DNA of 64,000 nucleotides from positions 2,240,001 to 2,304,000 of the forward strand of contig CBDCJO010000002.1 in NCBI GenBank assembly GCA_965217865.1, written 5' to 3'. The notes below the pieces were generated by a model, which saw only the letters and a list, made by a program, of their open reading frames with translations, did not search any database and was not told where the DNA came from. The stretch's first letter is position 1, and the number at the start of each line of letters is the position of its first letter. The position numbers were made by a program, and so were the translations under genes. This document shows, one piece after another, positions 1 to 64,000 of the stretch. The stretch comes from Candidatus Latescibacterota bacterium (GTDB taxonomy: Bacteria; Latescibacterota; UBA2968; SICM01).

Positions 1-1097
1 CTCCAGAACCCCCCCTGTTTTCCGACTCCCTAAGCGGAGGATCCATTTCTCCGACAGAAGCTGTTTTCCCTCTCAACTCAAGATATACCTTCGACACTTT
101 TATTGTGGGAGAGAGCAATGAATTCGCCTATTCCGCCGCACTTGCAGTGGCAGAGTCTCCCGGGAAGACCAGTTTCAATCCTTTGGTGATTTACGGCGGG
201 GTGGGATTGGGAAAAACTCACCTTTTACAGGCAATCGGCCATCATTGCGTCACGCAAAATGTGGTTCGGAAGGTCGTCTACATATCCTCCGAAAAGTTCG
301 TTTCCGATTTTATCCAATCGATAAAAAACAAGGATTCGACACAGTTTGCAAGAACCTATCGCTCGGCTGATATCCTCCTTGTGGATGATGTACAATTTTT
401 CCCCCAGAGCGAAAGCACTCAAAAAGCGTTCTTCCACACATTTAACACCCTTCATCAGAACAGGAAACAGATCGTCCTTTCATCAGACTGCCCTCCCAAC
501 CGGTTAAAGGGGCTCGAAGAACGTCTTATTTCCCGTTTTTCATGGGGCCTTGCGACTGGCATCGATAGACCAGATCTTGAGACCCGAATCGCAATTCTCA
601 AGAAGAAAAGCGAAATTGAGGGGATTTCTCTCGATGACGACATCGCCGGACTTATTGCCGCCTATGTCGACACCAACATTCGGGAATTAGAAGGGATTCT
701 TACTCATATTATGGCCCACGCCTCATTGAGGAACGTATTTCTTAACCGCGATCTCGTTTTAAAGATCCTGGATCAAACGACCAACCACCCTACAAAAAAA
801 TATCCTCCCATCGATCTGATCCAAAGGGTTGTGGCAAAAAATTTTTCGATTAGCGATGGTCTCCTTATAAGTAGAACCCGAAAACAAGAAGTCGCGATGG
901 CCCGTCATGTGGCTATGTACCTCTGCCGAAAATTAACAAATTCTTCCCACGAAACAATCGGCCTTCACTTTGGCGGACGAGACCACAGCACGGTTGTCCA
1001 CGCCTATAAATCTGTGGCATCCCGGATGCAGAGGGAACCTTCATTCGCCGACCATCTCCACAGGTTGACCCGCGATGTCCAGGCCTCCCACTCCTGA
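1..1097 (+). CDS. dnaA: Chromosomal replication initiator DnaA (5' part outside window)
   Basis: Frame is open from position 3 (LNSRYTFDTFIVGESN); Walker A GGVGLGKTH, LLVDDVQ, and domain IV FGGRDHSTVVHA. Confidence 0.98.
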   Translation, partial: PEPPLFSDSLSGGSISPTEAVFPLNSRYTFDTFIVGESNEFAYSAALAVAESPGKTSFNPLVIYGGVGLGKTHLLQAIGHHCVTQNVVRKVVYISSEKFVSDFIQSIKNKDSTQFARTYRSADILLVDDVQFFPQSESTQKAFFHTFNTLHQNRKQIVLSSDCPPNRLKGLEERLISRFSWGLATGIDRPDLETRIAILKKKSEIEGISLDDDIAGLIAAYVDTNIRELEGILTHIMAHASLRNVFLNRDLVLKILDQTTNHPTKKYPPIDLIQRVVAKNFSISDGLLISRTRKQEVAMARHVAMYLCRKLTNSSHETIGLHFGGRDHSTVVHAYKSVASRMQREPSFADHLHRLTRDVQASHS

Positions 1098-1528
1098 ATG
1101 ATCCATTTTTGATTGATCTTAACCTGTCCCCACCTTGTGAATATCCAAGACGGAACATGTCACCGAAGGAACGATATACTTATATTGTTCGGTTGATGAA
1201 CGGATATTCCCTTTTTTTAAACATACTCTTCACATTTCATTTTCCTCCTATAATTCTTTAACAACTGAAATCAACTTATCTTTCCGAACATTCTCCAAAC
1301 TTGTCAACTTATCAACGGTTATTATATTAGATATTATGTTCTTTCTAAAACATGAAACATGATAAAAATAAAAAAGATGATCATCTTCACGCGCGTAAAT
1401 TTTTGATGGTTGTTCGTTCTACAATTCGGCTTTTAAACAAAGAATTTATCTTGACAAATTCGAGGAAAATCAGTATATTACGATAGATTACATCCCCGAA
1501 CAATCCATCCTAATTTCCTGCATGTTTT
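1098..1528. other. Probable replication origin oriC
   Basis: AT-rich 430-bp dnaA-dnaN intergenic region; degenerate DnaA boxes TGTGAATAT 1136-1144 (8/9 to TTWTNCACA on minus), TTCTCCAAA 1291-1299 and TTATCAACG 1309-1317 (7/9), followed by an AT-rich tract. Confidence 0.7.
1451..1479 (+). promoter_or_regulatory. Sigma70-type promoter of dnaN
   Basis: TTGACA-N17-TATATT about 50 bp upstream of dnaN. Confidence 0.75.
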
Positions 1529-2761
1529 ATGCTGTTTAATATCCAACAAAAAGATCTTTCCAGGGCACTCGATACGGTCTGGGATGTTGTGCCTTCGAAG
1601 ACTGCAATCCCTGTTCTTTCCCACCTGTTGATAGAGGCGTTTCCCCATAAAAACTCGGAACCGAATTCGGGTAAAATTACAATATCCGCGACCGACCTTG
1701 ATATTTCAATAACCACCAGTACATCAACTTCTGTTATTGAGGCTGGCCGAATCACTGTTCCAGCCCGGAAGTTTTTTGAGATTATCCGGGAGCTGCCCGA
1801 TGGAACTCTGGTGGTTTCGGGAAAAGATCATCAGGTAAAGATCAATCGTCCGGTGGGGGAACAGGACACTGCGTCCGAATCCTTTGATCCTGATGCGGAA
1901 ACGATGCTGCCTGGGCAAGGTGTTTATGTTCTGATGGGACTTCCGTCGGAAGACTATCCGGAACTTCCCGGGGATATCGAAGGCACCCTTATTCAATTTG
2001 GAGAGAACGGGGGGCCCGATGGAAACATCATCAAGGACATGATCTCCAAGACCTCGTTCGCGGTGTCTCGAGATGAAACCCGGCCTGTGCTAAATGGGGT
2101 GCTGTGTCTGGTGCGTCCGGAGGGGATCACGATGGTTGCGACAGATGGACATCGGTTGATCCGACACATCAAAGGCTTAGACCTCAAGGATTCGATGAAA
2201 GGTAAGGATCAAGCCGAAGCGATCGTCCCCCCCCGGGTGCTTCAGCATTTAGTTAAGTTGCTTTCCAGCCATTGCACTCTTAAACAGTGTGTGATCGGAA
2301 GCAATCACATCCTTTTTGATCTGGGTCAAACGCGATTGGTTTCGCGGCTTATCGAAGGGCCCTATGTTGATTATGAGCAGGTCATTCCCGGGGACAATAC
2401 CCAACGGATGATGATATCGAAAAGTGCGATTGCGCCATCGGTTCGAAGGGTATCGATTCTCTCTAATACCCAGACCCATCAGATCCGTATCGGTTTTCGT
2501 AAGCACGAAGTGGAGCTGTCCGCGGTTAGTCAGGAGGTGGGTGGAGAAGCAAGGGAATCGATCCGGGCGAATTATGATGGGAACCAGATGGACATTGGAT
2601 ACAACTCCGCTTATCTTCTCGACATACTCAAACGAATCGACTCCGAAGACGTCATATTCGATCTCAACACCCCCATCACGGCTGGAATCGTCAGGCCTGC
2701 CGAACAACCGGAAGGAGAAGATTATCTTTGTCTGCTCATGCCGTTGCGTCTTAGCGAATAA
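1529..2761 (+). CDS. dnaN: DNA polymerase III beta sliding clamp
   Basis: ATDLD, ETRPVLNG, VATDGHRL, C-terminal LLMPLR; follows dnaA. Confidence 0.97.
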   Translation: MLFNIQQKDLSRALDTVWDVVPSKTAIPVLSHLLIEAFPHKNSEPNSGKITISATDLDISITTSTSTSVIEAGRITVPARKFFEIIRELPDGTLVVSGKDHQVKINRPVGEQDTASESFDPDAETMLPGQGVYVLMGLPSEDYPELPGDIEGTLIQFGENGGPDGNIIKDMISKTSFAVSRDETRPVLNGVLCLVRPEGITMVATDGHRLIRHIKGLDLKDSMKGKDQAEAIVPPRVLQHLVKLLSSHCTLKQCVIGSNHILFDLGQTRLVSRLIEGPYVDYEQVIPGDNTQRMMISKSAIAPSVRRVSILSNTQTHQIRIGFRKHEVELSAVSQEVGGEARESIRANYDGNQMDIGYNSAYLLDILKRIDSEDVIFDLNTPITAGIVRPAEQPEGEDYLCLLMPLRLSE

Positions 2762-2766
2762 AAGAC

Positions 2767-3840
2767 ATGTTCATCGAGTCGCTGATGCTTCAGAATTTCC
2801 GTTGTTTCCGCGCGGAAAGCTTCCGGTTTTGTGAATCGAAGACGGTTATTAGCGGAGAAAATGGATGTGGAAAATCAAATCTTCTTGAATCGATCTTTTT
2901 CTTTGCCTCGGCCAAGTCGAACCGGGGTGCGCTTGAACGGGACATCGTACGGCACGGAACCGATCACTTTCAAATCCATTCCTCGATAAAGAAGGGATCG
3001 CAGTGTGTAATTATTCGGATCCTGTATGATCAGCAAGGAGGAAAGCGAGCGTATCTCAACGAAAATCCCCTTCCCCGCTTATCGGACTTACTCGGTACTT
3101 TTAATGCCGTCCTCTTCTCCCCTGAAGATGTCGACCTGGTTCTGAGGTATCCCCACGAAAGAAGGCGGATGCTTGACATCCTCGCTTCCCAGGCGAGTAA
3201 TTCCTACCTGTCCGACCTTAAGTTATACCAACGCAACCTTGCACAACGAAACAGTCTTCTCCGGAATGGGCTTTTTGGAGATAGCCTCGGCGTACAACTC
3301 GAACCGTGGAATATTCAACTTGCCGACGCTGGTGCCAGGATTATTCAATACCGAACAAAAACCATTGAAAACGTTGCGCCGATTGCCCAGAAGTTTTACA
3401 GCCGCCTGGCTCAAGACGGGGAAGTTCTGAGTGTTCGTTACCTGAGTCCCGCCGGGGGGGATTCAGTTGAAGAGACCCAGTCCCGTCTTCTTGAAGCGCT
3501 ACACGCACACGAGGAAAGGGAGAAAAAACTGGGATACACCCTTGTCGGACCACATAAAGATCAACTTTCGTTCGAAATAGATGGAAAGGATGTTCAAAGG
3601 CACGCATCGAAGGGGGAGCGGAAAAGCACGCTTCTTTCCTGGAAGCTTGCTGAGGCGGTGTTCCTGGAGTCTGTTGTCCAAGGCATGCCCGTTCTTCTGC
3701 TGGACGATATTTTCTCCGAACTGGATCGGCGCCGATCGGAGTGTCTTCTCGACCTTTTGGGCGGATTTGACCAGGTCATATTAACCACGGCCAGGGATCC
3801 CGATACAGCGCTTTCGGATTTCAAAAAAATTTCAATCTGA
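2767..3840 (+). CDS. recF: DNA replication/repair protein RecF
   Basis: NFR, Walker A GENGCGKSN, VGPHKD, LLLDDIFSELD. Confidence 0.96.
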   Translation: MFIESLMLQNFRCFRAESFRFCESKTVISGENGCGKSNLLESIFFFASAKSNRGALERDIVRHGTDHFQIHSSIKKGSQCVIIRILYDQQGGKRAYLNENPLPRLSDLLGTFNAVLFSPEDVDLVLRYPHERRRMLDILASQASNSYLSDLKLYQRNLAQRNSLLRNGLFGDSLGVQLEPWNIQLADAGARIIQYRTKTIENVAPIAQKFYSRLAQDGEVLSVRYLSPAGGDSVEETQSRLLEALHAHEEREKKLGYTLVGPHKDQLSFEIDGKDVQRHASKGERKSTLLSWKLAEAVFLESVVQGMPVLLLDDIFSELDRRRSECLLDLLGGFDQVILTTARDPDTALSDFKKISI

Positions 3841-3854
3841 TTCCATCGATATTT

Positions 3855-4166
3855 ATGAATCGCAGGTTTCGACAAGGTTCCTCCGGGGGACCGGTTTCCA
3901 TCGGCAAAAGTCTCGATCGGCTGATCGAAGGGCTGGGGATCGGGACACAAATTCTTGAAAGACAGGCGATCCTTTTATGGGACGATGTTGTGGGGTATAG
4001 GATCGCACAGGCGACCCAACCCGAAAGGGTGCTTCGAGGAAATCTATACGTAAGAGTGAGGACGGCCACGTGGCGACACACCCTGATGTTTCACCGGGAT
4101 GAGATTCGGAGAAAGCTCAATCACCGACTGGGGAAGGAATTGATCAGGCAGATTCTGTTGAAATGA
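3855..4166 (+). CDS. DUF721 / DciA family helicase-loading factor
   Basis: WDDVVG..IA..T, LYVRV..ATW; canonical recF-gyrB position. Confidence 0.85.
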   Translation: MNRRFRQGSSGGPVSIGKSLDRLIEGLGIGTQILERQAILLWDDVVGYRIAQATQPERVLRGNLYVRVRTATWRHTLMFHRDEIRRKLNHRLGKELIRQILLK

Positions 4167-4261
4167 GTCCAAGCCGGTAGCAACCCGCCAATCTTGATTT
4201 CGAAAGGAGGGGCGCATTCCGCGGTTGTTTTTAAGCGAAGACAATTGCGCCGTATCGTTCT

Positions 4262-6202
4262 ATGGGAGATGAGGCTCAATCCGTGTCGGCAGATGTATAC
4301 AGTTCCGATAGTATCCAGGTCCTGAAAGGGTTGGAGGCCGTTCGGAAGCGGCCGGCGATGTACATCGCCAACACGGACAGTCGTGGTCTCCACCATCTTC
4401 TCAGGGAGATCGTCGACAACAGCGTCGACGAGGCGATGATGGGTGTCTGCGACCGGATTGAAGTCACTCTGAACGCGGAAGGGAGCGCAACCGTATTGGA
4501 CAACGGGCGAGGGGTCCCGGTTGACATCCACCCCGTCGAAAACAAACCGGGTGTAGAGGTCATTATGACCACCCTGCACGCGGGCGGGAAATTCGACAAG
4601 AAGACATACAAGGTTTCGGGGGGGCTCCACGGTGTCGGGGCATCCGTGGTCAACGCCTTATCCGAATGGTGCGAGGTGGAGGTCGGGAAGAAGGGGCGCG
4701 TATACTATCAGCGGTATGAGCGTGGGGTGCCCGAATGCGAGCTGAAGGAAATCGGCCGGAGAAAAGGGTCTGGTACCAAGACCACATTTAAACCGGATCC
4801 CGAAATTTTTGACTCAATCGAATTTCATTACGACACGGTCGCGGCATGGTTGCGGGAGTTGGCGTTTCTTAACAAAAACATTACGATCGTTTTTAACGAT
4901 AAACGATCAGGACAGTCAGAGACTTTTCACTATGAGGGAGGGCTGGTCTCGTTTGTCCAGTATCTGGACGAGGGGAGGGTTTCCTTTCACAAGCCGATAT
5001 TGATCTCCGGAGAAAAGGAGTCCATCTCGGTAGAGGCCGCCCTTCAGTATAACGACTCCTATACCGAGAACCTGTTTAGCTACGTGAACAATATCCATAC
5101 CCCCGAGGGGGGAACGCACCTGGTGGGATTTCGAACGGCCCTGACCCGGACCCTCAATTCCTACGCAGAACGGAACAATCTGTTCAAAAAAATTAAGTTC
5201 TCCCTCAGTGGCGAAGACATTCGGGAAGGGTTGACGACCGTTATCAGCCTGAAAGTACCGGAACCGCAATTTGAGGGGCAGACCAAGACAAAGCTGGGCA
5301 ACAGCAATGTTCGGGGGATCGTTGAATCCATCGTGGGGGAACGTCTGGGTGAATATTTTGAAGAGAACCCCTCGGTGGCCAAAAAAATCCTGGAAAAATC
5401 CATTGAAGCCGCAAGGGCTCGGGACGCGGCCCGGAAAGCCCGCGAACTGGTCCGGCGCAAGAGTCTTCTTGAGGGCGGGAACCTTCCGGGCAAGCTCATG
5501 GACTGTAGCATCAGCGATTCTGAAGTGACGGAGATCTTCCTGGTGGAGGGGGACTCCGCTGGAGGCTCTGCTTCCCAGGGGCGGGATCGAAAGTTCCAGG
5601 CCATCCTTCCCCTCTGGGGAAAACCGCTCAATGTGGAGAAGGCCCGGATCGACAAGGTGCTCGGAAACGACAAGCTTCAACCCTTGATCACCGCGCTCGG
5701 GGCGGGCATCGGAGAGGATTACGATGTCACCAAGCTGCGCTATGGAAAGGTGATCATTATGGCGGACGCGGATGTCGACGGGTCTCATATCCGGACCCTT
5801 ATCCTCACCTTCTTCTTCCGATATATGCGGCAGATGGTGGACGCGGAAAGGGTATACATCGCGCAGCCCCCCTTGTACCTTATCAAGCAGGGAAAGAAGG
5901 AGCAATATGCCTTCAGCGAGGAAGAGCGGGACAGCATCCTCAAGAGTCTGGGTGCGAACGGCGACGGCGGGAAGGGGACGATGGTCCAGCGATACAAAGG
6001 CCTGGGTGAGATGAACCCGGACCAACTCTGGAACACCACGATGGATCCTGAGAAGCGAACGCTCCTCCAGATATCGATCGATGATTCGGCGGAAGCCGAC
6101 CATATATTCGCCATGCTGATGGGAGACGAAGTCGCGCCGCGGAAGAAATTTATCGAAGAGCACGCCGGACAGGTCAGGGACTTGGATCTTCACGCGAGTT
6201 GA
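4262..6202 (+). CDS. gyrB: DNA gyrase subunit B
   Basis: GLEAVRKRPAMYI, EIVDNSVDE, GGLHGVG, VEGDSAGG, DADVDG, QRYKGLGEMNP. Confidence 0.99.
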   Translation: MGDEAQSVSADVYSSDSIQVLKGLEAVRKRPAMYIANTDSRGLHHLLREIVDNSVDEAMMGVCDRIEVTLNAEGSATVLDNGRGVPVDIHPVENKPGVEVIMTTLHAGGKFDKKTYKVSGGLHGVGASVVNALSEWCEVEVGKKGRVYYQRYERGVPECELKEIGRRKGSGTKTTFKPDPEIFDSIEFHYDTVAAWLRELAFLNKNITIVFNDKRSGQSETFHYEGGLVSFVQYLDEGRVSFHKPILISGEKESISVEAALQYNDSYTENLFSYVNNIHTPEGGTHLVGFRTALTRTLNSYAERNNLFKKIKFSLSGEDIREGLTTVISLKVPEPQFEGQTKTKLGNSNVRGIVESIVGERLGEYFEENPSVAKKILEKSIEAARARDAARKARELVRRKSLLEGGNLPGKLMDCSISDSEVTEIFLVEGDSAGGSASQGRDRKFQAILPLWGKPLNVEKARIDKVLGNDKLQPLITALGAGIGEDYDVTKLRYGKVIIMADADVDGSHIRTLILTFFFRYMRQMVDAERVYIAQPPLYLIKQGKKEQYAFSEEERDSILKSLGANGDGGKGTMVQRYKGLGEMNPDQLWNTTMDPEKRTLLQISIDDSAEADHIFAMLMGDEVAPRKKFIEEHAGQVRDLDLHAS

Positions 6203-6271
6203 AATGGGGGGGGCGATCCTCAGCCTCCGGACCGACAATCGAAATTTCCCCGATAAGGAGATCGCTCGGGT

Positions 6272-8740
6272 ATGATGCAACGTCAGCGAATCGTCCCGGT
6301 TAATCTGGGCGACGAAATGAAGCAGTCGTATCTCGGCTATTCCATCAGCACCCTGGTCGCCAGGGCCCTTCCGGATGTTAGAGACGGCCTAAAGCCCTCC
6401 CAGAGGCGTATCCTGGTCGCCATGAACGACCTTAACCTCGGTCCTAACCGCCAACACCGTAAGTGTGCGAAAATCGTGGGGGATACATCCGGAAACTACC
6501 ACCCTCACGGGGAAGCGGTGGTCTACCCGACCCTGGTCCACCTCGCACAGGATTGGAAGATGCGCTATCCCCTGGTGGGCGGACAGGGGAACTTCGGCTC
6601 CATCGACGGGTACCCCCCCGCAGCGATGCGGTACACCGAGGCGAGGCTGGCCGGCCCGGCGATGGAGAGCCTGGCCGACCTGGACAAAGACACGGTGGAC
6701 TTCATTCCCAACTACGACGAACGCCTGCATGAGCCCACGGTCCTACCTTCGAAGTTTCCGAACCTGATCTGCAATGGTTCTACCGGTATCGGGGTGGCGA
6801 TGGCCACTCAGATCCCCCCTCAAAACCTGAACGAAGTCGTCGACGGGCTGGTGGCATTGATTGACGATCCCGACCTGGACGTTGAAGGGCTGATGGAGCA
6901 CATCAAGGGGCCGGACTTTCCGACCGGGGCGACGATCTTCGGAATCAGCGGGGTCCATGAGGCCTATCGGACCGGCCGGGGGGTGATCACCATTCGAGCA
7001 CGGGCTATCGTCGAGGGTTTGGCCAACGGGCGGGAGAATATCGTGATATCAGAAATCCCTTTCATGGTCGTGAAGGCCAACCTGCTCGAAAAGATGGCGG
7101 ACCTGGTCAAGGAAAAAAGGGTGGAGGGTATCTCCAACATACGGGACGAATCGGACCGGGACGGGTTGCGGATCGTGGTGGAGTTGAAGCGGGATGCGGA
7201 TGCCAATGTGGTGCTCAATCGGTTGTACAAGCACAGCATGCTACAATCCTCCTTCGGTGTTATCATGCTTGCCCTGGTCAATGGTTGGCCCAAGTTGCTA
7301 GATCTCAAAGGGGTCCTCCAAAACTTTGTCGACCACAGGCACAACGTAGTCGTACGCCGCGCGGAGTTCGAACTGGGCGTTGCGCAGCGTCGGGCCCACA
7401 TCCTGGAGGGTTTGAAGAAGGCCCTGGATCAGATCGATCTGGTTATCAAGATCATTCGAGGATCGGCCGATCCCGCGGTCGCCCGCGAGGGACTGATGTC
7501 CCGACTCGAACTCAGCACCGAACAGGCGCAGGCAATCCTCACCATGGCCCTCCAGCGGCTGACCGGCCTGGAGCGGCAGAAGATTGAGGATGAATATCTC
7601 GGCTTGCTCAAAGAGATCGCCTCCCTGGAGTCGCTGCTTCGCAGCAAGCCCACGCGCATGAAACTGATCAAGGATGAACTCCAGGAGATGAAGAAGAAGT
7701 ATGGGGACGAAAGGCGGACCGAGATTGTCCTCTCCGCGGATGAGTTTAACATTGAGGATTTGATTGCGGAAGAGGACATGGTGATATCGATATCCCACGC
7801 AGGCTACATCAAACGCATCCCGGTGAGTGCTTACCGCAGGCAGAGAAGGGGCGGAAGGGGGGTGACGGGGATGATCACCAAGGAAGCGGATTTCGTCGAG
7901 CATCTTTTCATCGCTTCCACACACTCCTACATCCTGTTCCTGACGAACAAGGGACGGTGCCACTGGCTGAAAGTTTACGATATCCCGCAAGGCGGTCGCA
8001 CGTCGAGAGGGAGGCCTGTCGTCAATATGCTTGAGGTGGGTTCCGGGGAGAAGCTTGCCGCCATTGTTCCGGTGAAGCAATTCGACGAAAACCACTACCT
8101 GATTCAATGTACGAAACAAGGGTTGGTCAAAAAGACTTCCCTGTTGTCTTACAGCAACCCCCGGAAAGGGGGGATCGTCGCCATAAACATTGTGGAGGGG
8201 GATTCTTTAATCGAGGCGGCCATCACCGACGGGACTCAGGACATCCTGATCTCGACGAAACATGGACAGGCTGTACGATTTTCGGAGTTGGAGGTCAGAG
8301 ATATGGGGCGGAGCGCCCAGGGCGTTAAAGGGATCAAACTCCGGGACGGGGACGAAGCCGTGGGGATGGTCGTCGTCAAACGGGAGGGTACGCTGCTGAC
8401 GGTCTGCCAGAATGGTTATGGAAAACGAACTCAGGTCTCGGACTATCGGGTGACTCACCGAGGGGGAATCGGAGTCATCGACATAAAGACCACAGACCGG
8501 AACGGATACGTTGTGGCGGTCAAGGAGGTCGTCGATGACGATGAGTTGATGATCATCTCCGAGATAGGCATCCTGATTCGACTTCCGATTCGGGATATCA
8601 AAGTCATCGGCCGGAATACGCAGGGGGTGCGCGTGATCAACCTGAGCGAAAATGACCGGGTTATCGATGTGGCGCGCGTGGTCGCTTCGTCGGAGGGAAA
8701 CGGCGAAAACGGGAATGGCGCCGCCGGCGGGGAGTCGTAG
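6272..8740 (+). CDS. gyrA: DNA gyrase subunit A
   Basis: RALPDVRDGLKP, YHPHGE, AAMRYTEARL, GyrA-box QRRGGRG, C-terminal pinwheel repeats. Confidence 0.99.
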   Translation: MMQRQRIVPVNLGDEMKQSYLGYSISTLVARALPDVRDGLKPSQRRILVAMNDLNLGPNRQHRKCAKIVGDTSGNYHPHGEAVVYPTLVHLAQDWKMRYPLVGGQGNFGSIDGYPPAAMRYTEARLAGPAMESLADLDKDTVDFIPNYDERLHEPTVLPSKFPNLICNGSTGIGVAMATQIPPQNLNEVVDGLVALIDDPDLDVEGLMEHIKGPDFPTGATIFGISGVHEAYRTGRGVITIRARAIVEGLANGRENIVISEIPFMVVKANLLEKMADLVKEKRVEGISNIRDESDRDGLRIVVELKRDADANVVLNRLYKHSMLQSSFGVIMLALVNGWPKLLDLKGVLQNFVDHRHNVVVRRAEFELGVAQRRAHILEGLKKALDQIDLVIKIIRGSADPAVAREGLMSRLELSTEQAQAILTMALQRLTGLERQKIEDEYLGLLKEIASLESLLRSKPTRMKLIKDELQEMKKKYGDERRTEIVLSADEFNIEDLIAEEDMVISISHAGYIKRIPVSAYRRQRRGGRGVTGMITKEADFVEHLFIASTHSYILFLTNKGRCHWLKVYDIPQGGRTSRGRPVVNMLEVGSGEKLAAIVPVKQFDENHYLIQCTKQGLVKKTSLLSYSNPRKGGIVAINIVEGDSLIEAAITDGTQDILISTKHGQAVRFSELEVRDMGRSAQGVKGIKLRDGDEAVGMVVVKREGTLLTVCQNGYGKRTQVSDYRVTHRGGIGVIDIKTTDRNGYVVAVKEVVDDDELMIISEIGILIRLPIRDIKVIGRNTQGVRVINLSENDRVIDVARVVASSEGNGENGNGAAGGES

Positions 8741-8797
8741 GTCATAGGATAGGGCTTCACTGCCCGCGGCTGTGGGGAAATATCCTGACGTGTCAGA

Positions 8798-8830
8798 AAT
8801 AGCCCTGGTCCGGCGGTCCAGGGCTATTAT
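8798..8830 (+). terminator. Probable intrinsic terminator after gyrA
   Basis: AATAGCCCTGG ... CCAGGGCTATT inverted repeat. Confidence 0.6.
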
Positions 8831-8844
8831 TAAATAGAGGTGGG

Positions 8845-11811
8845 ATGACTAAAAAGAAAACCACAGGACCCAATTCACCAGATTCCAGAGCCCGATCCTT
8901 GAGGGGCGGCCATCGTCTTTACCTCCTCCTGGCCCTGGTCCTTGCGCTCCATATCGCTCCGTCCAAAGGCCTGGCGATTTTTGAGCGCGTCAACTCGCCG
9001 AACCCGGCCGACCCGATGGCGGTCCATATCTACCGGCTCGAGAACGGCCTGACGGTTTACCTGACGGCGAATCGTGAAAAGCCGCGCTTTTACGCGGAAG
9101 TTGCCGTGCGTGCCGGAAGCAAGCACGACCCATCTGAGTCCACCGGCCTTGCGCACTATCTGGAACACATGCTCTTAAAAGGGACAGACCGGATCGGCAC
9201 CCTGGACCATGCCACAGAAAGGGTCCACCTGGACAGGATCTCCGAACTGTATGAAGAGCTCTTTAAGGAATCCGATCCTGATAGGCGGGAGGGGATCTAT
9301 GCGGAGATCAACAAAGAATCTCAACTGGCCTCCCGGTACGCAATTCCGAACGAGATAGACAAGCTGTATAAGGAGATGGGGGGGGGGCATAATGCGTCAA
9401 CGTGGCACGAACAGACGGTCTACCAGGTGGATCTCCCGGCCAACCGGCTCGTTCAGTGGGCGGTCGTGGAATCGGAGCGGTTCCGCCGACCCGTCTTTCG
9501 GTTTTTTCAGCCCGAACTCGAGGTGGTCTACGAAGAGAAGAACCGTTCTCAGGACAACAAAGACCGGATTATCCGAGAAGCGGTCGGCGGGATCCTGTAT
9601 AAGAACCATCCCTACGGCCAGCAAACCACCCTGGGGAAAGCGGAACACCTGAAGAACCCCTCCCTGAAAAATATGTATTGGTTCTTGGATACCTTCTATG
9701 TCCCGGATAACATGGCCATACTCATCTCGGGGGATTTCGATATTGAGGAGGCCATCCGGACGGTTGACCGGCACTTCTCCGGCTTGCCGCCGAAGGCGCT
9801 CCCCAGGCCGAAGGGCTGGGAAGAGGCCCCTCTCCGCGGACGAGAATTCGTCTCGGTGTCTTACGAGGGAGAGGAGTACGCGCTCATCGCCTTCCGGACC
9901 GCGGAACGAAATCACCCAGATGCGGAAGTCTTTAAACTCCTGGACATGGTCCTGGACAATCGGACGGCGGGACTGATCAACCTCAACCTCAACCAGCAAC
10001 AGAGGGTCCGCCGGGCTGGGTCGTATCCCAACATGCACAACGACTACGGCGCCCAGTACTTGTGGGGGATCCCCAAAAAGGGACAGTCACTGGAGGAAGT
10101 GGAAGGGCTCCTTTTGGATCAGGTGACTCTCATCAAAAAAGGGGAGTTTGAAGATTGGATCCTTCCGGCCATTATTGTCGATTTCGAAAAGAGCCGGAAG
10201 CGTCAGATGGAATCGAACAGAGGTCGGGTGGGTCAGATGCGGGAGGCATTTCTGGCTTTTCAGGACTGGGACCACGCGGTTGGAGAGATCGCACGGATGG
10301 GAAAGGTGACTAAAGAGGATCTCGTCCAAGCCGCAAAAATTACCTTTGGGGACGATTATGTTGTGGGAAATCGTGTGGATGAGCGGCGTGAAGTGCCCAA
10401 GATTGAAAAACCGAAGATGGATAAAATCGACATCGATCCAACCCGACGGTCGGTTTTTTTCGACCGCGTGATTTCCATGCCTTATGAAGGGATTGAACCT
10501 GAATTTATAGACCCCCAAGTAGACTACCGAAAGGTCGATTTTCACGACGGGGTCGTGCTCTCCTACACACCAAACCCCATCAATGACCTGTTCACCCTGA
10601 GCATCGCCATAGATATCGGAAACAACCAGGACAACCGAATAGGCATCGCCACAAGGCTGATCGACAAATCGGGCACCGCGACTTATGGACCCGAGGACCT
10701 CAAGAAAGAATGGTATAAGCTCGGGACGGACTTCAGCATCGGCTCCGGAACCGATGAGACCACGATTCGTATTTCGGGTCTGGACGAAAACCTCGAAGCT
10801 TCGCTTGTCCTGATGATGGACGTCATGAAAAACCCGAAGGCGGACAAGGTCGTTCTGGACGAGTTGATAAAGATCATCCTTGTCGGGCGGGAGGATGCCA
10901 GGAAGGATCCACGGACCATCAGACGGGCCCTTGCCCACTACAGTCGTCACCGCGCGGACTCACGGTATCTTCGGGTGCTCCCGAGTCGAGATGTTCAGAG
11001 GCTTACTGTGGACGAACTCCATAACCTCGTTCGGGGGCTGTTGAACCACAAACATACGATAAGCTATACCGGGTCCCTCCCCCTGGATCAGGTCGTTGTG
11101 ATCCTGAAACGCAACCATCCCATCTCGGGGACCCTGACGGACCCCCCGCCTTATCTGTTCCTGAAGGCACAGGTCCCTGAAGAGACCGAGATTCGCTATT
11201 TACACAAAGAGGTTGCACAGGCACAGGTCTACCTGGAATTTGGAGACGAAGATTACAACGAAGCCAATATCCCCGCAATCCAGTTGTACAATTCCTACTT
11301 TGCCGGGGGAATGTCTGGAGTGGTGTTTCAGGAGCTGCGGGAAGCTCGGGCCCTTGCGTACGCAACCGGGGCGGGCTACACGCCGGGACACCGAAAAGGC
11401 GATCAGAATCTGGTATGGGGGGGGCTGGGTTGTCAGGCAGACAAGACGCCCGAAGCGGTCGAAACCTTTATCGATCTGATGGACAACCTGCCGGTTTCCT
11501 CTCAGCGGTTCGAGTCCTCCCAAGAGTCTATCCTCAACCAATACCGAAGCTCAAAGCTGGGCTTCCGGGAAATCCTAGGTGCCGTTCGATCCTGGGAGCG
11601 GCTGAAAGTCCGGGTTGATCCGAGAAGGTCCCGTTACGAAAAGGTTCTGAACGCTGACATGAATCTGATGCTGCAGTTTCACAAAGCACACATAGAAGGT
11701 CGGTTAAAACTGGTCTCCGTTGTCGGGGATACCAGTCGGATCGACATGGAGCGACTGGGAAAGAGTGGAAATTTGATGGCGGTGGAGCTCGACGATATAT
11801 TTATTTTCTGA
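8845..11811 (+). CDS. Secreted M16 family (insulinase-like) zinc peptidase, two-lobe
   Basis: Signal-like N-terminus, LENGL, inverted zinc motif GLAHYLEHM, second half FQELREARALAY. Confidence 0.92.
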   Translation: MTKKKTTGPNSPDSRARSLRGGHRLYLLLALVLALHIAPSKGLAIFERVNSPNPADPMAVHIYRLENGLTVYLTANREKPRFYAEVAVRAGSKHDPSESTGLAHYLEHMLLKGTDRIGTLDHATERVHLDRISELYEELFKESDPDRREGIYAEINKESQLASRYAIPNEIDKLYKEMGGGHNASTWHEQTVYQVDLPANRLVQWAVVESERFRRPVFRFFQPELEVVYEEKNRSQDNKDRIIREAVGGILYKNHPYGQQTTLGKAEHLKNPSLKNMYWFLDTFYVPDNMAILISGDFDIEEAIRTVDRHFSGLPPKALPRPKGWEEAPLRGREFVSVSYEGEEYALIAFRTAERNHPDAEVFKLLDMVLDNRTAGLINLNLNQQQRVRRAGSYPNMHNDYGAQYLWGIPKKGQSLEEVEGLLLDQVTLIKKGEFEDWILPAIIVDFEKSRKRQMESNRGRVGQMREAFLAFQDWDHAVGEIARMGKVTKEDLVQAAKITFGDDYVVGNRVDERREVPKIEKPKMDKIDIDPTRRSVFFDRVISMPYEGIEPEFIDPQVDYRKVDFHDGVVLSYTPNPINDLFTLSIAIDIGNNQDNRIGIATRLIDKSGTATYGPEDLKKEWYKLGTDFSIGSGTDETTIRISGLDENLEASLVLMMDVMKNPKADKVVLDELIKIILVGREDARKDPRTIRRALAHYSRHRADSRYLRVLPSRDVQRLTVDELHNLVRGLLNHKHTISYTGSLPLDQVVVILKRNHPISGTLTDPPPYLFLKAQVPEETEIRYLHKEVAQAQVYLEFGDEDYNEANIPAIQLYNSYFAGGMSGVVFQELREARALAYATGAGYTPGHRKGDQNLVWGGLGCQADKTPEAVETFIDLMDNLPVSSQRFESSQESILNQYRSSKLGFREILGAVRSWERLKVRVDPRRSRYEKVLNADMNLMLQFHKAHIEGRLKLVSVVGDTSRIDMERLGKSGNLMAVELDDIFIF

Positions 11812-12813
11812 TTGGTCGGAGGGGGGGTAACGGCCCCCGGAAGGTCATCATTCCGTTTTCCTGCGGGAGTGGTTTTGGTAACCTGCAATTTTAACCGGCG
11901 TCCATCAAAAAGTTTGTGCGATCGTTCGAGTGAGGCGTTAGAGCAGTTTGTGGCACACATAGCCGTGGAGCGGGGCCTGTCGAAGAACACCCTGGAGGCC
12001 TATCGGCGCGACCTTTTACGCTATGTTCAATTTCTGGAAGAATCCGGCATTGAGGATGCTGCCCGTGCGGATCAGAGCCATGTCTCGGCCTTCGTGCGAT
12101 CGCTCGACGGTATCGGTTTGGAGCGGACCAGCATTGCTCGAAACCTGTCTGCGATGAAAGTGTTCCATCGTTTCCTCGCGTCCGAGGGATTGTCGGAACA
12201 AGATCCGACCCGGAACGTTCATCCGCCGAGGACCCGCCGGGGATTGCCCGTAGTGCTCAATATCTTTGAAGTGGAACGAATCCTGGAACAGCCGGATCTT
12301 TCCACGCCGTTAGGGATTCGGGACAGGGCGATGATGGAGATGCTTTACGCCGTTGGGATCCGGGTCTCCGAGTTGGTCGAAATGGGTTGTTCGGATCTTA
12401 TGTTTGATGCTGGAATCGTGCGGGTGGTGGGAAAGGGGAATAAAGAGCGCGTTGTTCCGATCGGGGCAGAAGCAGCCGAATTTGCGATCGTTCATCTGAG
12501 AGAGGTCAGGCCTAGTTTGGCCAGGCCTTTCTCCGGGGATGCCCTGTTCCTGAACTGGAGAGGGCGACGGCTCTCAAGGATGGCGGTCTGGAAGATGATC
12601 AAAAGATACACCAAAGGCGCGGGAATCCGGAAGCGGGTAAGCCCCCATACCCTCCGGCATTCGTTTGCAACCCATTTGCTTGAAGGTGGGGCGGACCTGA
12701 GGGCGGTTCAGGAGATGCTGGGTCACGCCGATATCGCCACCACACAGATCTATACCCACCTGGACCGGGAATACCTCAAGGAAGTGCATCGGACGTATCA
12801 TCCCAGGGGATAG
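11812..12813 (+). CDS. xerD: Site-specific tyrosine recombinase XerD (true start probably near 11914)
   Basis: ERGLSKNTLEAYRRDL, RDRAM.E.LY..G.RVSEL, GKGNKER, SPHTLRHSFATHLL, MLGHADIATTQIY. Confidence 0.93.
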   Translation: MVGGGVTAPGRSSFRFPAGVVLVTCNFNRRPSKSLCDRSSEALEQFVAHIAVERGLSKNTLEAYRRDLLRYVQFLEESGIEDAARADQSHVSAFVRSLDGIGLERTSIARNLSAMKVFHRFLASEGLSEQDPTRNVHPPRTRRGLPVVLNIFEVERILEQPDLSTPLGIRDRAMMEMLYAVGIRVSELVEMGCSDLMFDAGIVRVVGKGNKERVVPIGAEAAEFAIVHLREVRPSLARPFSGDALFLNWRGRRLSRMAVWKMIKRYTKGAGIRKRVSPHTLRHSFATHLLEGGADLRAVQEMLGHADIATTQIYTHLDREYLKEVHRTYHPRG

Positions 12814-12834
12814 CTGAATAGATCGGTCTTGATC

Positions 12835-13266
12835 CTACACCCCCGAACTCCCGAATCCTCCCGAAGCCCTGCTGGTCTCGTCCAATCTCTCCACAATTTC
12901 CAACCGTGCCGTTTCCACACGCGCGAAGACCATCTGTGCGATCTTTTGGCCTTGTTGAATCGCAACGGTCTCCTGGCCAAGATTGATCAGAATGACGCCG
13001 ACCTCTCCCCGGTAACCTGAGTCGATCGTCCCGGGTGTGTTGAGGATGGTCAATCCCTGCTTGACGGCCAAACCGCTTTTGGGGCGCACCTGTCCTTCAT
13101 AACCATCCGGAATGGCCAAGGCCACCCCTGTTGGGACCAGGGCCCGCTCACCGGGCTTGAGGGTGTGATGCGACGCGGCATAGAGATCGACCCCAGCATC
13201 CCCCGGGTGGGCATAGTCGGGAATCTTGGCGTGGGGCCGAACTTTATTGACCTTGACCTGGATCAT
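12835..13266 (-). CDS. dut: dUTP diphosphatase
   Basis: AGVDL, RPKSGLA, NTPGTIDSGYRGE, RASGGFGSSG. Confidence 0.97.
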   Translation of the reverse strand: MIQVKVNKVRPHAKIPDYAHPGDAGVDLYAASHHTLKPGERALVPTGVALAIPDGYEGQVRPKSGLAVKQGLTILNTPGTIDSGYRGEVGVILINLGQETVAIQQGQKIAQMVFARVETARLEIVERLDETSRASGGFGSSGV

Positions 13267-13312
13267 TGCAAAAGGCCTCCCGCGTTTTTGGATCCGGGCA
13301 AATTCGTCATTC

Positions 13313-13846
13313 CTATTTCATCTTTAAGTCCAATCGGACGAACCAAGCCCTGTTTTCCCGGGCAAGGGATAACCTGTTCGTGTCGGACCCCCATAAATGC
13401 GCATCCACGTATGCGTCCACTGCACTGTAGAATATGAGCCCCAGCGCCGTAAAGATGAACACGTTTCGCCTGGGTGCCGATGGATCGACCGCCCTTTCCC
13501 GGTCCAGTTGTCTTTTTCTGATGACGATCCCGACGAAGGAAGCGACCTCGGCCGCAGCAATGACCCCGCCCTTGATCGGCCGGGCGTTGTAAAACTGACC
13601 CCACCCCGGCAGGACAACGGATCGAAAAGCGGCCGCTCGGGGAGACCTCAAGGGGACAGTCCGGCTGGAGGATGCCGCCGAATCCTGCTGGACCGTTAGG
13701 GTGTCGGCTCCCATCGCTTCGGTCCAGGTGAAGGCCGTCATCATCGAGAATAGGCAACACCCGATCTGCGCCAGGCTGCCGAAACGAGGGGGGAGATGAC
13801 GAATAGCCAGGGGGATTGAGGCGAGAGGATCGAGGGAGAGCGTCAT
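13313..13846 (-). CDS. DUF5683-like membrane protein
   Basis: SP..AAFRS..LPGWGQFYN...KG and SAVDAYVDAHL motifs; start uncertain. Confidence 0.75.
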   Translation of the reverse strand: MTLSLDPLASIPLAIRHLPPRFGSLAQIGCCLFSMMTAFTWTEAMGADTLTVQQDSAASSSRTVPLRSPRAAAFRSVVLPGWGQFYNARPIKGGVIAAAEVASFVGIVIRKRQLDRERAVDPSAPRRNVFIFTALGLIFYSAVDAYVDAHLWGSDTNRLSLARENRAWFVRLDLKMK

Positions 13847-13854
13847 GGACGCCG

Positions 13855-14364
13855 TTACGGGTTTGGGGACCGGATGCGCCGAATGAGTATAGTATCGGTT
13901 TGCGGCATGTCGGTCGGAGGAAATTGGTTGGCGGGAATCCGTTGGCCCGGGCGATACTTGCTCCGCTCAAGGGAACCTACGGCAATCAATTCGTAGTCTT
14001 CGTCCTTGCCTTTCCGTTCCATTCCAAAAAGGCAGGTGGTTCGCCAGGTTCCCGTCTTGCTGGGCCTGGATGTAAAGCTCTGAACCATCCACGAATCCCC
14101 CAACAGGGGGTGGACAAGAACGAACACCTGATACTCCCGATCGGAGACCGTCCCCTGGACGGTGGCCTTCCAGCCTGTTTCGATCGGGTGGCCGGCCGTG
14201 GCGTAAACCGAGTCCATGGTCGAAGTCATCCCTATCTTGAGGATCTCCACACGAACGCTATCAGGTGAAACCTGGGTAGGCAAGAGTCCGAAGGGAGCAG
14301 GAGGCTGTCCTTCGAGGATGACCGGAGTCCCCACCAGGAGGACCAGAAGCAGATGAAAGATCAT
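13855..14364 (-). CDS. Secreted hypothetical protein
   Basis: Signal peptide; co-oriented with eda and overlapping its stop. Confidence 0.65.
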   Translation of the reverse strand: MIFHLLLVLLVGTPVILEGQPPAPFGLLPTQVSPDSVRVEILKIGMTSTMDSVYATAGHPIETGWKATVQGTVSDREYQVFVLVHPLLGDSWMVQSFTSRPSKTGTWRTTCLFGMERKGKDEDYELIAVGSLERSKYRPGQRIPANQFPPTDMPQTDTILIRRIRSPNP

Positions 14365-14996
14365 GTTCGCGCCTTTCTGACCTCTTCGACGAATTTTCGT
14401 GCCGTTTCTGCAACCACGTGAAATTGGCCTGCCGCTACAGCTTTCTTATCGATCATTGCGCTCCCCGCGCCGAGCGCACAAGCCCCCGCCCTGATGAAGC
14501 TTCCAGCTGTGGTCAGGTCGACGCCCCCCGTGGGCATCAGTCGGACCTGTGGTAATGGTCCTTTCACATCCTTAAAATAGGCGGGTCCACCCACGGAGGC
14601 CGGGAACACCTTCACGATGTCCGCACCGGCCTGCCAGGCTGTCAGGATCTCGGTCGGGGTGAAGGCGCCGGGCATCACGAGTTTTCCATACCGTTTGGCC
14701 ATCTCGACGACGCCAGGGTGGAAGGTCGGGCCGACGATGTATTCGGCACCGGCCAGGATGGCGGCCCGGGCGGTTTCAGGATCCAGCACCGATCCTGCGC
14801 CGATGATGGAATCCTTCATCTTTACAGCGGCATCTTCGATGACCTTGAGAGCCCCCGGTGTGGTCATGGTCATCTCAAGGGTAACGACCCCACCATCCCG
14901 CAGGGCTTTCGACACGTCGATGAGCTCTGTGGAGGAGTCTGCTCGCAACACCGCAACGACGCCACAATCGATAATTCGATCCAGGGTTCCGTTCAT
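14361..14996 (-). CDS. eda: KDPG/KHG aldolase
   Basis: VVAVLR, GAGSVL, PGAFTPTEI, VKVFPA, MPTGGV. Confidence 0.95.
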   Translation of the reverse strand: MNGTLDRIIDCGVVAVLRADSSTELIDVSKALRDGGVVTLEMTMTTPGALKVIEDAAVKMKDSIIGAGSVLDPETARAAILAGAEYIVGPTFHPGVVEMAKRYGKLVMPGAFTPTEILTAWQAGADIVKVFPASVGGPAYFKDVKGPLPQVRLMPTGGVDLTTAGSFIRAGACALGAGSAMIDKKAVAAGQFHVVAETARKFVEEVRKART

Positions 14997-15012
14997 AGCG
15001 GATTGAAATTCC

Positions 15013-16056
15013 TCATCTGAGGATCCTCACACTCCCACCTTTGATGATCTTTTTCGCTTCGGGGGCCGTCGCCCAGTTCACGTCGCCCGTGAAGGTATGT
15101 GCGAGTGCGGAATATGCCCCTGCGAAGTCCACGGCTTCCTGAGAATTCATATCGTTCAGGAAGGAATAGATCAAACCTGCGGAGAAACTGTCACCCCCAC
15201 CAACGCGGTCCACGATTTCTAACCCCTGGTATACCCGGGAAAGGAAAAAGTCGGCCCCGTCGAACAGCAGCGTCCGCCAGTCGTTCAGGAGGCCGCTGGT
15301 CGCGACCCGGAGGGTTGTCCCCACTTTTTGAATGTTCGGATACATCTCAACCGCCCGGCGGGCGACCTGCTTGTAACTCTCGGGTTCCAGTTTGTCGAAT
15401 TGTTCGGTCGTGCCGGCAGCCTTCAGGCCCAGGACTTTCTCGAAGTCCTCCTCATTTCCGACGAGGACAGACACGAAGGGCATGAACTGCTTGGTGGTCT
15501 CCTTGGCCTTTGATGAGGTCCAGAGCGCCGACCGAAAATTGAGGTCATAACTGGTTGTGACCCCCGCGTCGTTGGCGGCCTTTAAAGCTTCCAGCGTCAC
15601 TTCAGAGGCTGAATCGGAGAGGGCGGGGGTGATCCCGCTGACATGGAACCACCTCGCTCCATCGAATATGGCCCGCCAGGGGATTTCCCCTGGTTTCACG
15701 TGTGAGATGGCCGAGTGGGCCCGGTCGTAGGTGACGGCGCTTGCCCGAGGACCGACCCCGAGTTCCAGGTGGTAGAATCCATTCCGCTCACGTCCTACAC
15801 CGTCGAAATCCACCCAGACGATGTGGGATATATCGACTCCCCGTTCTCGCCCCTTGTTTCGGATGATCCGGCCCGTCCAGTTATCGACCAGGCGCGACAC
15901 CCACGCGGCCTTCAGACCCAAGGTGGCACATGCCACCGCCACGTTGAATTCCCCCCCCCCCACGTTTACGTCTAAGGAGGCGGCGTTCTCCAGGCGAAGG
16001 TGATCGGGTGAAGAGAGGCGTATCATCGCCTCTCCGAATGAGATCACGTCGAACAC
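15013..16056 (-). CDS. kdgK: PfkB family sugar kinase, 2-keto-3-deoxygluconate kinase-like
   Basis: FGEAMIRL, GGGEFNVA, SGITPA, DLNFR, VDRVGGGDSF; adjacent to eda. Confidence 0.88.
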   Translation of the reverse strand: MFDVISFGEAMIRLSSPDHLRLENAASLDVNVGGGEFNVAVACATLGLKAAWVSRLVDNWTGRIIRNKGRERGVDISHIVWVDFDGVGRERNGFYHLELGVGPRASAVTYDRAHSAISHVKPGEIPWRAIFDGARWFHVSGITPALSDSASEVTLEALKAANDAGVTTSYDLNFRSALWTSSKAKETTKQFMPFVSVLVGNEEDFEKVLGLKAAGTTEQFDKLEPESYKQVARRAVEMYPNIQKVGTTLRVATSGLLNDWRTLLFDGADFFLSRVYQGLEIVDRVGGGDSFSAGLIYSFLNDMNSQEAVDFAGAYSALAHTFTGDVNWATAPEAKKIIKGGSVRILR

Positions 16057-16132
16057 TACAACCTCCTGCGTTGCCTCCTCACTCCTCCGGATCGGGAGAA
16101 ACGGAGACGGGGAGATTCCCCGTGTTTAGGCA

Positions 16133-16819
16133 TCAATCGTCGGAGTTCCCCCGGAGAATCAGGAGCCGAATAAGCTGAAGGACGGCCACGGTCGCTGCTG
16201 CCACGTAGGTGAGGGCGGCTGCGTTCAGGACCTTTCGGGCCAGACCGATCTCGTCAGGGGCGACGTAACCGAATCGCGTGAGGGTTTGAAGGGCACGACT
16301 GCTGGCGTTGTACTCCACCGGGAGAGTCACCAGGCTGAACAGCACGGCAAAGGAGAAAAGTGCGATTCCGATGTCGATCAGGAATGGCGCAGAGAGGAAA
16401 AAACCGGCCAGTAAAAGCGGCCAGGATAAGGTAGAGCCGAAGTTCGCCACCGGCACGAGGTTGCTCCGAATCTGCAATGGAAAATAGTGGCGCCCGTGTT
16501 GGATCGCGTGTCCGGCTTCGTGTGCGGCCACGCCCAACGCCGCGATTGATCGGGATCCGTAGACATCCTCGGACAGTTGCAGCGTCCGGTCGCGAGGGTC
16601 GTAATGATCCGTCAAGTTGCCTTCGATCGGCTCCACCGTGACATCCAGTCGGTTTTGATCCAGGATGGCTCGAGCAACCTGGGCCCCGGTCATTCCCTGT
16701 CGGGATGGGACCTCGCTGAATTTGGAGAAGGTGTGTTTTACTCTGTACTGTGCCCACAAGGCCAGGGCAATACCAGGGATGAGCAGGATCATGGTGGAGT
16801 CAAAGAAGAATGGAAACAC
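16133..16819 (-). CDS. YugP-like membrane zinc metallopeptidase
   Basis: LTDHYDP, AAHEAGHA, TLPVEYNAS.RA, AAALTYVA; GTG start at 16819 with AGGAGG. Confidence 0.92.
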   Translation of the reverse strand: MFPFFFDSTMILLIPGIALALWAQYRVKHTFSKFSEVPSRQGMTGAQVARAILDQNRLDVTVEPIEGNLTDHYDPRDRTLQLSEDVYGSRSIAALGVAAHEAGHAIQHGRHYFPLQIRSNLVPVANFGSTLSWPLLLAGFFLSAPFLIDIGIALFSFAVLFSLVTLPVEYNASSRALQTLTRFGYVAPDEIGLARKVLNAAALTYVAAATVAVLQLIRLLILRGNSDD

Positions 16820-16891
16820 GGGGCGAACCTCCTTCGAAAAACAGAAAAGACTTGAAACTTGAAACATAAAACAAGATACAATTCACGGCCT

Positions 16892-17824
16892 TTATTCCCC
16901 CAGGGATTCCCCGGGCTGGACCCGATATCCCCGAACCCACTCCGAACCGCTCATGCGTTTTTTACCCGAGGGCTGGACTTCTTCTAAACGAAGCCCGTGG
17001 TTTGAAGTCTGAACGGATACTCCCAACGCGGGATCTGCGGCCACAATTTCACCGCTTTGTCCCGGGGGCGCCTGCGGATCGAGCGCACCGCGGTGGATCT
17101 TCAAAATTCCTCCCCTCCAGGTCGTAAATGCCCCAGGCGTCGGATGCATTCCCCGGATCTGGTTCCGAACCGATTGTGCGTCCCGCGACCAGTCGACTCG
17201 CGCATCCTCACGTTTGATCGAGGGTGCCCGAGAAACTCCCCTGGAGGACTGAGGTCGCGGTGTCAGAGTCCCGGCCGCAAGTCCGTCAACGGTGTCCAGG
17301 AGCAGGTCTGCTCCGATGAACTTCAGACGGTCCGCGAGTTCTCCCGCGGTCTCGTCGGGGGCGATATCCACTCTTTTTTGCATCAGGATGTCGCCCGCAT
17401 CCACCCGGGGTTGGATTAGAAAGGTGGTGAGCCCGGTCGCGGTCTCTCCGGCCATTATTGCCCGGGGGATCGGAGCGGCTCCCCGGTACTTCGGCAGGAG
17501 AGATGGGTGCAGATTGACAGACCCTTGTCGAGGAATCACCAGGCTCTCTTTTGGCAGGATCCGGAAGGCCACGACGACGAACAGGTCGACATCAAGGGCC
17601 TTCAAGGCATCGATAAAGCGGACGTCGGAGATCTCCTCCGGTTGGAGGACGGGGAGCCCGAGTTCACGGGCAGCCGTCTTGACGGCTGGAGGGGCGAGTG
17701 CCCTCCCTCGTCCCTGGGGGGAATCGGGCCTTGTCACGACAGACACGATCGCGTGCCCCCTCTCGTGGAGGCGTCTCATCGAAGGGACTGCGAAATCCGG
17801 TGTCCCCATGAACAACAGACGCAC
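16892..17824 (-). CDS. fmt: Methionyl-tRNA formyltransferase
   Basis: FMGTPDFA, NLHPSLLPKYRGAAP, DAGDI. Confidence 0.97.
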   Translation of the reverse strand: MRLLFMGTPDFAVPSMRRLHERGHAIVSVVTRPDSPQGRGRALAPPAVKTAARELGLPVLQPEEISDVRFIDALKALDVDLFVVVAFRILPKESLVIPRQGSVNLHPSLLPKYRGAAPIPRAIMAGETATGLTTFLIQPRVDAGDILMQKRVDIAPDETAGELADRLKFIGADLLLDTVDGLAAGTLTPRPQSSRGVSRAPSIKREDARVDWSRDAQSVRNQIRGMHPTPGAFTTWRGGILKIHRGALDPQAPPGQSGEIVAADPALGVSVQTSNHGLRLEEVQPSGKKRMSGSEWVRGYRVQPGESLGE

Positions 17825-17827
17825 GGA

Positions 17828-18211
17828 TTACCCGTTCGCCTTAACAGGCGCCTCGTTTTCGGATCGACTCTCTCCAGTTTTCACCTTGCGAGTGACCGCG
17901 CCCTTGGAAAGCTCGAATTTGACGTTGTCGGCAACTTTCAAGATCACGATTCCATCTCTTTCTTTAAACCCGACGATTGTCCCGTGGATGCCCCCTGTGG
18001 TGACAACCCGGTCCCCTTTCTGGAGGTCTTCGAGCATCGACTTCTGTTCACGCTGTCTCCGGATCTGAGGGCGGATGATCAGGAAGTACATGATCAGGAT
18101 GATCAGGAAAAAGGGGAAGAACGAGGCAAACATTCCACCCGGCCCGGGAGGAGCCCCTTCTCCACCGCCACCTCCCAGTGCATAGGCACTGTTAATGAAA
18201 AGGTCGATCAA
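17828..18211 (-). CDS. yajC: Preprotein translocase subunit YajC
   Basis: MYFLIIRPQ, KGDRVVTTGGIHG; follows tgt. Confidence 0.96.
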   Translation of the reverse strand: MIDLFINSAYALGGGGGEGAPPGPGGMFASFFPFFLIILIMYFLIIRPQIRRQREQKSMLEDLQKGDRVVTTGGIHGTIVGFKERDGIVILKVADNVKFELSKGAVTRKVKTGESRSENEAPVKANG

Positions 18212-18224
18212 GCAATCCTCCTTG

Positions 18225-19388
<1,164 letters not shown>

Positions 19389-19413
19389 TCATCCCCATCT
19401 GCTCAGGTCGAAA

Positions 19414-19443
19414 AATATACCAAAAGGGTGGATTAGGTGTCAA
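19414..19443 (-). promoter_or_regulatory. Sigma70-type promoter of the tgt-yajC-fmt operon
   Basis: Minus strand TTGACA-N18-TATATT with TGn extension. Confidence 0.65.
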
Positions 19444-19586
19444 GGCCTTAGACTATGTCGGTCGACCATTTTTCCCTTGCCTGAAATCACGAGGTGTGTT
19501 AAGATCACCGTAGTGAGCTTGACTACATACCTATGTCCGATTCGACTCTCTCCTCCAGAGAGGTCTTTTGACCCGGGACTGAACAG

Positions 19587-20033
19587 ATGTCCGTAACGAT
19601 CGGCATCGTGGTTTTCGTGTCTTGGATGGTTTGGGCGCTGGACCCGGAGGTTCAGGCCGGAATCGATTCCTCCGATACGATCTACCGAACCACTCGGGCT
19701 TCGCTCGATGTTGGGGGGGGGCAGATGACAGGTCCGAGTGGATTTCGGTTCCGAGAGACATCACTCGGATCCGCGATTCAGACGGGTCTCACCGAAGGTG
19801 AGTTTCGAATCACATCGGGTTTTATTCAGCGGACGAGTGTATCCGATGAGGTCGAACCTCTGGTTGGGGATTTTAACGGGGACGGAGAGGTCGAGGTTGG
19901 TGATTTTTTCCTTTTTGCAGCGGCTTTTGGATCGGTGGATCCGGAGTTTGACCTCGATCGGGACGGAAAAGTCAATTTTGACGATTTCTTTATTTTCGCC
20001 AGAAACTTCGGGATGAAGAGCGGTGAAGGATAG
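19587..20033 (+). CDS. Small secreted protein with C-terminal dockerin/EF-hand-like pair
   Basis: Signal peptide; GDFNGDGEVEVGDFFLFAAAFG and FDLDRDGKVNFDDFFIFARNFG. Confidence 0.8.
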   Translation: MSVTIGIVVFVSWMVWALDPEVQAGIDSSDTIYRTTRASLDVGGGQMTGPSGFRFRETSLGSAIQTGLTEGEFRITSGFIQRTSVSDEVEPLVGDFNGDGEVEVGDFFLFAAAFGSVDPEFDLDRDGKVNFDDFFIFARNFGMKSGEG

Positions 20034-20060
20034 GATGGGAACGGGGCCTGGCGGGGCGAA

Positions 20061-21572
20061 TCAATCCCATTCTCTCTTGAGGTGGCTGACGCCACGCACT
20101 GTTCCAAACCAAACGCCCCTTTCGTCTCTCATGACCGCCTGTACTTGTTCGTCTACGAGTCCGTCGGCCTTCGTAAAGCGCCTCCAAACCCCAGTCTCAG
20201 GGGTCAGACGCATGGCTCCGATCTCCGTGGCAATCCACACGTGGTTGTCATCTATCGCAATCCCTGCAATCGGTCGGTCCGCGAGCTCAGGGAGGGGGAA
20301 TCGGGTTGTCACCTGGTCGGTGGCGTTAAGACGAACGAGCCCCGGTGGGGACAGAACGGCAAACCAGACGTTGTCTTCGTATGATGTTACCGCCGTGATC
20401 CGATTTGATAGATTCCCATCCTTGTCCCGAAACCGCTTCCATTTCCTGTTGCCCACCTCGCATCTGAAGACCCCTCTGCTGGTCGCTGCCCAAAGGTAAC
20501 CTTCCCCTTCCTCCATGTCATAGATAAAGGTCTGCTTTCCTCCTGAGATCGCAAGTGTGGAGTCTCCATCGACATCCAGGAGGGCAAGGCCCGTCGGGGT
20601 CCCGATCCAGAGCCATTTCCCATCACGGAGAGCGTCGGTTACCGCCCTTTCGGGGACACCTCCGAAACGCCAGTACGTCCGCCAAACGTCCTTCTCTTTT
20701 TCGAATCGGACCAATCCATTGGACGTGGCAAACCAGATGTCCGATTCGTCCAACAGGATCGATAGCACGTTTGCGCCATCCAGCCCAAAGACCACACGGG
20801 GCTCGTGCGTCCGCCAAGTCCCAGTCCGGGTATTGAAACGGGTGATGCCCCCGCCCGGGATGGCCACGGGTCCGAAGGATCTTGTTCGCTGGACTTCAAA
20901 CGAGGACAGGCCCCCTTCCAGACCCCCGATCCATATATCATCCCCGTCTGCCATGAATGCCGTCACGTTGTTGTTTACAGGACCGTAGGGTTTCAGATTC
21001 AGGTTCCGGTGCTGAATATCGGCGAAGCCCACCCCCAGTCCCCAGGTACCCACCCAGAGACGATTCCAGCGGTCCTTATGGTGTCCCGTGATCCGGTAGG
21101 TCCGGGATTCGCGATCCCTGATCTTATCCCCTTCAACGATGAGCCCTGGTTCCAATATAAGGGAGTCCAGATTAAAACTTTTTGGAAGGTCATCCGTTGG
21201 ATCGACGGCCTCCTCTGGAAACTGGGCGGATGGAAAGATGATCTCGCTCTCGATCCCCAACCGATCGATGCCTGCCGGTGTGTCGATATAGAGATCGCCG
21301 ATCCGGTGGTCGTATGCGATTCTGCGCACGTTGTTGTCCCTCAACCCCTCTGCGGTGGTAAGGGGCCTTCCTTCTTTCCCCGTGAAAAGATTAAACCGCC
21401 GGACGCCGCCAGTCGTCCCGACATAGATCTCCCGGTCCCCTTCGGCGAAAGAGGTGACATAATTCATGTTCACATAAGTCGTCCAGGCCCTCAAGTCAGC
21501 TGCCCCGAGGTCTCCCGAAAGGCAGAGTGTCAGCAGAACTCCCCCAAAATGTCGCGTACTTCGAACATTCAT
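20061..21572 (-). CDS. Secreted beta-propeller protein (two-component regulator propeller-like repeats)
   Basis: Repeated D....W.GT..G motifs; probable start MNVRSTRH at 21572 with signal peptide. Confidence 0.8.
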   Translation of the reverse strand: MNVRSTRHFGGVLLTLCLSGDLGAADLRAWTTYVNMNYVTSFAEGDREIYVGTTGGVRRFNLFTGKEGRPLTTAEGLRDNNVRRIAYDHRIGDLYIDTPAGIDRLGIESEIIFPSAQFPEEAVDPTDDLPKSFNLDSLILEPGLIVEGDKIRDRESRTYRITGHHKDRWNRLWVGTWGLGVGFADIQHRNLNLKPYGPVNNNVTAFMADGDDIWIGGLEGGLSSFEVQRTRSFGPVAIPGGGITRFNTRTGTWRTHEPRVVFGLDGANVLSILLDESDIWFATSNGLVRFEKEKDVWRTYWRFGGVPERAVTDALRDGKWLWIGTPTGLALLDVDGDSTLAISGGKQTFIYDMEEGEGYLWAATSRGVFRCEVGNRKWKRFRDKDGNLSNRITAVTSYEDNVWFAVLSPPGLVRLNATDQVTTRFPLPELADRPIAGIAIDDNHVWIATEIGAMRLTPETGVWRRFTKADGLVDEQVQAVMRDERGVWFGTVRGVSHLKREWD

Positions 21573-21574
21573 AT

Positions 21575-22258
21575 TCAGACCACGGTTAAGGGCAACCTCC
21601 TCCGCCTTGGGCGGAGGATCAGGAGTATTCCCGCGATGAATCCCCCAATATGGGCGAACCAAGCGACACCGCCCTGGGAACCCGGGTCTGACGAGGCGTT
21701 CAGGATCTGTACGATGAACCAGAATCCCAGGACGATCAGGGCGGGAACTCTTACAATCCGGATGAAGAACATAAACCAGAACAGCACCAACACGCGCGCT
21801 CGCGGGAAACAGACCAGGTAGGCCCCCAGGACGCCGGCGATGGCCCCGCTTGCCCCGATGAGGGGAACTCGGGATTCCGGTGCGGATGTGATATGGATCA
21901 GGGTGGCGATGATGCCGCAAACGAGATAGAAAAAGAAAAAACGGAAGTGTCCGAGGAGATCTTCGATGTTGTTCCCGAATATCCAGAGGTAGAGCATGTT
22001 CCCGCCCAGGTGCAAAAATCCTCCGTGCAGAAACATGGTCGTAATCAAGGTCAGAGCGAGGGGAATCGGTGTGGGTGAGATGGCATCTGAAAAATGGGAT
22101 ATCTCGAAGGGAATCAACCCCATTTTCAATGTGTAGACGGCGTTCCCGGTTGGCCCCAAAGAGATCTGATATAAAAATACAGCGACGTTCGTCAGGATTA
22201 AACCGACCGTGATAAGGGGTCGAGTCTGGGTTGGATTTTCGTCTTTGAGGGGGATCAT
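21575..22258 (-). CDS. Rhomboid family intramembrane serine protease
   Basis: MIPLKD, MFLHGG..HLGGNM, GASGA, VAWFAHIGG. Confidence 0.94.
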   Translation of the reverse strand: MIPLKDENPTQTRPLITVGLILTNVAVFLYQISLGPTGNAVYTLKMGLIPFEISHFSDAISPTPIPLALTLITTMFLHGGFLHLGGNMLYLWIFGNNIEDLLGHFRFFFFYLVCGIIATLIHITSAPESRVPLIGASGAIAGVLGAYLVCFPRARVLVLFWFMFFIRIVRVPALIVLGFWFIVQILNASSDPGSQGGVAWFAHIGGFIAGILLILRPRRRRLPLTVV

Positions 22259-22408
22259 GAAGAATAACGAATAAAATGAAAAAAGAATTCCATGGTCAAA
22301 AAAGATAAACGCAAACGCATTAAAAATCAAGCCTCAATGCACATGCCGGCGATGCCTGAAAAAATCCTTTGGGGGAGGATGGTTGTGTTTCTATATTTAC
22401 GGCTTGTT

Positions 22409-23026
22409 ATGGTCAGAGTGTCAAAAAACAAGGGCATGTTGGTGGTTGTGTTCGTGTGGCTATGGGGTTGTGGAGAGGTAGAGATCGCCGGGCTTGCAGC
22501 GGATGGAAGCCTGACCCAAGCCCGACTCGACTCGTTTTTTACCCTCTCATCGGGCGTGAATGTCCACCGCCGGAAGGAGATTCGCGCCCACCCAGAACGG
22601 GTCTGGGTCGTTTTGAGCGATTTCAATCGTTGGAGTGACTGGAATTCGAACATCATCGAGATGCGGTCAACGGAAGGGGAATCGTTTGAATGGGGCCTTC
22701 ATTTTACCCAGAGGCTGGCAACCCGGCCAACAACACTGACCCTCCAAGGGGTTATCGTTCGTTATATTCCGGGAAGGGAAATTGTCTGGAAAGGGTCAGG
22801 TTTGCGTCACCACGTTTTAAGCGCCACTTCCATCACCCCGGGAAGAGATGGGTGGACCGAGGTGGTTTGGCGTTTGAGGCTCGTGGGACCGGGGGTCTCA
22901 TTGCTTGAAGGCAGCATCCGTCGTTGGGCTGAGGCTGCCATCAAGGATGCGGTCGAGGGCCTGGCCGGCAAGTTTAACGAGCCTTCCCCCGCACCGGAAT
23001 CGCTGGGGATCGAAGCGGACCCGTGA
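22409..23026 (+). CDS. SRPBCC (polyketide cyclase-like) family lipoprotein
   Basis: Lipobox-like LWGC; I.A.PERVW.VL.D..RW..WN motif; start uncertain. Confidence 0.72.
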   Translation: MVRVSKNKGMLVVVFVWLWGCGEVEIAGLAADGSLTQARLDSFFTLSSGVNVHRRKEIRAHPERVWVVLSDFNRWSDWNSNIIEMRSTEGESFEWGLHFTQRLATRPTTLTLQGVIVRYIPGREIVWKGSGLRHHVLSATSITPGRDGWTEVVWRLRLVGPGVSLLEGSIRRWAEAAIKDAVEGLAGKFNEPSPAPESLGIEADP

Positions 23027-23075
23027 GGTCCGCCCTTCGTAATGGGTTGTCTTCCCCGAAACACCAGGAGGCTGT

Positions 23076-24368
23076 ATGCCAGTTGACATAACGGATATCG
23101 AGAGGCTGGTCCGAGAGCAAGAGGTCTGGAGACGGGAGAAGACCATAAATCTTATCGCGAGTGAGAACGCGATGAGCAGAGGGGTTCGGGACGTCCAGAA
23201 CTCGGACTTCATGGGCAGGTACGCGGAGGGGCACCCAAACGAAGAGGGGCAGATCAACCGATATTACCAGGGAACCGCCAAGATCGACGAAGTGGAAAGA
23301 ACGGCCCGCGAAGAGTTGAAGCAATTGTTCCGATGCCGCCAGGCGGATGTCAGACCTATCAGCGGGAACGCAGCCAACACCGCAATCGCGCTGGGTTACC
23401 TTCGGGGTGGGGACCCGATCATCGTCAACTCTACGGATGCCGGGGGACATATCAGCCATAATACCATCGGTACATTCGGCCGGCGAATTCAAGCCCGGGG
23501 AAGGCTTCTTTCGCTCGGGAAATCCAAATCCATCCCCCTCCATTTTTTTCCGTTGACCGAGGATCTTTACCACACCGATGTCCCGAAAAGCATCGATCTG
23601 ATTGAACAGGTCTCTCCCCGAATGGTCATACTCGGGAGGAGCCTTTTCCTCTTTCCGGAGCCGGTAAGGGAATTGTCCGAGATCTGTCACGACAAAGGGA
23701 TCCCGATCCTTTATGATGGTGCCCATGTATTTGGGTTGATTGCCGGGGGGCAGTTTCAAAACCCATTGCGCGAGGGTGCCACCTATCTGACCGCAAGTAC
23801 CCACAAAACCTTTCCCGGTCCCCAGCGAGGTGTGATCCTCGCGGACCTGGAGGGGGGTGCGGAAAAAACCTACTGGCCTCCCGCGGATCGAGGCGTCTTT
23901 CCGGGAAGCTCCAGCAACCACCACCTCCATACCCTTCCGGCGCTGGTGGTCGCGACGCGAGAGATGCAGGCACACGGCCGGATCTATGCTTCGAAAACCG
24001 CGGCCAACGCCAAGGCTCTCGGGCGTGCCTTGGACGAACAGGGGATACCTGTTCCGGCCAAGGGTTTCGGATTTACTCAGAGCCATCAGATCGCTGTGGA
24101 TGTGTCAAGTTTCGGTGGGGGTGTTGCGGCAGCTCGAGGCCTAGAGGAGAATGACGTTATCGTCAACTACAACATGCTTCCGGGGGATCGAGATGCCCGA
24201 AACCCGTCAGGACTTCGAGTAGGCGTCCAGGAGATGACCCGGTTTGGAATGGGAGAGGATGAGATGGGACGGATCGCGGAACTCATGGCCGCGTCGATCA
24301 GGGGGAAGAATATCAAGGCTGAGGTGAACGGCTTCAGGGGCCGTTATCTGGAGATGAACTACGTCTGA
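23076..24368 (+). CDS. glyA: Serine hydroxymethyltransferase, archaeal-type
   Basis: NLIASEN, RYAEG, GGHISH, YDGAH, STHKTFPGPQRG, SNHHLH, PSGLRVG. Confidence 0.88.
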   Translation: MPVDITDIERLVREQEVWRREKTINLIASENAMSRGVRDVQNSDFMGRYAEGHPNEEGQINRYYQGTAKIDEVERTAREELKQLFRCRQADVRPISGNAANTAIALGYLRGGDPIIVNSTDAGGHISHNTIGTFGRRIQARGRLLSLGKSKSIPLHFFPLTEDLYHTDVPKSIDLIEQVSPRMVILGRSLFLFPEPVRELSEICHDKGIPILYDGAHVFGLIAGGQFQNPLREGATYLTASTHKTFPGPQRGVILADLEGGAEKTYWPPADRGVFPGSSSNHHLHTLPALVVATREMQAHGRIYASKTAANAKALGRALDEQGIPVPAKGFGFTQSHQIAVDVSSFGGGVAAARGLEENDVIVNYNMLPGDRDARNPSGLRVGVQEMTRFGMGEDEMGRIAELMAASIRGKNIKAEVNGFRGRYLEMNYV

Positions 24369-24380
24369 TATGGACACTTT

Positions 24381-25520
24381 TTGATAAGGAAATCCGTGGG
24401 AACACCTTTCGGCAAGGGATCGATCCATCAATCCGAAGCCCGAACGCATCGTGACGAGCACACGGGGCGTCGCATCATCCAGATCACGTCCCATCCTTCG
24501 ATCAGTCACAACCTCTATTTTCTGACCTCCTCTTTTACCCCAGATCAGGATTCGGTTGTCTTTTCGTCCTATCGTTCCGGACAGGTTCAGTTCTTTCGGG
24601 GGAAGGTTCCCGAGGGGGACATCGTTCAACTCACGGAAGAAGCGGGGATCAGCGGCTATTCGGGTGTCATGTCCGAGGATGGGAACACGCTCTATTACAC
24701 CGCCGGGGGGTCTATTCGTGCGGTCCACCTGAGGACGCTGGATGACCGTATCCTGTCCGGATGGGAGGGAGGAAATCTAGGTGAGTGCAGTCTGAGTCCT
24801 GACGGAAAGTTCATCGTCACGGCGATGAAGCGGGGCGGGCGTTCGTTTCTCACGGTAACGAATACGGATGGATCCGGGGGGAACATCATATTCGACTGTC
24901 CTCGCACGATTATTCACCCCCAGTTCCATCCTTCGGATCCGGAGTGGATCGAATATGCTCAGGACCCCGCACCCCGGATGTGGGTGATTCGCCGGGACGG
25001 GGGCGAGAACGAATGCCTATATGATAACGGAAACGAGGAATTCGTCGTCCACGAAACATACTTGGGATCAGGTGACGAACTCATATTTACGGTGTGGCCG
25101 TATGCGCTAAAGAGAATCAATCTCCAGACACGGGAAATCAACACGATCGCGCGGTTCAATGCGTGGCACATCGCATCAGATAAACAGGGCCGACGAGTCC
25201 TGTGCGACACGAACCACCCGGATACCGGACTTCATCTGGTGGATGTGGCCACAGGGGAACGCCAGGAAATCTGCCAACCGAAGAGTTCAAATCAGGGCAG
25301 CCAATGGAGGAAGGATTGTTACGCTTTAAAGGAGGACTGGGAGGCGGCATCCCAGGGGGACCGCGAAGAAAGCCTTTCCTGGATGGAGATGAAAGTGGAT
25401 ACGATCTACGGCCCGCAATGGACGCATCCTCATCCTTCCTTCAGCCCGGATGAACGGTGGGCGACATACACTTCGGACGTGAGTGGATATCCACAGGTCT
25501 ATGCGGTGGAGATCGGGTGA
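24381..25520 (+). CDS. Oligogalacturonate lyase family beta-propeller protein
   Basis: D..TG..I.QIT, HNLYF, HPQFHP, HET, HPHPSFSPD. Confidence 0.8.
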   Translation: MIRKSVGTPFGKGSIHQSEARTHRDEHTGRRIIQITSHPSISHNLYFLTSSFTPDQDSVVFSSYRSGQVQFFRGKVPEGDIVQLTEEAGISGYSGVMSEDGNTLYYTAGGSIRAVHLRTLDDRILSGWEGGNLGECSLSPDGKFIVTAMKRGGRSFLTVTNTDGSGGNIIFDCPRTIIHPQFHPSDPEWIEYAQDPAPRMWVIRRDGGENECLYDNGNEEFVVHETYLGSGDELIFTVWPYALKRINLQTREINTIARFNAWHIASDKQGRRVLCDTNHPDTGLHLVDVATGERQEICQPKSSNQGSQWRKDCYALKEDWEAASQGDREESLSWMEMKVDTIYGPQWTHPHPSFSPDERWATYTSDVSGYPQVYAVEIG

Positions 25521-26734
25521 TCGGATAGGTTTCGGTCCTTTTGCACAGAGATTTGATCGCCATAGTCCGAGGGGATCGTCCTGATAACGGCCGAGGCGAT
25601 GACCCGATCGATGAGGGGGAGGAGGTCCAACCCGGCTTCCATTTCCCTCACACTCCGGACCTCGGCGTGGGTTTCGGGGTTCCGGGGAACGAAGAGCGAA
25701 CAACAATCCTCATAGGGTTCGATAGAGATCTCGTAGGTCCCGATTTTTTTCGCTTCTTCTATGATTTCCTCTTTGTCCTCTCCGGCCAGAGGACGCAGGA
25801 CCGGAAGGGACGCGGCATCGTTGATGGCGTGGATGTTGTCCAGAGTCTGCGAAGCGACCTGGCCGACATTTTCGCCGGTGACCAGGGTTTTCGCCCGTTC
25901 CCCGACTGCGATTCGCTCTGCAATCCGAAACATCGCCCGACGGTACAGGATGACACTGTGGGAGGAAGGGGACCCCTCGACGATTTTTTTCTGGACTTCG
26001 AGGAAGGGGACCATGTAGAGGATCGAACGATACTGGTGGCGGGTGAGCAGGGAGATGATCTCTTCGACGTTCCGTTGGGAATTTCGGCTGGTGAAAGGGT
26101 GACTGTGAAAGTGGACGAAGATGATCTCCACACCCCGTTTCATGATCCTGTATGAGGCGACCGGCGAGTCGATTCCCGATGAGATAAGGCTGACCCCCCT
26201 GCCGCTAACACCCACGGGTAGGCCACCCGGTCCTCGCAGCCGATCGGTATACAGGATGGCGATCTTCTCAACGATCTCGATGTGGCAGGTAAGATCGGGC
26301 TCATTGAGTTGGACCTTTGCCCCCGACCGGGTGCGAACGGCCTCCCCCACATCGACGTTGATCTCCACTGAGGTCATAGGATATCGTTTTTCGGACCGTT
26401 TGGCGTCAATTTTGAATGACCTGAAGGTGCGATCCTTGACTAGGTTCCACGCCGTCTCCCGGATTGAGCCGATGTCCTGGCGACACATTACGCCGTTGGC
26501 AACATAGGCGATTCCAAAAACCGTTTGAAGCCTCTGGCCAATCCGGTCCAGGGGGCTGTTTTTCGAGAGGCTGACGAACAGGCGACCGGAAATGCGCCGT
26601 ACGTCGGCGAAAGGAAGACCGGTCAACGCCTTGCGAATGTTATCGCAGAGCTGTTTTTCGAACCGGTCCCGATTCCGGCCCTTGAGGCCGATTTCATGAT
26701 AGTGAACGACGAAAATGCCTTCTGGGGAATCCAT
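25499..26734 (-). CDS. thiI: tRNA 4-thiouridine synthase ThiI (short form, no rhodanese domain)
   Basis: YHEIGLKGRNR, THUMP domain, PGGLPVG, SSGIDSPVA, GQVASQT, EDCC; start set at MDSPEG. Confidence 0.95.
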   Translation of the reverse strand: MDSPEGIFVVHYHEIGLKGRNRDRFEKQLCDNIRKALTGLPFADVRRISGRLFVSLSKNSPLDRIGQRLQTVFGIAYVANGVMCRQDIGSIRETAWNLVKDRTFRSFKIDAKRSEKRYPMTSVEINVDVGEAVRTRSGAKVQLNEPDLTCHIEIVEKIAILYTDRLRGPGGLPVGVSGRGVSLISSGIDSPVASYRIMKRGVEIIFVHFHSHPFTSRNSQRNVEEIISLLTRHQYRSILYMVPFLEVQKKIVEGSPSSHSVILYRRAMFRIAERIAVGERAKTLVTGENVGQVASQTLDNIHAINDAASLPVLRPLAGEDKEEIIEEAKKIGTYEISIEPYEDCCSLFVPRNPETHAEVRSVREMEAGLDLLPLIDRVIASAVIRTIPSDYGDQISVQKDRNLSDHPISTA

Positions 26735-26741
26735 AAAAAAT

Positions 26742-26772
26742 CCGTGAAAGGTGAGACGGTAAACGTGAAACG
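26742..26772. repeat. Short degenerate heptamer array
   Basis: CCGTGAAAGGTGAGACGGTAAACGTGAAACG. Confidence 0.5.
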
Positions 26773-26833
26773 GAAAGATATCTCTGAAGGTCAATCGGGA
26801 CAAGAAAATCCTTGACCCGTTAGATGAACTTCC

Positions 26834-27355
26834 ATGACCATTCGTTCCTCATCAGAAAATCCCATCTTCCTGGGTCTCAGAGCGATCTGCATCCTCCTTG
26901 TGGGGGCCGGGGCAGGTCTCGTATACAATGGCGTATCGGAATACGGCATCCCCCTCAAGACGCCTCCCCAGGTCCCCTTCGCAGAACTGGTAAACTGGAG
27001 CCTCCACGTCGAGGGTCTGCGAGCTACCCTGAAGGCGTCAAAAAAGGCCTTCGACCGAAATGAGGCCACTTTTATCGATGCGCGGTCAGCCAAGGCCTAC
27101 GCAGCCGGCCATATCCCGGGCGCTTTGTCCTTACCGGTAGGGGAGTTCCAGGCGAGGAGCAACGAGTTGTTGAAAGATTTTCCCAAAGGCACCTGGATCA
27201 TCACCTACTGTTCGGGAAGGAGCTGCCAGAGCAGTATCCGCCTCGCCCATCTGATGATCGAAAAGCTCGGATACACCCAGACACAGGCCTTCTTCGATGG
27301 GTGGAGCGCGTGGAATAAGGCGGGTTATCCCTTCGTGATTGGAGAAACCCCGTGA
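26834..27355 (+). CDS. Membrane-anchored rhodanese-like protein
   Basis: N-terminal TM helix, IDAR....Y..GHIPGA, TYCSGRSC, GWSAW. Confidence 0.9.
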   Translation: MTIRSSSENPIFLGLRAICILLVGAGAGLVYNGVSEYGIPLKTPPQVPFAELVNWSLHVEGLRATLKASKKAFDRNEATFIDARSAKAYAAGHIPGALSLPVGEFQARSNELLKDFPKGTWIITYCSGRSCQSSIRLAHLMIEKLGYTQTQAFFDGWSAWNKAGYPFVIGETP

Positions 27356-27846
27356 CCCCAACCCGAAACTCCAAGATCCGCGCCGTAATCTTTATTATTA
27401 GGCTCCTGGTCGGAGCAACGCTCCTCTGGGCCGGATCGGTCAAGATTCCTGAACCCGGACTCTTCGCTCAGACGGTTCGGGCTTATGAGGTCCTTCCGCT
27501 CAGCCTGGTCAACCCGTTCTCGATCGTCGTCCCCTGGATGGAAGTGGCCGCCGGTTTCTGTCTGGTTATCGGATTCTGGACACGGAGCAGTGCCCTGGCG
27601 GCCCTTGTCCTTTTCCTCTCATTTGGAGTGGCAATGGGTATCAATATTTATCGGGGTGCCGATTTATCGTGCGGTTGTTTCGGGTTTGACGGAGCCGGGG
27701 GGTCGCTCTATGAGTCCATGATTCGGGATATCATCCTGATCGGTCTTTCCATGCCCCTTCTATTCTTCCGCCACGCCTTCTCTTTATCCCTCGACAGCTT
27801 TTCCCACAGTGTCCACGATAGACGACGCCATTCCGATACCCATTAG
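27352..27846 (+). CDS. MauE/DoxX family membrane protein
   Basis: PWME, SCGCFG, RD motif; 4 TM helices. Confidence 0.9.
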   Translation: MTPTRNSKIRAVIFIIRLLVGATLLWAGSVKIPEPGLFAQTVRAYEVLPLSLVNPFSIVVPWMEVAAGFCLVIGFWTRSSALAALVLFLSFGVAMGINIYRGADLSCGCFGFDGAGGSLYESMIRDIILIGLSMPLLFFRHAFSLSLDSFSHSVHDRRRHSDTH

Positions 27847-28547
27847 AACCCGACACCCAGCACATGGGGCGAACATGTCCCGACGACATCATAACTATAT
27901 GTTATATAGGGGAATTATAAATAATATCCGGAGACTTTTGGTGCGGATAAAAATGGCTTTGGAGGAAGATCGGGACGTCTATGTCTCAGAAAAAATCGGG
28001 GAGGGTCTCAGGAAACAAGCTCTTTTTCGTCCGTTTGGGCTCCGGGTTTGCGGGGCTCCGTGAACTCTCTGGATTGACTTTCCAGGTGGGCTATCAATCC
28101 GTTCAAAGACTTGTGGACCTCCTTGAAATGGTCGTTTTCCTTGAAGGGGCGGATCATGTTCCATCGATCCCATATATAATCGTCCATCGAGTATTCCACC
28201 GGATCGTACATAAACCGAACGCCAAAAGCGACCAGCTTGCCCTCCCCCTCGGGTTCGTCCTCCGATTTCTGGACCTCGCAACCAGGCCCCCAAACACCCC
28301 CAATGTCTTAAACGAATTCTAATACAGTAGGTTCCCAAAGCTGACTGTTCTGGGACATGGTTGTCACAGCCTGTCTGTCTTGCGAACAATCTTCAATTTA
28401 ATGTCTCTACAAGCCCTACCGAAGAACGTGTAATCGGTGATTCAGAATGAAGATGGCGATGGCAATATTATATTAATTGCTGACAATAATGAGTTTATAT
28501 AGATATGAGGTATTTTTGTCGCACCGTTCTGAACACCAGCGACAAGT

Positions 28548-29139
28548 TTACGAGAATCTGGATGCATCGATATGATGCTTAGCCAGCAGCCTGTGGAGCG
28601 ACCGTCGATCTATACCGCTTCCTTCTGCGGCCCTGGAGATGTTTCCGTTGTGTCGAGAGAGGAGCCCAAGGATATACTTTCGCTCGAAACCCTCGATGGT
28701 TACCTCCTTGGCCTCTTTGAAGGGAAGGTCAAATTTAATCCCTTCTTTCGTGCTGGGTCTTCAACATGCGGTTCTCGCCAGCCAGATGCAGATTCCGGAT
28801 CACTTTTTCAATCACGATAAGAAGATGGTCTGGGGTGAATGGTTTGGTGAGATAGGCGGAAGCCCCCTTTTTTAATGCCATCACTGCATCCAGGATCGAT
28901 CCGTAGGTGGTCATGACAATGACCGCCCCTTCTGGATTCCGGTTAAGGCTTTCCTTTAGGACCTCAAGTCCGTCCAGCTTGAGGTCTGTCAGGAGGAGAT
29001 CAAAGGTTTCCTGGTTGAGCAAATTTATGGCGTCGCTGGCCGTCCTGGCCGTCTTCACCTGAAATCCCGCCTGGGATAGGCTATCGTGGCAACACCCCAG
29101 GCGACCGTCATTCATGAACAGGATCTTCTCCCTCAGCAT
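28548..29139 (-). pseudogene. Degenerate NtrC-type response regulator: receiver domain plus Fis-type HTH in +1 frame, AAA+ domain missing
   Basis: REC (DLLLTDLKLDGL, YLTKPF) ends at 28735; the +1 frame continues FKEAKEVTIEGFERKYILGLLSRHNGNISRAAEGSGIDRRSLHRLL to a stop at 28548. Confidence 0.75.
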
Positions 29140-29458
29140 CTATAGGGACATCTTCCTTACCGGAATAGTGCTCATCCGAGAATTTGAACGAGCGTTGGAG
29201 AACCTTACGAATGCAGCTCAGGGATAACTTACTCCGAAAATCTGTTTGTGTTAAGACAGGGACCATAAACCATGTTAAATATGGACACTAATTATCTTAA
29301 AGTCAACTGCAAATCCAGGCGCCGTCAAACCCACGATTCTCCGTTAAAGATATCGATTATAATCACAACAAGAAAATTAAATAAAACAAGGGGCCGCAGG
29401 TGTCGCATATCTCAAACCCGCCCGCCCCTTGCGATATTATACGGTAGCATTATGTGGG

Positions 29459-29611
29459 TTACTGCCTGTTCTGAATAAAACCCTCCGCGTCTTTCACATC
29501 TTCCGCACTTCCGATAATCAGTGGGACACGCTGGTGTAACTCCGTGGGTTCTAGGTCGAGTATCCGCTCCAATCCATTAGAAGCTCTGCCCCCGGCGTGC
29601 TCCGCGATAAA
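29459..29611 (-). pseudogene. fbp: C-terminal remnant of class I fructose-1,6-bisphosphatase
   Basis: [35 protein letters not shown] matches the FBPase I C-terminus; no upstream coding region. Confidence 0.8.
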
Positions 29612-29687
29612 ATCCTGTAATGATGCAACAGTCCTGATGACTTTATCCGAGGAATCCAAGTTAATAAAATAAGGATACAAAAACATG

Positions 29688-29723
29688 AAAAATAGGCACC
29701 TGCACAAGGCAGGAGCCTATTTT
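29688..29723 (-). terminator. Intrinsic terminator downstream of the DUF151 gene (possibly bidirectional)
   Basis: AAAATAGGCACCTGC-ACAAG-GCAGGAGCCTATTTT. Confidence 0.7.
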
Positions 29724-29752
29724 GTGGTAAATATGCACATATGCTTAATGGG

Positions 29753-30379
29753 CTATTGTTTCAAAGATGGAGGGCTTTTTTCTTTCCGAAGGAGGTCCCT
29801 TACCTCGGCGGCTGCCTCATATGCCTCTTCCCGAACCAGCCACTCTAGTCTGGCCTGCAGACTATTCATGGGGATCTCCACTGTGACTGTGGGTTTTGGA
29901 AGAGAAACCGAAGATGGTATTTCCGGATTAGCAGGAGTGTTTTTAACTAGACTGTCGACTCCTTCGCCCTGCTCCACGGTAACTCCGGATCGGTCCATCA
30001 CATCGTTCGCTATGTAGATAGGGGCATCGGATTTCAGCGCGAGTGCGATGGCGTCGCTCGGACGGGCATCGACCCTCACGTGTTTTCCCGAAGTGAACGT
30101 CAGTTCGACGCTCGCCAGGTAGTAGTTCTCCTCCATGCCTACGATTTCCACCTGTTCAACCTTTGCTTCGCTCCCCTCAATTACTGTTTTAAGGAGATCG
30201 TGTACAAGGGGTCTCGGGGCCTGGAAATGCTCCAGGGCCATGGATATGGCGCCTGCCTCAAATGGTCCTGTGAAGATGGGAAGCGCCTTCGTCTCCTCCC
30301 CTCCCTGAAGTAAGACCACATAGGCACCAAGGGTCTTGTCCATCCCGACAGCCACCGAGTCTACCTTAACCATTTTCAC
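29753..30379 (-). CDS. Bifunctional nuclease family protein (DUF151) with C-terminal UVR-like helix
   Basis: LPIF.G.FEA..I, PRPLVHDL, VDARPSDAIALA, EAYEAAAEVRD. Confidence 0.92.
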   Translation of the reverse strand: MKMVKVDSVAVGMDKTLGAYVVLLQGGEETKALPIFTGPFEAGAISMALEHFQAPRPLVHDLLKTVIEGSEAKVEQVEIVGMEENYYLASVELTFTSGKHVRVDARPSDAIALALKSDAPIYIANDVMDRSGVTVEQGEGVDSLVKNTPANPEIPSSVSLPKPTVTVEIPMNSLQARLEWLVREEAYEAAAEVRDLLRKEKSPPSLKQ

Positions 30380-30450
30380 AGCCTCATCTCCTTTTTCGAA
30401 CCCACACGGGAGACCCTTCTCCAGTATTCCCCACTCTACTCAAGGAATTA

Positions 30451-30467
30451 CGCAATGTTCGTGCCAA
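30451..30467 (-). promoter_or_regulatory. Sigma54 (-24/-12) promoter of the DUF151 gene
   Basis: Minus strand TTGGCACGAACATTGCG, matching YTGGCACG-N4-TTGC, about 70 bp upstream of the start. Confidence 0.75.
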
Positions 30468-30753
30468 GGCATTGGTTTCTTCGTAACTTCCATTTAAACA
30501 ATTCAAAAAAGGAATAGACCCAAAAATTTAGGACTTTTGACATCGAATTATAGCAATGATTAAGAGCAATAGTTGCTAACCCGTGGAAAAATTGATCCAG
30601 TCAGGATGGCAGAATCGAGGGCTGAGGGTAGAGGCTTCGACTGCGTTCTCCTCGATGCAGAAGGCGCGATGATTGTGGGGCGCGGTTATGCCCCTCACCA
30701 CGCCTTGCGCGTCTCGTTTTCGCTTGAATTGGCTTGTTATCCATCTGATATCC

Positions 30754-31575
30754 TCAGTAGACTTCTGGCACGAAGTTCTGATCCGTGATGGGCGGACGAA
30801 CGTAACCCTTGTCCCTTTTTCTCGGCGGTAATTCTATCGGCTCGGGGGTTAAATCTTCGTAAGGGATCATGCTCAGCAGATGGCAGATGCAATTCAGCCG
30901 TGCTCGTTTTTTGTTATCCGCGTTGACCACGTACCACGGGGCTTGATTTATATCCGTGTGAGCAAACATCTCATCCTTTGCCTTGGAATACTCCACCCAC
31001 CTCGCTCTGGAGTCCAGGTCCATCGGGCTGAGCTTCCATCGCCTCGTTGGGTCTTGAATACGGTTTTGAAACCGACGTTCCTGTTCTTCGTCACTGACTG
31101 AAAACCAGTATTTGATTACAGTAATCCCTGATCTCACGAGCATGCGTTCAAACTCCGGACAGGAACGGAGGAACTCCTGGTACTCCTCCTCCGTGCAAAA
31201 GCCCATCACTCGCTCCACACCCGCACGATTATACCAGCTCCGGTCAAGAATGACCATCTCGCCCGCCGACGGGAGATGTGTAACGTAGCGCTGAAAATAC
31301 CACTGTGTCTTCTCTCGCTCGGTGGGCGTAGCGAGCGCAACAACCCGGCAGATTCGGGGGTTCAAGCTCTGGGTGATCCGCTTGATGACGCCTCCTTTCC
31401 CGGCCGCGTCCCGTCCCTCAAAGATCACAACGACCTTAAACCCCTTGTGTTTTATCCATTCCTGCAGCTTGACAAGCTCGATCTGAAGTTTTGCCAACTC
31501 CCGATCGTAGACTTCCGTGTTCAAGGTTTTGGGAGCCGGTTGGCTTTTTTTGTTTGGTTTCCTCTTTTTGGACAT
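30754..31575 (-). CDS. ppk2: Polyphosphate kinase 2
   Basis: FEGRDAAGKGG, WYFQRY, DRSWYNRAGVE, WKLSPMD; start MSKKRK at 31575. Confidence 0.96.
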   Translation of the reverse strand: MSKKRKPNKKSQPAPKTLNTEVYDRELAKLQIELVKLQEWIKHKGFKVVVIFEGRDAAGKGGVIKRITQSLNPRICRVVALATPTEREKTQWYFQRYVTHLPSAGEMVILDRSWYNRAGVERVMGFCTEEEYQEFLRSCPEFERMLVRSGITVIKYWFSVSDEEQERRFQNRIQDPTRRWKLSPMDLDSRARWVEYSKAKDEMFAHTDINQAPWYVVNADNKKRARLNCICHLLSMIPYEDLTPEPIELPPRKRDKGYVRPPITDQNFVPEVY

Positions 31576-31582
31576 GATAGCC

Positions 31583-31900
31583 TCACGCATCGAGCACATC
31601 CTGAACCCACGTATAGGCGGCAACGGTAGCCGGAAGACCCAAGGTTCCAGCGGCCAAAGCCACCACCTGTTCGACCTCCTCAGGGGAGATTTCCAAAGAG
31701 AGGGCTTTTCGAACGCCCGCATGGACCGCACCTTCTCGCAAGGCCCCGATCGCGATACCTAACTTGACAAGCCTGGCTGTCCGGTCATCGAGGGGGCCTT
31801 CCTGTCCTGCCTCGGCGATATTTTCCCACGCTTTCCCGAGTTTAGGGTATCGTTTCACGAAGTTCTGGTAAGTTTTTGGAGGACGGGGGGTCGATTCCAT
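31583..31900 (-). CDS. Carboxymuconolactone decarboxylase family protein
   Basis: GPLD..T..L.KLG.AIG....GA...., TLGLP. Confidence 0.85.
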   Translation of the reverse strand: MESTPRPPKTYQNFVKRYPKLGKAWENIAEAGQEGPLDDRTARLVKLGIAIGALREGAVHAGVRKALSLEISPEEVEQVVALAAGTLGLPATVAAYTWVQDVLDA

Positions 31901-32246
31901 TGGATGGCTCCTTTTTAATGAGTGAGAATTATTTTTCTAAGACGGTTGGACAAATTAGGTGTAGAGACATTGAAACCACTAAAATAAAGCTAAATTGGTG
32001 GCGATAAAAAGTAAATTCTGGTACGTCGTTAATGGCGAAAGGCCAGAGCATGCTTCTTACGGGCCGGATCTGTGCACGAAACCCCGGGTGAAGAAGAGTC
32101 CGAGGTCGGATTCCGGCCCCTTCGAATGATAAAATTCCGCGGTGTGTCTATTTTTCATCAACAATTTTTTTGGAGGTAGGGGTGATTTTAATATATCTTC
32201 TGGAGTTGTCCAATCCCCTTCATTAGTTACTGAAAGGATTATCGTC

Positions 32247-34262
32247 ATGAGTAAAAACCAGGAAAGGTCGAATGAATTCTTAGTTACCGAGCAGGACGGC
32301 CTGTTTTTTCCACCCACAGATTTCAGCAAGCGGGCCCATTTCAAGAACCTCGAGGATTACGAGAAGCTCTATCGTGAATCGGTTGAGGATCCGGAGGGAT
32401 TCTGGGGGGGGGTTGCAGACGATTTTCACTGGTTCCGAAGATGGGACAGGGTGAGATCTTATAACTTCGATTTAGACAAAGGGCCCATCCAGATCGAATG
32501 GTTCAAAGGCGGGCAGACCAACATCACCTACAACTGTCTGGATCGGCATCTCGAGACCCGGGGCGATCAGGTCGCCATCATCTGGGAGGGGAACGAACCG
32601 GGTGAGGATAAGAAACTCACTTACCGAGAACTTTACGAAGAGGTTTGCCGCTGCGCTAACGTGCTTAAATCACGAGGTGTGAAAAGAGGGGACAGGGTAT
32701 CGATTTATATGCCGATGATCCCTGAGTTGGCCGTAGCGATGCTGGCCTGCGCCCGGATCGGAGCCATACACAGCATCGTATTCGGCGGATTTTCGTCCGA
32801 CTCACTGGCCGATCGGATCGTGGACTCGACCTGCCAGGTGGTGTTGACGACGGATGGGATGTTTCGCGGTGATAAGCCCATGCCCCGCAAAGGTCCGGCC
32901 GATGAAGCGATGGCTCTGGCGGATCAGAGGATGGGAGGGAAGGTCGTGGAAACCTGCATCGTGGTTCGACGGGTGGGTGAGGGGAAGGGGATCACGTGCG
33001 GTATGAAGGAGGGTCGAGACCTCTGGTGGGACGAAGCCATGGCCCAAGCCGAACCCGAGTGCCCCTGCGAACCGATGGATGCAGAGGACCCGCTTTTCAT
33101 TCTGTATACCTCAGGTTCCACCGGCAAGCCCAAAGGGGTACAGCACAATGTGGGGGGGTACATGGTCTATACTGCTTTTTCCCACAAGTATATTTTCGAC
33201 TACCACGACGGGGACATCTACTTTTGTGCTGCAGACATCGGATGGGTTACGGGACATTCCTACATTATTTATGGCCCCCTTGCAAATGGGGCCACCACCG
33301 TGATGTTTGAAAGCACTCCTCTCTATCCCGAACCCGATCGTTACTGGAGCGTGGTCGATAAATACAGGGTAAACCAGTTTTACACGGCCCCAACGGCCAT
33401 CCGGGCTGTGGCCAGAGAGGGTGATAAATGGCCTGGCAGCCATGACCTTTCCTCACTTCGGTTATTGGGGACGGTGGGCGAACCGATCAACCCGGAGGCA
33501 TGGCTGTGGTACCATCGGAACGTAGGCCGGGGACGCTGTCCGATCGTGGACACCTGGTGGCAAACTGAAACCGGAGGCATCCTGATCACTCCGCTCCCAG
33601 GGAGTATTCCGACAAAACCGGGTTCGGCCACGCTCCCGTATTTCGGAATCAAGCCGGTGGTTATCGACCCTGAAAGCGGGAAAGTCCAGGAGGGAAACGG
33701 GGTGAACGGGGTCCTCGGGATCGCAGAACCCTGGCCCGGTCTAATGCGCACCGTGTACGGGGATCACCGACGGTTCGAAGAGACATACTTCCAAACCTAT
33801 AAGGGATTCTACTTCACCGGAGATGGTTGTCGGCGAGATGAGGACGGCTACTATTGGATCACCGGCCGGGTGGACGATGTGATCAATGTTTCCGGACACC
33901 GAATGGGCACGGCCGAGGTGGAAAGCGCCCTCGTTTCGCATTCAAAGGTTGCTGAAGCAGCGGTGGTCGGGTTTCCTCACGAGATCAAGGGACAGGGGAT
34001 TTATGCCTACGTGACGCTCAACACGGGTGAGGAGTACACGGAGGACCTTCGGAAGGAACTCCAACAGTGGGTGAGAAAGGAGATCGGTCCAATCGCTACG
34101 CCGGATGTGATTCACTGGGCGCCCGGGCTGCCGAAGACGCGTTCTGGGAAGATCATGCGGCGCGTGCTTCGCAAGATCGCCGAACAGGACACCGACTCCC
34201 TGGGAGATATCTCCACCCTGGCCGATCCAGGGGTGGTGGAACAACTGTTGACGAAGAGATAA
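32247..34262 (+). CDS. acs: Acetyl-CoA synthetase
   Basis: [39 protein letters not shown]; start MSKNQ with AAGGA RBS. Confidence 0.98.
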
Positions 34263-34350
34263 CAAGAGGTCGCGACGGCTGGGATTCGGGTCAGATCGGA
34301 ACTCAGAGGCCCAGTGCAGAGCAACGGGCCGACGGAGGAGATCCTTCCGC

Positions 34351-34372
34351 ATCCTTCGACTTCGCTCAGGAT
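34351..34372. repeat. REP-like palindromic element
   Basis: ATCCTTCGACTTCGCTCAGGAT; related copy at 38813-38833. Confidence 0.55.
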
Positions 34373-34607
34373 TTTCGACCAGTGGGTTCAATCCGTCATT
34401 CTCATTCGATGATTCATCCACCCGTTTTTCATAGTTGAGGTGGACCCCATATATACCCTACCTCCTGCTTCCTCCACCCGCATCCCCCACCCCCAGTGAA
34501 CCACTCGGCGCTTCTTCCACCCAAGAAGAAGCGCCCATAAGAACCGCCAGCATCCACGGTCTCGATGACAGGGTGCGGGCTGATCCTCTCTGACAAGGAA
34601 AACCACT

Positions 34608-36011
34608 ATGCCCTCAGACGTGAACTACGCGAGCTGGCCCCTACACGTGGGCCGGCATATCGATGTAGGAGACAGGAAGCAGCTTTTCCTGGACGATGGC
34701 TTTCTCGTGGAGAGAACCGAGGGCGTGCGCTATGTCCTGCACCAGCCGACCCGGCATCCGGATAATCCGCTCATCGTTCCCGACACATCCTGGGAAAGTC
34801 AGGTACAGCTCTACGGCACGGTAATGTGCGATGAGGGAATCCACAAGATGTGGTACACGGTTCGGACGACAAAGTATGGAAAAGACAGCGCCGTACTTGT
34901 TGGTTACGCAACGTCGAAAAACGGTCTCCAGTGGCGCAAGCCCAACCTCGGGATACTTGAGCACGAAGGCTCAGTCGAAAACAACCTTCTCCTGGATCCA
35001 GGTCCGGGAGGCAGCGGGGGAGTGTGCGTTCTGAAAACTCCGTGGGAAGCGGACCCCTCAAGGCTCTACAAGATGCTTTACAAGACCATCGAAGACGGCG
35101 GGGGACTGAAGATCGCTTTCTCCCCGGACGGGATCCGCTGGACCCCCCACCCAGAGACTGTTCTACCGGGTGTCTTCGACACGTTCAACGTCGTCCTCTG
35201 GGACGATCGCCGAGGAAAGTACGTCGCATATCTACGGATTAACCAGAGACCTCGGAAAAGGCAACGGTCCGTCGGACGGATAGAATCAGAGGACTTTATC
35301 CACTGGACGACGCCCGCGATCGTCCTGCGACCCGACGCTCAGGACCCCCCGGATTCCGACCTGTACACCTCGGCGGCTTTCAAGTACGGCGAGGGGGAAA
35401 GCGCTTACTTCATGATGCCCAGCTTCTTCGACTGGAGGCGGGGTCAGCTCTGGGTTCAACTGGCCACCAGCCGGGACGGTGTGAACTGGAGTCGGGCGGG
35501 AAACCGGGAAGGCTTCATCCCGCTGGGCCGGCCGAACAGCTTCGAATCGGATGGCATCTATGCGGGTGTCCCGCCCCTGGTGAAGGACGATCAGCTCTTC
35601 ATATACTACCACGGGACCAATCAGCTCCACTGGAGCGGCATGGGCCGGGGTATTGGTCATACCACCGGGATATGTGTTGCGACGTTGCGTCTTGACGGCT
35701 TCATATCGATAGATGCAGGCGAGCATCCCGCCGGGGGAACGGTTACGACGGTGCCGATACAGTTCTGCGGTTCGCATCTCGAGATCAACGCCGATGCAAT
35801 CTGGGGGGAAATCCGGGTAGAGGTCCTTGACGAAAACCGCGAAGTCATTCCGGGTTTTGGTCGTTCTGAATGCACTCCTGTCATCGGTGATTCTGTCCGC
35901 CATCGACTGGTGTGGGAAGGCGGAGACCTGAGCGCACTCGCTGGTACGGCGGTGAAGCTGCGCTTTTTCCTGCGTTGTGCAAGGCTCTATGCTTTTCAGT
36001 TCAAGGCGTGA
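34608..36011 (+). CDS. Uncharacterised five-bladed beta-propeller glycoside-hydrolase-like protein (paralog 1)
   Basis: RKQLFLDD, NP.I.PD..WE, S.NG..W.KP.LG, Asp-box S.DG..W repeats, LRLDGF.S, C-terminal L.INA/LYAFQF module. Confidence 0.75.
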   Translation: MPSDVNYASWPLHVGRHIDVGDRKQLFLDDGFLVERTEGVRYVLHQPTRHPDNPLIVPDTSWESQVQLYGTVMCDEGIHKMWYTVRTTKYGKDSAVLVGYATSKNGLQWRKPNLGILEHEGSVENNLLLDPGPGGSGGVCVLKTPWEADPSRLYKMLYKTIEDGGGLKIAFSPDGIRWTPHPETVLPGVFDTFNVVLWDDRRGKYVAYLRINQRPRKRQRSVGRIESEDFIHWTTPAIVLRPDAQDPPDSDLYTSAAFKYGEGESAYFMMPSFFDWRRGQLWVQLATSRDGVNWSRAGNREGFIPLGRPNSFESDGIYAGVPPLVKDDQLFIYYHGTNQLHWSGMGRGIGHTTGICVATLRLDGFISIDAGEHPAGGTVTTVPIQFCGSHLEINADAIWGEIRVEVLDENREVIPGFGRSECTPVIGDSVRHRLVWEGGDLSALAGTAVKLRFFLRCARLYAFQFKA

Positions 36012-36031
36012 AGCCAGGAAAAAAATAGGAT

Positions 36032-37669
36032 ATGCCGTCCAGACCGATCGCAGCAGGTTCACGACGTCAGCTCTTTGTCGATGACCATATCGTGGAGCGC
36101 ACAGAAGATGTCCAGCGACGATTTCACCGGCCGGTCCGGTATACGGGCAACCCCGTCATCCGCGCGGACCAGCCGTGGGAGCAGGGTGAGAATGGGGTCT
36201 ATCTGTTCGGGGGTACGGTGCTTTTTGACGAGGAGGAGCAGATCTTCAAGATGTGGTACCGGGCGGCCGGGACCGTCGAGTCCGGGGCCGGGGAAGAGGA
36301 ACAGGGTCTGTACAAGGCATGCTACGCCGTTTCAGCGGACGGGCTGAACTGGGAGAAGCCGGATCTGGGACTGGTCTCGTACCGAGGATCAACGCAAAAC
36401 AATATCCTTCCTCCAGACCCGAGCGGGATGGAACAGATCAGGCGACCCAATATCATCAAGGACTACGAGGAAACCGATCTTGATAAGCGCTATAAGATGC
36501 TCTACATGGATTGTATCGATGGCCGGTGGGCACTTGCAAAGGGATATTCTCGTGATGGTGTTCACTGGCGCATGAACGCGGCGGAACCAACATACCTCAA
36601 AGGAAGCGCGGCCAACGGCATCCTCTTCGGATGGGATCCGAGGCGTAAAAAATTTGCCCATTTCCACCGCATTGGGAAGCAGGTTCCAGCAGATGTTGAC
36701 GGGCGGAACGCGCGTTCGATAGTCGCTGTCGTGTGTTCTACCAGCAAGGACTTTGTAACGTGGGGTGATACCCGGGACGTGCTCCGAGCGGAGCCGAACG
36801 ATCCGCCCGGATGGAATCCGACCCACGGCGCCTTTGCCGCCATCCTCTACACCGATGATCTCTATATCGGTTCCACCGATACGTGCACGCCCCACTGTGT
36901 AGAGGACGTGCCTGAAGGACTGTGGGACAACGTCTACAGGGGGGAGTTCGCCGAGTACAGGACCGAGCTTGTCATCAGCAGGGACGGAGACAACTGGGTT
37001 CGTGTTGCGCCACGCTGGGAGTTTTTGCAGCCCGGGCTCTGGGGGGCCTGGGATCACGACCACGTGCAGCTGGCCAAGCCGATCGTGCGGGACGACGAGA
37101 TCCTGATCTACTATACCGGGAGCAATCTTCCCATGAGCGTGGGGTCTCCAGAGCATCCCCAACATGCGCTGGCGAACAAGGTGATCAAGGGGGCGCGGAT
37201 GGGTCACGCGGTCGGCCTTGCCCGGATGCGTCTGGACGGCTTTGTATCCATGGATGGTTACGCACCCGGGGGGACGCTCACAACCCGGCTTATGACCTTT
37301 ACGGGAAATCGTCTGGTGGTCAACGCCCGAGTACCGGAAAAACCCTTCGGGTCGTACTCAAAAAGGCAGAGGCCTTATGGAAAGCTGCGCGTGGAGGTCC
37401 TCGATGCAGAGGGCCGGCCTCAGGCGGGATACAGTTCGGCAGATTGCGATGCCTTCACCGGGGACGAGGTCCGGCAGGGTGTTACCTGGAAGGGCAAATC
37501 GGAGCTGGGCAAATTGGCCAGCGAACCGATCCGCTTGAAATTCTATCTCGACAACGCGGCGCTCTACTCCTTCATGTTCGTGGGAGATGAGACGTTGCCG
37601 GAGCCGATGAACCTCCTGTGCCCGGGATGCCGAGGTCGTCCAGGACCGGGGGAAACGGGGATGGTTTGA
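36032..37669 (+). CDS. Uncharacterised beta-propeller glycoside-hydrolase-like protein (paralog 2)
   Basis: RRQLFVDD, NPVI.AD.PWE, SADG.NWEKP.LG, MRLDGFVS, LYSF. Confidence 0.75.
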   Translation: MPSRPIAAGSRRQLFVDDHIVERTEDVQRRFHRPVRYTGNPVIRADQPWEQGENGVYLFGGTVLFDEEEQIFKMWYRAAGTVESGAGEEEQGLYKACYAVSADGLNWEKPDLGLVSYRGSTQNNILPPDPSGMEQIRRPNIIKDYEETDLDKRYKMLYMDCIDGRWALAKGYSRDGVHWRMNAAEPTYLKGSAANGILFGWDPRRKKFAHFHRIGKQVPADVDGRNARSIVAVVCSTSKDFVTWGDTRDVLRAEPNDPPGWNPTHGAFAAILYTDDLYIGSTDTCTPHCVEDVPEGLWDNVYRGEFAEYRTELVISRDGDNWVRVAPRWEFLQPGLWGAWDHDHVQLAKPIVRDDEILIYYTGSNLPMSVGSPEHPQHALANKVIKGARMGHAVGLARMRLDGFVSMDGYAPGGTLTTRLMTFTGNRLVVNARVPEKPFGSYSKRQRPYGKLRVEVLDAEGRPQAGYSSADCDAFTGDEVRQGVTWKGKSELGKLASEPIRLKFYLDNAALYSFMFVGDETLPEPMNLLCPGCRGRPGPGETGMV

Positions 37670-37730
37670 ATCTCGAAGAGGTAGCAAAAGAATGTGGAAG
37701 ATGGTTATTGATCACGGACCGTAATCCCAA

Positions 37731-38519
37731 ATGGTATCGAGACAATATATAGAAGAGGCCTGGACGCGATTTAGCGTCACGGTGGGTGATGAATCGGTGT
37801 TGTGTAATTTTAACGGCGATCCGGGCAGTGGAGGGGACGCGACGCTGTGCGTCATTCCCACTCAGGCCATGCGGGTGGTCGAGGATCCCGTGAGCATGAA
37901 GGAGAAGCCCAACGTCATGACCCAGTGGCTGGACCGGCTTACCGCAGCCGGGGCCAGCACCCTCCTGGTCCACGGCAAGTGGTTTGACGATCTGTGGAAA
38001 CTTGCGGACCTGGTTCGTGCTGGGCAGGACGCATTTGCCGGAATGGAGAAGCGGATCAGGATCGCAATAAACGAATCGCTTAATCGAGGCTATGTCAAGC
38101 CGGGCAAGATCCTGGTCATGGGCAGTTCTCGCCACGGGTTTGCGATCCTGCACGCCATGGCCAACAACCCCGTCATCAACGGGGCCATCGCACACCAGCC
38201 GATCGTGCACTGGCCGTACATGAAAGAGTTTCACGGGATGGACGACGATCCGATTATCGAGAAGAACAGCCTGTACCAGTGGGCTGAACGGTTCGTTCCC
38301 CGACCTGTCCTTATTCAGACGGGGTACGCAGACGAGCGGGTGGGTTCCAACTGGCTACAAAAACTAATAGACGCCATGGCAGCGGCCTATAGAACTGAAG
38401 GCGCAGAGGCGAGATTCTGCCACGATTTAATGGATCTCCCCGGCCACGACGGCACTCGCATACCGGACTGGGCACTCGACAGTGTGGTTCGATGGCCTGC
38501 TGGGCAGGGGCTGTTGTGA
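37731..38519 (+). CDS. Alpha/beta hydrolase fold protein
   Basis: Nucleophile elbow GSSRHG, PRPVLI..G..DERVG, C-terminal GH. Confidence 0.65.
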   Translation: MVSRQYIEEAWTRFSVTVGDESVLCNFNGDPGSGGDATLCVIPTQAMRVVEDPVSMKEKPNVMTQWLDRLTAAGASTLLVHGKWFDDLWKLADLVRAGQDAFAGMEKRIRIAINESLNRGYVKPGKILVMGSSRHGFAILHAMANNPVINGAIAHQPIVHWPYMKEFHGMDDDPIIEKNSLYQWAERFVPRPVLIQTGYADERVGSNWLQKLIDAMAAAYRTEGAEARFCHDLMDLPGHDGTRIPDWALDSVVRWPAGQGLL

Positions 38520-38735
38520 AATGGAAATGAAAAATAAAAAATGTAAATTGCAAAATGCAAAAGTCAGGGGTCAGAAGTCGGAGGCCAGGGAAAGAAAACG
38601 TGAGACGTGAGATGTGAGACGTGAGATGGGAAAGGCAGTAGCAGTTGGCAGTGGCAGGAAAGGCAAAGGCAGGGGTCTGAAGTCGGAGGTCAGGGAAAGA
38701 AAAAGCAAAACCGGTAGTGAGGGAGCAAGCCGTGA
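38517..38735. repeat. Mosaic purine-rich heptamer array
   Basis: Successive blocks of AAATGCA-like, GTCAGRR, GTGAGAY x4 and GCAGTGG-like units right after the stop codon. Confidence 0.75.
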
Positions 38736-38784
38736 TTCACCTTCCACCTATCGCCGAGCGAAAACGGCGCTAGTTAGGTCAACG

Positions 38785-38853
38785 CCCTCATCCCCTGTAT
38801 CCCCCTTCTCCCGTCCTTCGACGAGCTCAGGACAGGCTCCGCAGGAGAAGGGG
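38785..38853. repeat. Nested REP-like palindromes
   Basis: Outer stem CCCCTTCTCC/GGAGAAGGGG enclosing GTCCTTCGACGAGCTCAGGAC. Confidence 0.6.
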
Positions 38854-39010
38854 ACGATGACATTCGTTTTTTATATATTAGAATCACGCCTTTCCCTTCA
38901 TAAAACAATTAGATCATTTCGATCTTCTCCTCCTCCCGCTACCCGGGAGAAAGGTTCCGAGCTTGGAAGGCGCTGACAATGTCATCGATTAACCGATTAC
39001 TGCCCACTAG

Positions 39011-40536
39011 CAGCCTGTTGAAAAAGTGCGTTTATGCCAAGATGACTGTTGTCTTTCCTTGTGGTTTGGTCCTATGATATATCAGGTTCAAACTGAGAAG
39101 GGAGGACGAGCAAATGGCAATGGGAAAACGAGGACGACAGAGACAGGAAAACCTGTTCATCGCATCGAACACTTTGGTGAAATCTCCGGGTCATCCGTTC
39201 TACGAGAAGCTGAATCAGGTATTGGGGGCGAACGGCTTCGACGAGTTCGTCGAGGGGCTTTGCCAGCGGTATTACGCTCCTCATATGGGTCGCAAGGGCA
39301 TTCCGCCCGGGGTTTATTTTCGGATGCTTTTGATTGGGTATTTCGAGGGACTTGATTCGGAACGTGGGATCGAATGGCGTGTATCTGACTCGCTGACGTT
39401 GCGCCGGTTTTTGGGGTATGCCCTTGACGAACAGACCCCGGATCATTCCAGCCTGTCTCGCATCCGGCATCGGCTTCCCTTGGAAGTTCACGAAGCGGTT
39501 TTCAAGTGGATCCTGAGGGTCTTGTGCAAAGCGGGTCTGGTGAAGGGGAAGACGTTGGGCGTGGATGCTACGACACTGGAGGCCAACGCCGCGATGCGCA
39601 GCATTGTACGCCGTGACACGGGTGAAGGCTACCAGGCATTCCTTGAGAATCTGGCCAAGGCCTCGGGCATTGAAACGCCTACCCGCGAGGACTTGTCCAA
39701 GATCGATAAGAAGCGACCGAAGAAGGGATCGAACCAGGACTGGGAGCACCCGCACGACCCGGATGCCAAGATCGCTAAGATGAAGGACGGTCGCACGCAC
39801 ATGGCGCACAAGGTGGAGCACGCGGTGGATCTGGACACCAATGCCATTGTGGCAGTGGCGTTGTCGGGAGCAGATGAAGGAGATACCGAGTCGTTGCCCT
39901 GGACGCTGCTCGAGGCGCAGCTCAATCTCAAGCAGGTCGCGAAGGACGAAAAAGCTGCCAAACGTTTGCACAGACAGCGTATACGGGAGGTGGTTGCGGA
40001 CAAAGGATATCATAGCAACGATGTATTGACCAGTCTGAAGCAAGGCGGCATCCGGAGTTACATTTCAGAACCGGATCGGGGACGCCGCAAGTGGAACGGC
40101 CGACGAGATGAGCAGGCCGCGGTATATGCGAATCGACGCCGGATCAAGGGAGATCGCGGCAAGGCCTTGCGCCGAAGTCGTGCAGAACGGGTGGAAAGAA
40201 CCATCGCTCACACATATGATACCGGTGGCATGCGCAGGTTGCACTTGAGAGACCGCGGCAATATCCTCAAGCGTTTGCTGATCCACATCGGGGGCTGCAA
40301 CCTGGCTCTGCTCATGCGCAAAGTGATGGGCGTAGGTACTCCGAAGGCCCTCCAGGACCTGGCCAAGGCCTTGCAGCGTCTACTGCTCGTCCTACAATCA
40401 CGTTTGCTGCCCTCGGTCACCTTTTTAACCTCTTATCAGCGTCTCCTGCTCAATCTCCTTACCTTGATTTATCCGACCCGCACTCCAGGCGTCTTTTCCG
40501 TTTATGTGCGTTGAAAGGTAGTTCTTCAACGGGCTG
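39011..40536 (+). mobile_element. IS1182-family insertion sequence, apparently intact
   Basis: IRL CAGCCTGTTGAAAAA 39011-39025; IRR TTCTTCAACGGGCTG 40522-40536; CTAG duplicated at 39007-39010 and 40537-40540. Confidence 0.9.
39114..40514 (+). CDS. IS1182-family DDE transposase
   Basis: GR.GIPP....RMLL.GY..GL.SER, PDHS.LSR.R, GVDAT...ANA, DPDA, ADKGY, VE. Confidence 0.92.
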   Translation: MAMGKRGRQRQENLFIASNTLVKSPGHPFYEKLNQVLGANGFDEFVEGLCQRYYAPHMGRKGIPPGVYFRMLLIGYFEGLDSERGIEWRVSDSLTLRRFLGYALDEQTPDHSSLSRIRHRLPLEVHEAVFKWILRVLCKAGLVKGKTLGVDATTLEANAAMRSIVRRDTGEGYQAFLENLAKASGIETPTREDLSKIDKKRPKKGSNQDWEHPHDPDAKIAKMKDGRTHMAHKVEHAVDLDTNAIVAVALSGADEGDTESLPWTLLEAQLNLKQVAKDEKAAKRLHRQRIREVVADKGYHSNDVLTSLKQGGIRSYISEPDRGRRKWNGRRDEQAAVYANRRRIKGDRGKALRRSRAERVERTIAHTYDTGGMRRLHLRDRGNILKRLLIHIGGCNLALLMRKVMGVGTPKALQDLAKALQRLLLVLQSRLLPSVTFLTSYQRLLLNLLTLIYPTRTPGVFSVYVR

Positions 40537-40621
40537 CTAGGCTGCTGGCCCTCCCGGAACCAGGTAAAATTGCAAAATGAAACGTCGAATTGGTTCATAG
40601 AAAATCTACAAACGAAAGTCA

Positions 40622-42016
40622 TTGGCAATGGACGATAGATCTCCGGAAGATATTGGTACAGACCGCCAGCTTTTTGTGGATAACTTCTGGATTGCTGAGG
40701 CGAGAGACGTAACGAGAACTCTGCACCATCCTGAACGCAAAGAGGTCGCGATCGCCGGAGAGCATCCCTGGGAACAGAGGGCCATCGGCTGCGCGGGCTT
40801 CATGCACGATGGCGACCGGTTCCGGGCCTGGTACCGCTGCGCGGTGGATGAGGCCAGCACTTACTGTACGGCGTACGCAGAGAGCATTGACGGCATCCAC
40901 TGGGAGAAACCGAAACTGGGTCTCTTCGAATTCGGCGGCTCGAAGGAAAACAACCTCGTGTGGATGGGGCCGGGCACCAATCTCGCGCCATTCCGTGACC
41001 CCAACCCCGATGTTCCCGACGACGAACGCTACAAGGGGGTGGCGCGGACCGAGGGCTCGATGGGGAGCGAAACCCTGCTGGCCCTGGCCTCCCCCGACGG
41101 CATTCGCTGGCGGTTGAATCAGGAAGCCCCGATTCTCACGGAAGGCCCCTACGACTCACCCAACGTCTCCTTCTGGGACGACCGGCGGCGCGAATACGTG
41201 GCCTACGTCCGTGGCATTATTGGCTGTGGAACCCCCGGCAAGCGGAAGAAGGACATTAGTATCTGGAAAGAGGGCGTTCGCTGGATCCGGCGTTCGACTT
41301 CCAGGGATTTCCGTCAATGGACAAAGCCGGAGTTGATCCAGGTGGCAGAGACGTCCACCATAGATCACTATTCTAACGCCTCTATTCTCTACGATCGCGC
41401 ACCCGGCATGTACCTGATTTTTTCATCACGCTTCAACGTTGAACGCCAACCCGATCCGGAACATCCAGACTCCGGGGTCAGCGACATCGTCTTCATGTCC
41501 AGCCGCGACGGGCTGCACTTCGACAGCAGCTTCAGGGAGGCATTCATCCGCCCCGGTCTCGACAAGAACAACTGGCACGACCGCGGTGTCTATATCGAGC
41601 GCGGCATCCTGCACACAACACCAGGCGAGATCTCATTATACGGCATGGAAAACTCTCATTTGGCGACCGTACGCATCCGGCGCTATGCCCTGCGCACCGA
41701 CGGCTTTGTGTCCGTTCGCGCCGGATACGAAGGCGGTGGGTTCATAACCCGGCCGCTCATCTTCTCCGGAAAATCCATGGAACTCAACTACTCCACTTCG
41801 GCGGTTGGCAGTGTGCATGTTGAAATCCAGGACATTAACGGCAATCCGCAAACCGGCTTTACCCTGGACGATTGCCCAGAGATGTTCGCCGACAAAATTG
41901 AAGGCGCGGTTGCCTGGAAAGGAGGAAGCGACGTGAGCGCGCTGGCGGGAAAACCCGTCCGCCTTCATTTCACCCTGAACGACGCGGATATTTACGCCTT
42001 CAAGTTTAACAGTTGA
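40622..42016 (+). CDS. Uncharacterised beta-propeller glycoside-hydrolase-like protein (paralog 3)
   Basis: DRQLFVD, PWE, SIDGIHWEKP.LG, LRTDGFVS, LNYSTSAVG, IYAFKF. Confidence 0.75.
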   Translation: MAMDDRSPEDIGTDRQLFVDNFWIAEARDVTRTLHHPERKEVAIAGEHPWEQRAIGCAGFMHDGDRFRAWYRCAVDEASTYCTAYAESIDGIHWEKPKLGLFEFGGSKENNLVWMGPGTNLAPFRDPNPDVPDDERYKGVARTEGSMGSETLLALASPDGIRWRLNQEAPILTEGPYDSPNVSFWDDRRREYVAYVRGIIGCGTPGKRKKDISIWKEGVRWIRRSTSRDFRQWTKPELIQVAETSTIDHYSNASILYDRAPGMYLIFSSRFNVERQPDPEHPDSGVSDIVFMSSRDGLHFDSSFREAFIRPGLDKNNWHDRGVYIERGILHTTPGEISLYGMENSHLATVRIRRYALRTDGFVSVRAGYEGGGFITRPLIFSGKSMELNYSTSAVGSVHVEIQDINGNPQTGFTLDDCPEMFADKIEGAVAWKGGSDVSALAGKPVRLHFTLNDADIYAFKFNS

Positions 42017-42266
42017 GTCAGGGGTCGGAGGTCAGGGGTCAGGGAAAGCAGGGTAAGAGGTCGGGGGAAAGCAGGATCAGGGGCCAGTGGAATTGAAGAT
42101 TGAAAGCGCAACTGAGCCAGTAGCAGTGGCAGTGGCAGGGAAAGCAAAGGAAGTGAGGGCCAGAAGTCGGGAAAGGCAAGAGAAAAGCATGGTCAGGGGC
42201 TGGAGACCAGAGGTCGGGGGAAGGCAAAAACAGTAGCAGTGGCGAGGTGGCAGGAAAAAGCAAGCC
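42017..42266. repeat. Mosaic purine-rich heptamer array
   Basis: GTCAGGG/GTCGGAG units, GGGAAAGC linkers and CAGTRGCAGTGGC blocks directly after the stop codon. Confidence 0.75.
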
Positions 42267-42299
42267 ACCCCATATAGGGGAGGTCGTTGTCATTCTCTA

Positions 42300-42575
42300 T
42301 CAGGTGGTTTTCGGCTTCCCTTCGCATGCAAACCGATTGTAGACCCAGGCAAAAATCAGACCGCCGATGGCGCCGTCGATCAGGCCGTAGAGCGTTCCCA
42401 CGATCACACTTCTACCACCGGTTCCGGCGTGGTATCCGGGATAGATCGAGTCCACGATTTGAAGAAAACCTAGGGCATAAGACGGCCAGATAACATTCGC
42501 GATCCCCAAGAGGAGGATCGACCCCCCCCAGATGATCCCGGCCGTTATGGCGAGGGACTTGATTGAGAGTTTCAT
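42300..42575 (-). CDS. Small two-TM membrane protein (family often labelled bacteriophage holin)
   Basis: S.YPGY and G..YGL.DG..GG..FAW.YN pattern. Confidence 0.75.
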   Translation of the reverse strand: MKLSIKSLAITAGIIWGGSILLLGIANVIWPSYALGFLQIVDSIYPGYHAGTGGRSVIVGTLYGLIDGAIGGLIFAWVYNRFACEGKPKTT

Positions 42576-42818
42576 CTTTCGGCCTCCTGTTAAAGGTCAT
42601 ACCACGGGGCCAACTGCCAATGCTTGTGTCAGATGATAATACGATCAAAAAAGTTTGAAGCAAACAAAAAGATTGAAGCATGAAGGGCCAAGGTGGCGAT
42701 TGGTTTCTCAGCATCCTGGATCATGGTCTATTTTTTCGATGATCGGATATAAGATTTAAAAATAGGGTTTTAGAAAGTGATAAGTTAATTTATAATTAGT
42801 ATATTATAAATTATATCC

Positions 42819-42842
42819 AATTTTCCACGCGTGTGGAAAATT
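42819..42842. promoter_or_regulatory. 24-bp near-perfect palindrome, candidate protein-binding site
   Basis: AATTTTCCACGCGTGTGGAAAATT in an AT-rich divergent intergenic region. Confidence 0.55.
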
Positions 42843-43016
42843 CAACTTGAACTCTCATTGGGTACACAATCTCTTTGGTTATTGATAAAGTGCGCGGTAA
42901 GACGATTCAAATTTTCTCCGCTTTACCATCATTTTTCATTACCTTATAGGGCTCAAAAAAGAAAGTTCCCTTGGCGTTTAGCCAAAATCGAGAATAGCAA
43001 TTGAGAAGAGGGAAAA

Positions 43017-43448
43017 ATGAGACGAAAGACAAAAGTTGTGCTCTGCCTGAGCGTGATCGTGGCGTGTCTGGTCTATCTGGTCGTCTCGGGTTTCCAGGGT
43101 GCTTCGGTCTTCTTCTTCACCGTGAGTGAACTCCAGGCCAAAGAGGCGACGATTGGGGGGCAGCGGGTGAAGGTGGCCGGAAAGGTCGTAGACGGGTCGA
43201 TCGAACAGGACAAAGGCACGATGAAGGTCAGCTTCCAGGCTGAAGAGGGCGGACATATCCTTCCGGTTACTTACAAAGGAATCGTTCCGGATACTTTTAA
43301 GGATGGGGCAGAAGTCGTCGTGGAGGGGAAGAGTGGTGCGGACGGTGTGTTCCATGCGGATGTCTTGCTGGCCAAGTGCCCATCGAAATACGAGGGACTT
43401 GACCTGGAAGAGATGAAGAAGATGCGGGATTCGAATACGGATCTATAA
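43017..43448 (+). CDS. ccmE: Cytochrome c maturation heme chaperone CcmE (CxxxY variant)
   Basis: N-terminal TM helix, V.YKG..PD.FK.G..VVVEG, LLAKCPSKY. Confidence 0.92.
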   Translation: MRRKTKVVLCLSVIVACLVYLVVSGFQGASVFFFTVSELQAKEATIGGQRVKVAGKVVDGSIEQDKGTMKVSFQAEEGGHILPVTYKGIVPDTFKDGAEVVVEGKSGADGVFHADVLLAKCPSKYEGLDLEEMKKMRDSNTDL

Positions 43449-43492
43449 GGCCTGTCCTTTTTAGGAAGGATAGCGTGCTTAGGAGGTAGGAA

Positions 43493-44806
43493 ATGGGCAA
43501 AGATTCGTTGACCATTACAGATAATCGGACCGGTAAGTCATACGAAGCACCGATTTTTTATGGGACTTATCCTCACTACGGTGCGGCGATCAATGCGTCT
43601 ATTTTCAGGCAGATCAAAGACTCGGACGAAGATTTCGGCCTCCTGAGTTATGACCCCGGTTACCGGAACACGGCCTCGTGCAAAAGCGATGTTACCTTCA
43701 TCGACGGAGAGAAGGGGATCCTCCGGTATCGCGGATACCCGATTGATCAACTTGCAGAGAAGAGCGAATACCTTGAAGTGGCCTATCTTCTTCTATCCGG
43801 AAGGCTTCCAAACGCTGAAGAATACAATTTATGGACCGTGAAAATCAAATCTCATTCCATGCTCCACGAAAGCATTAAGAACCTCCTGGAAGGGTTCAGG
43901 TTCGGCTCCCATACCATGGGTATGCTTGTGGGGGTTCTGGGAGCCAAGTCCACCTTCTATCCCGATGCGCGGGATATTTCTGATCCGGAGGTCATGGATC
44001 TTCACATCTCCCGTCTGGTCAGCAAGATTGCCATTGTCGCGGCCTATGGCTACCGGCACAGCCGGGGGTTCCCCTATATCTATCCCGATCAGGACATGAG
44101 CTATTGTGGAAATGTCCTGAATATGCTCTTCGCCCAGCCCGGAGAGAAATATACCCCCGATCCTATACTCGAGCGGGCATTGAATGTCCTTTTTATCCTG
44201 CACGCCGACCACGAGCAGAACTGCAGTGCAAGCGTCATGCGCAACATCGGGAGTTCGCTCGCGGATCCTTATTCGTCCCTTGCCGGGGCCGCGGCTGCCC
44301 TTTACGGCTCGAGACACGGCGGGGCAAACGAAGCTGTGCTCAGGATGCTGACGGAGATCGGATCGATAAAGAATGTGCCGGCGTATATCGAGCGAGCCAA
44401 GAAAAAGGAGGTTCTCGTACAGGGCTTCGGCCACGCCGTTTATAGGAATTACGATCCAAGGGCTGCGGTCATTAAAAAGACGGCGTACGAGGTGTTCGAG
44501 GTAACCGGAAAAAACCCGCTGATCGACATCGCCCTGGAGTTGGAGCGGATCGCCCTGGAGGACGAGTATTTTGTCTCCCGGAAGCTGTATCCAAATGTCG
44601 ATTTCTACTCCGGTATCATTTACCAGGCGATGGGGCTACCGTTCGATATGTATCCGGTGTTGTTTGCGATTCCCCGGACGTCCGGATGGCTGGCGCAATG
44701 GAAGGAGATGATGTTGGATAAAGAGGCGGGAGGGATCGCCCGTCCCAGGCAGATCTACACGGGGGAGGACAAGAAGGATTTCGTGCCGATCGAAAAGCGG
44801 GGGTAG
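43493..44806 (+). CDS. gltA: Citrate synthase
   Basis: YDPGY.NTASC, LRYRGY, LHADHEQN.S, HGGANE, GFGH.VY, LYPNVDFYSG, RPRQIY. Confidence 0.97.
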   Translation: MGKDSLTITDNRTGKSYEAPIFYGTYPHYGAAINASIFRQIKDSDEDFGLLSYDPGYRNTASCKSDVTFIDGEKGILRYRGYPIDQLAEKSEYLEVAYLLLSGRLPNAEEYNLWTVKIKSHSMLHESIKNLLEGFRFGSHTMGMLVGVLGAKSTFYPDARDISDPEVMDLHISRLVSKIAIVAAYGYRHSRGFPYIYPDQDMSYCGNVLNMLFAQPGEKYTPDPILERALNVLFILHADHEQNCSASVMRNIGSSLADPYSSLAGAAAALYGSRHGGANEAVLRMLTEIGSIKNVPAYIERAKKKEVLVQGFGHAVYRNYDPRAAVIKKTAYEVFEVTGKNPLIDIALELERIALEDEYFVSRKLYPNVDFYSGIIYQAMGLPFDMYPVLFAIPRTSGWLAQWKEMMLDKEAGGIARPRQIYTGEDKKDFVPIEKRG

Positions 44807-44837
44807 GGAGTGGGACCCTTCCGCCCATCCCCACCGG

Positions 44838-44945
44838 AATACAGAATACAGAAGAAGAAATAAAAACGGAAATCGGGGGCCGGAGGTGGGAAGTCAGGGC
44901 CAGGGAAGTCAAAACCGATAGATAGGGATCAGCTGTGGAGAAGGG
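44838..44945. repeat. Mosaic purine-rich heptamer array
   Basis: AATACAG x2 and GTCAGGG/GCCGGAG-like units after gltA. Confidence 0.6.
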
Positions 44946-44978
44946 ACCGTGATTTGAAGTCTTGGTGAGTGAGATATA

Positions 44979-45022
44979 GGCCGGCGGAGGTCTCGGAAGG
45001 GGAGATTTCGCCGGTCTTTTTT
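44979..45022 (+). terminator. Intrinsic terminator after gltA
   Basis: GGCCGGCGGAGGTCTC / GAGATTTCGCCGGTC stem followed by T6. Confidence 0.7.
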
Positions 45023-45073
45023 GTGTCGAACCCCAGGGTCAACCTGGCGAAGCAGTGCCTCTTCGCAAATTGT

Positions 45074-48000
45074 CTAATCAACACTCCTCCGACGAAGCTC
45101 CCACTCCTTCCAGATCGCGTAGATTGCCGGGATGACGACCAGGGTCAGGATCGTGGAGGAGACCATCCCGCCCACCATCGGTGCGGCGATCCGCTTCATC
45201 ACCTGAGACCCGGCCCCGTGGCCCCACATAATGGGAAGCAGGCCGGCCATAATCGCCGTTACCGTCATCATCTTGGGCCGCACCCTTTCAACCGCACCGA
45301 TCATAATCAACTCGTAGATGTCTTTTATCCCCATCCCCCTGCCCTTCTCCCGGCGCATCGCTTCGTAGGCGTGGTCCAGGTAAATCAGCATGACCACCCC
45401 GGTCTCCGCGGCGACTCCTCCGAGGGCGATAAAGCCCACCCCCACAGCGATGCTCATATTATAATCCAGGAGGTACATTAGCCAGATGCCGCCGACCAGG
45501 GAAAACGGGAGGGAGAGCATCACAATCAGGCTTTCTGTCACATTCCGGAAGTTCAAAAAGAGAAGCAGGAAGATAATCCCGAGCGTCACAGGCACGACCA
45601 CCCTCAGCCGTTTTTCCGCCCGCTGCATGTATTCGTATTGCCCGCTCCAGATCACGGTATAGCCCGGGGGCATTTCCACGTTCTCGAGGACGGCCTGCTG
45701 CGCGCGTGTCACGTAAGTCCCCACGTCGATCCCCTTGATATCGACGTAGATCCAGGCGTTCAGGCGGGCGTTCTCGCTCTTGATACCGGGAGGGCCTTTC
45801 CGGATGCGAATGTCCGCCAACTGCCCCATGGGCACCTGAGCGCCGGTCGGCGTGGGTACAAGCACCCGCCTCAGGGACGGCAGGTTGTCGCGAAGCTCCC
45901 GGCCGTAGCGCAGGTTGACCGGATAACGCTCCAGACCCTCCACGGTGTAGGTGATGTTCATTCCCCCGACGGCCGACATGATAACGTCCTGTACGTCCCC
46001 CACGACCAGCCCGTATCGCGCGGCAGCCTCCCTATCGATCTCGAAATCCAGATAGTTCCCCCCGGCCACCCGTTCGGCATAGACGCTGAGCGTCCCGGGC
46101 AGCCGACGGACGACCTTCTCGATCTTTTGGCCCAGCCGCTGGAGGATATCCAGATCATCCCCCACGACCTTGATGCCGACCGGTGTCTTGATGCCGGTGG
46201 AAAGCATATCGATCCGGGTCTTGATCGGCATCGTCCAGGTGTTCGTCAGGCCGGGAAACTGAAGGGCTGCGTTGAGCTCATCGACAAGCTTCTCGGGTGT
46301 CATCCCGGGCCGCCACTGGTCCTCCGGCTTGAGCATGATCGTGGTCTCGATCATAGACAAGGGGGCGGGATCGGTGGCGGTCTCCGCTCTGCCGATCTTC
46401 CCGAACACTTGGTGCACCTCCGGGAAGGTCCTGATGATTTTGTCGGTCTGCTGGAGGAGCTCTCGCGCCTTGGTGACCGAGACCCCCGGGAGCGTGGTCG
46501 GCATGTAGAGGAGGTCCCCCTCGTATAGGGGAGGCATAAACTCCGACCCGATCTTCTCAAGGGGAAATAGCCGTCCCAGCTTTACGAGCGCCCGGTAGGT
46601 GACGCTCCGGGGGTCGTCGGACAAAGGGGCCAGGACCACTCTTTCAAAAGGGAAAACGGTCATGAGAAGAATAAAGCCGGCAATAGCGATCGTAGATCCT
46701 TTGTGGCCGAGCACCCAGTCGATGACAGGACGGTAGATCCATATCAGGAAGCGGTTGACGGGGTTCTTCCTCTCGGGCAAAATCCGCCCTCGGATGAAGT
46801 AGCCCATCAGTACGGGGACGACGGTGATGGCCAACAGGGCGGAAGCGGCCATCGCGAATGTCTTGGTAAAGGCCAGGGGCTTGAACAGCCGGCCCTCCTG
46901 GGCCTGCAGTGAGAAGACGGGCAGGAACGAAAGGGTGATGATCAGAAGGGAGTAGAACAAGGCAGGCCCGACCTCTTTGGAAGCGTCTCGGATGATTTCC
47001 CAGTGATCTTTCTTTCCGCCGTCGCGCTCGATGTGCTTGTGCGCATTTTCGATCATCACGATTGCGGCATCCACCATCGCCCCGATCGCGATGGCGATCC
47101 CCCCCAGGGACATGATGTTCGCGTTGATCCCCTGATTCAACATCACGATGAAGGAGATGAGGATGGCCATCGGAAGGGTGAAGATGGCCACGAAGGCGCT
47201 TCTGAAGTGAAGCAGGAAGAGGAGGCAGACCAGCGCGACCACGGCGCTCTCTTCGATCAGCTTCCACTTCAGGTTGTCGATCGCCCGCCTGATCAGGTTG
47301 GATCGGTCGTATGCCGTCCTGATCGCCACCCCTTCTGGCAGCCCGGGCTTCAAACTCTCCAGTTTTTTCTTCACCCGATCGATCACGGCAAGGGCGTTTT
47401 CCCCGTAGCGCATCACCACGATGCCCCCAACGATTTCCCCTTCGCCGTTCCATTCGGCCAAACCCCTCCGCAACTCGGGCCCTGTCTGAACGGTTGCGAT
47501 ATCTCGGACTCGAATCGGCGTCCCATTTTTGTCCACACCCAACGGGACGCTTCGGATGTCGTCGAGGGATCGGATGTAACCCAGACCTCTCACCATAAAC
47601 TCGGTCTCTCCCATCTCGATCAGACGTCCGCCGACGTCGTTGTTGCTGCGCCGGATAGCCGTCCGGATCTTCTGCAAGGGGATGTTGAATGCCACGAGTT
47701 TATTCGGGTCTACGGTTACCTGGTACTGTTTTACGAATCCTCCGATGCTGGCCACCTCGGAGACACCCGGGACGCTGGTGAGCTCATAGCGCAGGTACCA
47801 ATCCTGGATCGAACGCAACTCGGCCAGGTCGTGCCTCCCGGTCGTATCCTCCAGGACATACTCGTAGACCCAGCCCACGCCCGTCGCATCAGGCCCGAGG
47901 GTCGGGTTTACCCCCTGGGGTAGCCTGCCGGACACGAAGTTGAGGTATTCCAGGACGCGGCTGCGGGCCCAGTACATATCCGTACCGTCCTCGAAGATCA

Positions 48001-48283
48001 CGTAAACGAAAGACAGCCCGAAGAATGAATAACCCCGGACGACTTTGGCAAAAGGCACCGCGAGCATGGCCGTGGTCAGGGGATAGGTGATCTGGTCCTC
48101 CACCACCTGGGGGGCCTGCCCCGGGTACTCCGTGAAGATGATGACCTGCACATCCGAAAGGTCCGGGATCGCGTCCAGGGGAGTATCCCACATCGCATAG
48201 ACTCCCCACCCGATGGTGAACAGGGTCCCGAGTACGATCAGGAACCGGTTTCGCAGACTTGCGTCGATGATTTTGTTCAACAT
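45074..48283 (-). CDS. cusA: CusA/CzcA family heavy-metal RND efflux pump
   Basis: DAIPDLSDVQV, YWARSRVLEYL, GPDATGVGWV, AIGAMVDAA, EFMP...EG, RAETATDPAP. Confidence 0.95.
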   Translation of the reverse strand: MLNKIIDASLRNRFLIVLGTLFTIGWGVYAMWDTPLDAIPDLSDVQVIIFTEYPGQAPQVVEDQITYPLTTAMLAVPFAKVVRGYSFFGLSFVYVIFEDGTDMYWARSRVLEYLNFVSGRLPQGVNPTLGPDATGVGWVYEYVLEDTTGRHDLAELRSIQDWYLRYELTSVPGVSEVASIGGFVKQYQVTVDPNKLVAFNIPLQKIRTAIRRSNNDVGGRLIEMGETEFMVRGLGYIRSLDDIRSVPLGVDKNGTPIRVRDIATVQTGPELRRGLAEWNGEGEIVGGIVVMRYGENALAVIDRVKKKLESLKPGLPEGVAIRTAYDRSNLIRRAIDNLKWKLIEESAVVALVCLLFLLHFRSAFVAIFTLPMAILISFIVMLNQGINANIMSLGGIAIAIGAMVDAAIVMIENAHKHIERDGGKKDHWEIIRDASKEVGPALFYSLLIITLSFLPVFSLQAQEGRLFKPLAFTKTFAMAASALLAITVVPVLMGYFIRGRILPERKNPVNRFLIWIYRPVIDWVLGHKGSTIAIAGFILLMTVFPFERVVLAPLSDDPRSVTYRALVKLGRLFPLEKIGSEFMPPLYEGDLLYMPTTLPGVSVTKARELLQQTDKIIRTFPEVHQVFGKIGRAETATDPAPLSMIETTIMLKPEDQWRPGMTPEKLVDELNAALQFPGLTNTWTMPIKTRIDMLSTGIKTPVGIKVVGDDLDILQRLGQKIEKVVRRLPGTLSVYAERVAGGNYLDFEIDREAAARYGLVVGDVQDVIMSAVGGMNITYTVEGLERYPVNLRYGRELRDNLPSLRRVLVPTPTGAQVPMGQLADIRIRKGPPGIKSENARLNAWIYVDIKGIDVGTYVTRAQQAVLENVEMPPGYTVIWSGQYEYMQRAEKRLRVVVPVTLGIIFLLLFLNFRNVTESLIVMLSLPFSLVGGIWLMYLLDYNMSIAVGVGFIALGGVAAETGVVMLIYLDHAYEAMRREKGRGMGIKDIYELIMIGAVERVRPKMMTVTAIMAGLLPIMWGHGAGSQVMKRIAAPMVGGMVSSTILTLVVIPAIYAIWKEWELRRRSVD

Positions 48284-48298
48284 GGCAAAAAAGCGGGC

Positions 48299-48340
48299 AA
48301 ACGTCAGACGTCAAACGTGAGACGGCAGACGGCAGACGGA
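48299..48340. repeat. Heptamer tandem array between cusB and cusA
   Basis: AAACGTC AGACGTC AAACGTG AGACGGC AGACGGC AGACGG. Confidence 0.7.
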
Positions 48341-48419
48341 AGATCTATTTGTCGGTGCGGAGAACCTCTCCTAAAAACACGTGAAGCGTAAAACAGCCCG
48401 GAATGGTCTTGACGGTCCT

Positions 48420-49835
48420 CTAATGCTGGTTCCCGGCCGGAATCGACTCCTTCTCCTTACCATCCGGTTTTTCCTCGGACATGGCCGACAAAGCGGCATT
48501 CAGGTTGCTTTCCGAATCGATCAGGAACTGAGCGGAGGTCACGATCCGCTCCCCTTCCTTCAACCCGTTGATCACTTCGTGGACGCTTTCCGCCTCGGCA
48601 CCCAGGACAATCTCCCGGGGGAGAAAACGCCCTTCCCCCAGATCCAGGATGACCAGATTCCGCTCGCCTGAACGGATCACCGCCTGGGCGGGCACGACCA
48701 GCGCATCCCGGGATACTAACGGCTTGATCTTCACGTTTGCGTACATCCCGGGTTTCAGGCTCATGTCGGGATTCGGGAAGACCATTCGTACCTTTACGGT
48801 CCGCGTTTTAGACTCCAGAAAGGGATAGATGTAAGTGACCTTTCCCCGGAAGGTCCTTCCAGGTTCATAGGCCAGTTCCACCTCCGCTTCCTGACCTTCC
48901 TTAATCCAGGGCAGCTCGTACTCGTAGATATCGGCGTAAATCCAGACACGGGAGAGGTCCGCGATCCGGTAGAGGTGTTCTCCCGCCTTGATATGCGCCC
49001 CGTCAAAGACCGCCTTGTGAACCACCACCCCCTCCTGAGGGGAATGGATCGTCATGGTCCGTTTTACCTTCCGACTCAGCTCCAGCTCGGCGATCTGGTC
49101 CTGCCGGATGTCCCAATAGAGCAATCTCTGCTTCGCAGAATGAAGAAGATCCTGACCCCCTTCCGCAATCTCCGCTGCCGCGCTTTTCGCCAATCGCCGA
49201 CTGTAGTCCAAGGCGGTAAGGTATTCCTCTTGTGCAGCCACGAGTTCGGGGCTATAGATCTCCAACAGGCGCTCCCCTTTTTTAACCGATTGCCCGGTGT
49301 AGTCCACGAACAATTTTTCCACCCACCCGTCAATCTTGGTGTTCACGTCCGTCATCCGGGTCTCGTCGTAGTCCACACGGCCCACGGTGCGAACGGTCCG
49401 CGCCAGGGACTGCCGCTTCACCACCGTGGTCTTTACTCCGATGTTCTGCACGGTCGCCGGATCGATCTTCACGCCGGCTCCGCCTGCCATCACCTCGTCC
49501 TCGTAAACCGGAATAAGGTCCATCCCCATCGGAGATACCCCGGGCATATCCGAGATATAGTTCGGATCCATCGGCGCCCGCCAGTGGAGGATTTTCCGCT
49601 CTTTGGAAACGACTTCATCTTCGTGAAGGTGGCCCCCTTCGTCTTTTACCAGGTCCATCCCGCAGACTGGACAGACCCCAGGCCTCTCTGATGTGTAAGT
49701 CGGGTGCATCTGACACCGGTAGATCTCCATCTCCTTCCCAACAAGCCCAACCCCATCATCCCCTCCCATCCAGAACCCCAAGCCCAGGCCAATCCCCAAG
49801 GCAAGAACAAACACGAGAGTCGGCTTTGTTTTCAT
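48420..49835 (-). CDS. cusB: CusB-like RND periplasmic adaptor with heavy-metal-binding domains
   Basis: YRCQMHP...PGVCPVCGMDL, APMDP...SPMGMDL, YSPELV.AQ.E, QFLIDSES; start MKTKP at 49835. Confidence 0.92.
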   Translation of the reverse strand: MKTKPTLVFVLALGIGLGLGFWMGGDDGVGLVGKEMEIYRCQMHPTYTSERPGVCPVCGMDLVKDEGGHLHEDEVVSKERKILHWRAPMDPNYISDMPGVSPMGMDLIPVYEDEVMAGGAGVKIDPATVQNIGVKTTVVKRQSLARTVRTVGRVDYDETRMTDVNTKIDGWVEKLFVDYTGQSVKKGERLLEIYSPELVAAQEEYLTALDYSRRLAKSAAAEIAEGGQDLLHSAKQRLLYWDIRQDQIAELELSRKVKRTMTIHSPQEGVVVHKAVFDGAHIKAGEHLYRIADLSRVWIYADIYEYELPWIKEGQEAEVELAYEPGRTFRGKVTYIYPFLESKTRTVKVRMVFPNPDMSLKPGMYANVKIKPLVSRDALVVPAQAVIRSGERNLVILDLGEGRFLPREIVLGAEAESVHEVINGLKEGERIVTSAQFLIDSESNLNAALSAMSEEKPDGKEKESIPAGNQH

Positions 49836-49930
49836 GAAAACACTCCAGTTGAATTCATTGACAAACGGTAAGCCAAACAGAAACACTTGTTCGTCATTCG
49901 TGATTTTTGTGATACAGTATGGTTTTGACG

Positions 49931-51202
49931 TTAGAAAATGCGCTTTCCGACTATGGCCTCCAATTCGGCGAGTTGCTTTTCGTGGTTCGTCACGTGCCGA
50001 TAGTAGTCGATTTCAAAATTGAACAAGGTCACCTGATTATCCAGGAGGGTCAGGAAGTCGACTTTGTCCACCTGGTAGCCGGCCATTGCGGACTCAAATG
50101 ACTGCTCGGCCTGGGGGAGTATCGCGGTACGGAACAGTTCCGCCTGTTCCCCGTGCTTATCGATATCCAGGTTGATCGTGCGCACCTGAAAAAGGATGCG
50201 CTGTCTCGCCGCCTCGTGTTGCGCCTGGGCCATACGTGTGTTTGCTTGAGCCTCCTGAACCCGGCGTCCCTGTTTGCGCCCGCTGTACAGGGGGAGATTC
50301 AGATCCACCCCGAATGTCAGGAAATCGCTACCCCTAACGGGATCGACTGGCATGAACGATCGCTGTCGGTAGCTAAAGCTGAAGTTGAAACTTGGCCAGT
50401 AGGCTCTGCGGGCGAAAATCTCCGCGGCTTTCCACTGGCTGATGGTGCTGGCGATTCCCTTCAGAAGGGGCCGGCTTTCGAGTGCCGCCCTCTGCATCTC
50501 TTCAAGGGGGACGCTGAACGGTGTCAGGACAATCTGACCAGGAATCCCGACAGGTTCCTGGGGGGAGTGATTGAGGACAAGGTTCAACCCGGCTTCAGCC
50601 GTTTTGCGCCTCTGCCTGAGGACGATCAACCGATCCATCAAAGCCGAGAGGGACACCTGCGCTTTGAGGACGTCCTGCTGGAGGCCGCGTCCAACTGAAT
50701 ACTTCGCCTGAGCGATCCGGATAAAGTCCTTAAGCAAGGCCTTGTTCTTCTCCGTAGTCTCGATCGCCCTATCCAGGAATGCCAGGTCAAAATAGGCCTG
50801 CTTGACGAGGTTTACAATCGTACCCTCCCGATCCCGGAAGGTCTCTTCGGCAGCCCCAGCAGCGTGCCTGGCCACCCTTTCTTTCGCGGAGCGTGTACCG
50901 GGGAAGGGGATCCTCTGGCTGACGGCGATTAACTTACCCGACATGGGGGTGCTGTCGAAGTCGAAGGAACTGGACGGGAGGTTCACCGCATCGAACCGGA
51001 GAATCGGATCGTCCAGGGCCCCGGCCTGGGGGACCCGTGCATCAAACGCCTCCCACCGGGCTTTCAAAACCGCCAGTTCGGGATTATTTTCCAGTGCCTG
51101 AACGATCAGCGCGTTGAGATCCAGTTCTTCTGCCTTCAGAGCGCCGGAGGGGAGGAGTATCAGAGCGGAAAATATCGAAATGGATTTTTTGAGGCGTTTC
51201 AC
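49931..51202 (-). CDS. TolC family outer membrane efflux protein (CusC-like)
   Basis: NNPEL, AGALDDP, SQRIPFPG; adjacent to cusBA. Confidence 0.92.
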   Translation of the reverse strand: MKRLKKSISIFSALILLPSGALKAEELDLNALIVQALENNPELAVLKARWEAFDARVPQAGALDDPILRFDAVNLPSSSFDFDSTPMSGKLIAVSQRIPFPGTRSAKERVARHAAGAAEETFRDREGTIVNLVKQAYFDLAFLDRAIETTEKNKALLKDFIRIAQAKYSVGRGLQQDVLKAQVSLSALMDRLIVLRQRRKTAEAGLNLVLNHSPQEPVGIPGQIVLTPFSVPLEEMQRAALESRPLLKGIASTISQWKAAEIFARRAYWPSFNFSFSYRQRSFMPVDPVRGSDFLTFGVDLNLPLYSGRKQGRRVQEAQANTRMAQAQHEAARQRILFQVRTINLDIDKHGEQAELFRTAILPQAEQSFESAMAGYQVDKVDFLTLLDNQVTLFNFEIDYYRHVTNHEKQLAELEAIVGKRIF

Positions 51203-51262
51203 GTGGTTTCCTTTCCGTTTGTTAACCGGAATAGCTCCCTCTGAGGAGCGAGCCCACAGGTT

Positions 51263-53548
51263 TCAAAGTGCCAATTTGCGCAGCCTCAGGGCGTTGCCGA
51301 TGACGGACAAAGAGCTGAAGGTCATGGCCGCACTGGCGATCATGGGGCTGAGCAGGAGGCCGATTGCGGGATAGAGAATTCCTGCGGCAATGGGGACCCC
51401 GAGGAGGTTGTAGATGAAGGCGAAAAAGAGGTTCTGCCTGATATTCCTCATGGTTCCCCGGCTGAGCCTGCGGGCCCGTGCGATGCCCCGCAGATCCCCC
51501 TTCACGAGTGTCACCCCGGCGCTCTCCATAGCCACTTCAGTTCCCGTGCCCATTGCGATCCCGACGTGAGCCTGGGCGAGGGCCGGGGCATCGTTGATCC
51601 CATCGCCGGCCATTGCCACGACGCTTCCTTCGGCTTGAAGACGCTTCACCACATCGACTTTGCCTGCAGGTAGGACTTCGGCTTCCACGCCGTCGATTCC
51701 AAGCTCAAGGGCTACGGCCTCGGCCGTCCTACGATTGTCTCCGGTGAGCATGATGATCCGGATCCCTTCCCGCTGCAGCATTCCGATGGCTTCGTTCGTG
51801 GACGCCTTGATCGTGTCCGTTATCCCCAGAAAGCCTGCGGGCTGATTGTCGATGATGACGAACATCACGGTCTGGCCTTCCTGAAGTAATTTCTCACTCT
51901 TTTCAAGGAGCGGTCCCGGCTCTATGGCCAGTTCCTCGAGGAGCTTGCGGTTGCCTATCACCACGGACCGGCCTTCAACCGTGCCGATCACACCCTGACC
52001 GGTGATGGAGCGGAAGCCTTCCGCCTCCTGGAGTTCAATGTTTCTCTCTCGAGAGGCGGAGACGATTGCATCAGCAAGGGGATGTTCGCTCCCGCGTTCC
52101 AGGCTCGCAGCGAACCTGATGATCTCTGCCTCGTTGTGGCCATCCATGGGTATCACTGAGGTGAGGCGGGGCTTTCCCTCGGTGAGCGTGCCGGTCTTGT
52201 CCACGAGGATGGTGTCCACTTTTTCCAGGATTTCCAGGGCCTCCGCGGTCTTGATCAACACACCTGCAGTCGCTCCTCGGCCGGTCCCGACCATGATCGA
52301 CATCGGTGTGGCCAGCCCCAATGCGCAAGGGCACGCGATGATGAGCACGGCCACTGCGTTGACCAGGGCGTAGGCCATCGGCGGCTCCGGTCCGAAAAAG
52401 CCCCAGATGATGAAGGTGAAAACGGCCGCGGTGATGACCCCTGGGACGAAGTAGCCCGAGACGACATCCGCCAGGCGCTGAATCGGGGCCCGGCTGCGCT
52501 GGGCGTCGCTCACCATACGGACGATCTGGGCGAGGAGGGTTTCACTTCCCACCCGCTCGGCTCGGATCAGAAAGCTTGCCGTGCCGTTCAGGGTGCCGCC
52601 CGTGACTCCTGCCCCAGGGGTCTTCTCGGCAGGAATCGGCTCGCCTGTGACCATCGACTCGTCCACGGAACTAAAACCATCTACTACGACGCCGTCTACG
52701 GGGATCTTTTCTCCGGGTCGGACCCGGAGGAGATCGCCAGGTTCGACGCGATCCAGAGGGATATCCTCTTCGGTTCCATCGTCCGTGAGTATCCGCGCGG
52801 TCTTCGGCGCTAAGCCCAGGAGTGCCCTGATGGCGCTGCTGGTACGGCTGCGGGCCCGCAGCTCGAGCACCTGCCCGAGGAGCACCAGGGTTGTGATGAC
52901 CGCGGCCGCCTCGAAGTAGACATCCGGGACACCGTGGTGACTGCGGAAGGAATCGGGAAAGATGTCCGGGAACACGGCCGCAACCAGACTGTAGAAGTAT
53001 GCCGCACCGGTGCCGACGGCGATGAGGGTAAACATATTAAGGCTGCGATTGACGATCGATGTCCACCCCCGCTGGAAAAAGGGCCAGCCTCCCCAGAGGA
53101 CCACCGGGGTGGCCAGCCCGAGCTGCAACCAGACCCCGGAAAGGATTTCGAGGACGAGGCTATCCAGGACCATCTCGGACATCGCCAGGAAGAGGATCGG
53201 GGCCGTCAACACGAGGCACACCCAGAACCGGCGGTTTATATCGACCAATTCCGGATTGATTTCTTCCTTTTCACCCGCTGTTCGAGGTTCCAGGGCCATT
53301 CCGCATATCGGACAATCCCCGGGCTTCTCTCGGACGATCTCCGGATGCATCGGGCAGACATATTCCGTCCTGGGGGCCGAAGGGGTAACCATCAAGGGTT
53401 CGAGGGCCATACCACATTCGGGACAGACGCCCGGCTCGTGCTTGATGACATCAGGATGCATGGGGCAGGTGAATTCTTCGCCATTCCCATGGGTCCGAGG
53501 GGGTTGGCCATCCTCGGGAGGATGGTACACGTTTTCACGGTCGTTCAT
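51263..53548 (-). CDS. copA: Copper-translocating P1B-type ATPase
   Basis: Two CPMHP domains, [36 protein letters not shown]. Confidence 0.96.
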
Positions 53549-53700
53549 GACCGGACCTCGTTCTGGAGATTATACTTCGTGTAGCGAATGTCCGCGATGG
53601 CTGATAGACGTCAGGAATGGGCATCAATGGAAGTGGATAAACGAGACCACTCCATCGGCCTTATCGATATCGGTTTTAATCGTGTATGGGATGGTAAGGT

Positions 53701-54075
53701 TTAGATCAGGTAGGCGGAATGAAGCCGGAAGAGTTTGGGAGGATCTTGCAGTGAATGGAGTGCATTCAAGTGGATGGAAGCAGTCCAGTTCGGATGAAGG
53801 ATCGCACCAGGAAAGGTGTGATTGTTGAGTTGGAGGTGCACCCGGGCAGGAGCATCCACCCGAGCAGAGGAGGGTGGAAGGCTGGATGTTGACGGCGGCA
53901 TGGATCGGATTTCGCAGCACGGCATAGGGTTCGCCGTCCGGTCGCATCCCGAGGTGGCGGCTTGCGTTCCACAACCTGTGCACTCATCCATGGCCGGAAC
54001 GGCATAAACCTCGAAGATCCCGACGGTTGCAGCGCAAATCACGAGGACGACAATGAAAGTGAGGGTTAAACGCAC
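53701..54075 (-). CDS. Cys/His-rich exported hypothetical protein heading the copper operon
   Basis: N-terminal hydrophobic helix, CTGC, PMPCC, C-terminal DPPKLFRLHSAYLI; AAGGA RBS. Confidence 0.65.
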   Translation of the reverse strand: MRLTLTFIVVLVICAATVGIFEVYAVPAMDECTGCGTQAATSGCDRTANPMPCCEIRSMPPSTSSLPPSSARVDAPARVHLQLNNHTFPGAILHPNWTASIHLNALHSLQDPPKLFRLHSAYLI

Positions 54076-54227
54076 GATGTAGATCCTTAAAAGTTAGCGG
54101 TCCATATTGTCGATCGGTTATCCGGTCGAACCCGCGTAGCTTTGACGATTGAGTTCGTTATGAGTTCCAAGCCTTGAGTTATTTCGGCTGTATAAATAGA
54201 GTAGGCAATTTTTGGACCATAGTCAAG

Positions 54228-55154
54228 TCATAGACTTGGGAGAAACGACTTCTGTTGGAATCTGCCAGGTTTTAATGGGTTGAGATGGACAAGCAACCTG
54301 TTGAAAAGAAGGATGGGGTATCTCAATCGTACGCTATCTGTGACAGCCGCTGCTGATTGCTCATTATCCTCATAAAAATTTGCTAAATGCGCCGCACCCA
54401 AACCCAGCCCTATACCAAAGTCTCCTCCGACTCCTATTACCTCTGCTGTTCCCGCGCTCATATTCGATCTGCTGGCAATAACAAAACCAGAAATAGCTTC
54501 GGGGATGCTTACAAGCATTCCTGCGCCAATAATCGATTTATCAGATGGTCTTTTACTAAATAAGTAAGCCAAAGTTATTCCATGCACAATGCCACGTGTT
54601 CCTCCATAGAAAGACAAGTTTGATGCTGCATTCGTTACAGGGATATTTTTGGTTGCGGAAAATGGGAGGAAAAATCCAGCACTACTGGTAAGCATGTAAA
54701 GTCCTACAGCTAACTTGCCATCACCATCAAAATCAAGGGCCACTGGAAGCGCCCATCCATAATACCCCAGAGAAAGGGCCATGTTACCAATAATTAGCTT
54801 AGTGCGTCCGCTTTGATCGAGGGCAGCTTGTGGTGCTTGCTGTTTAATTCGTGCTGTCACTTTTTGTTGAAAACTAGAAACTTCTTCCAGGGAAAACTGC
54901 AACCGTTTTTTGAATAACTTTTCTTGTGGGCGATAATAGATCTCAAGCACGAAGAGGGAATTGGAAATCTGGAATAATCGAGCTTCTCTAAAATTTACGT
55001 ACTCGGTAAATAGATTTAGTTTTTGCTCAAGTTTTGAATCAATGTATTCAATTTTGCCCTCCTCGTCTATCGGAATTTGAATCTCTTGTGCATTGGCCAG
55101 TTCTAAATAAAGATTGAATAAAAACACGAAGATAATAAAAAGGATATTCTTCAT
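54228..55154 (-). pseudogene. Low-GC membrane protein gene, probably 3'-truncated
   Basis: AT-rich codon usage, signal peptide, Gly-rich TM helices; composition changes near 54345 and the tail runs through an IS-like inverted repeat. Confidence 0.55.
54290..54309. mobile_element. Solo IS1182/IS5-like terminal inverted repeat remnant
   Basis: CAAG-CAACCTGTTGAAAAG versus CTAG-CAGCCTGTTGAAAAA at the 39 kb IS. Confidence 0.5.
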
Positions 55155-55204
55155 CAGTTTTGCCTCATGTGAGCGAACTATAGAGGTCAATATATGCTCA
55201 TAGA

Positions 55205-55223
55205 ACCTAACTATTAATTATAC
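55205..55223 (-). other. Integron attI-like simple site upstream of the low-GC gene
   Basis: Minus strand GTATAAT-TAATA-GTTAGGT (L box, 5-bp spacer, GTTRRRY), about 50 bp before the ATG. Confidence 0.4.
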
Positions 55224-55261
55224 AGACCTGTATAGCAACTGCAAACACTGCCAGATCGGTC

Positions 55262-56119
55262 TGTTACTGCTGGTACTGGCTGGCTGACGGATGTCACAAG
55301 GCCGGAATTCCATTCTACCTGGGACACGCCCTGTATATGAAGGCGATCCACGGGGGCAAAAAGAAGAACGACCGTCTCGATTCCAGAATGCTGGCAGAGC
55401 TGATGCGCTGCAACCTGTTCCCGATGGCCTATGCCTATCCGCAAGAGATGCGGGCAACCCGGGACCTGCTCCGGCGAAGGCACCGGTTTGTGGCCTTACG
55501 GGCTGAGTGCTACACCCACATCCAGAACACCTTCTCTCAGCAGGCTATCCTGGATCCTCTCAGCGACCAGGTCAAAAAGAAGACCAGCAGGAGAAAGCTG
55601 TGCGAACGTCTGGCCGACCCAGATCTGGGTATGTCTGTGGGCTGCGATCTGGACCTGGTTGACTCCCTGGACAAAATGATCTACAAAGTCGAGAAGCAAG
55701 TCCTTGCACAGGCCAAACATCACGATCGCAATGCCCTGTCTATCCTGATGACGGTTCCCGGACTTGGGGAGATGCTGGCCATGACCATCCTGTATGAAAT
55801 CCACACGGTTGAACGGTTCAAATCCGCTTCAGCCTTCTCCTCCTACAGCCGGCTGATCAAAGTCGAGAGAGAGTCCGCTGGGAAGAAGACAAAGGACGGG
55901 AATAACAAAATCGGAAACCCACACCTAAAGTGGGCCTTCTCGGAAATCATCCTCGTGGCTCAGCGATGGTCAGAACCGATCAATAGAAACTACGAGAAAC
56001 TCAAGAGCAAACACGGTCCGGGAAAAGCCAAGAGCGTCATCGCTCATAAATTCGGCGTGGCCGCCTACCAAATGCTCAAAAGTGGCCAGGCATTCGACGA
56101 GAAACGGTTTGTAGCATAA
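55262..56119 (+). pseudogene. IS110-family transposase lacking the N-terminal part of the DEDD domain
   Basis: In-frame WYWLAD...GHALYMKAIHGGKKKNDRLD, VPGLG, ESAGK, GNPHLKW; in-frame stop at 55208 and no GID-type motif upstream. Confidence 0.85.
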
Positions 56120-56120
56120 T

Positions 56121-56400
56121 GGGTGGGGCGGTTAACCCGGCAGCTAACTGGCAGGGCAACGTCCGGACAATAGCCCAGCTTTCCCGCTGTGATTGGGAAG
56201 CCGCCTTCACCCCTTATATAGAACATAGATGAGCGGATCTGAGACAGTCAGTCCGTCTGCCCCCGCGATGAACCCGAACCTAACTGGCGTTCCCCCTCAC
56301 AAAAAGGGGAGAACAGCCATCCTTCTTGATTGGGTCGCAAGGGGTACCGATTATTTTCTGGAGGGAGAGGAAAAGCCTCTCCCAGGGCGCTCCACAGAAT
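56121..56400 (+). ncRNA. Candidate IS110 bridge/seek RNA with two homologous stem-loop domains
   Basis: Two modules AACCC-N4/5-CTAACTGGC...TGATTGGG, 137 nt apart, each closed by its own outer stem. Confidence 0.55.
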
Positions 56401-56548
56401 ACCGTGAGAGACGCTTGATTTCCAATACGTGTTTGGTGCAGATGGCTCACATCTAGCCCGGTATGTGAAAATCGAGCCAGACTGGCGACTGACAAAGATC
56501 CGAACATCGCTAAACCTCTTCGGATCGGCTCATTGCAAGTCCCGACCG

Positions 56549-57172
56549 TTAGGGTCGCAAAAAAACGGTGAAAATCGTGATGAAGGGGTCTTTTTTTCTT
56601 GACCCGGGGCCTTTAATATGTGTATACTGGATCAGATCTATCCGCTCTGCAAGGCGGTCCCAGTAAGGCGGCCGGAGGTGCTTGATGACGGCGGGATGGG
56701 AAAAGTCCCAGGTTATCTTGAGCGGACGTTTCTCCGCCTTTTCGAAACCCTCGGCAAGGGCATAAGTCTTCTCCGGCGTCTCGGTGCAGGTATCCCGATG
56801 GACCTCGATGGCCACATCCATCTCCAACCGATCCCCCTCGGCCATTATTCGCCTCGCAAGGTCCACCGCCCTTTTCGTAGGGGTATCGTGATCGAGCAGC
56901 TGCACGTTAACGCACCGGGCCCCCGCTGCTTTTATCCTCCTGAGTTTTGGCACGACCTCTTTTGCCTTCGCGTGATCGGATTGGCACGCAAACAGAAGTC
57001 CTGTTTTGTCCACGATCTCCCGGGTCACCGCCGGAACCCGTCCCGTAAACCCGTCGAAACCCGCTTTTTTGATCTTCTTCAGTTTCTTCTCGATCGACCA
57101 CTCCCCCTTTTTCCCCCCATATCCCCCGAGCGTCCACAGACTTCCCATGTGATGAATCTGAGGTTTTTGCAC
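56549..57172 (-). pseudogene. Sugar-phosphate isomerase / xylose-isomerase-like TIM barrel, 3'-truncated by IS110
   Basis: AGFDG, EVHRDT.TE, TWDFSH; coding-like sequence stops at about 56623 where the IS end begins. Confidence 0.7.
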
Positions 57173-57349
57173 CTCCGTTCCTTTCTTTTGCCATCGCTTC
57201 TCCCTTTCCCAAGTGGTTTGGTAAGGAACTCAAACTGTATTCTCAGTTCCTGATCAATTTCTTTTTGCCACATCGTGGTTTCTCTTCGTCTTTGAGACAA
57301 CTCAAAGTCAAAAATGTCTCGCTGATCCCCACGACCTTCGCCATCACCC

Positions 57350-57460
57350 CCAGCTTTTCCCGGCCTCTGACCCCTGTCCTTCGTCTCCGGTCTACCCTTA
57401 ATTTTGCATTTTCCATTTTGCATTTTTCACCTTGCATTTTCCTCCTGACCCCCGACCCAA
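57350..57460. repeat. Mosaic pyrimidine-rich heptamer array (reverse orientation)
   Basis: CTGACCC/CCGGCCT units and TTTGCAT-type units. Confidence 0.65.
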
Positions 57461-57627
57461 GATCTAACCCTGTTTTAGTTGCTTATTGCTCATTGTCGGG
57501 AGAGAACCGGCCCGGATCTGTGCGGCCAGTTCCCGCTGCTCCAACTCTGCCTATCTACTTTCTGTGCAAAGAGTTATCGGTCAGCATCCGGTGGGATTTT
57601 CATCAGCGTACGGTAGTGGTTCCGGGT

Positions 57628-57653
57628 CAATTCTGCACGCGCGTGCAGAATTG
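57628..57653. promoter_or_regulatory. Perfect 26-bp palindrome, candidate protein-binding site
   Basis: CAATTCTGCACGCGCGTGCAGAATTG; same pattern as 42819-42842. Confidence 0.55.
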
Positions 57654-57714
57654 GAAAGGTCCGGTGGAATCCAAGAGATTCATACAAAATCCTCTCGCCG
57701 ATTCCTTACTTTTT

Positions 57715-57777
57715 CCGACCTCCGACCTCCGACCTCTGACCTCTGACCTCTGACCTCTGACCTCTGACCTCTGACCC
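57715..57777. repeat. Heptamer tandem repeat (CYGACCT) x9
   Basis: CCGACCT x3, CTGACCT x5, CTGACCC. Confidence 0.9.
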
Positions 57778-58023
57778 CCGTTCCTATACATAACGTCTTA
57801 AATAATTGCGCATATTTTCGGAAAGTTTCGCCTCAACCGTTCAACCTGCCACTTCGGCTAAACCTGAAGACTCAGTTAAATTAGAGTCTTCTTCTGACTC
57901 CTGTATTCTGTATTCCAGTGGGGATGGACTGAAGGGTCTTTGGAGCCCGCCGGATCTCACCCTATAGCGCGAGGATGACACGCTCTGTATCGCGTATCGT
58001 AAGCTTTTTCATAACGGCACGCC

Positions 58024-58434
58024 TTAATCTGGCAGCTTTGCGCCTACCCTTTGAACCTCTTCGTATGGCTGAAGCCAGGCCGTAGATTCATCGTGCATGT
58101 CTACCACTTGGATCCGGTTCCCCCAAGGATCTCGGAAATCACACCGAAAAGGTGGAATCGTCTTCAAGCCATATTTTTGGGTTATCTTCTCACGAACTTC
58201 TGTAACTTGTGCATCGTCTCGGACAATGAGTCCGAAGTGTCTGTGATTGTCCACATGTGGCGCATCAGATTGAAATAGGGCCAAGAATTGGTGATTGCCG
58301 AGTTGGAAAAAAGCGTCTCCTTCACCTTCTTTTTTTGGTTCGAGATTGAAGACATCGGTGTAGAATTCGATCGCGTTGTCAAGATCACCGACCTCTATAA
58401 CGATGTGGTTACAGCCAAACACACGTACAGCCAT
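58024..58434 (-). CDS. VOC (glyoxalase/bleomycin resistance) family protein
   Basis: NHIVIEV.DL..AIEFY..VF, HFGL, FRDPWGNRIQV; start MAVRVFG. Confidence 0.88.
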   Translation of the reverse strand: MAVRVFGCNHIVIEVGDLDNAIEFYTDVFNLEPKKEGEGDAFFQLGNHQFLALFQSDAPHVDNHRHFGLIVRDDAQVTEVREKITQKYGLKTIPPFRCDFRDPWGNRIQVVDMHDESTAWLQPYEEVQRVGAKLPD

Positions 58435-59029
58435 GGGGATTCCTCTGTTGATTGGTGGAATGGGTCGGAAGCTCAAGCGGCTCTGTGGGATGAAGACATC
58501 CGCATAGTTTACTCAGCGAGATATTCGACCCCGTACTTTCTGACCAACACATTCAATGCCTCGATCACGGACTCAAATCGCCTTTGGGTTCATCCATTTC
58601 AGCAAATTCGTTAAACGTCGAGCTTCCTTAGGGAGGCGATTCTGACACTCGGGGGGAACCTGATGACTCTCGACTCATTCGATCCTTCGCAGGCAAGAGG
58701 TGTTAAATGCAAGGCTCATTCTGTTACACCCCACTATAAACCAGGAAGATCTTGATTTTGGGGGGTCGTTGCACGGGAGAGGTTATAGATGCAGCTCCTT
58801 TTTCTCCCCGATTTGGTGCTGGTTTCCGCCCAATTGCTGAATACCGTATAGATTGGTTCGGGGCCTTGTAGCGCCTTTCCTGTTTTCCTTGACATCCGAC
58901 ATTTCCCGCGAAGCAGGTATTATCTGGGACGTAAAAATTGTTGAAGGTATGATCGTGAGGCCCCTGGGTAGGCATTCTGGGAGATTAATGCCATTTACAC
59001 AAAGAAATGTACGCTCTCAATTTTTTCCT

Positions 59030-62000
59030 TCAAGCATCGACGATGTGCTCTCGACCGGAATCCGCTTTTTGGGCGTATTCATCCCTGACCTGGTCCGACA
59101 GGGTCCGCCAGATCAAAAACTGCTTGCGAAGAAGCGTCAAAAACTGCCGGTTCGTCCGGATCCAGGCCTGCAACTCTCCGCTCATCCGATCCAACACCGT
59201 CTCGATCTCGTATATCCCATAACGACCCGTCGGCATCGCACGCAACACCGTCTCCTGGCTCACACCCATGTCGAACGGCGCAAGCCACGTCTGCATTTGG
59301 ATCGTATAAGACGGACCCTCCGGCGTCTCCTCCTCCCGGAAGCTCACACCCTCCGCGTAAAACTCCCCCAGCGAATAGCGGCTGTAAGCACGGAAATAGG
59401 TCGCCAAAAACGAAAACATACCCCGCACATCTCGACTCGAAACCGTAAACGGAAACTCGAACCGCCAGTGGTCCCCCTCCGGATCCGTCAACTCCCAACG
59501 ACGCATCACATCCGGAACCGCCATCTGTGAGGCCTTCTTCGAGGGATAAAGCGTCGAAAGCATCACCACACTCATCACCAGGCCCATCGCCATCACCGCA
59601 GACAACGACGAGTAGTTCAACGACAGCCCCTGCAACAATCCCGACTCGAAAAGAACCCGACCCACACCCTGTGCCACCAGATACCCCCCAACCGCTCCGA
59701 TCACCGCATACACGCACGACTCCGCCATAAACAACATCCCGATGTGGGACGGCGCCAAGCCCACCGCCGAGTAGACCCCGATGTCCCGAAAACGCTCATA
59801 CACGGCACCCATCATCGTGTTCAACACGATCAAGGCCGCAATCGCGATCGGAATCAGCAAGATCCCCAAACCCGAGACCGACGTCATGCCGTGAGAACTG
59901 AAGACAAACACCTCCGAAGGGCCGGACTCCTGCGGAATACTGCCGAACACCGTCAACTCCAGGCGCGATACGAAACTCTCAACCACCTTCCCAACGTCGA
60001 TGCCCTCGTCGAATCCGACCGCGACGGAACGGAGGTCACCCGTCCCTCCCCACCAGTTTCCGGTGCCCCCCATCTCCCGCATCATATGATACGGCAGGAA
60101 CAACACACGACCCGGGTTCAGGTGCTTGTAAACGTGGATCCCCACCGTCGATCCCGCAGTCCGGCCGGACTGCTGCTGTGCGGCTCGCTGAGAAGTCGCT
60201 CCCTGCTGAAGCTGCTCCGCGAGCACATCCTCCGGAACGACACCGAAATCAACCGGCGTCAACGGCGCCCCGTCAAGATCTTTCAACCCCTTCAACCGCT
60301 CCGAATCCATGATCCCCACCACCGCAAGCTCTCGACCGAACACTCGAACCGTCGACCGGCCAACATCCTCCCCCGTGAGACCAAGATCTCCTGCCATGCT
60401 GTCCGGTATCACGCACTCCGCGTTTCCCGCGAGCCAACGACCAGAAGAAAGACAACTGTCGATCCCCGTGATAAAACGCTCCTCCGGAACCATACCCACA
60501 ACAGACGCCGCCTCCACCGTCTGACCCCCCCCTGTATCTTCGTCGCCTGCGTATACCACGCCCGGGGAACGACCCGCCCGACGTCCCGAAACTCATCCGA
60601 CGTATACTCCAATACCGAGTCGTCAAGCTCCTTCCAGGCCCCATCCCGGATCATTGCGCCCGCCCGAAACGGACCCTCCGTCCATGGAATCCGCATGTGA
60701 CGAAGTACGAACTTCAACGACGTAAATGACATCACCGTGAACGTCAACAACAGGACCGTCAACAACGTCAAACTCGTCCGGAGCTTCCGACGACGCATGT
60801 TCGAAATCCCCAGCATAAACGCCACATAAAACGCACTCCCCCGCCCGATGTCCGTCCCGTGAGCCACCGCAGCATCCGTCCGCAACGCACGCATCTGTGC
60901 GCTGAATCGGGAGGAAATCACCTTCAACACGAGCGTCGCAAGTGCGAGTATCAAAAACGCGACCAGGACAAGAGCCGGATTTGCGAGAGAAAAAGCAGGA
61001 TGAACCACGCTCAGGCAAAACCACACAAAAAAGAAAAACCCGAAGAAACCCGCGATCTGCTTCCGGATGTCCGCAAACGCGAACACCAGACGCTCCGCGA
61101 AAAATGAACACGGGATCAGCATCGCCATAAAGAATACCACCCCGTGAATCACGTCGTTCTGTGTCTCCTTCACATCCGGATACGCCCGCGCCTCAGTCCC
61201 CTGGGCTGCTCGGGCGTTCTGGATAAATCCGCTCCACCGACGTTCCTTCAACGCTTCCTCCGCCTCCCTCAGATGGCCCCCCGCCTTGTCGTGAAGCGCC
61301 GTCAAACGGGTGTTCTCGATCCCGTAGGACAGAAGCTCCCGGATCCGGCCGTCGTCGACACGCCACATGTCACGCGCAGCTTTGTGCGACGTCTGTACGA
61401 ACGCTGACGGAACTTCCGTCAGGAATCCCGCCCCATCACCCCCCTCGGGGTCCGCATTGACCAGGAGAAATCGCACGCCGAACAGACCCGTCGAAAGCGT
61501 CAGCTTCACACGCTTACCCGGCTCCGTAAATACCACACCGATCGTCGGCTCCTCCTCACGATAAAAGGGGATCATCGTTTCGAAAAAATAACCGTAGTGA
61601 GCCGGGATCGAATTCCCCGCGTCCATGATCACGATGTCCGAAAGCCGCCCGAGCTGTCGGGGGTCCACCGTCTCGTAGAACGACGTCGGCACGCACCGGA
61701 ACAGCACCACAAGCGGCTTCGTAATCGCCCGGCTTATGCGCGCGGAGATCGGATAGATATCCCCACCCCGGTCCGGAGCGGACATGATGTCCCCCGACTC
61801 CGGGTCGAGCATAAAGGGATGCACCTCCATTTCGTACTCCCGGAACAGCCGGGTCACGCTGAACTCCCCGTTTTCGTCGGCGACCTCGATATAATCCCCA
61901 CGAACCCCTTTGTGGACCTTCGACTCACGGCCTGAACGGAGAACAACCACAGCCCCACCCATCTTGATGTCCGGGATGATGGCATAACGGGAAAACGCCT

Positions 62001-63538
62001 TCACCCGCCCCTCGATCGCCCATGCCGTATCGGTGAGATCAAGGTTGATGACATCGTCAAGGGCATCCTTATTGTTCAGGACCTGCTTCAGCATCCCCCC
62101 GAGGAACACGAGCTGCGTCCGGAGGTTGTCGAAATTGACCCCTTCGATCCGGTCCAGCGGGGAGTCTACACCCATGCGGGCGTCGTAGGAAGTGATCAAA
62201 GACAGCGCGGGAGTCCCGCACGCGAGCGCATACTCGCTCTCGATCGGAAGCGGACGGCCCGGGATCACCTTTGAAAAGGCCACATCGCTCTGGATGGAGG
62301 CGATCACGTTGGCGAACATGTCCTCGGGATCGCGTTCCATCTTCGTGGAAACGATCTCTGCGATCTTCGAAAGGCGTCTGCCCAGAGAGACTCCGAAGAA
62401 ATGCTTTTCCCGGGTGAATCCAGAGGCGCCCATGCGCTCCCTGGAGTCCCATACCGTAAGCCCGTCGTTGCCGCTCGACAGGTCCAGGCCCAGGAACAGC
62501 TTCGGAAACACAGGCTCGATTACGCTTTCTAAGAACGGTTCTTTCTTCCGGCTGTGACGCTGCATGTACGCATCGATCCCACGGAGGTTTTGGCAGTGAC
62601 CCGACGTCGCCAGAAACAGAACCGTCCGCGCAGGGGGATGCGCGCGAAGCATCTCCCCCAGTTCAAGCAAACCCGCGATACCGCAAGCCATCTCCGCCGC
62701 AGGCGCAAGGCTGGGCACAACCGACATCCCATCGTAATAGGCCGAGAGCATCACCTCCTGATCCCTCAGATCCGGATCCGATCCCGGAAACGTCCCCACA
62801 ACGTTGTAGCCCTCCCGGACCTCCCAGTCCATACGACCCTTCACCTCAACCTCTAAGTCTTCACCCGCAAGGCCCCTCAAACGCTCTCCCGCCTCGCGGT
62901 CCACGTAAAACCGCGGCATCGCAACCGGAACCTCGGCGAACTTGCCCTCCGCCTCGCCCGATGTCGTGCTTTCGGGCGCGATGAAAACGACCGCACCGGC
63001 CCCCGCTGTTGAAGTCCATCAAAACCACGTTCCCCGAGACATCATGTCCGTCGAAATCCGAAAACTCTCCGTCCCCCGCGTAGATCAGGCGGCCCCGGAC
63101 CCCCGGCGTCGTCGGCGTCCGAACCACGTTCGGCCAGACGCATCGGAGCGGGATCTCCTCCCCGGACTCCAAAAGCCGAAGGGACGCACCCTTGTCCACC
63201 GGCACCGTCACTTGAAACGGCTCCTGGTGAACGTCCTGCATCCCAAGCCGGAGAAACTCCGATTCCAGGAAGTCCGCCGACGCCTTGGCACCCGGATATC
63301 CCGTCACCCGCGAACCGACCGACGACAGACGGGCGACCGTGGAGCGGATCCGATCCACCGATACCTCAGGAAGAAAGACACCTCCTGTCGAGATCTCCTT
63401 GTCCTGCTTCCCCGACCCGATCGAAGACAATCCCCGGAAAAACTCGAGCAGGCCGAACATCGCGGCCACCAGGGCTGCAACAAGGACGAATGTGGAAAGG
63501 ACACGAAGAGGTGAAACAGAGGTGGTCATAGCAAACAT
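59030..63538 (-). pseudogene. Giant M28-peptidase-like / FtsX-like permease fusion protein split by two frameshifts
   Basis: Three overlapping ORFs: SRVTGYPG and PA-like domain; SAYYD, ATSGH, GLDLS; GISNMRRRKLRT; LNTMMGAVYER..DIGVYSAVGLAP; breaks at about 63000 and at the G8 run 60525-60532. Confidence 0.82.
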
Positions 63539-63710
63539 CGTTTCCTGTTTTTAAAGGCCTCAGCGAAGGTCTTTAACGAACCTAATCGAATCTTGTTTTG
63601 AGCTCTGTCGGAATGTTCTGCGCATCTGGACGAATTTGCGAATTTTTTAGGGGTGTCAAGAGTTTTGTGTAAACGGCCTTCTGCCCTAAGGAGGTTAGGC
63701 GGTTCCTCTT

Positions 63711-64000
63711 TTATGATTGGTCTTCGAGAGGTTGAAAAAGCGCTTCCTTGAGGATCTTGCCGGGCTTGAACCTCACCTTTCTCCGAGCCGGAATGTAAAT
63801 TGTCTCCCCAGTCTTGGGATTGCGGGCATTCGGCCTTGAATTCGTTTCCTTCACCTTCCATGCTCCAAATCCACGGATTTCAACCGTGTCCCCTCGAATT
63901 ATGGCCTCTCTCAACTCCTCGAAAAATGCATCCACCGCCTTTTTTGCACGGTTCTTGGGAAGGCCCAGATCATGGACAAGGCTGTTGGCCAGGTCAGCTT
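63711..64000 (-). CDS. HU/IHF family DNA-binding protein (5' end just outside window)
   Basis: Frame is open to the window end (ADLANSL...), VEIRGFG, ARNPKTGE...IP.R..V.FKPG. Confidence 0.95.
   Translation of the reverse strand, partial: ADLANSLVHDLGLPKNRAKKAVDAFFEELREAIIRGDTVEIRGFGAWKVKETNSRPNARNPKTGETIYIPARRKVRFKPGKILKEALFQPLEDQS

Follow-up and report, generated by a model that had tools for sequence, protein, structure and literature searches.

The locus considered here poses the question of what is encoded by the long non-coding stretch that follows a transposase gene of the IS110 family, and of what the different parts of its product might recognize. It lies in a window of 64,000 nucleotides of Candidatus Latescibacterota DNA (the whole stretch that was analyzed), in which a reading of the sequence alone had noticed two similar modules downstream of the transposase stop codon and had proposed that they belong to an unusual bridge RNA. 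Bridge recombinases have been described and engineered as two-loop systems, and how IS110-type elements leave a site is disputed. Our analysis indicates that the right end of this element very probably encodes a bridge-type RNA with three homologous loops, two of them of the target type; below we consider the element itself, what each loop appears to read and what the supernumerary loop might do.

The element and its copies

The copy in the window is the right end of an ISGsu4-like element of the IS110 family (Table 1), and is 99.85% identical to two full copies of the same variant, A, in this genome (G000). In total the genome holds nine full copies, namely these two and seven mutually identical copies of a variant B that is 94.6% identical to A, plus several fragments; one of the intact copies occupies G000:C2:528532-530168. 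A circular permutation with its break inside the gene was considered and dropped; the window copy is simply truncated at its 5' end and, because codons 1-65 are missing along with the predicted catalytic residues D15 and E61, it is predicted to rely on the intact copies. The transposase of the latter, 347 aa in length, scores 185 bits against NCBIfam NF033542 (cut-off 140) and matches PF01548 and PF02371, i.e., a DEDD RuvC-like domain followed by a Tnp domain. D15, E61 and S267 are invariant in the protein alignment, with D99 and D102 nearly so; D15 and E61 align to the acidic motif of IS621, the alignment of the two transposases having an E-value of 5e-10. The combination that defines the IS110 family, a DEDD domain and a Tnp domain with a catalytic serine, is present in the full copies and absent from the truncated one. 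Two scans of viral contigs recovered no relatives.

The 13 left and 12 right element ends in the genome show a TG core and unrelated flanks, with no terminal inverted repeats. The non-coding ends of the full element span 89 nt on the left and 503 nt on the right (clade medians 86 and 501), and subterminal inverted repeats measure 4-12 bp over 73 elements, reaching at least 7 bp in 57 of them. The junction of the window copy with the host gene that it breaks recurs in contigs of the public run X10.

A promoter-like arrangement, TTGACC-N18-TATACT, had been read across the right junction. Its first half stands as the conserved -35 box of a predicted circle-junction promoter; the second half, TATACT (56623-56628), is host flank of this single copy, because the copy ends at 56622, inside the interrupted host gene. 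In the reconstructed excised circle the arrangement becomes TTGACC-N17-GATATT, and relatives have a similar box at 17-18 nt. The low-depth assembled contigs of 8 public runs yielded neither a circle junction nor RNA ends; such contigs from public RNA runs cover parts of the element, a coverage that shows neither transcription nor RNA ends.

Some further observations concern individual copies and their surroundings. In the window, a ~55-bp sequence with an internal inverted repeat (55209-55263) takes the place of the element's left part, and two near-copies of it lie upstream of the genes at C2:4959887 and C2:4970753. The copy at G000:C2:1604233-1604719 is internally deleted, with both ends present and the RNA region absent; because its right flank fits the variant B guide and its left end is of the variant A type, it suggests movement in trans. 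At G000:C2:370698-372334 an additional TG at the right junction, as compared with the matching empty site C2:4225770, suggests a two-base slip in excision. Public runs X1, X2 and X9 hold a variant A backbone with the loop-1 right guide of variant B (L001:1288-1299). An intergenic tract of the window (57717-57775) is made of tandem 7-base units of the CCTCTGA/CCTCCGA type.

Table 1. Features of the window copy and of its predicted RNA, with positions counted from the start of the window
Feature	Position	Strand	Remarks
IS110-family element, 5'-truncated, variant A	55270..56622	+	element positions 284-1636 of 1637 bp; left end lost
Transposase gene remnant	55270..56119	+	codons 1-65 gone, including predicted catalytic D15 and E61
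Loop 1 domain, predicted stand-alone target-binding loop with long closing stem	56121..56212	+	fold, covariation
Loop 1 right-target guide, complement of target top strand	56139..56148	+	differs between variants A and B
Loop 1 left-target guide, ending in core TG	56183..56191	+	flank comparison
5' arm of stem around loops 2 and 3 (multibranch domain)	56256..56260	+	pairs with 56438-56442; 92% paired, 76 double-change cells
Loop 2, second target-type loop	56261..56344	+	right guide one base shorter than that of loop 1
Loop 2 right guide	56276..56284	+	target-type near core, A-rich further out
Loop 2 left guide, ending in core TG	56319..56328	+	flank comparison
Loop 3, predicted donor-binding loop	56344..56439	+	covaries with element ends; fold z -5.0
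Loop 3 guides	right-donor 56349-56358, left-donor 56424-56431	+	loop also holds the GGGAGAGG/CCTCTCCC hairpin
3' hairpin with semi-conserved motif at its end (56468-56480)	56443..56480	+	likely 3' limit of conserved RNA
-35 box TTGACC of predicted circle-junction promoter	56599..56604	+	conserved; left-end -10-like hexamer 17-18 nt away in reconstructed circle
9-bp subterminal inverted repeat, right copy	56607..56615	+	complement in left end of full copies
Left-donor sequence and core TG at right end	56615..56622	+	identical at 12 of 12 right ends in the genome
Host gene broken by window copy, not attC	56623..57172	-	66% identical to residues 4-187 of an intact 285-aa paralogue

The predicted RNA and the reading of sites and ends

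To 160 related loci that were fetched we added four, and 150 had enough downstream DNA. Block profiles, seeded on 16 loci and trained on the same loci that they score, recovered six loop blocks in a fixed order in 121 of the 150 (115 with distinct guide sets), down to ~43% protein identity; the 29 incomplete parses include short contigs, interrupted ends and divergent guides. The recurrence of the blocks in order excludes a chance origin of the modules. Both modules that had first been noticed are present as loops 1 and 2, and they fold as had been claimed (z -2.7 and -2.9 against shuffles), the whole region folding with z -4.2, more stably than any of 100 shuffles. The suspicion that there might be more than two loops was borne out by a third at 56344-56439, of which the hairpin GGGAGAGG/CCTCTCCC, correctly listed beside the modules, had gone unparsed as the inner stem. 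All three share a common scaffold: a closing pair, a 9-10-base right guide, a T-purine-purine triplet, an inner stem, a left guide, the core and a closing pair. The exact 137-nt offset that had been reported between the modules holds for AACCC (56134/56271) and TGATTGGG (56190/56327), and fails for CTAACTGGC, which recurs at 136; since loop spans vary widely among relatives, the spacing is not special.

The stems covary, as the test proposed by the sequence-only reading asked. Pairing reaches 89% in the outer stem of loop 1 (44-46% in slid controls), where 376 double-change cells were counted, and 88% at the base of loop 2; loop 3 has a weaker closing stem, with 66% pairing and few double changes. 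Because the stem around loops 2 and 3 is 92% paired, these two loops are assigned to one predicted multibranch domain, with loop 1 standing apart. A length of about 500 nt had been suggested for the RNA. The non-coding end does measure 503 nt, but the conserved structured part takes up only ~360 nt of it (56121-56480). The motif that closes this part lies ~46 nt past the left-donor guide and occurs in 61 of 114 distinct elements, among which no fixed pairing register or partner was found for it. Rfam returned no credible match for the RNA region. A relative annotated as 'ISGsu4 family' has three loops as here, and in distant relatives at ~30% identity (two Rhizobium, one Halorubrum) three loops are not visible by eye.

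Comparison of the loops with flanks and element ends makes it highly likely that loop 1 reads the insertion site and loop 3 the element's own ends, in keeping with the earlier prediction of a bridge-type RNA 3' of the transposase gene. The guides for this comparison were parsed with hand-made patterns; the rows L037 and L048 (faulty parse of loop 1), L204 (truncated), L261 and L264 (ends unusable or doubtful) and the right flank of L266 were dropped, and the pattern failed to catch the left flank of L260. In shuffle tests that ignore kinship, loop 3 matches the element ends with z 11.9 and 7.4 and shows no match to the flanks, and loop 1 matches the flanks with z 6.4 and 4.2 and shows no match to the element ends. 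Independent pairs on the protein tree give the same partition, loop 1 tracking targets and loop 3 tracking donors; at left position 2 of loop 3 the changes sum to 12.3 in the same way as the donor ends and 0 in the opposite way. Across 112 sites with both flanks, loop 1 fits better at 96 and loop 2 at 10, with 6 ties.

The same division is apparent within single genomes. Here, variants A and B differ in their loop-1 guides and have the same loop-2 guides, and right-flank positions 6-7 read TG at all four A sites and CG at six of the seven B sites. Against loop 1 of B, the sites that B occupies score 9.4 of 12 and 27 empty attC-like sites score 7.4 (p=0.003); the same comparison for loop 2 of B is not significant (p=0.07). 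Likewise, genome G070 has three loop-1 variants and a nearly constant loop 2. In retargeted lineages (nine distant relatives, mostly non-attC, of which eight could be scored per arm) the guides of loop 1 fit the new site on either side (p<0.0001 for each arm). The guides of loop 1 thus change with insertion targets, the outcome on which the bridge-RNA proposal had been made to depend. When wobble pairing is allowed, loop-1 matches at right positions 5 and 6 rise from 0.47 and 0.53 to 0.79 and 0.78; the frequent U and G in loop 1 would read the purine/pyrimidine degeneracy of attC by wobble. As a separate observation, the two bases after the right-donor guide (window 56359-56361) are mostly AG in relatives; this complements the dinucleotide most often found ahead of the target core (47 of 127 sites), which is what a handshake pairing that favours insertion would predict.

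The sites entered through loop 1 appear to be mostly R'' boxes of integron attC sites, with the element antisense to the cassette genes. Reconstructed sites read R''-spacer-L'' on the opposite strand, and attC arm pairing exceeds the threshold at 44 of 104 scored sites, 13 of them with the bulge at position 9. The core is TG at 111 of 113 left and 93 of 119 right junctions, a disparity that is overstated, as the TG-seeded end finder missed some GG left ends; this asymmetry suggests a top-strand cut 5' of the core. G000 holds at least 27 empty attC-like sites in small clusters, with three additional bases on one arm and a branched central hairpin; a reversed-genome control gave none. No integron integrase was found in it above the family cut-off of TIGR02249; the top integrase-like match, L219 (G000:C2:1657178-1657988), is a tyrosine recombinase with a frameshift; an attC-like site lies ~2 kb away and a cassette-like gene close by. 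The clade would apparently constitute a further lineage of integron parasites, whose entry into the R'' box of an attC cuts a cassette gene off from its own recombination site. Lineages not aimed at attC retain the three-loop layout.

The second target-type loop

What, then, does loop 2 do? The two modules had by implication been taken as the target and donor loops; neither matches the element ends, both are of the target type and the donor loop is loop 3. The signal of loop 2 against the flanks is weak (z 2.9 and 2.3 in shuffles that ignore kinship), there is no donor signal, and pairs on the protein tree give it little support beyond the core. Near the core it changes together with loop 1: at left position 2, tree-controlled pairs give 16.2 same-way against 1.2 opposite changes, in base sums that count pairs repeatedly. 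At its outer positions, matches in the main attC-targeting set reach 2.12 of 6 against 2.00 when shuffled (z 1.5, or 2.3 at one site per element). Three other assignments were rejected. As a donor loop, it matches neither element end; as a reader of the far (R') end of attC, it faces ends that mostly have C before G and leave the left guide unmatched, as judged by eye; and as a reader of a donor-derived core it has one case in its favour and four against, given that L047, L093, L150 and L168 have GG in loop 1 and at the left junction yet TG in loop 2, with L177 showing CG and L038 alone being as predicted. Inside the element and within ~1 kb of it, no loop-2 target exceeded the level of shuffled guides.

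Retargeted lineages are more informative. In the nine noted above, a small set with seven from a single branch, the left guide of loop 2 follows the new site (3.4 of 5 matches vs 1.8 shuffled, p=0.0001; eight lineages scored per arm), with no significant match for the right guide (3.1 of 7 vs 2.7, p=0.15). Since only the left guide tracks the new sites, loop 2 would seem to follow the site class of loop 1 loosely and mainly on the left. Nor is it decaying, because it shows fewer changes than loop 1 in 17 close pairs and the two change jointly near the core.

One possible, though rather doubtful, reading of this pattern is that loop 2 provides an additional, weaker address for insertion and so broadens the set of site variants open to the element, with loop 1 usually winning. 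The 10 sites that favour loop 2 speak for it, as do the better fits to loop 2 at L025, L049 and L227, the last a 12-base exact match, and the cases of L262 and L263, where the fit of loop 2 almost equals that of loop 1. However, sites with 5-6 outer loop-2 matches number 4 of 112 against 2.2 expected, and wherever the two loops disagree at left position 1 or right position 3 the site sides with loop 1, by 14:0 and 10:0, respectively. Moreover, loop 2 has T at right position 5 in 49% of elements and sites have T there in 4%, and exact loop-2 targets are absent genome-wide from the three genomes searched (G000, G064 and G070). In G064, matches with at most 2 mismatches number 41 for loop 2 and 22 for a control.

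The composition of the right guide bears on another, unlikely, possibility, that loop 2 serves chiefly as a protein-binding placeholder, bringing in a transposase dimer next to the donor loop, with its guides mattering at the core only. Its outer right-guide bases are 53% A, like unpaired loops, this guide is one base shorter than its counterpart and the loop is locked into the domain of loop 3; however, several retargeted lineages have 4-5 left-guide bases that match the flank, beyond what a placeholder needs. We consider it improbable that loop 2 is a jobless leftover duplicate of loop 1, kept alike by repeated copying or gene conversion. The common scaffold, the concerted change near the core and the poor fit of sites would agree with such an origin, whereas its retention in the 121 loci and in relatives at 33-35% protein identity argues against it. 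So do the scaffolds of loops 1 and 2, which remain distinct, the fewer changes of loop 2 between close relatives and the fact that no intact element clearly without loop 2 was seen, the 29 incomplete parses having been inspected in part. That loops 1 and 2 pair two targets, such that the transposase recombines attC with attC and shuffles cassettes without an integrase, is the most improbable of these readings: the core read by both loops is identical and this genome combines empty attC-like sites with the lack of an integrase above the family cut-off, but no product was seen and the layout outlives the attC preference.

The reading that we prefer, and hold to be about evenly poised between right and wrong, is that loop 2 is a relaxed site reader that would engage the DNA on either side of a resident copy when the element is excised or directly transferred. 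By analogy with IS621 and CazIS110, the circle-junction promoter would transcribe the gene together with the RNA, and every loop would draw in one transposase dimer. Loops 1 and 3 would then act in insertion, and loop 2, paired with loop 3 or loop 1, may engage the resident junctions, where weak outer pairing would be tolerated or even helpful. The left-biased match of loop 2 fits such a role, because a left junction retains the left target arm and not the right one. Precedents exist in the accessible portions of three reports: in CazIS110-1 an RNA with a target loop only transfers the left junction to a new target (10.1101/2025.10.25.684509); excision of IS621 is not reduced, and can be raised, by target mismatches (10.64898/2026.08.31.748434); and in the IS621 excision complex the target loop pairs with both flanks (PMC13626964). 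Against the reading of resident flanks, a loop dedicated to the left junction might be expected to match the element's left end, to which the right guide of loop 2 shows no match. Further, loop 2 keeps TG in the four lineages with GG left junctions, and a few sites, such as that of L227, fit it better than they fit loop 1.

A more specific version, which we put forward tentatively, is a three-address RNA, in which loop 1 would specify the new target, loop 2 the old left junction and loop 3 the old right junction, enabling direct site-to-site copying, with loop 2 reprogrammed along with loop 1 at each change of target. If this were true, direct transfer would be hard-wired, and excision versus insertion would be under built-in, separately programmable control. 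A widespread clade with a co-evolving extra target-type loop makes the question of how these elements exit a site directly testable, as the loops can be removed or reprogrammed singly. It would also give tool builders a TG core whose first base is tolerant and, possibly, an independent means of controlling excision.

Relation to known systems

In the accessible parts of their descriptions, IS621 and ISCro4 (PMC11208160, PMC13626964; PDB 8wt6, 9t56) resemble the present element in having a DEDD plus Tnp recombinase, a two-base core, left and right guides for target and donor, and a circle-junction promoter, predicted in our case. Those systems have two loops and an RNA in the left end, whereas here there are three loops in the right end; thus, the canonical two-loop, left-end bridge RNA of the IS621 type is not what is found. 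Further, the guide order is the reverse of theirs, and the core is TG, with U opposite its first base, as against CT.

To the IS1111 seekRNAs, as portrayed in the accessible text (PMC11187229), the likeness lies in the long 3' non-coding end, the subterminal inverted repeats and the top-strand complement placed 5' of the bottom-strand match, an order that holds in all three loops. Both the IS1111-type subterminal inverted repeat of 7-17 bp and the long downstream non-coding region are present, and loop 1, at 92 nt, has the size of a stand-alone seekRNA of 70-100. Unlike here, one target match set is reported per element in that text. The IS1111 motif GL-P----S(t)G given there is absent from our transposase alignment, and the donor guides of our element lie in a simple internal loop that shares homology with the target loops, unlike those of the IS1111 seekRNA.

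Antisense entry near the 5' end of attC is common to our element, the IS1111-attC elements (ISPa21, ISPst6, ISKpn4) and the group IIC-attC introns, going by the accessible accounts of the latter two (PMC3001079, PMC13604230). The insertion point of ISKpn4 lies five bases before the core used here, and our element does not share the insertion point of ISKpn4 and ISPst6 (PMC13604230, to the extent accessible). The IS1111-attC group belongs to a different transposase lineage by motif, and the clade described here also holds non-attC lineages.

By shared protein motifs, in the records as far as accessible, the transposase groups with ISGsu4 and ISMahy12, in a clade that also includes ISGsu5, ISShfr7 and ISShwo5; for these five the accessible literature yielded no description of an RNA structure or a target, ISGsu4 being named in one paper. 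The same literature, with subscription journals and ISfinder lying outside the search, yielded no paper with two target loops in one IS110 RNA, and the 86 bridge-RNA models of a 2026 survey, accessible in part, may include the layout. Within that scope we found no published description of the three-loop layout. A parallel in function is offered by CazIS110-1, in which, according to the accessible part of the report (10.1101/2025.10.25.684509), two target loops and one donor loop likewise cooperate in movement. In that system the additional target loop is a shortened version of the very same RNA and carries identical guides, whereas here it is separately encoded and has guides of its own.
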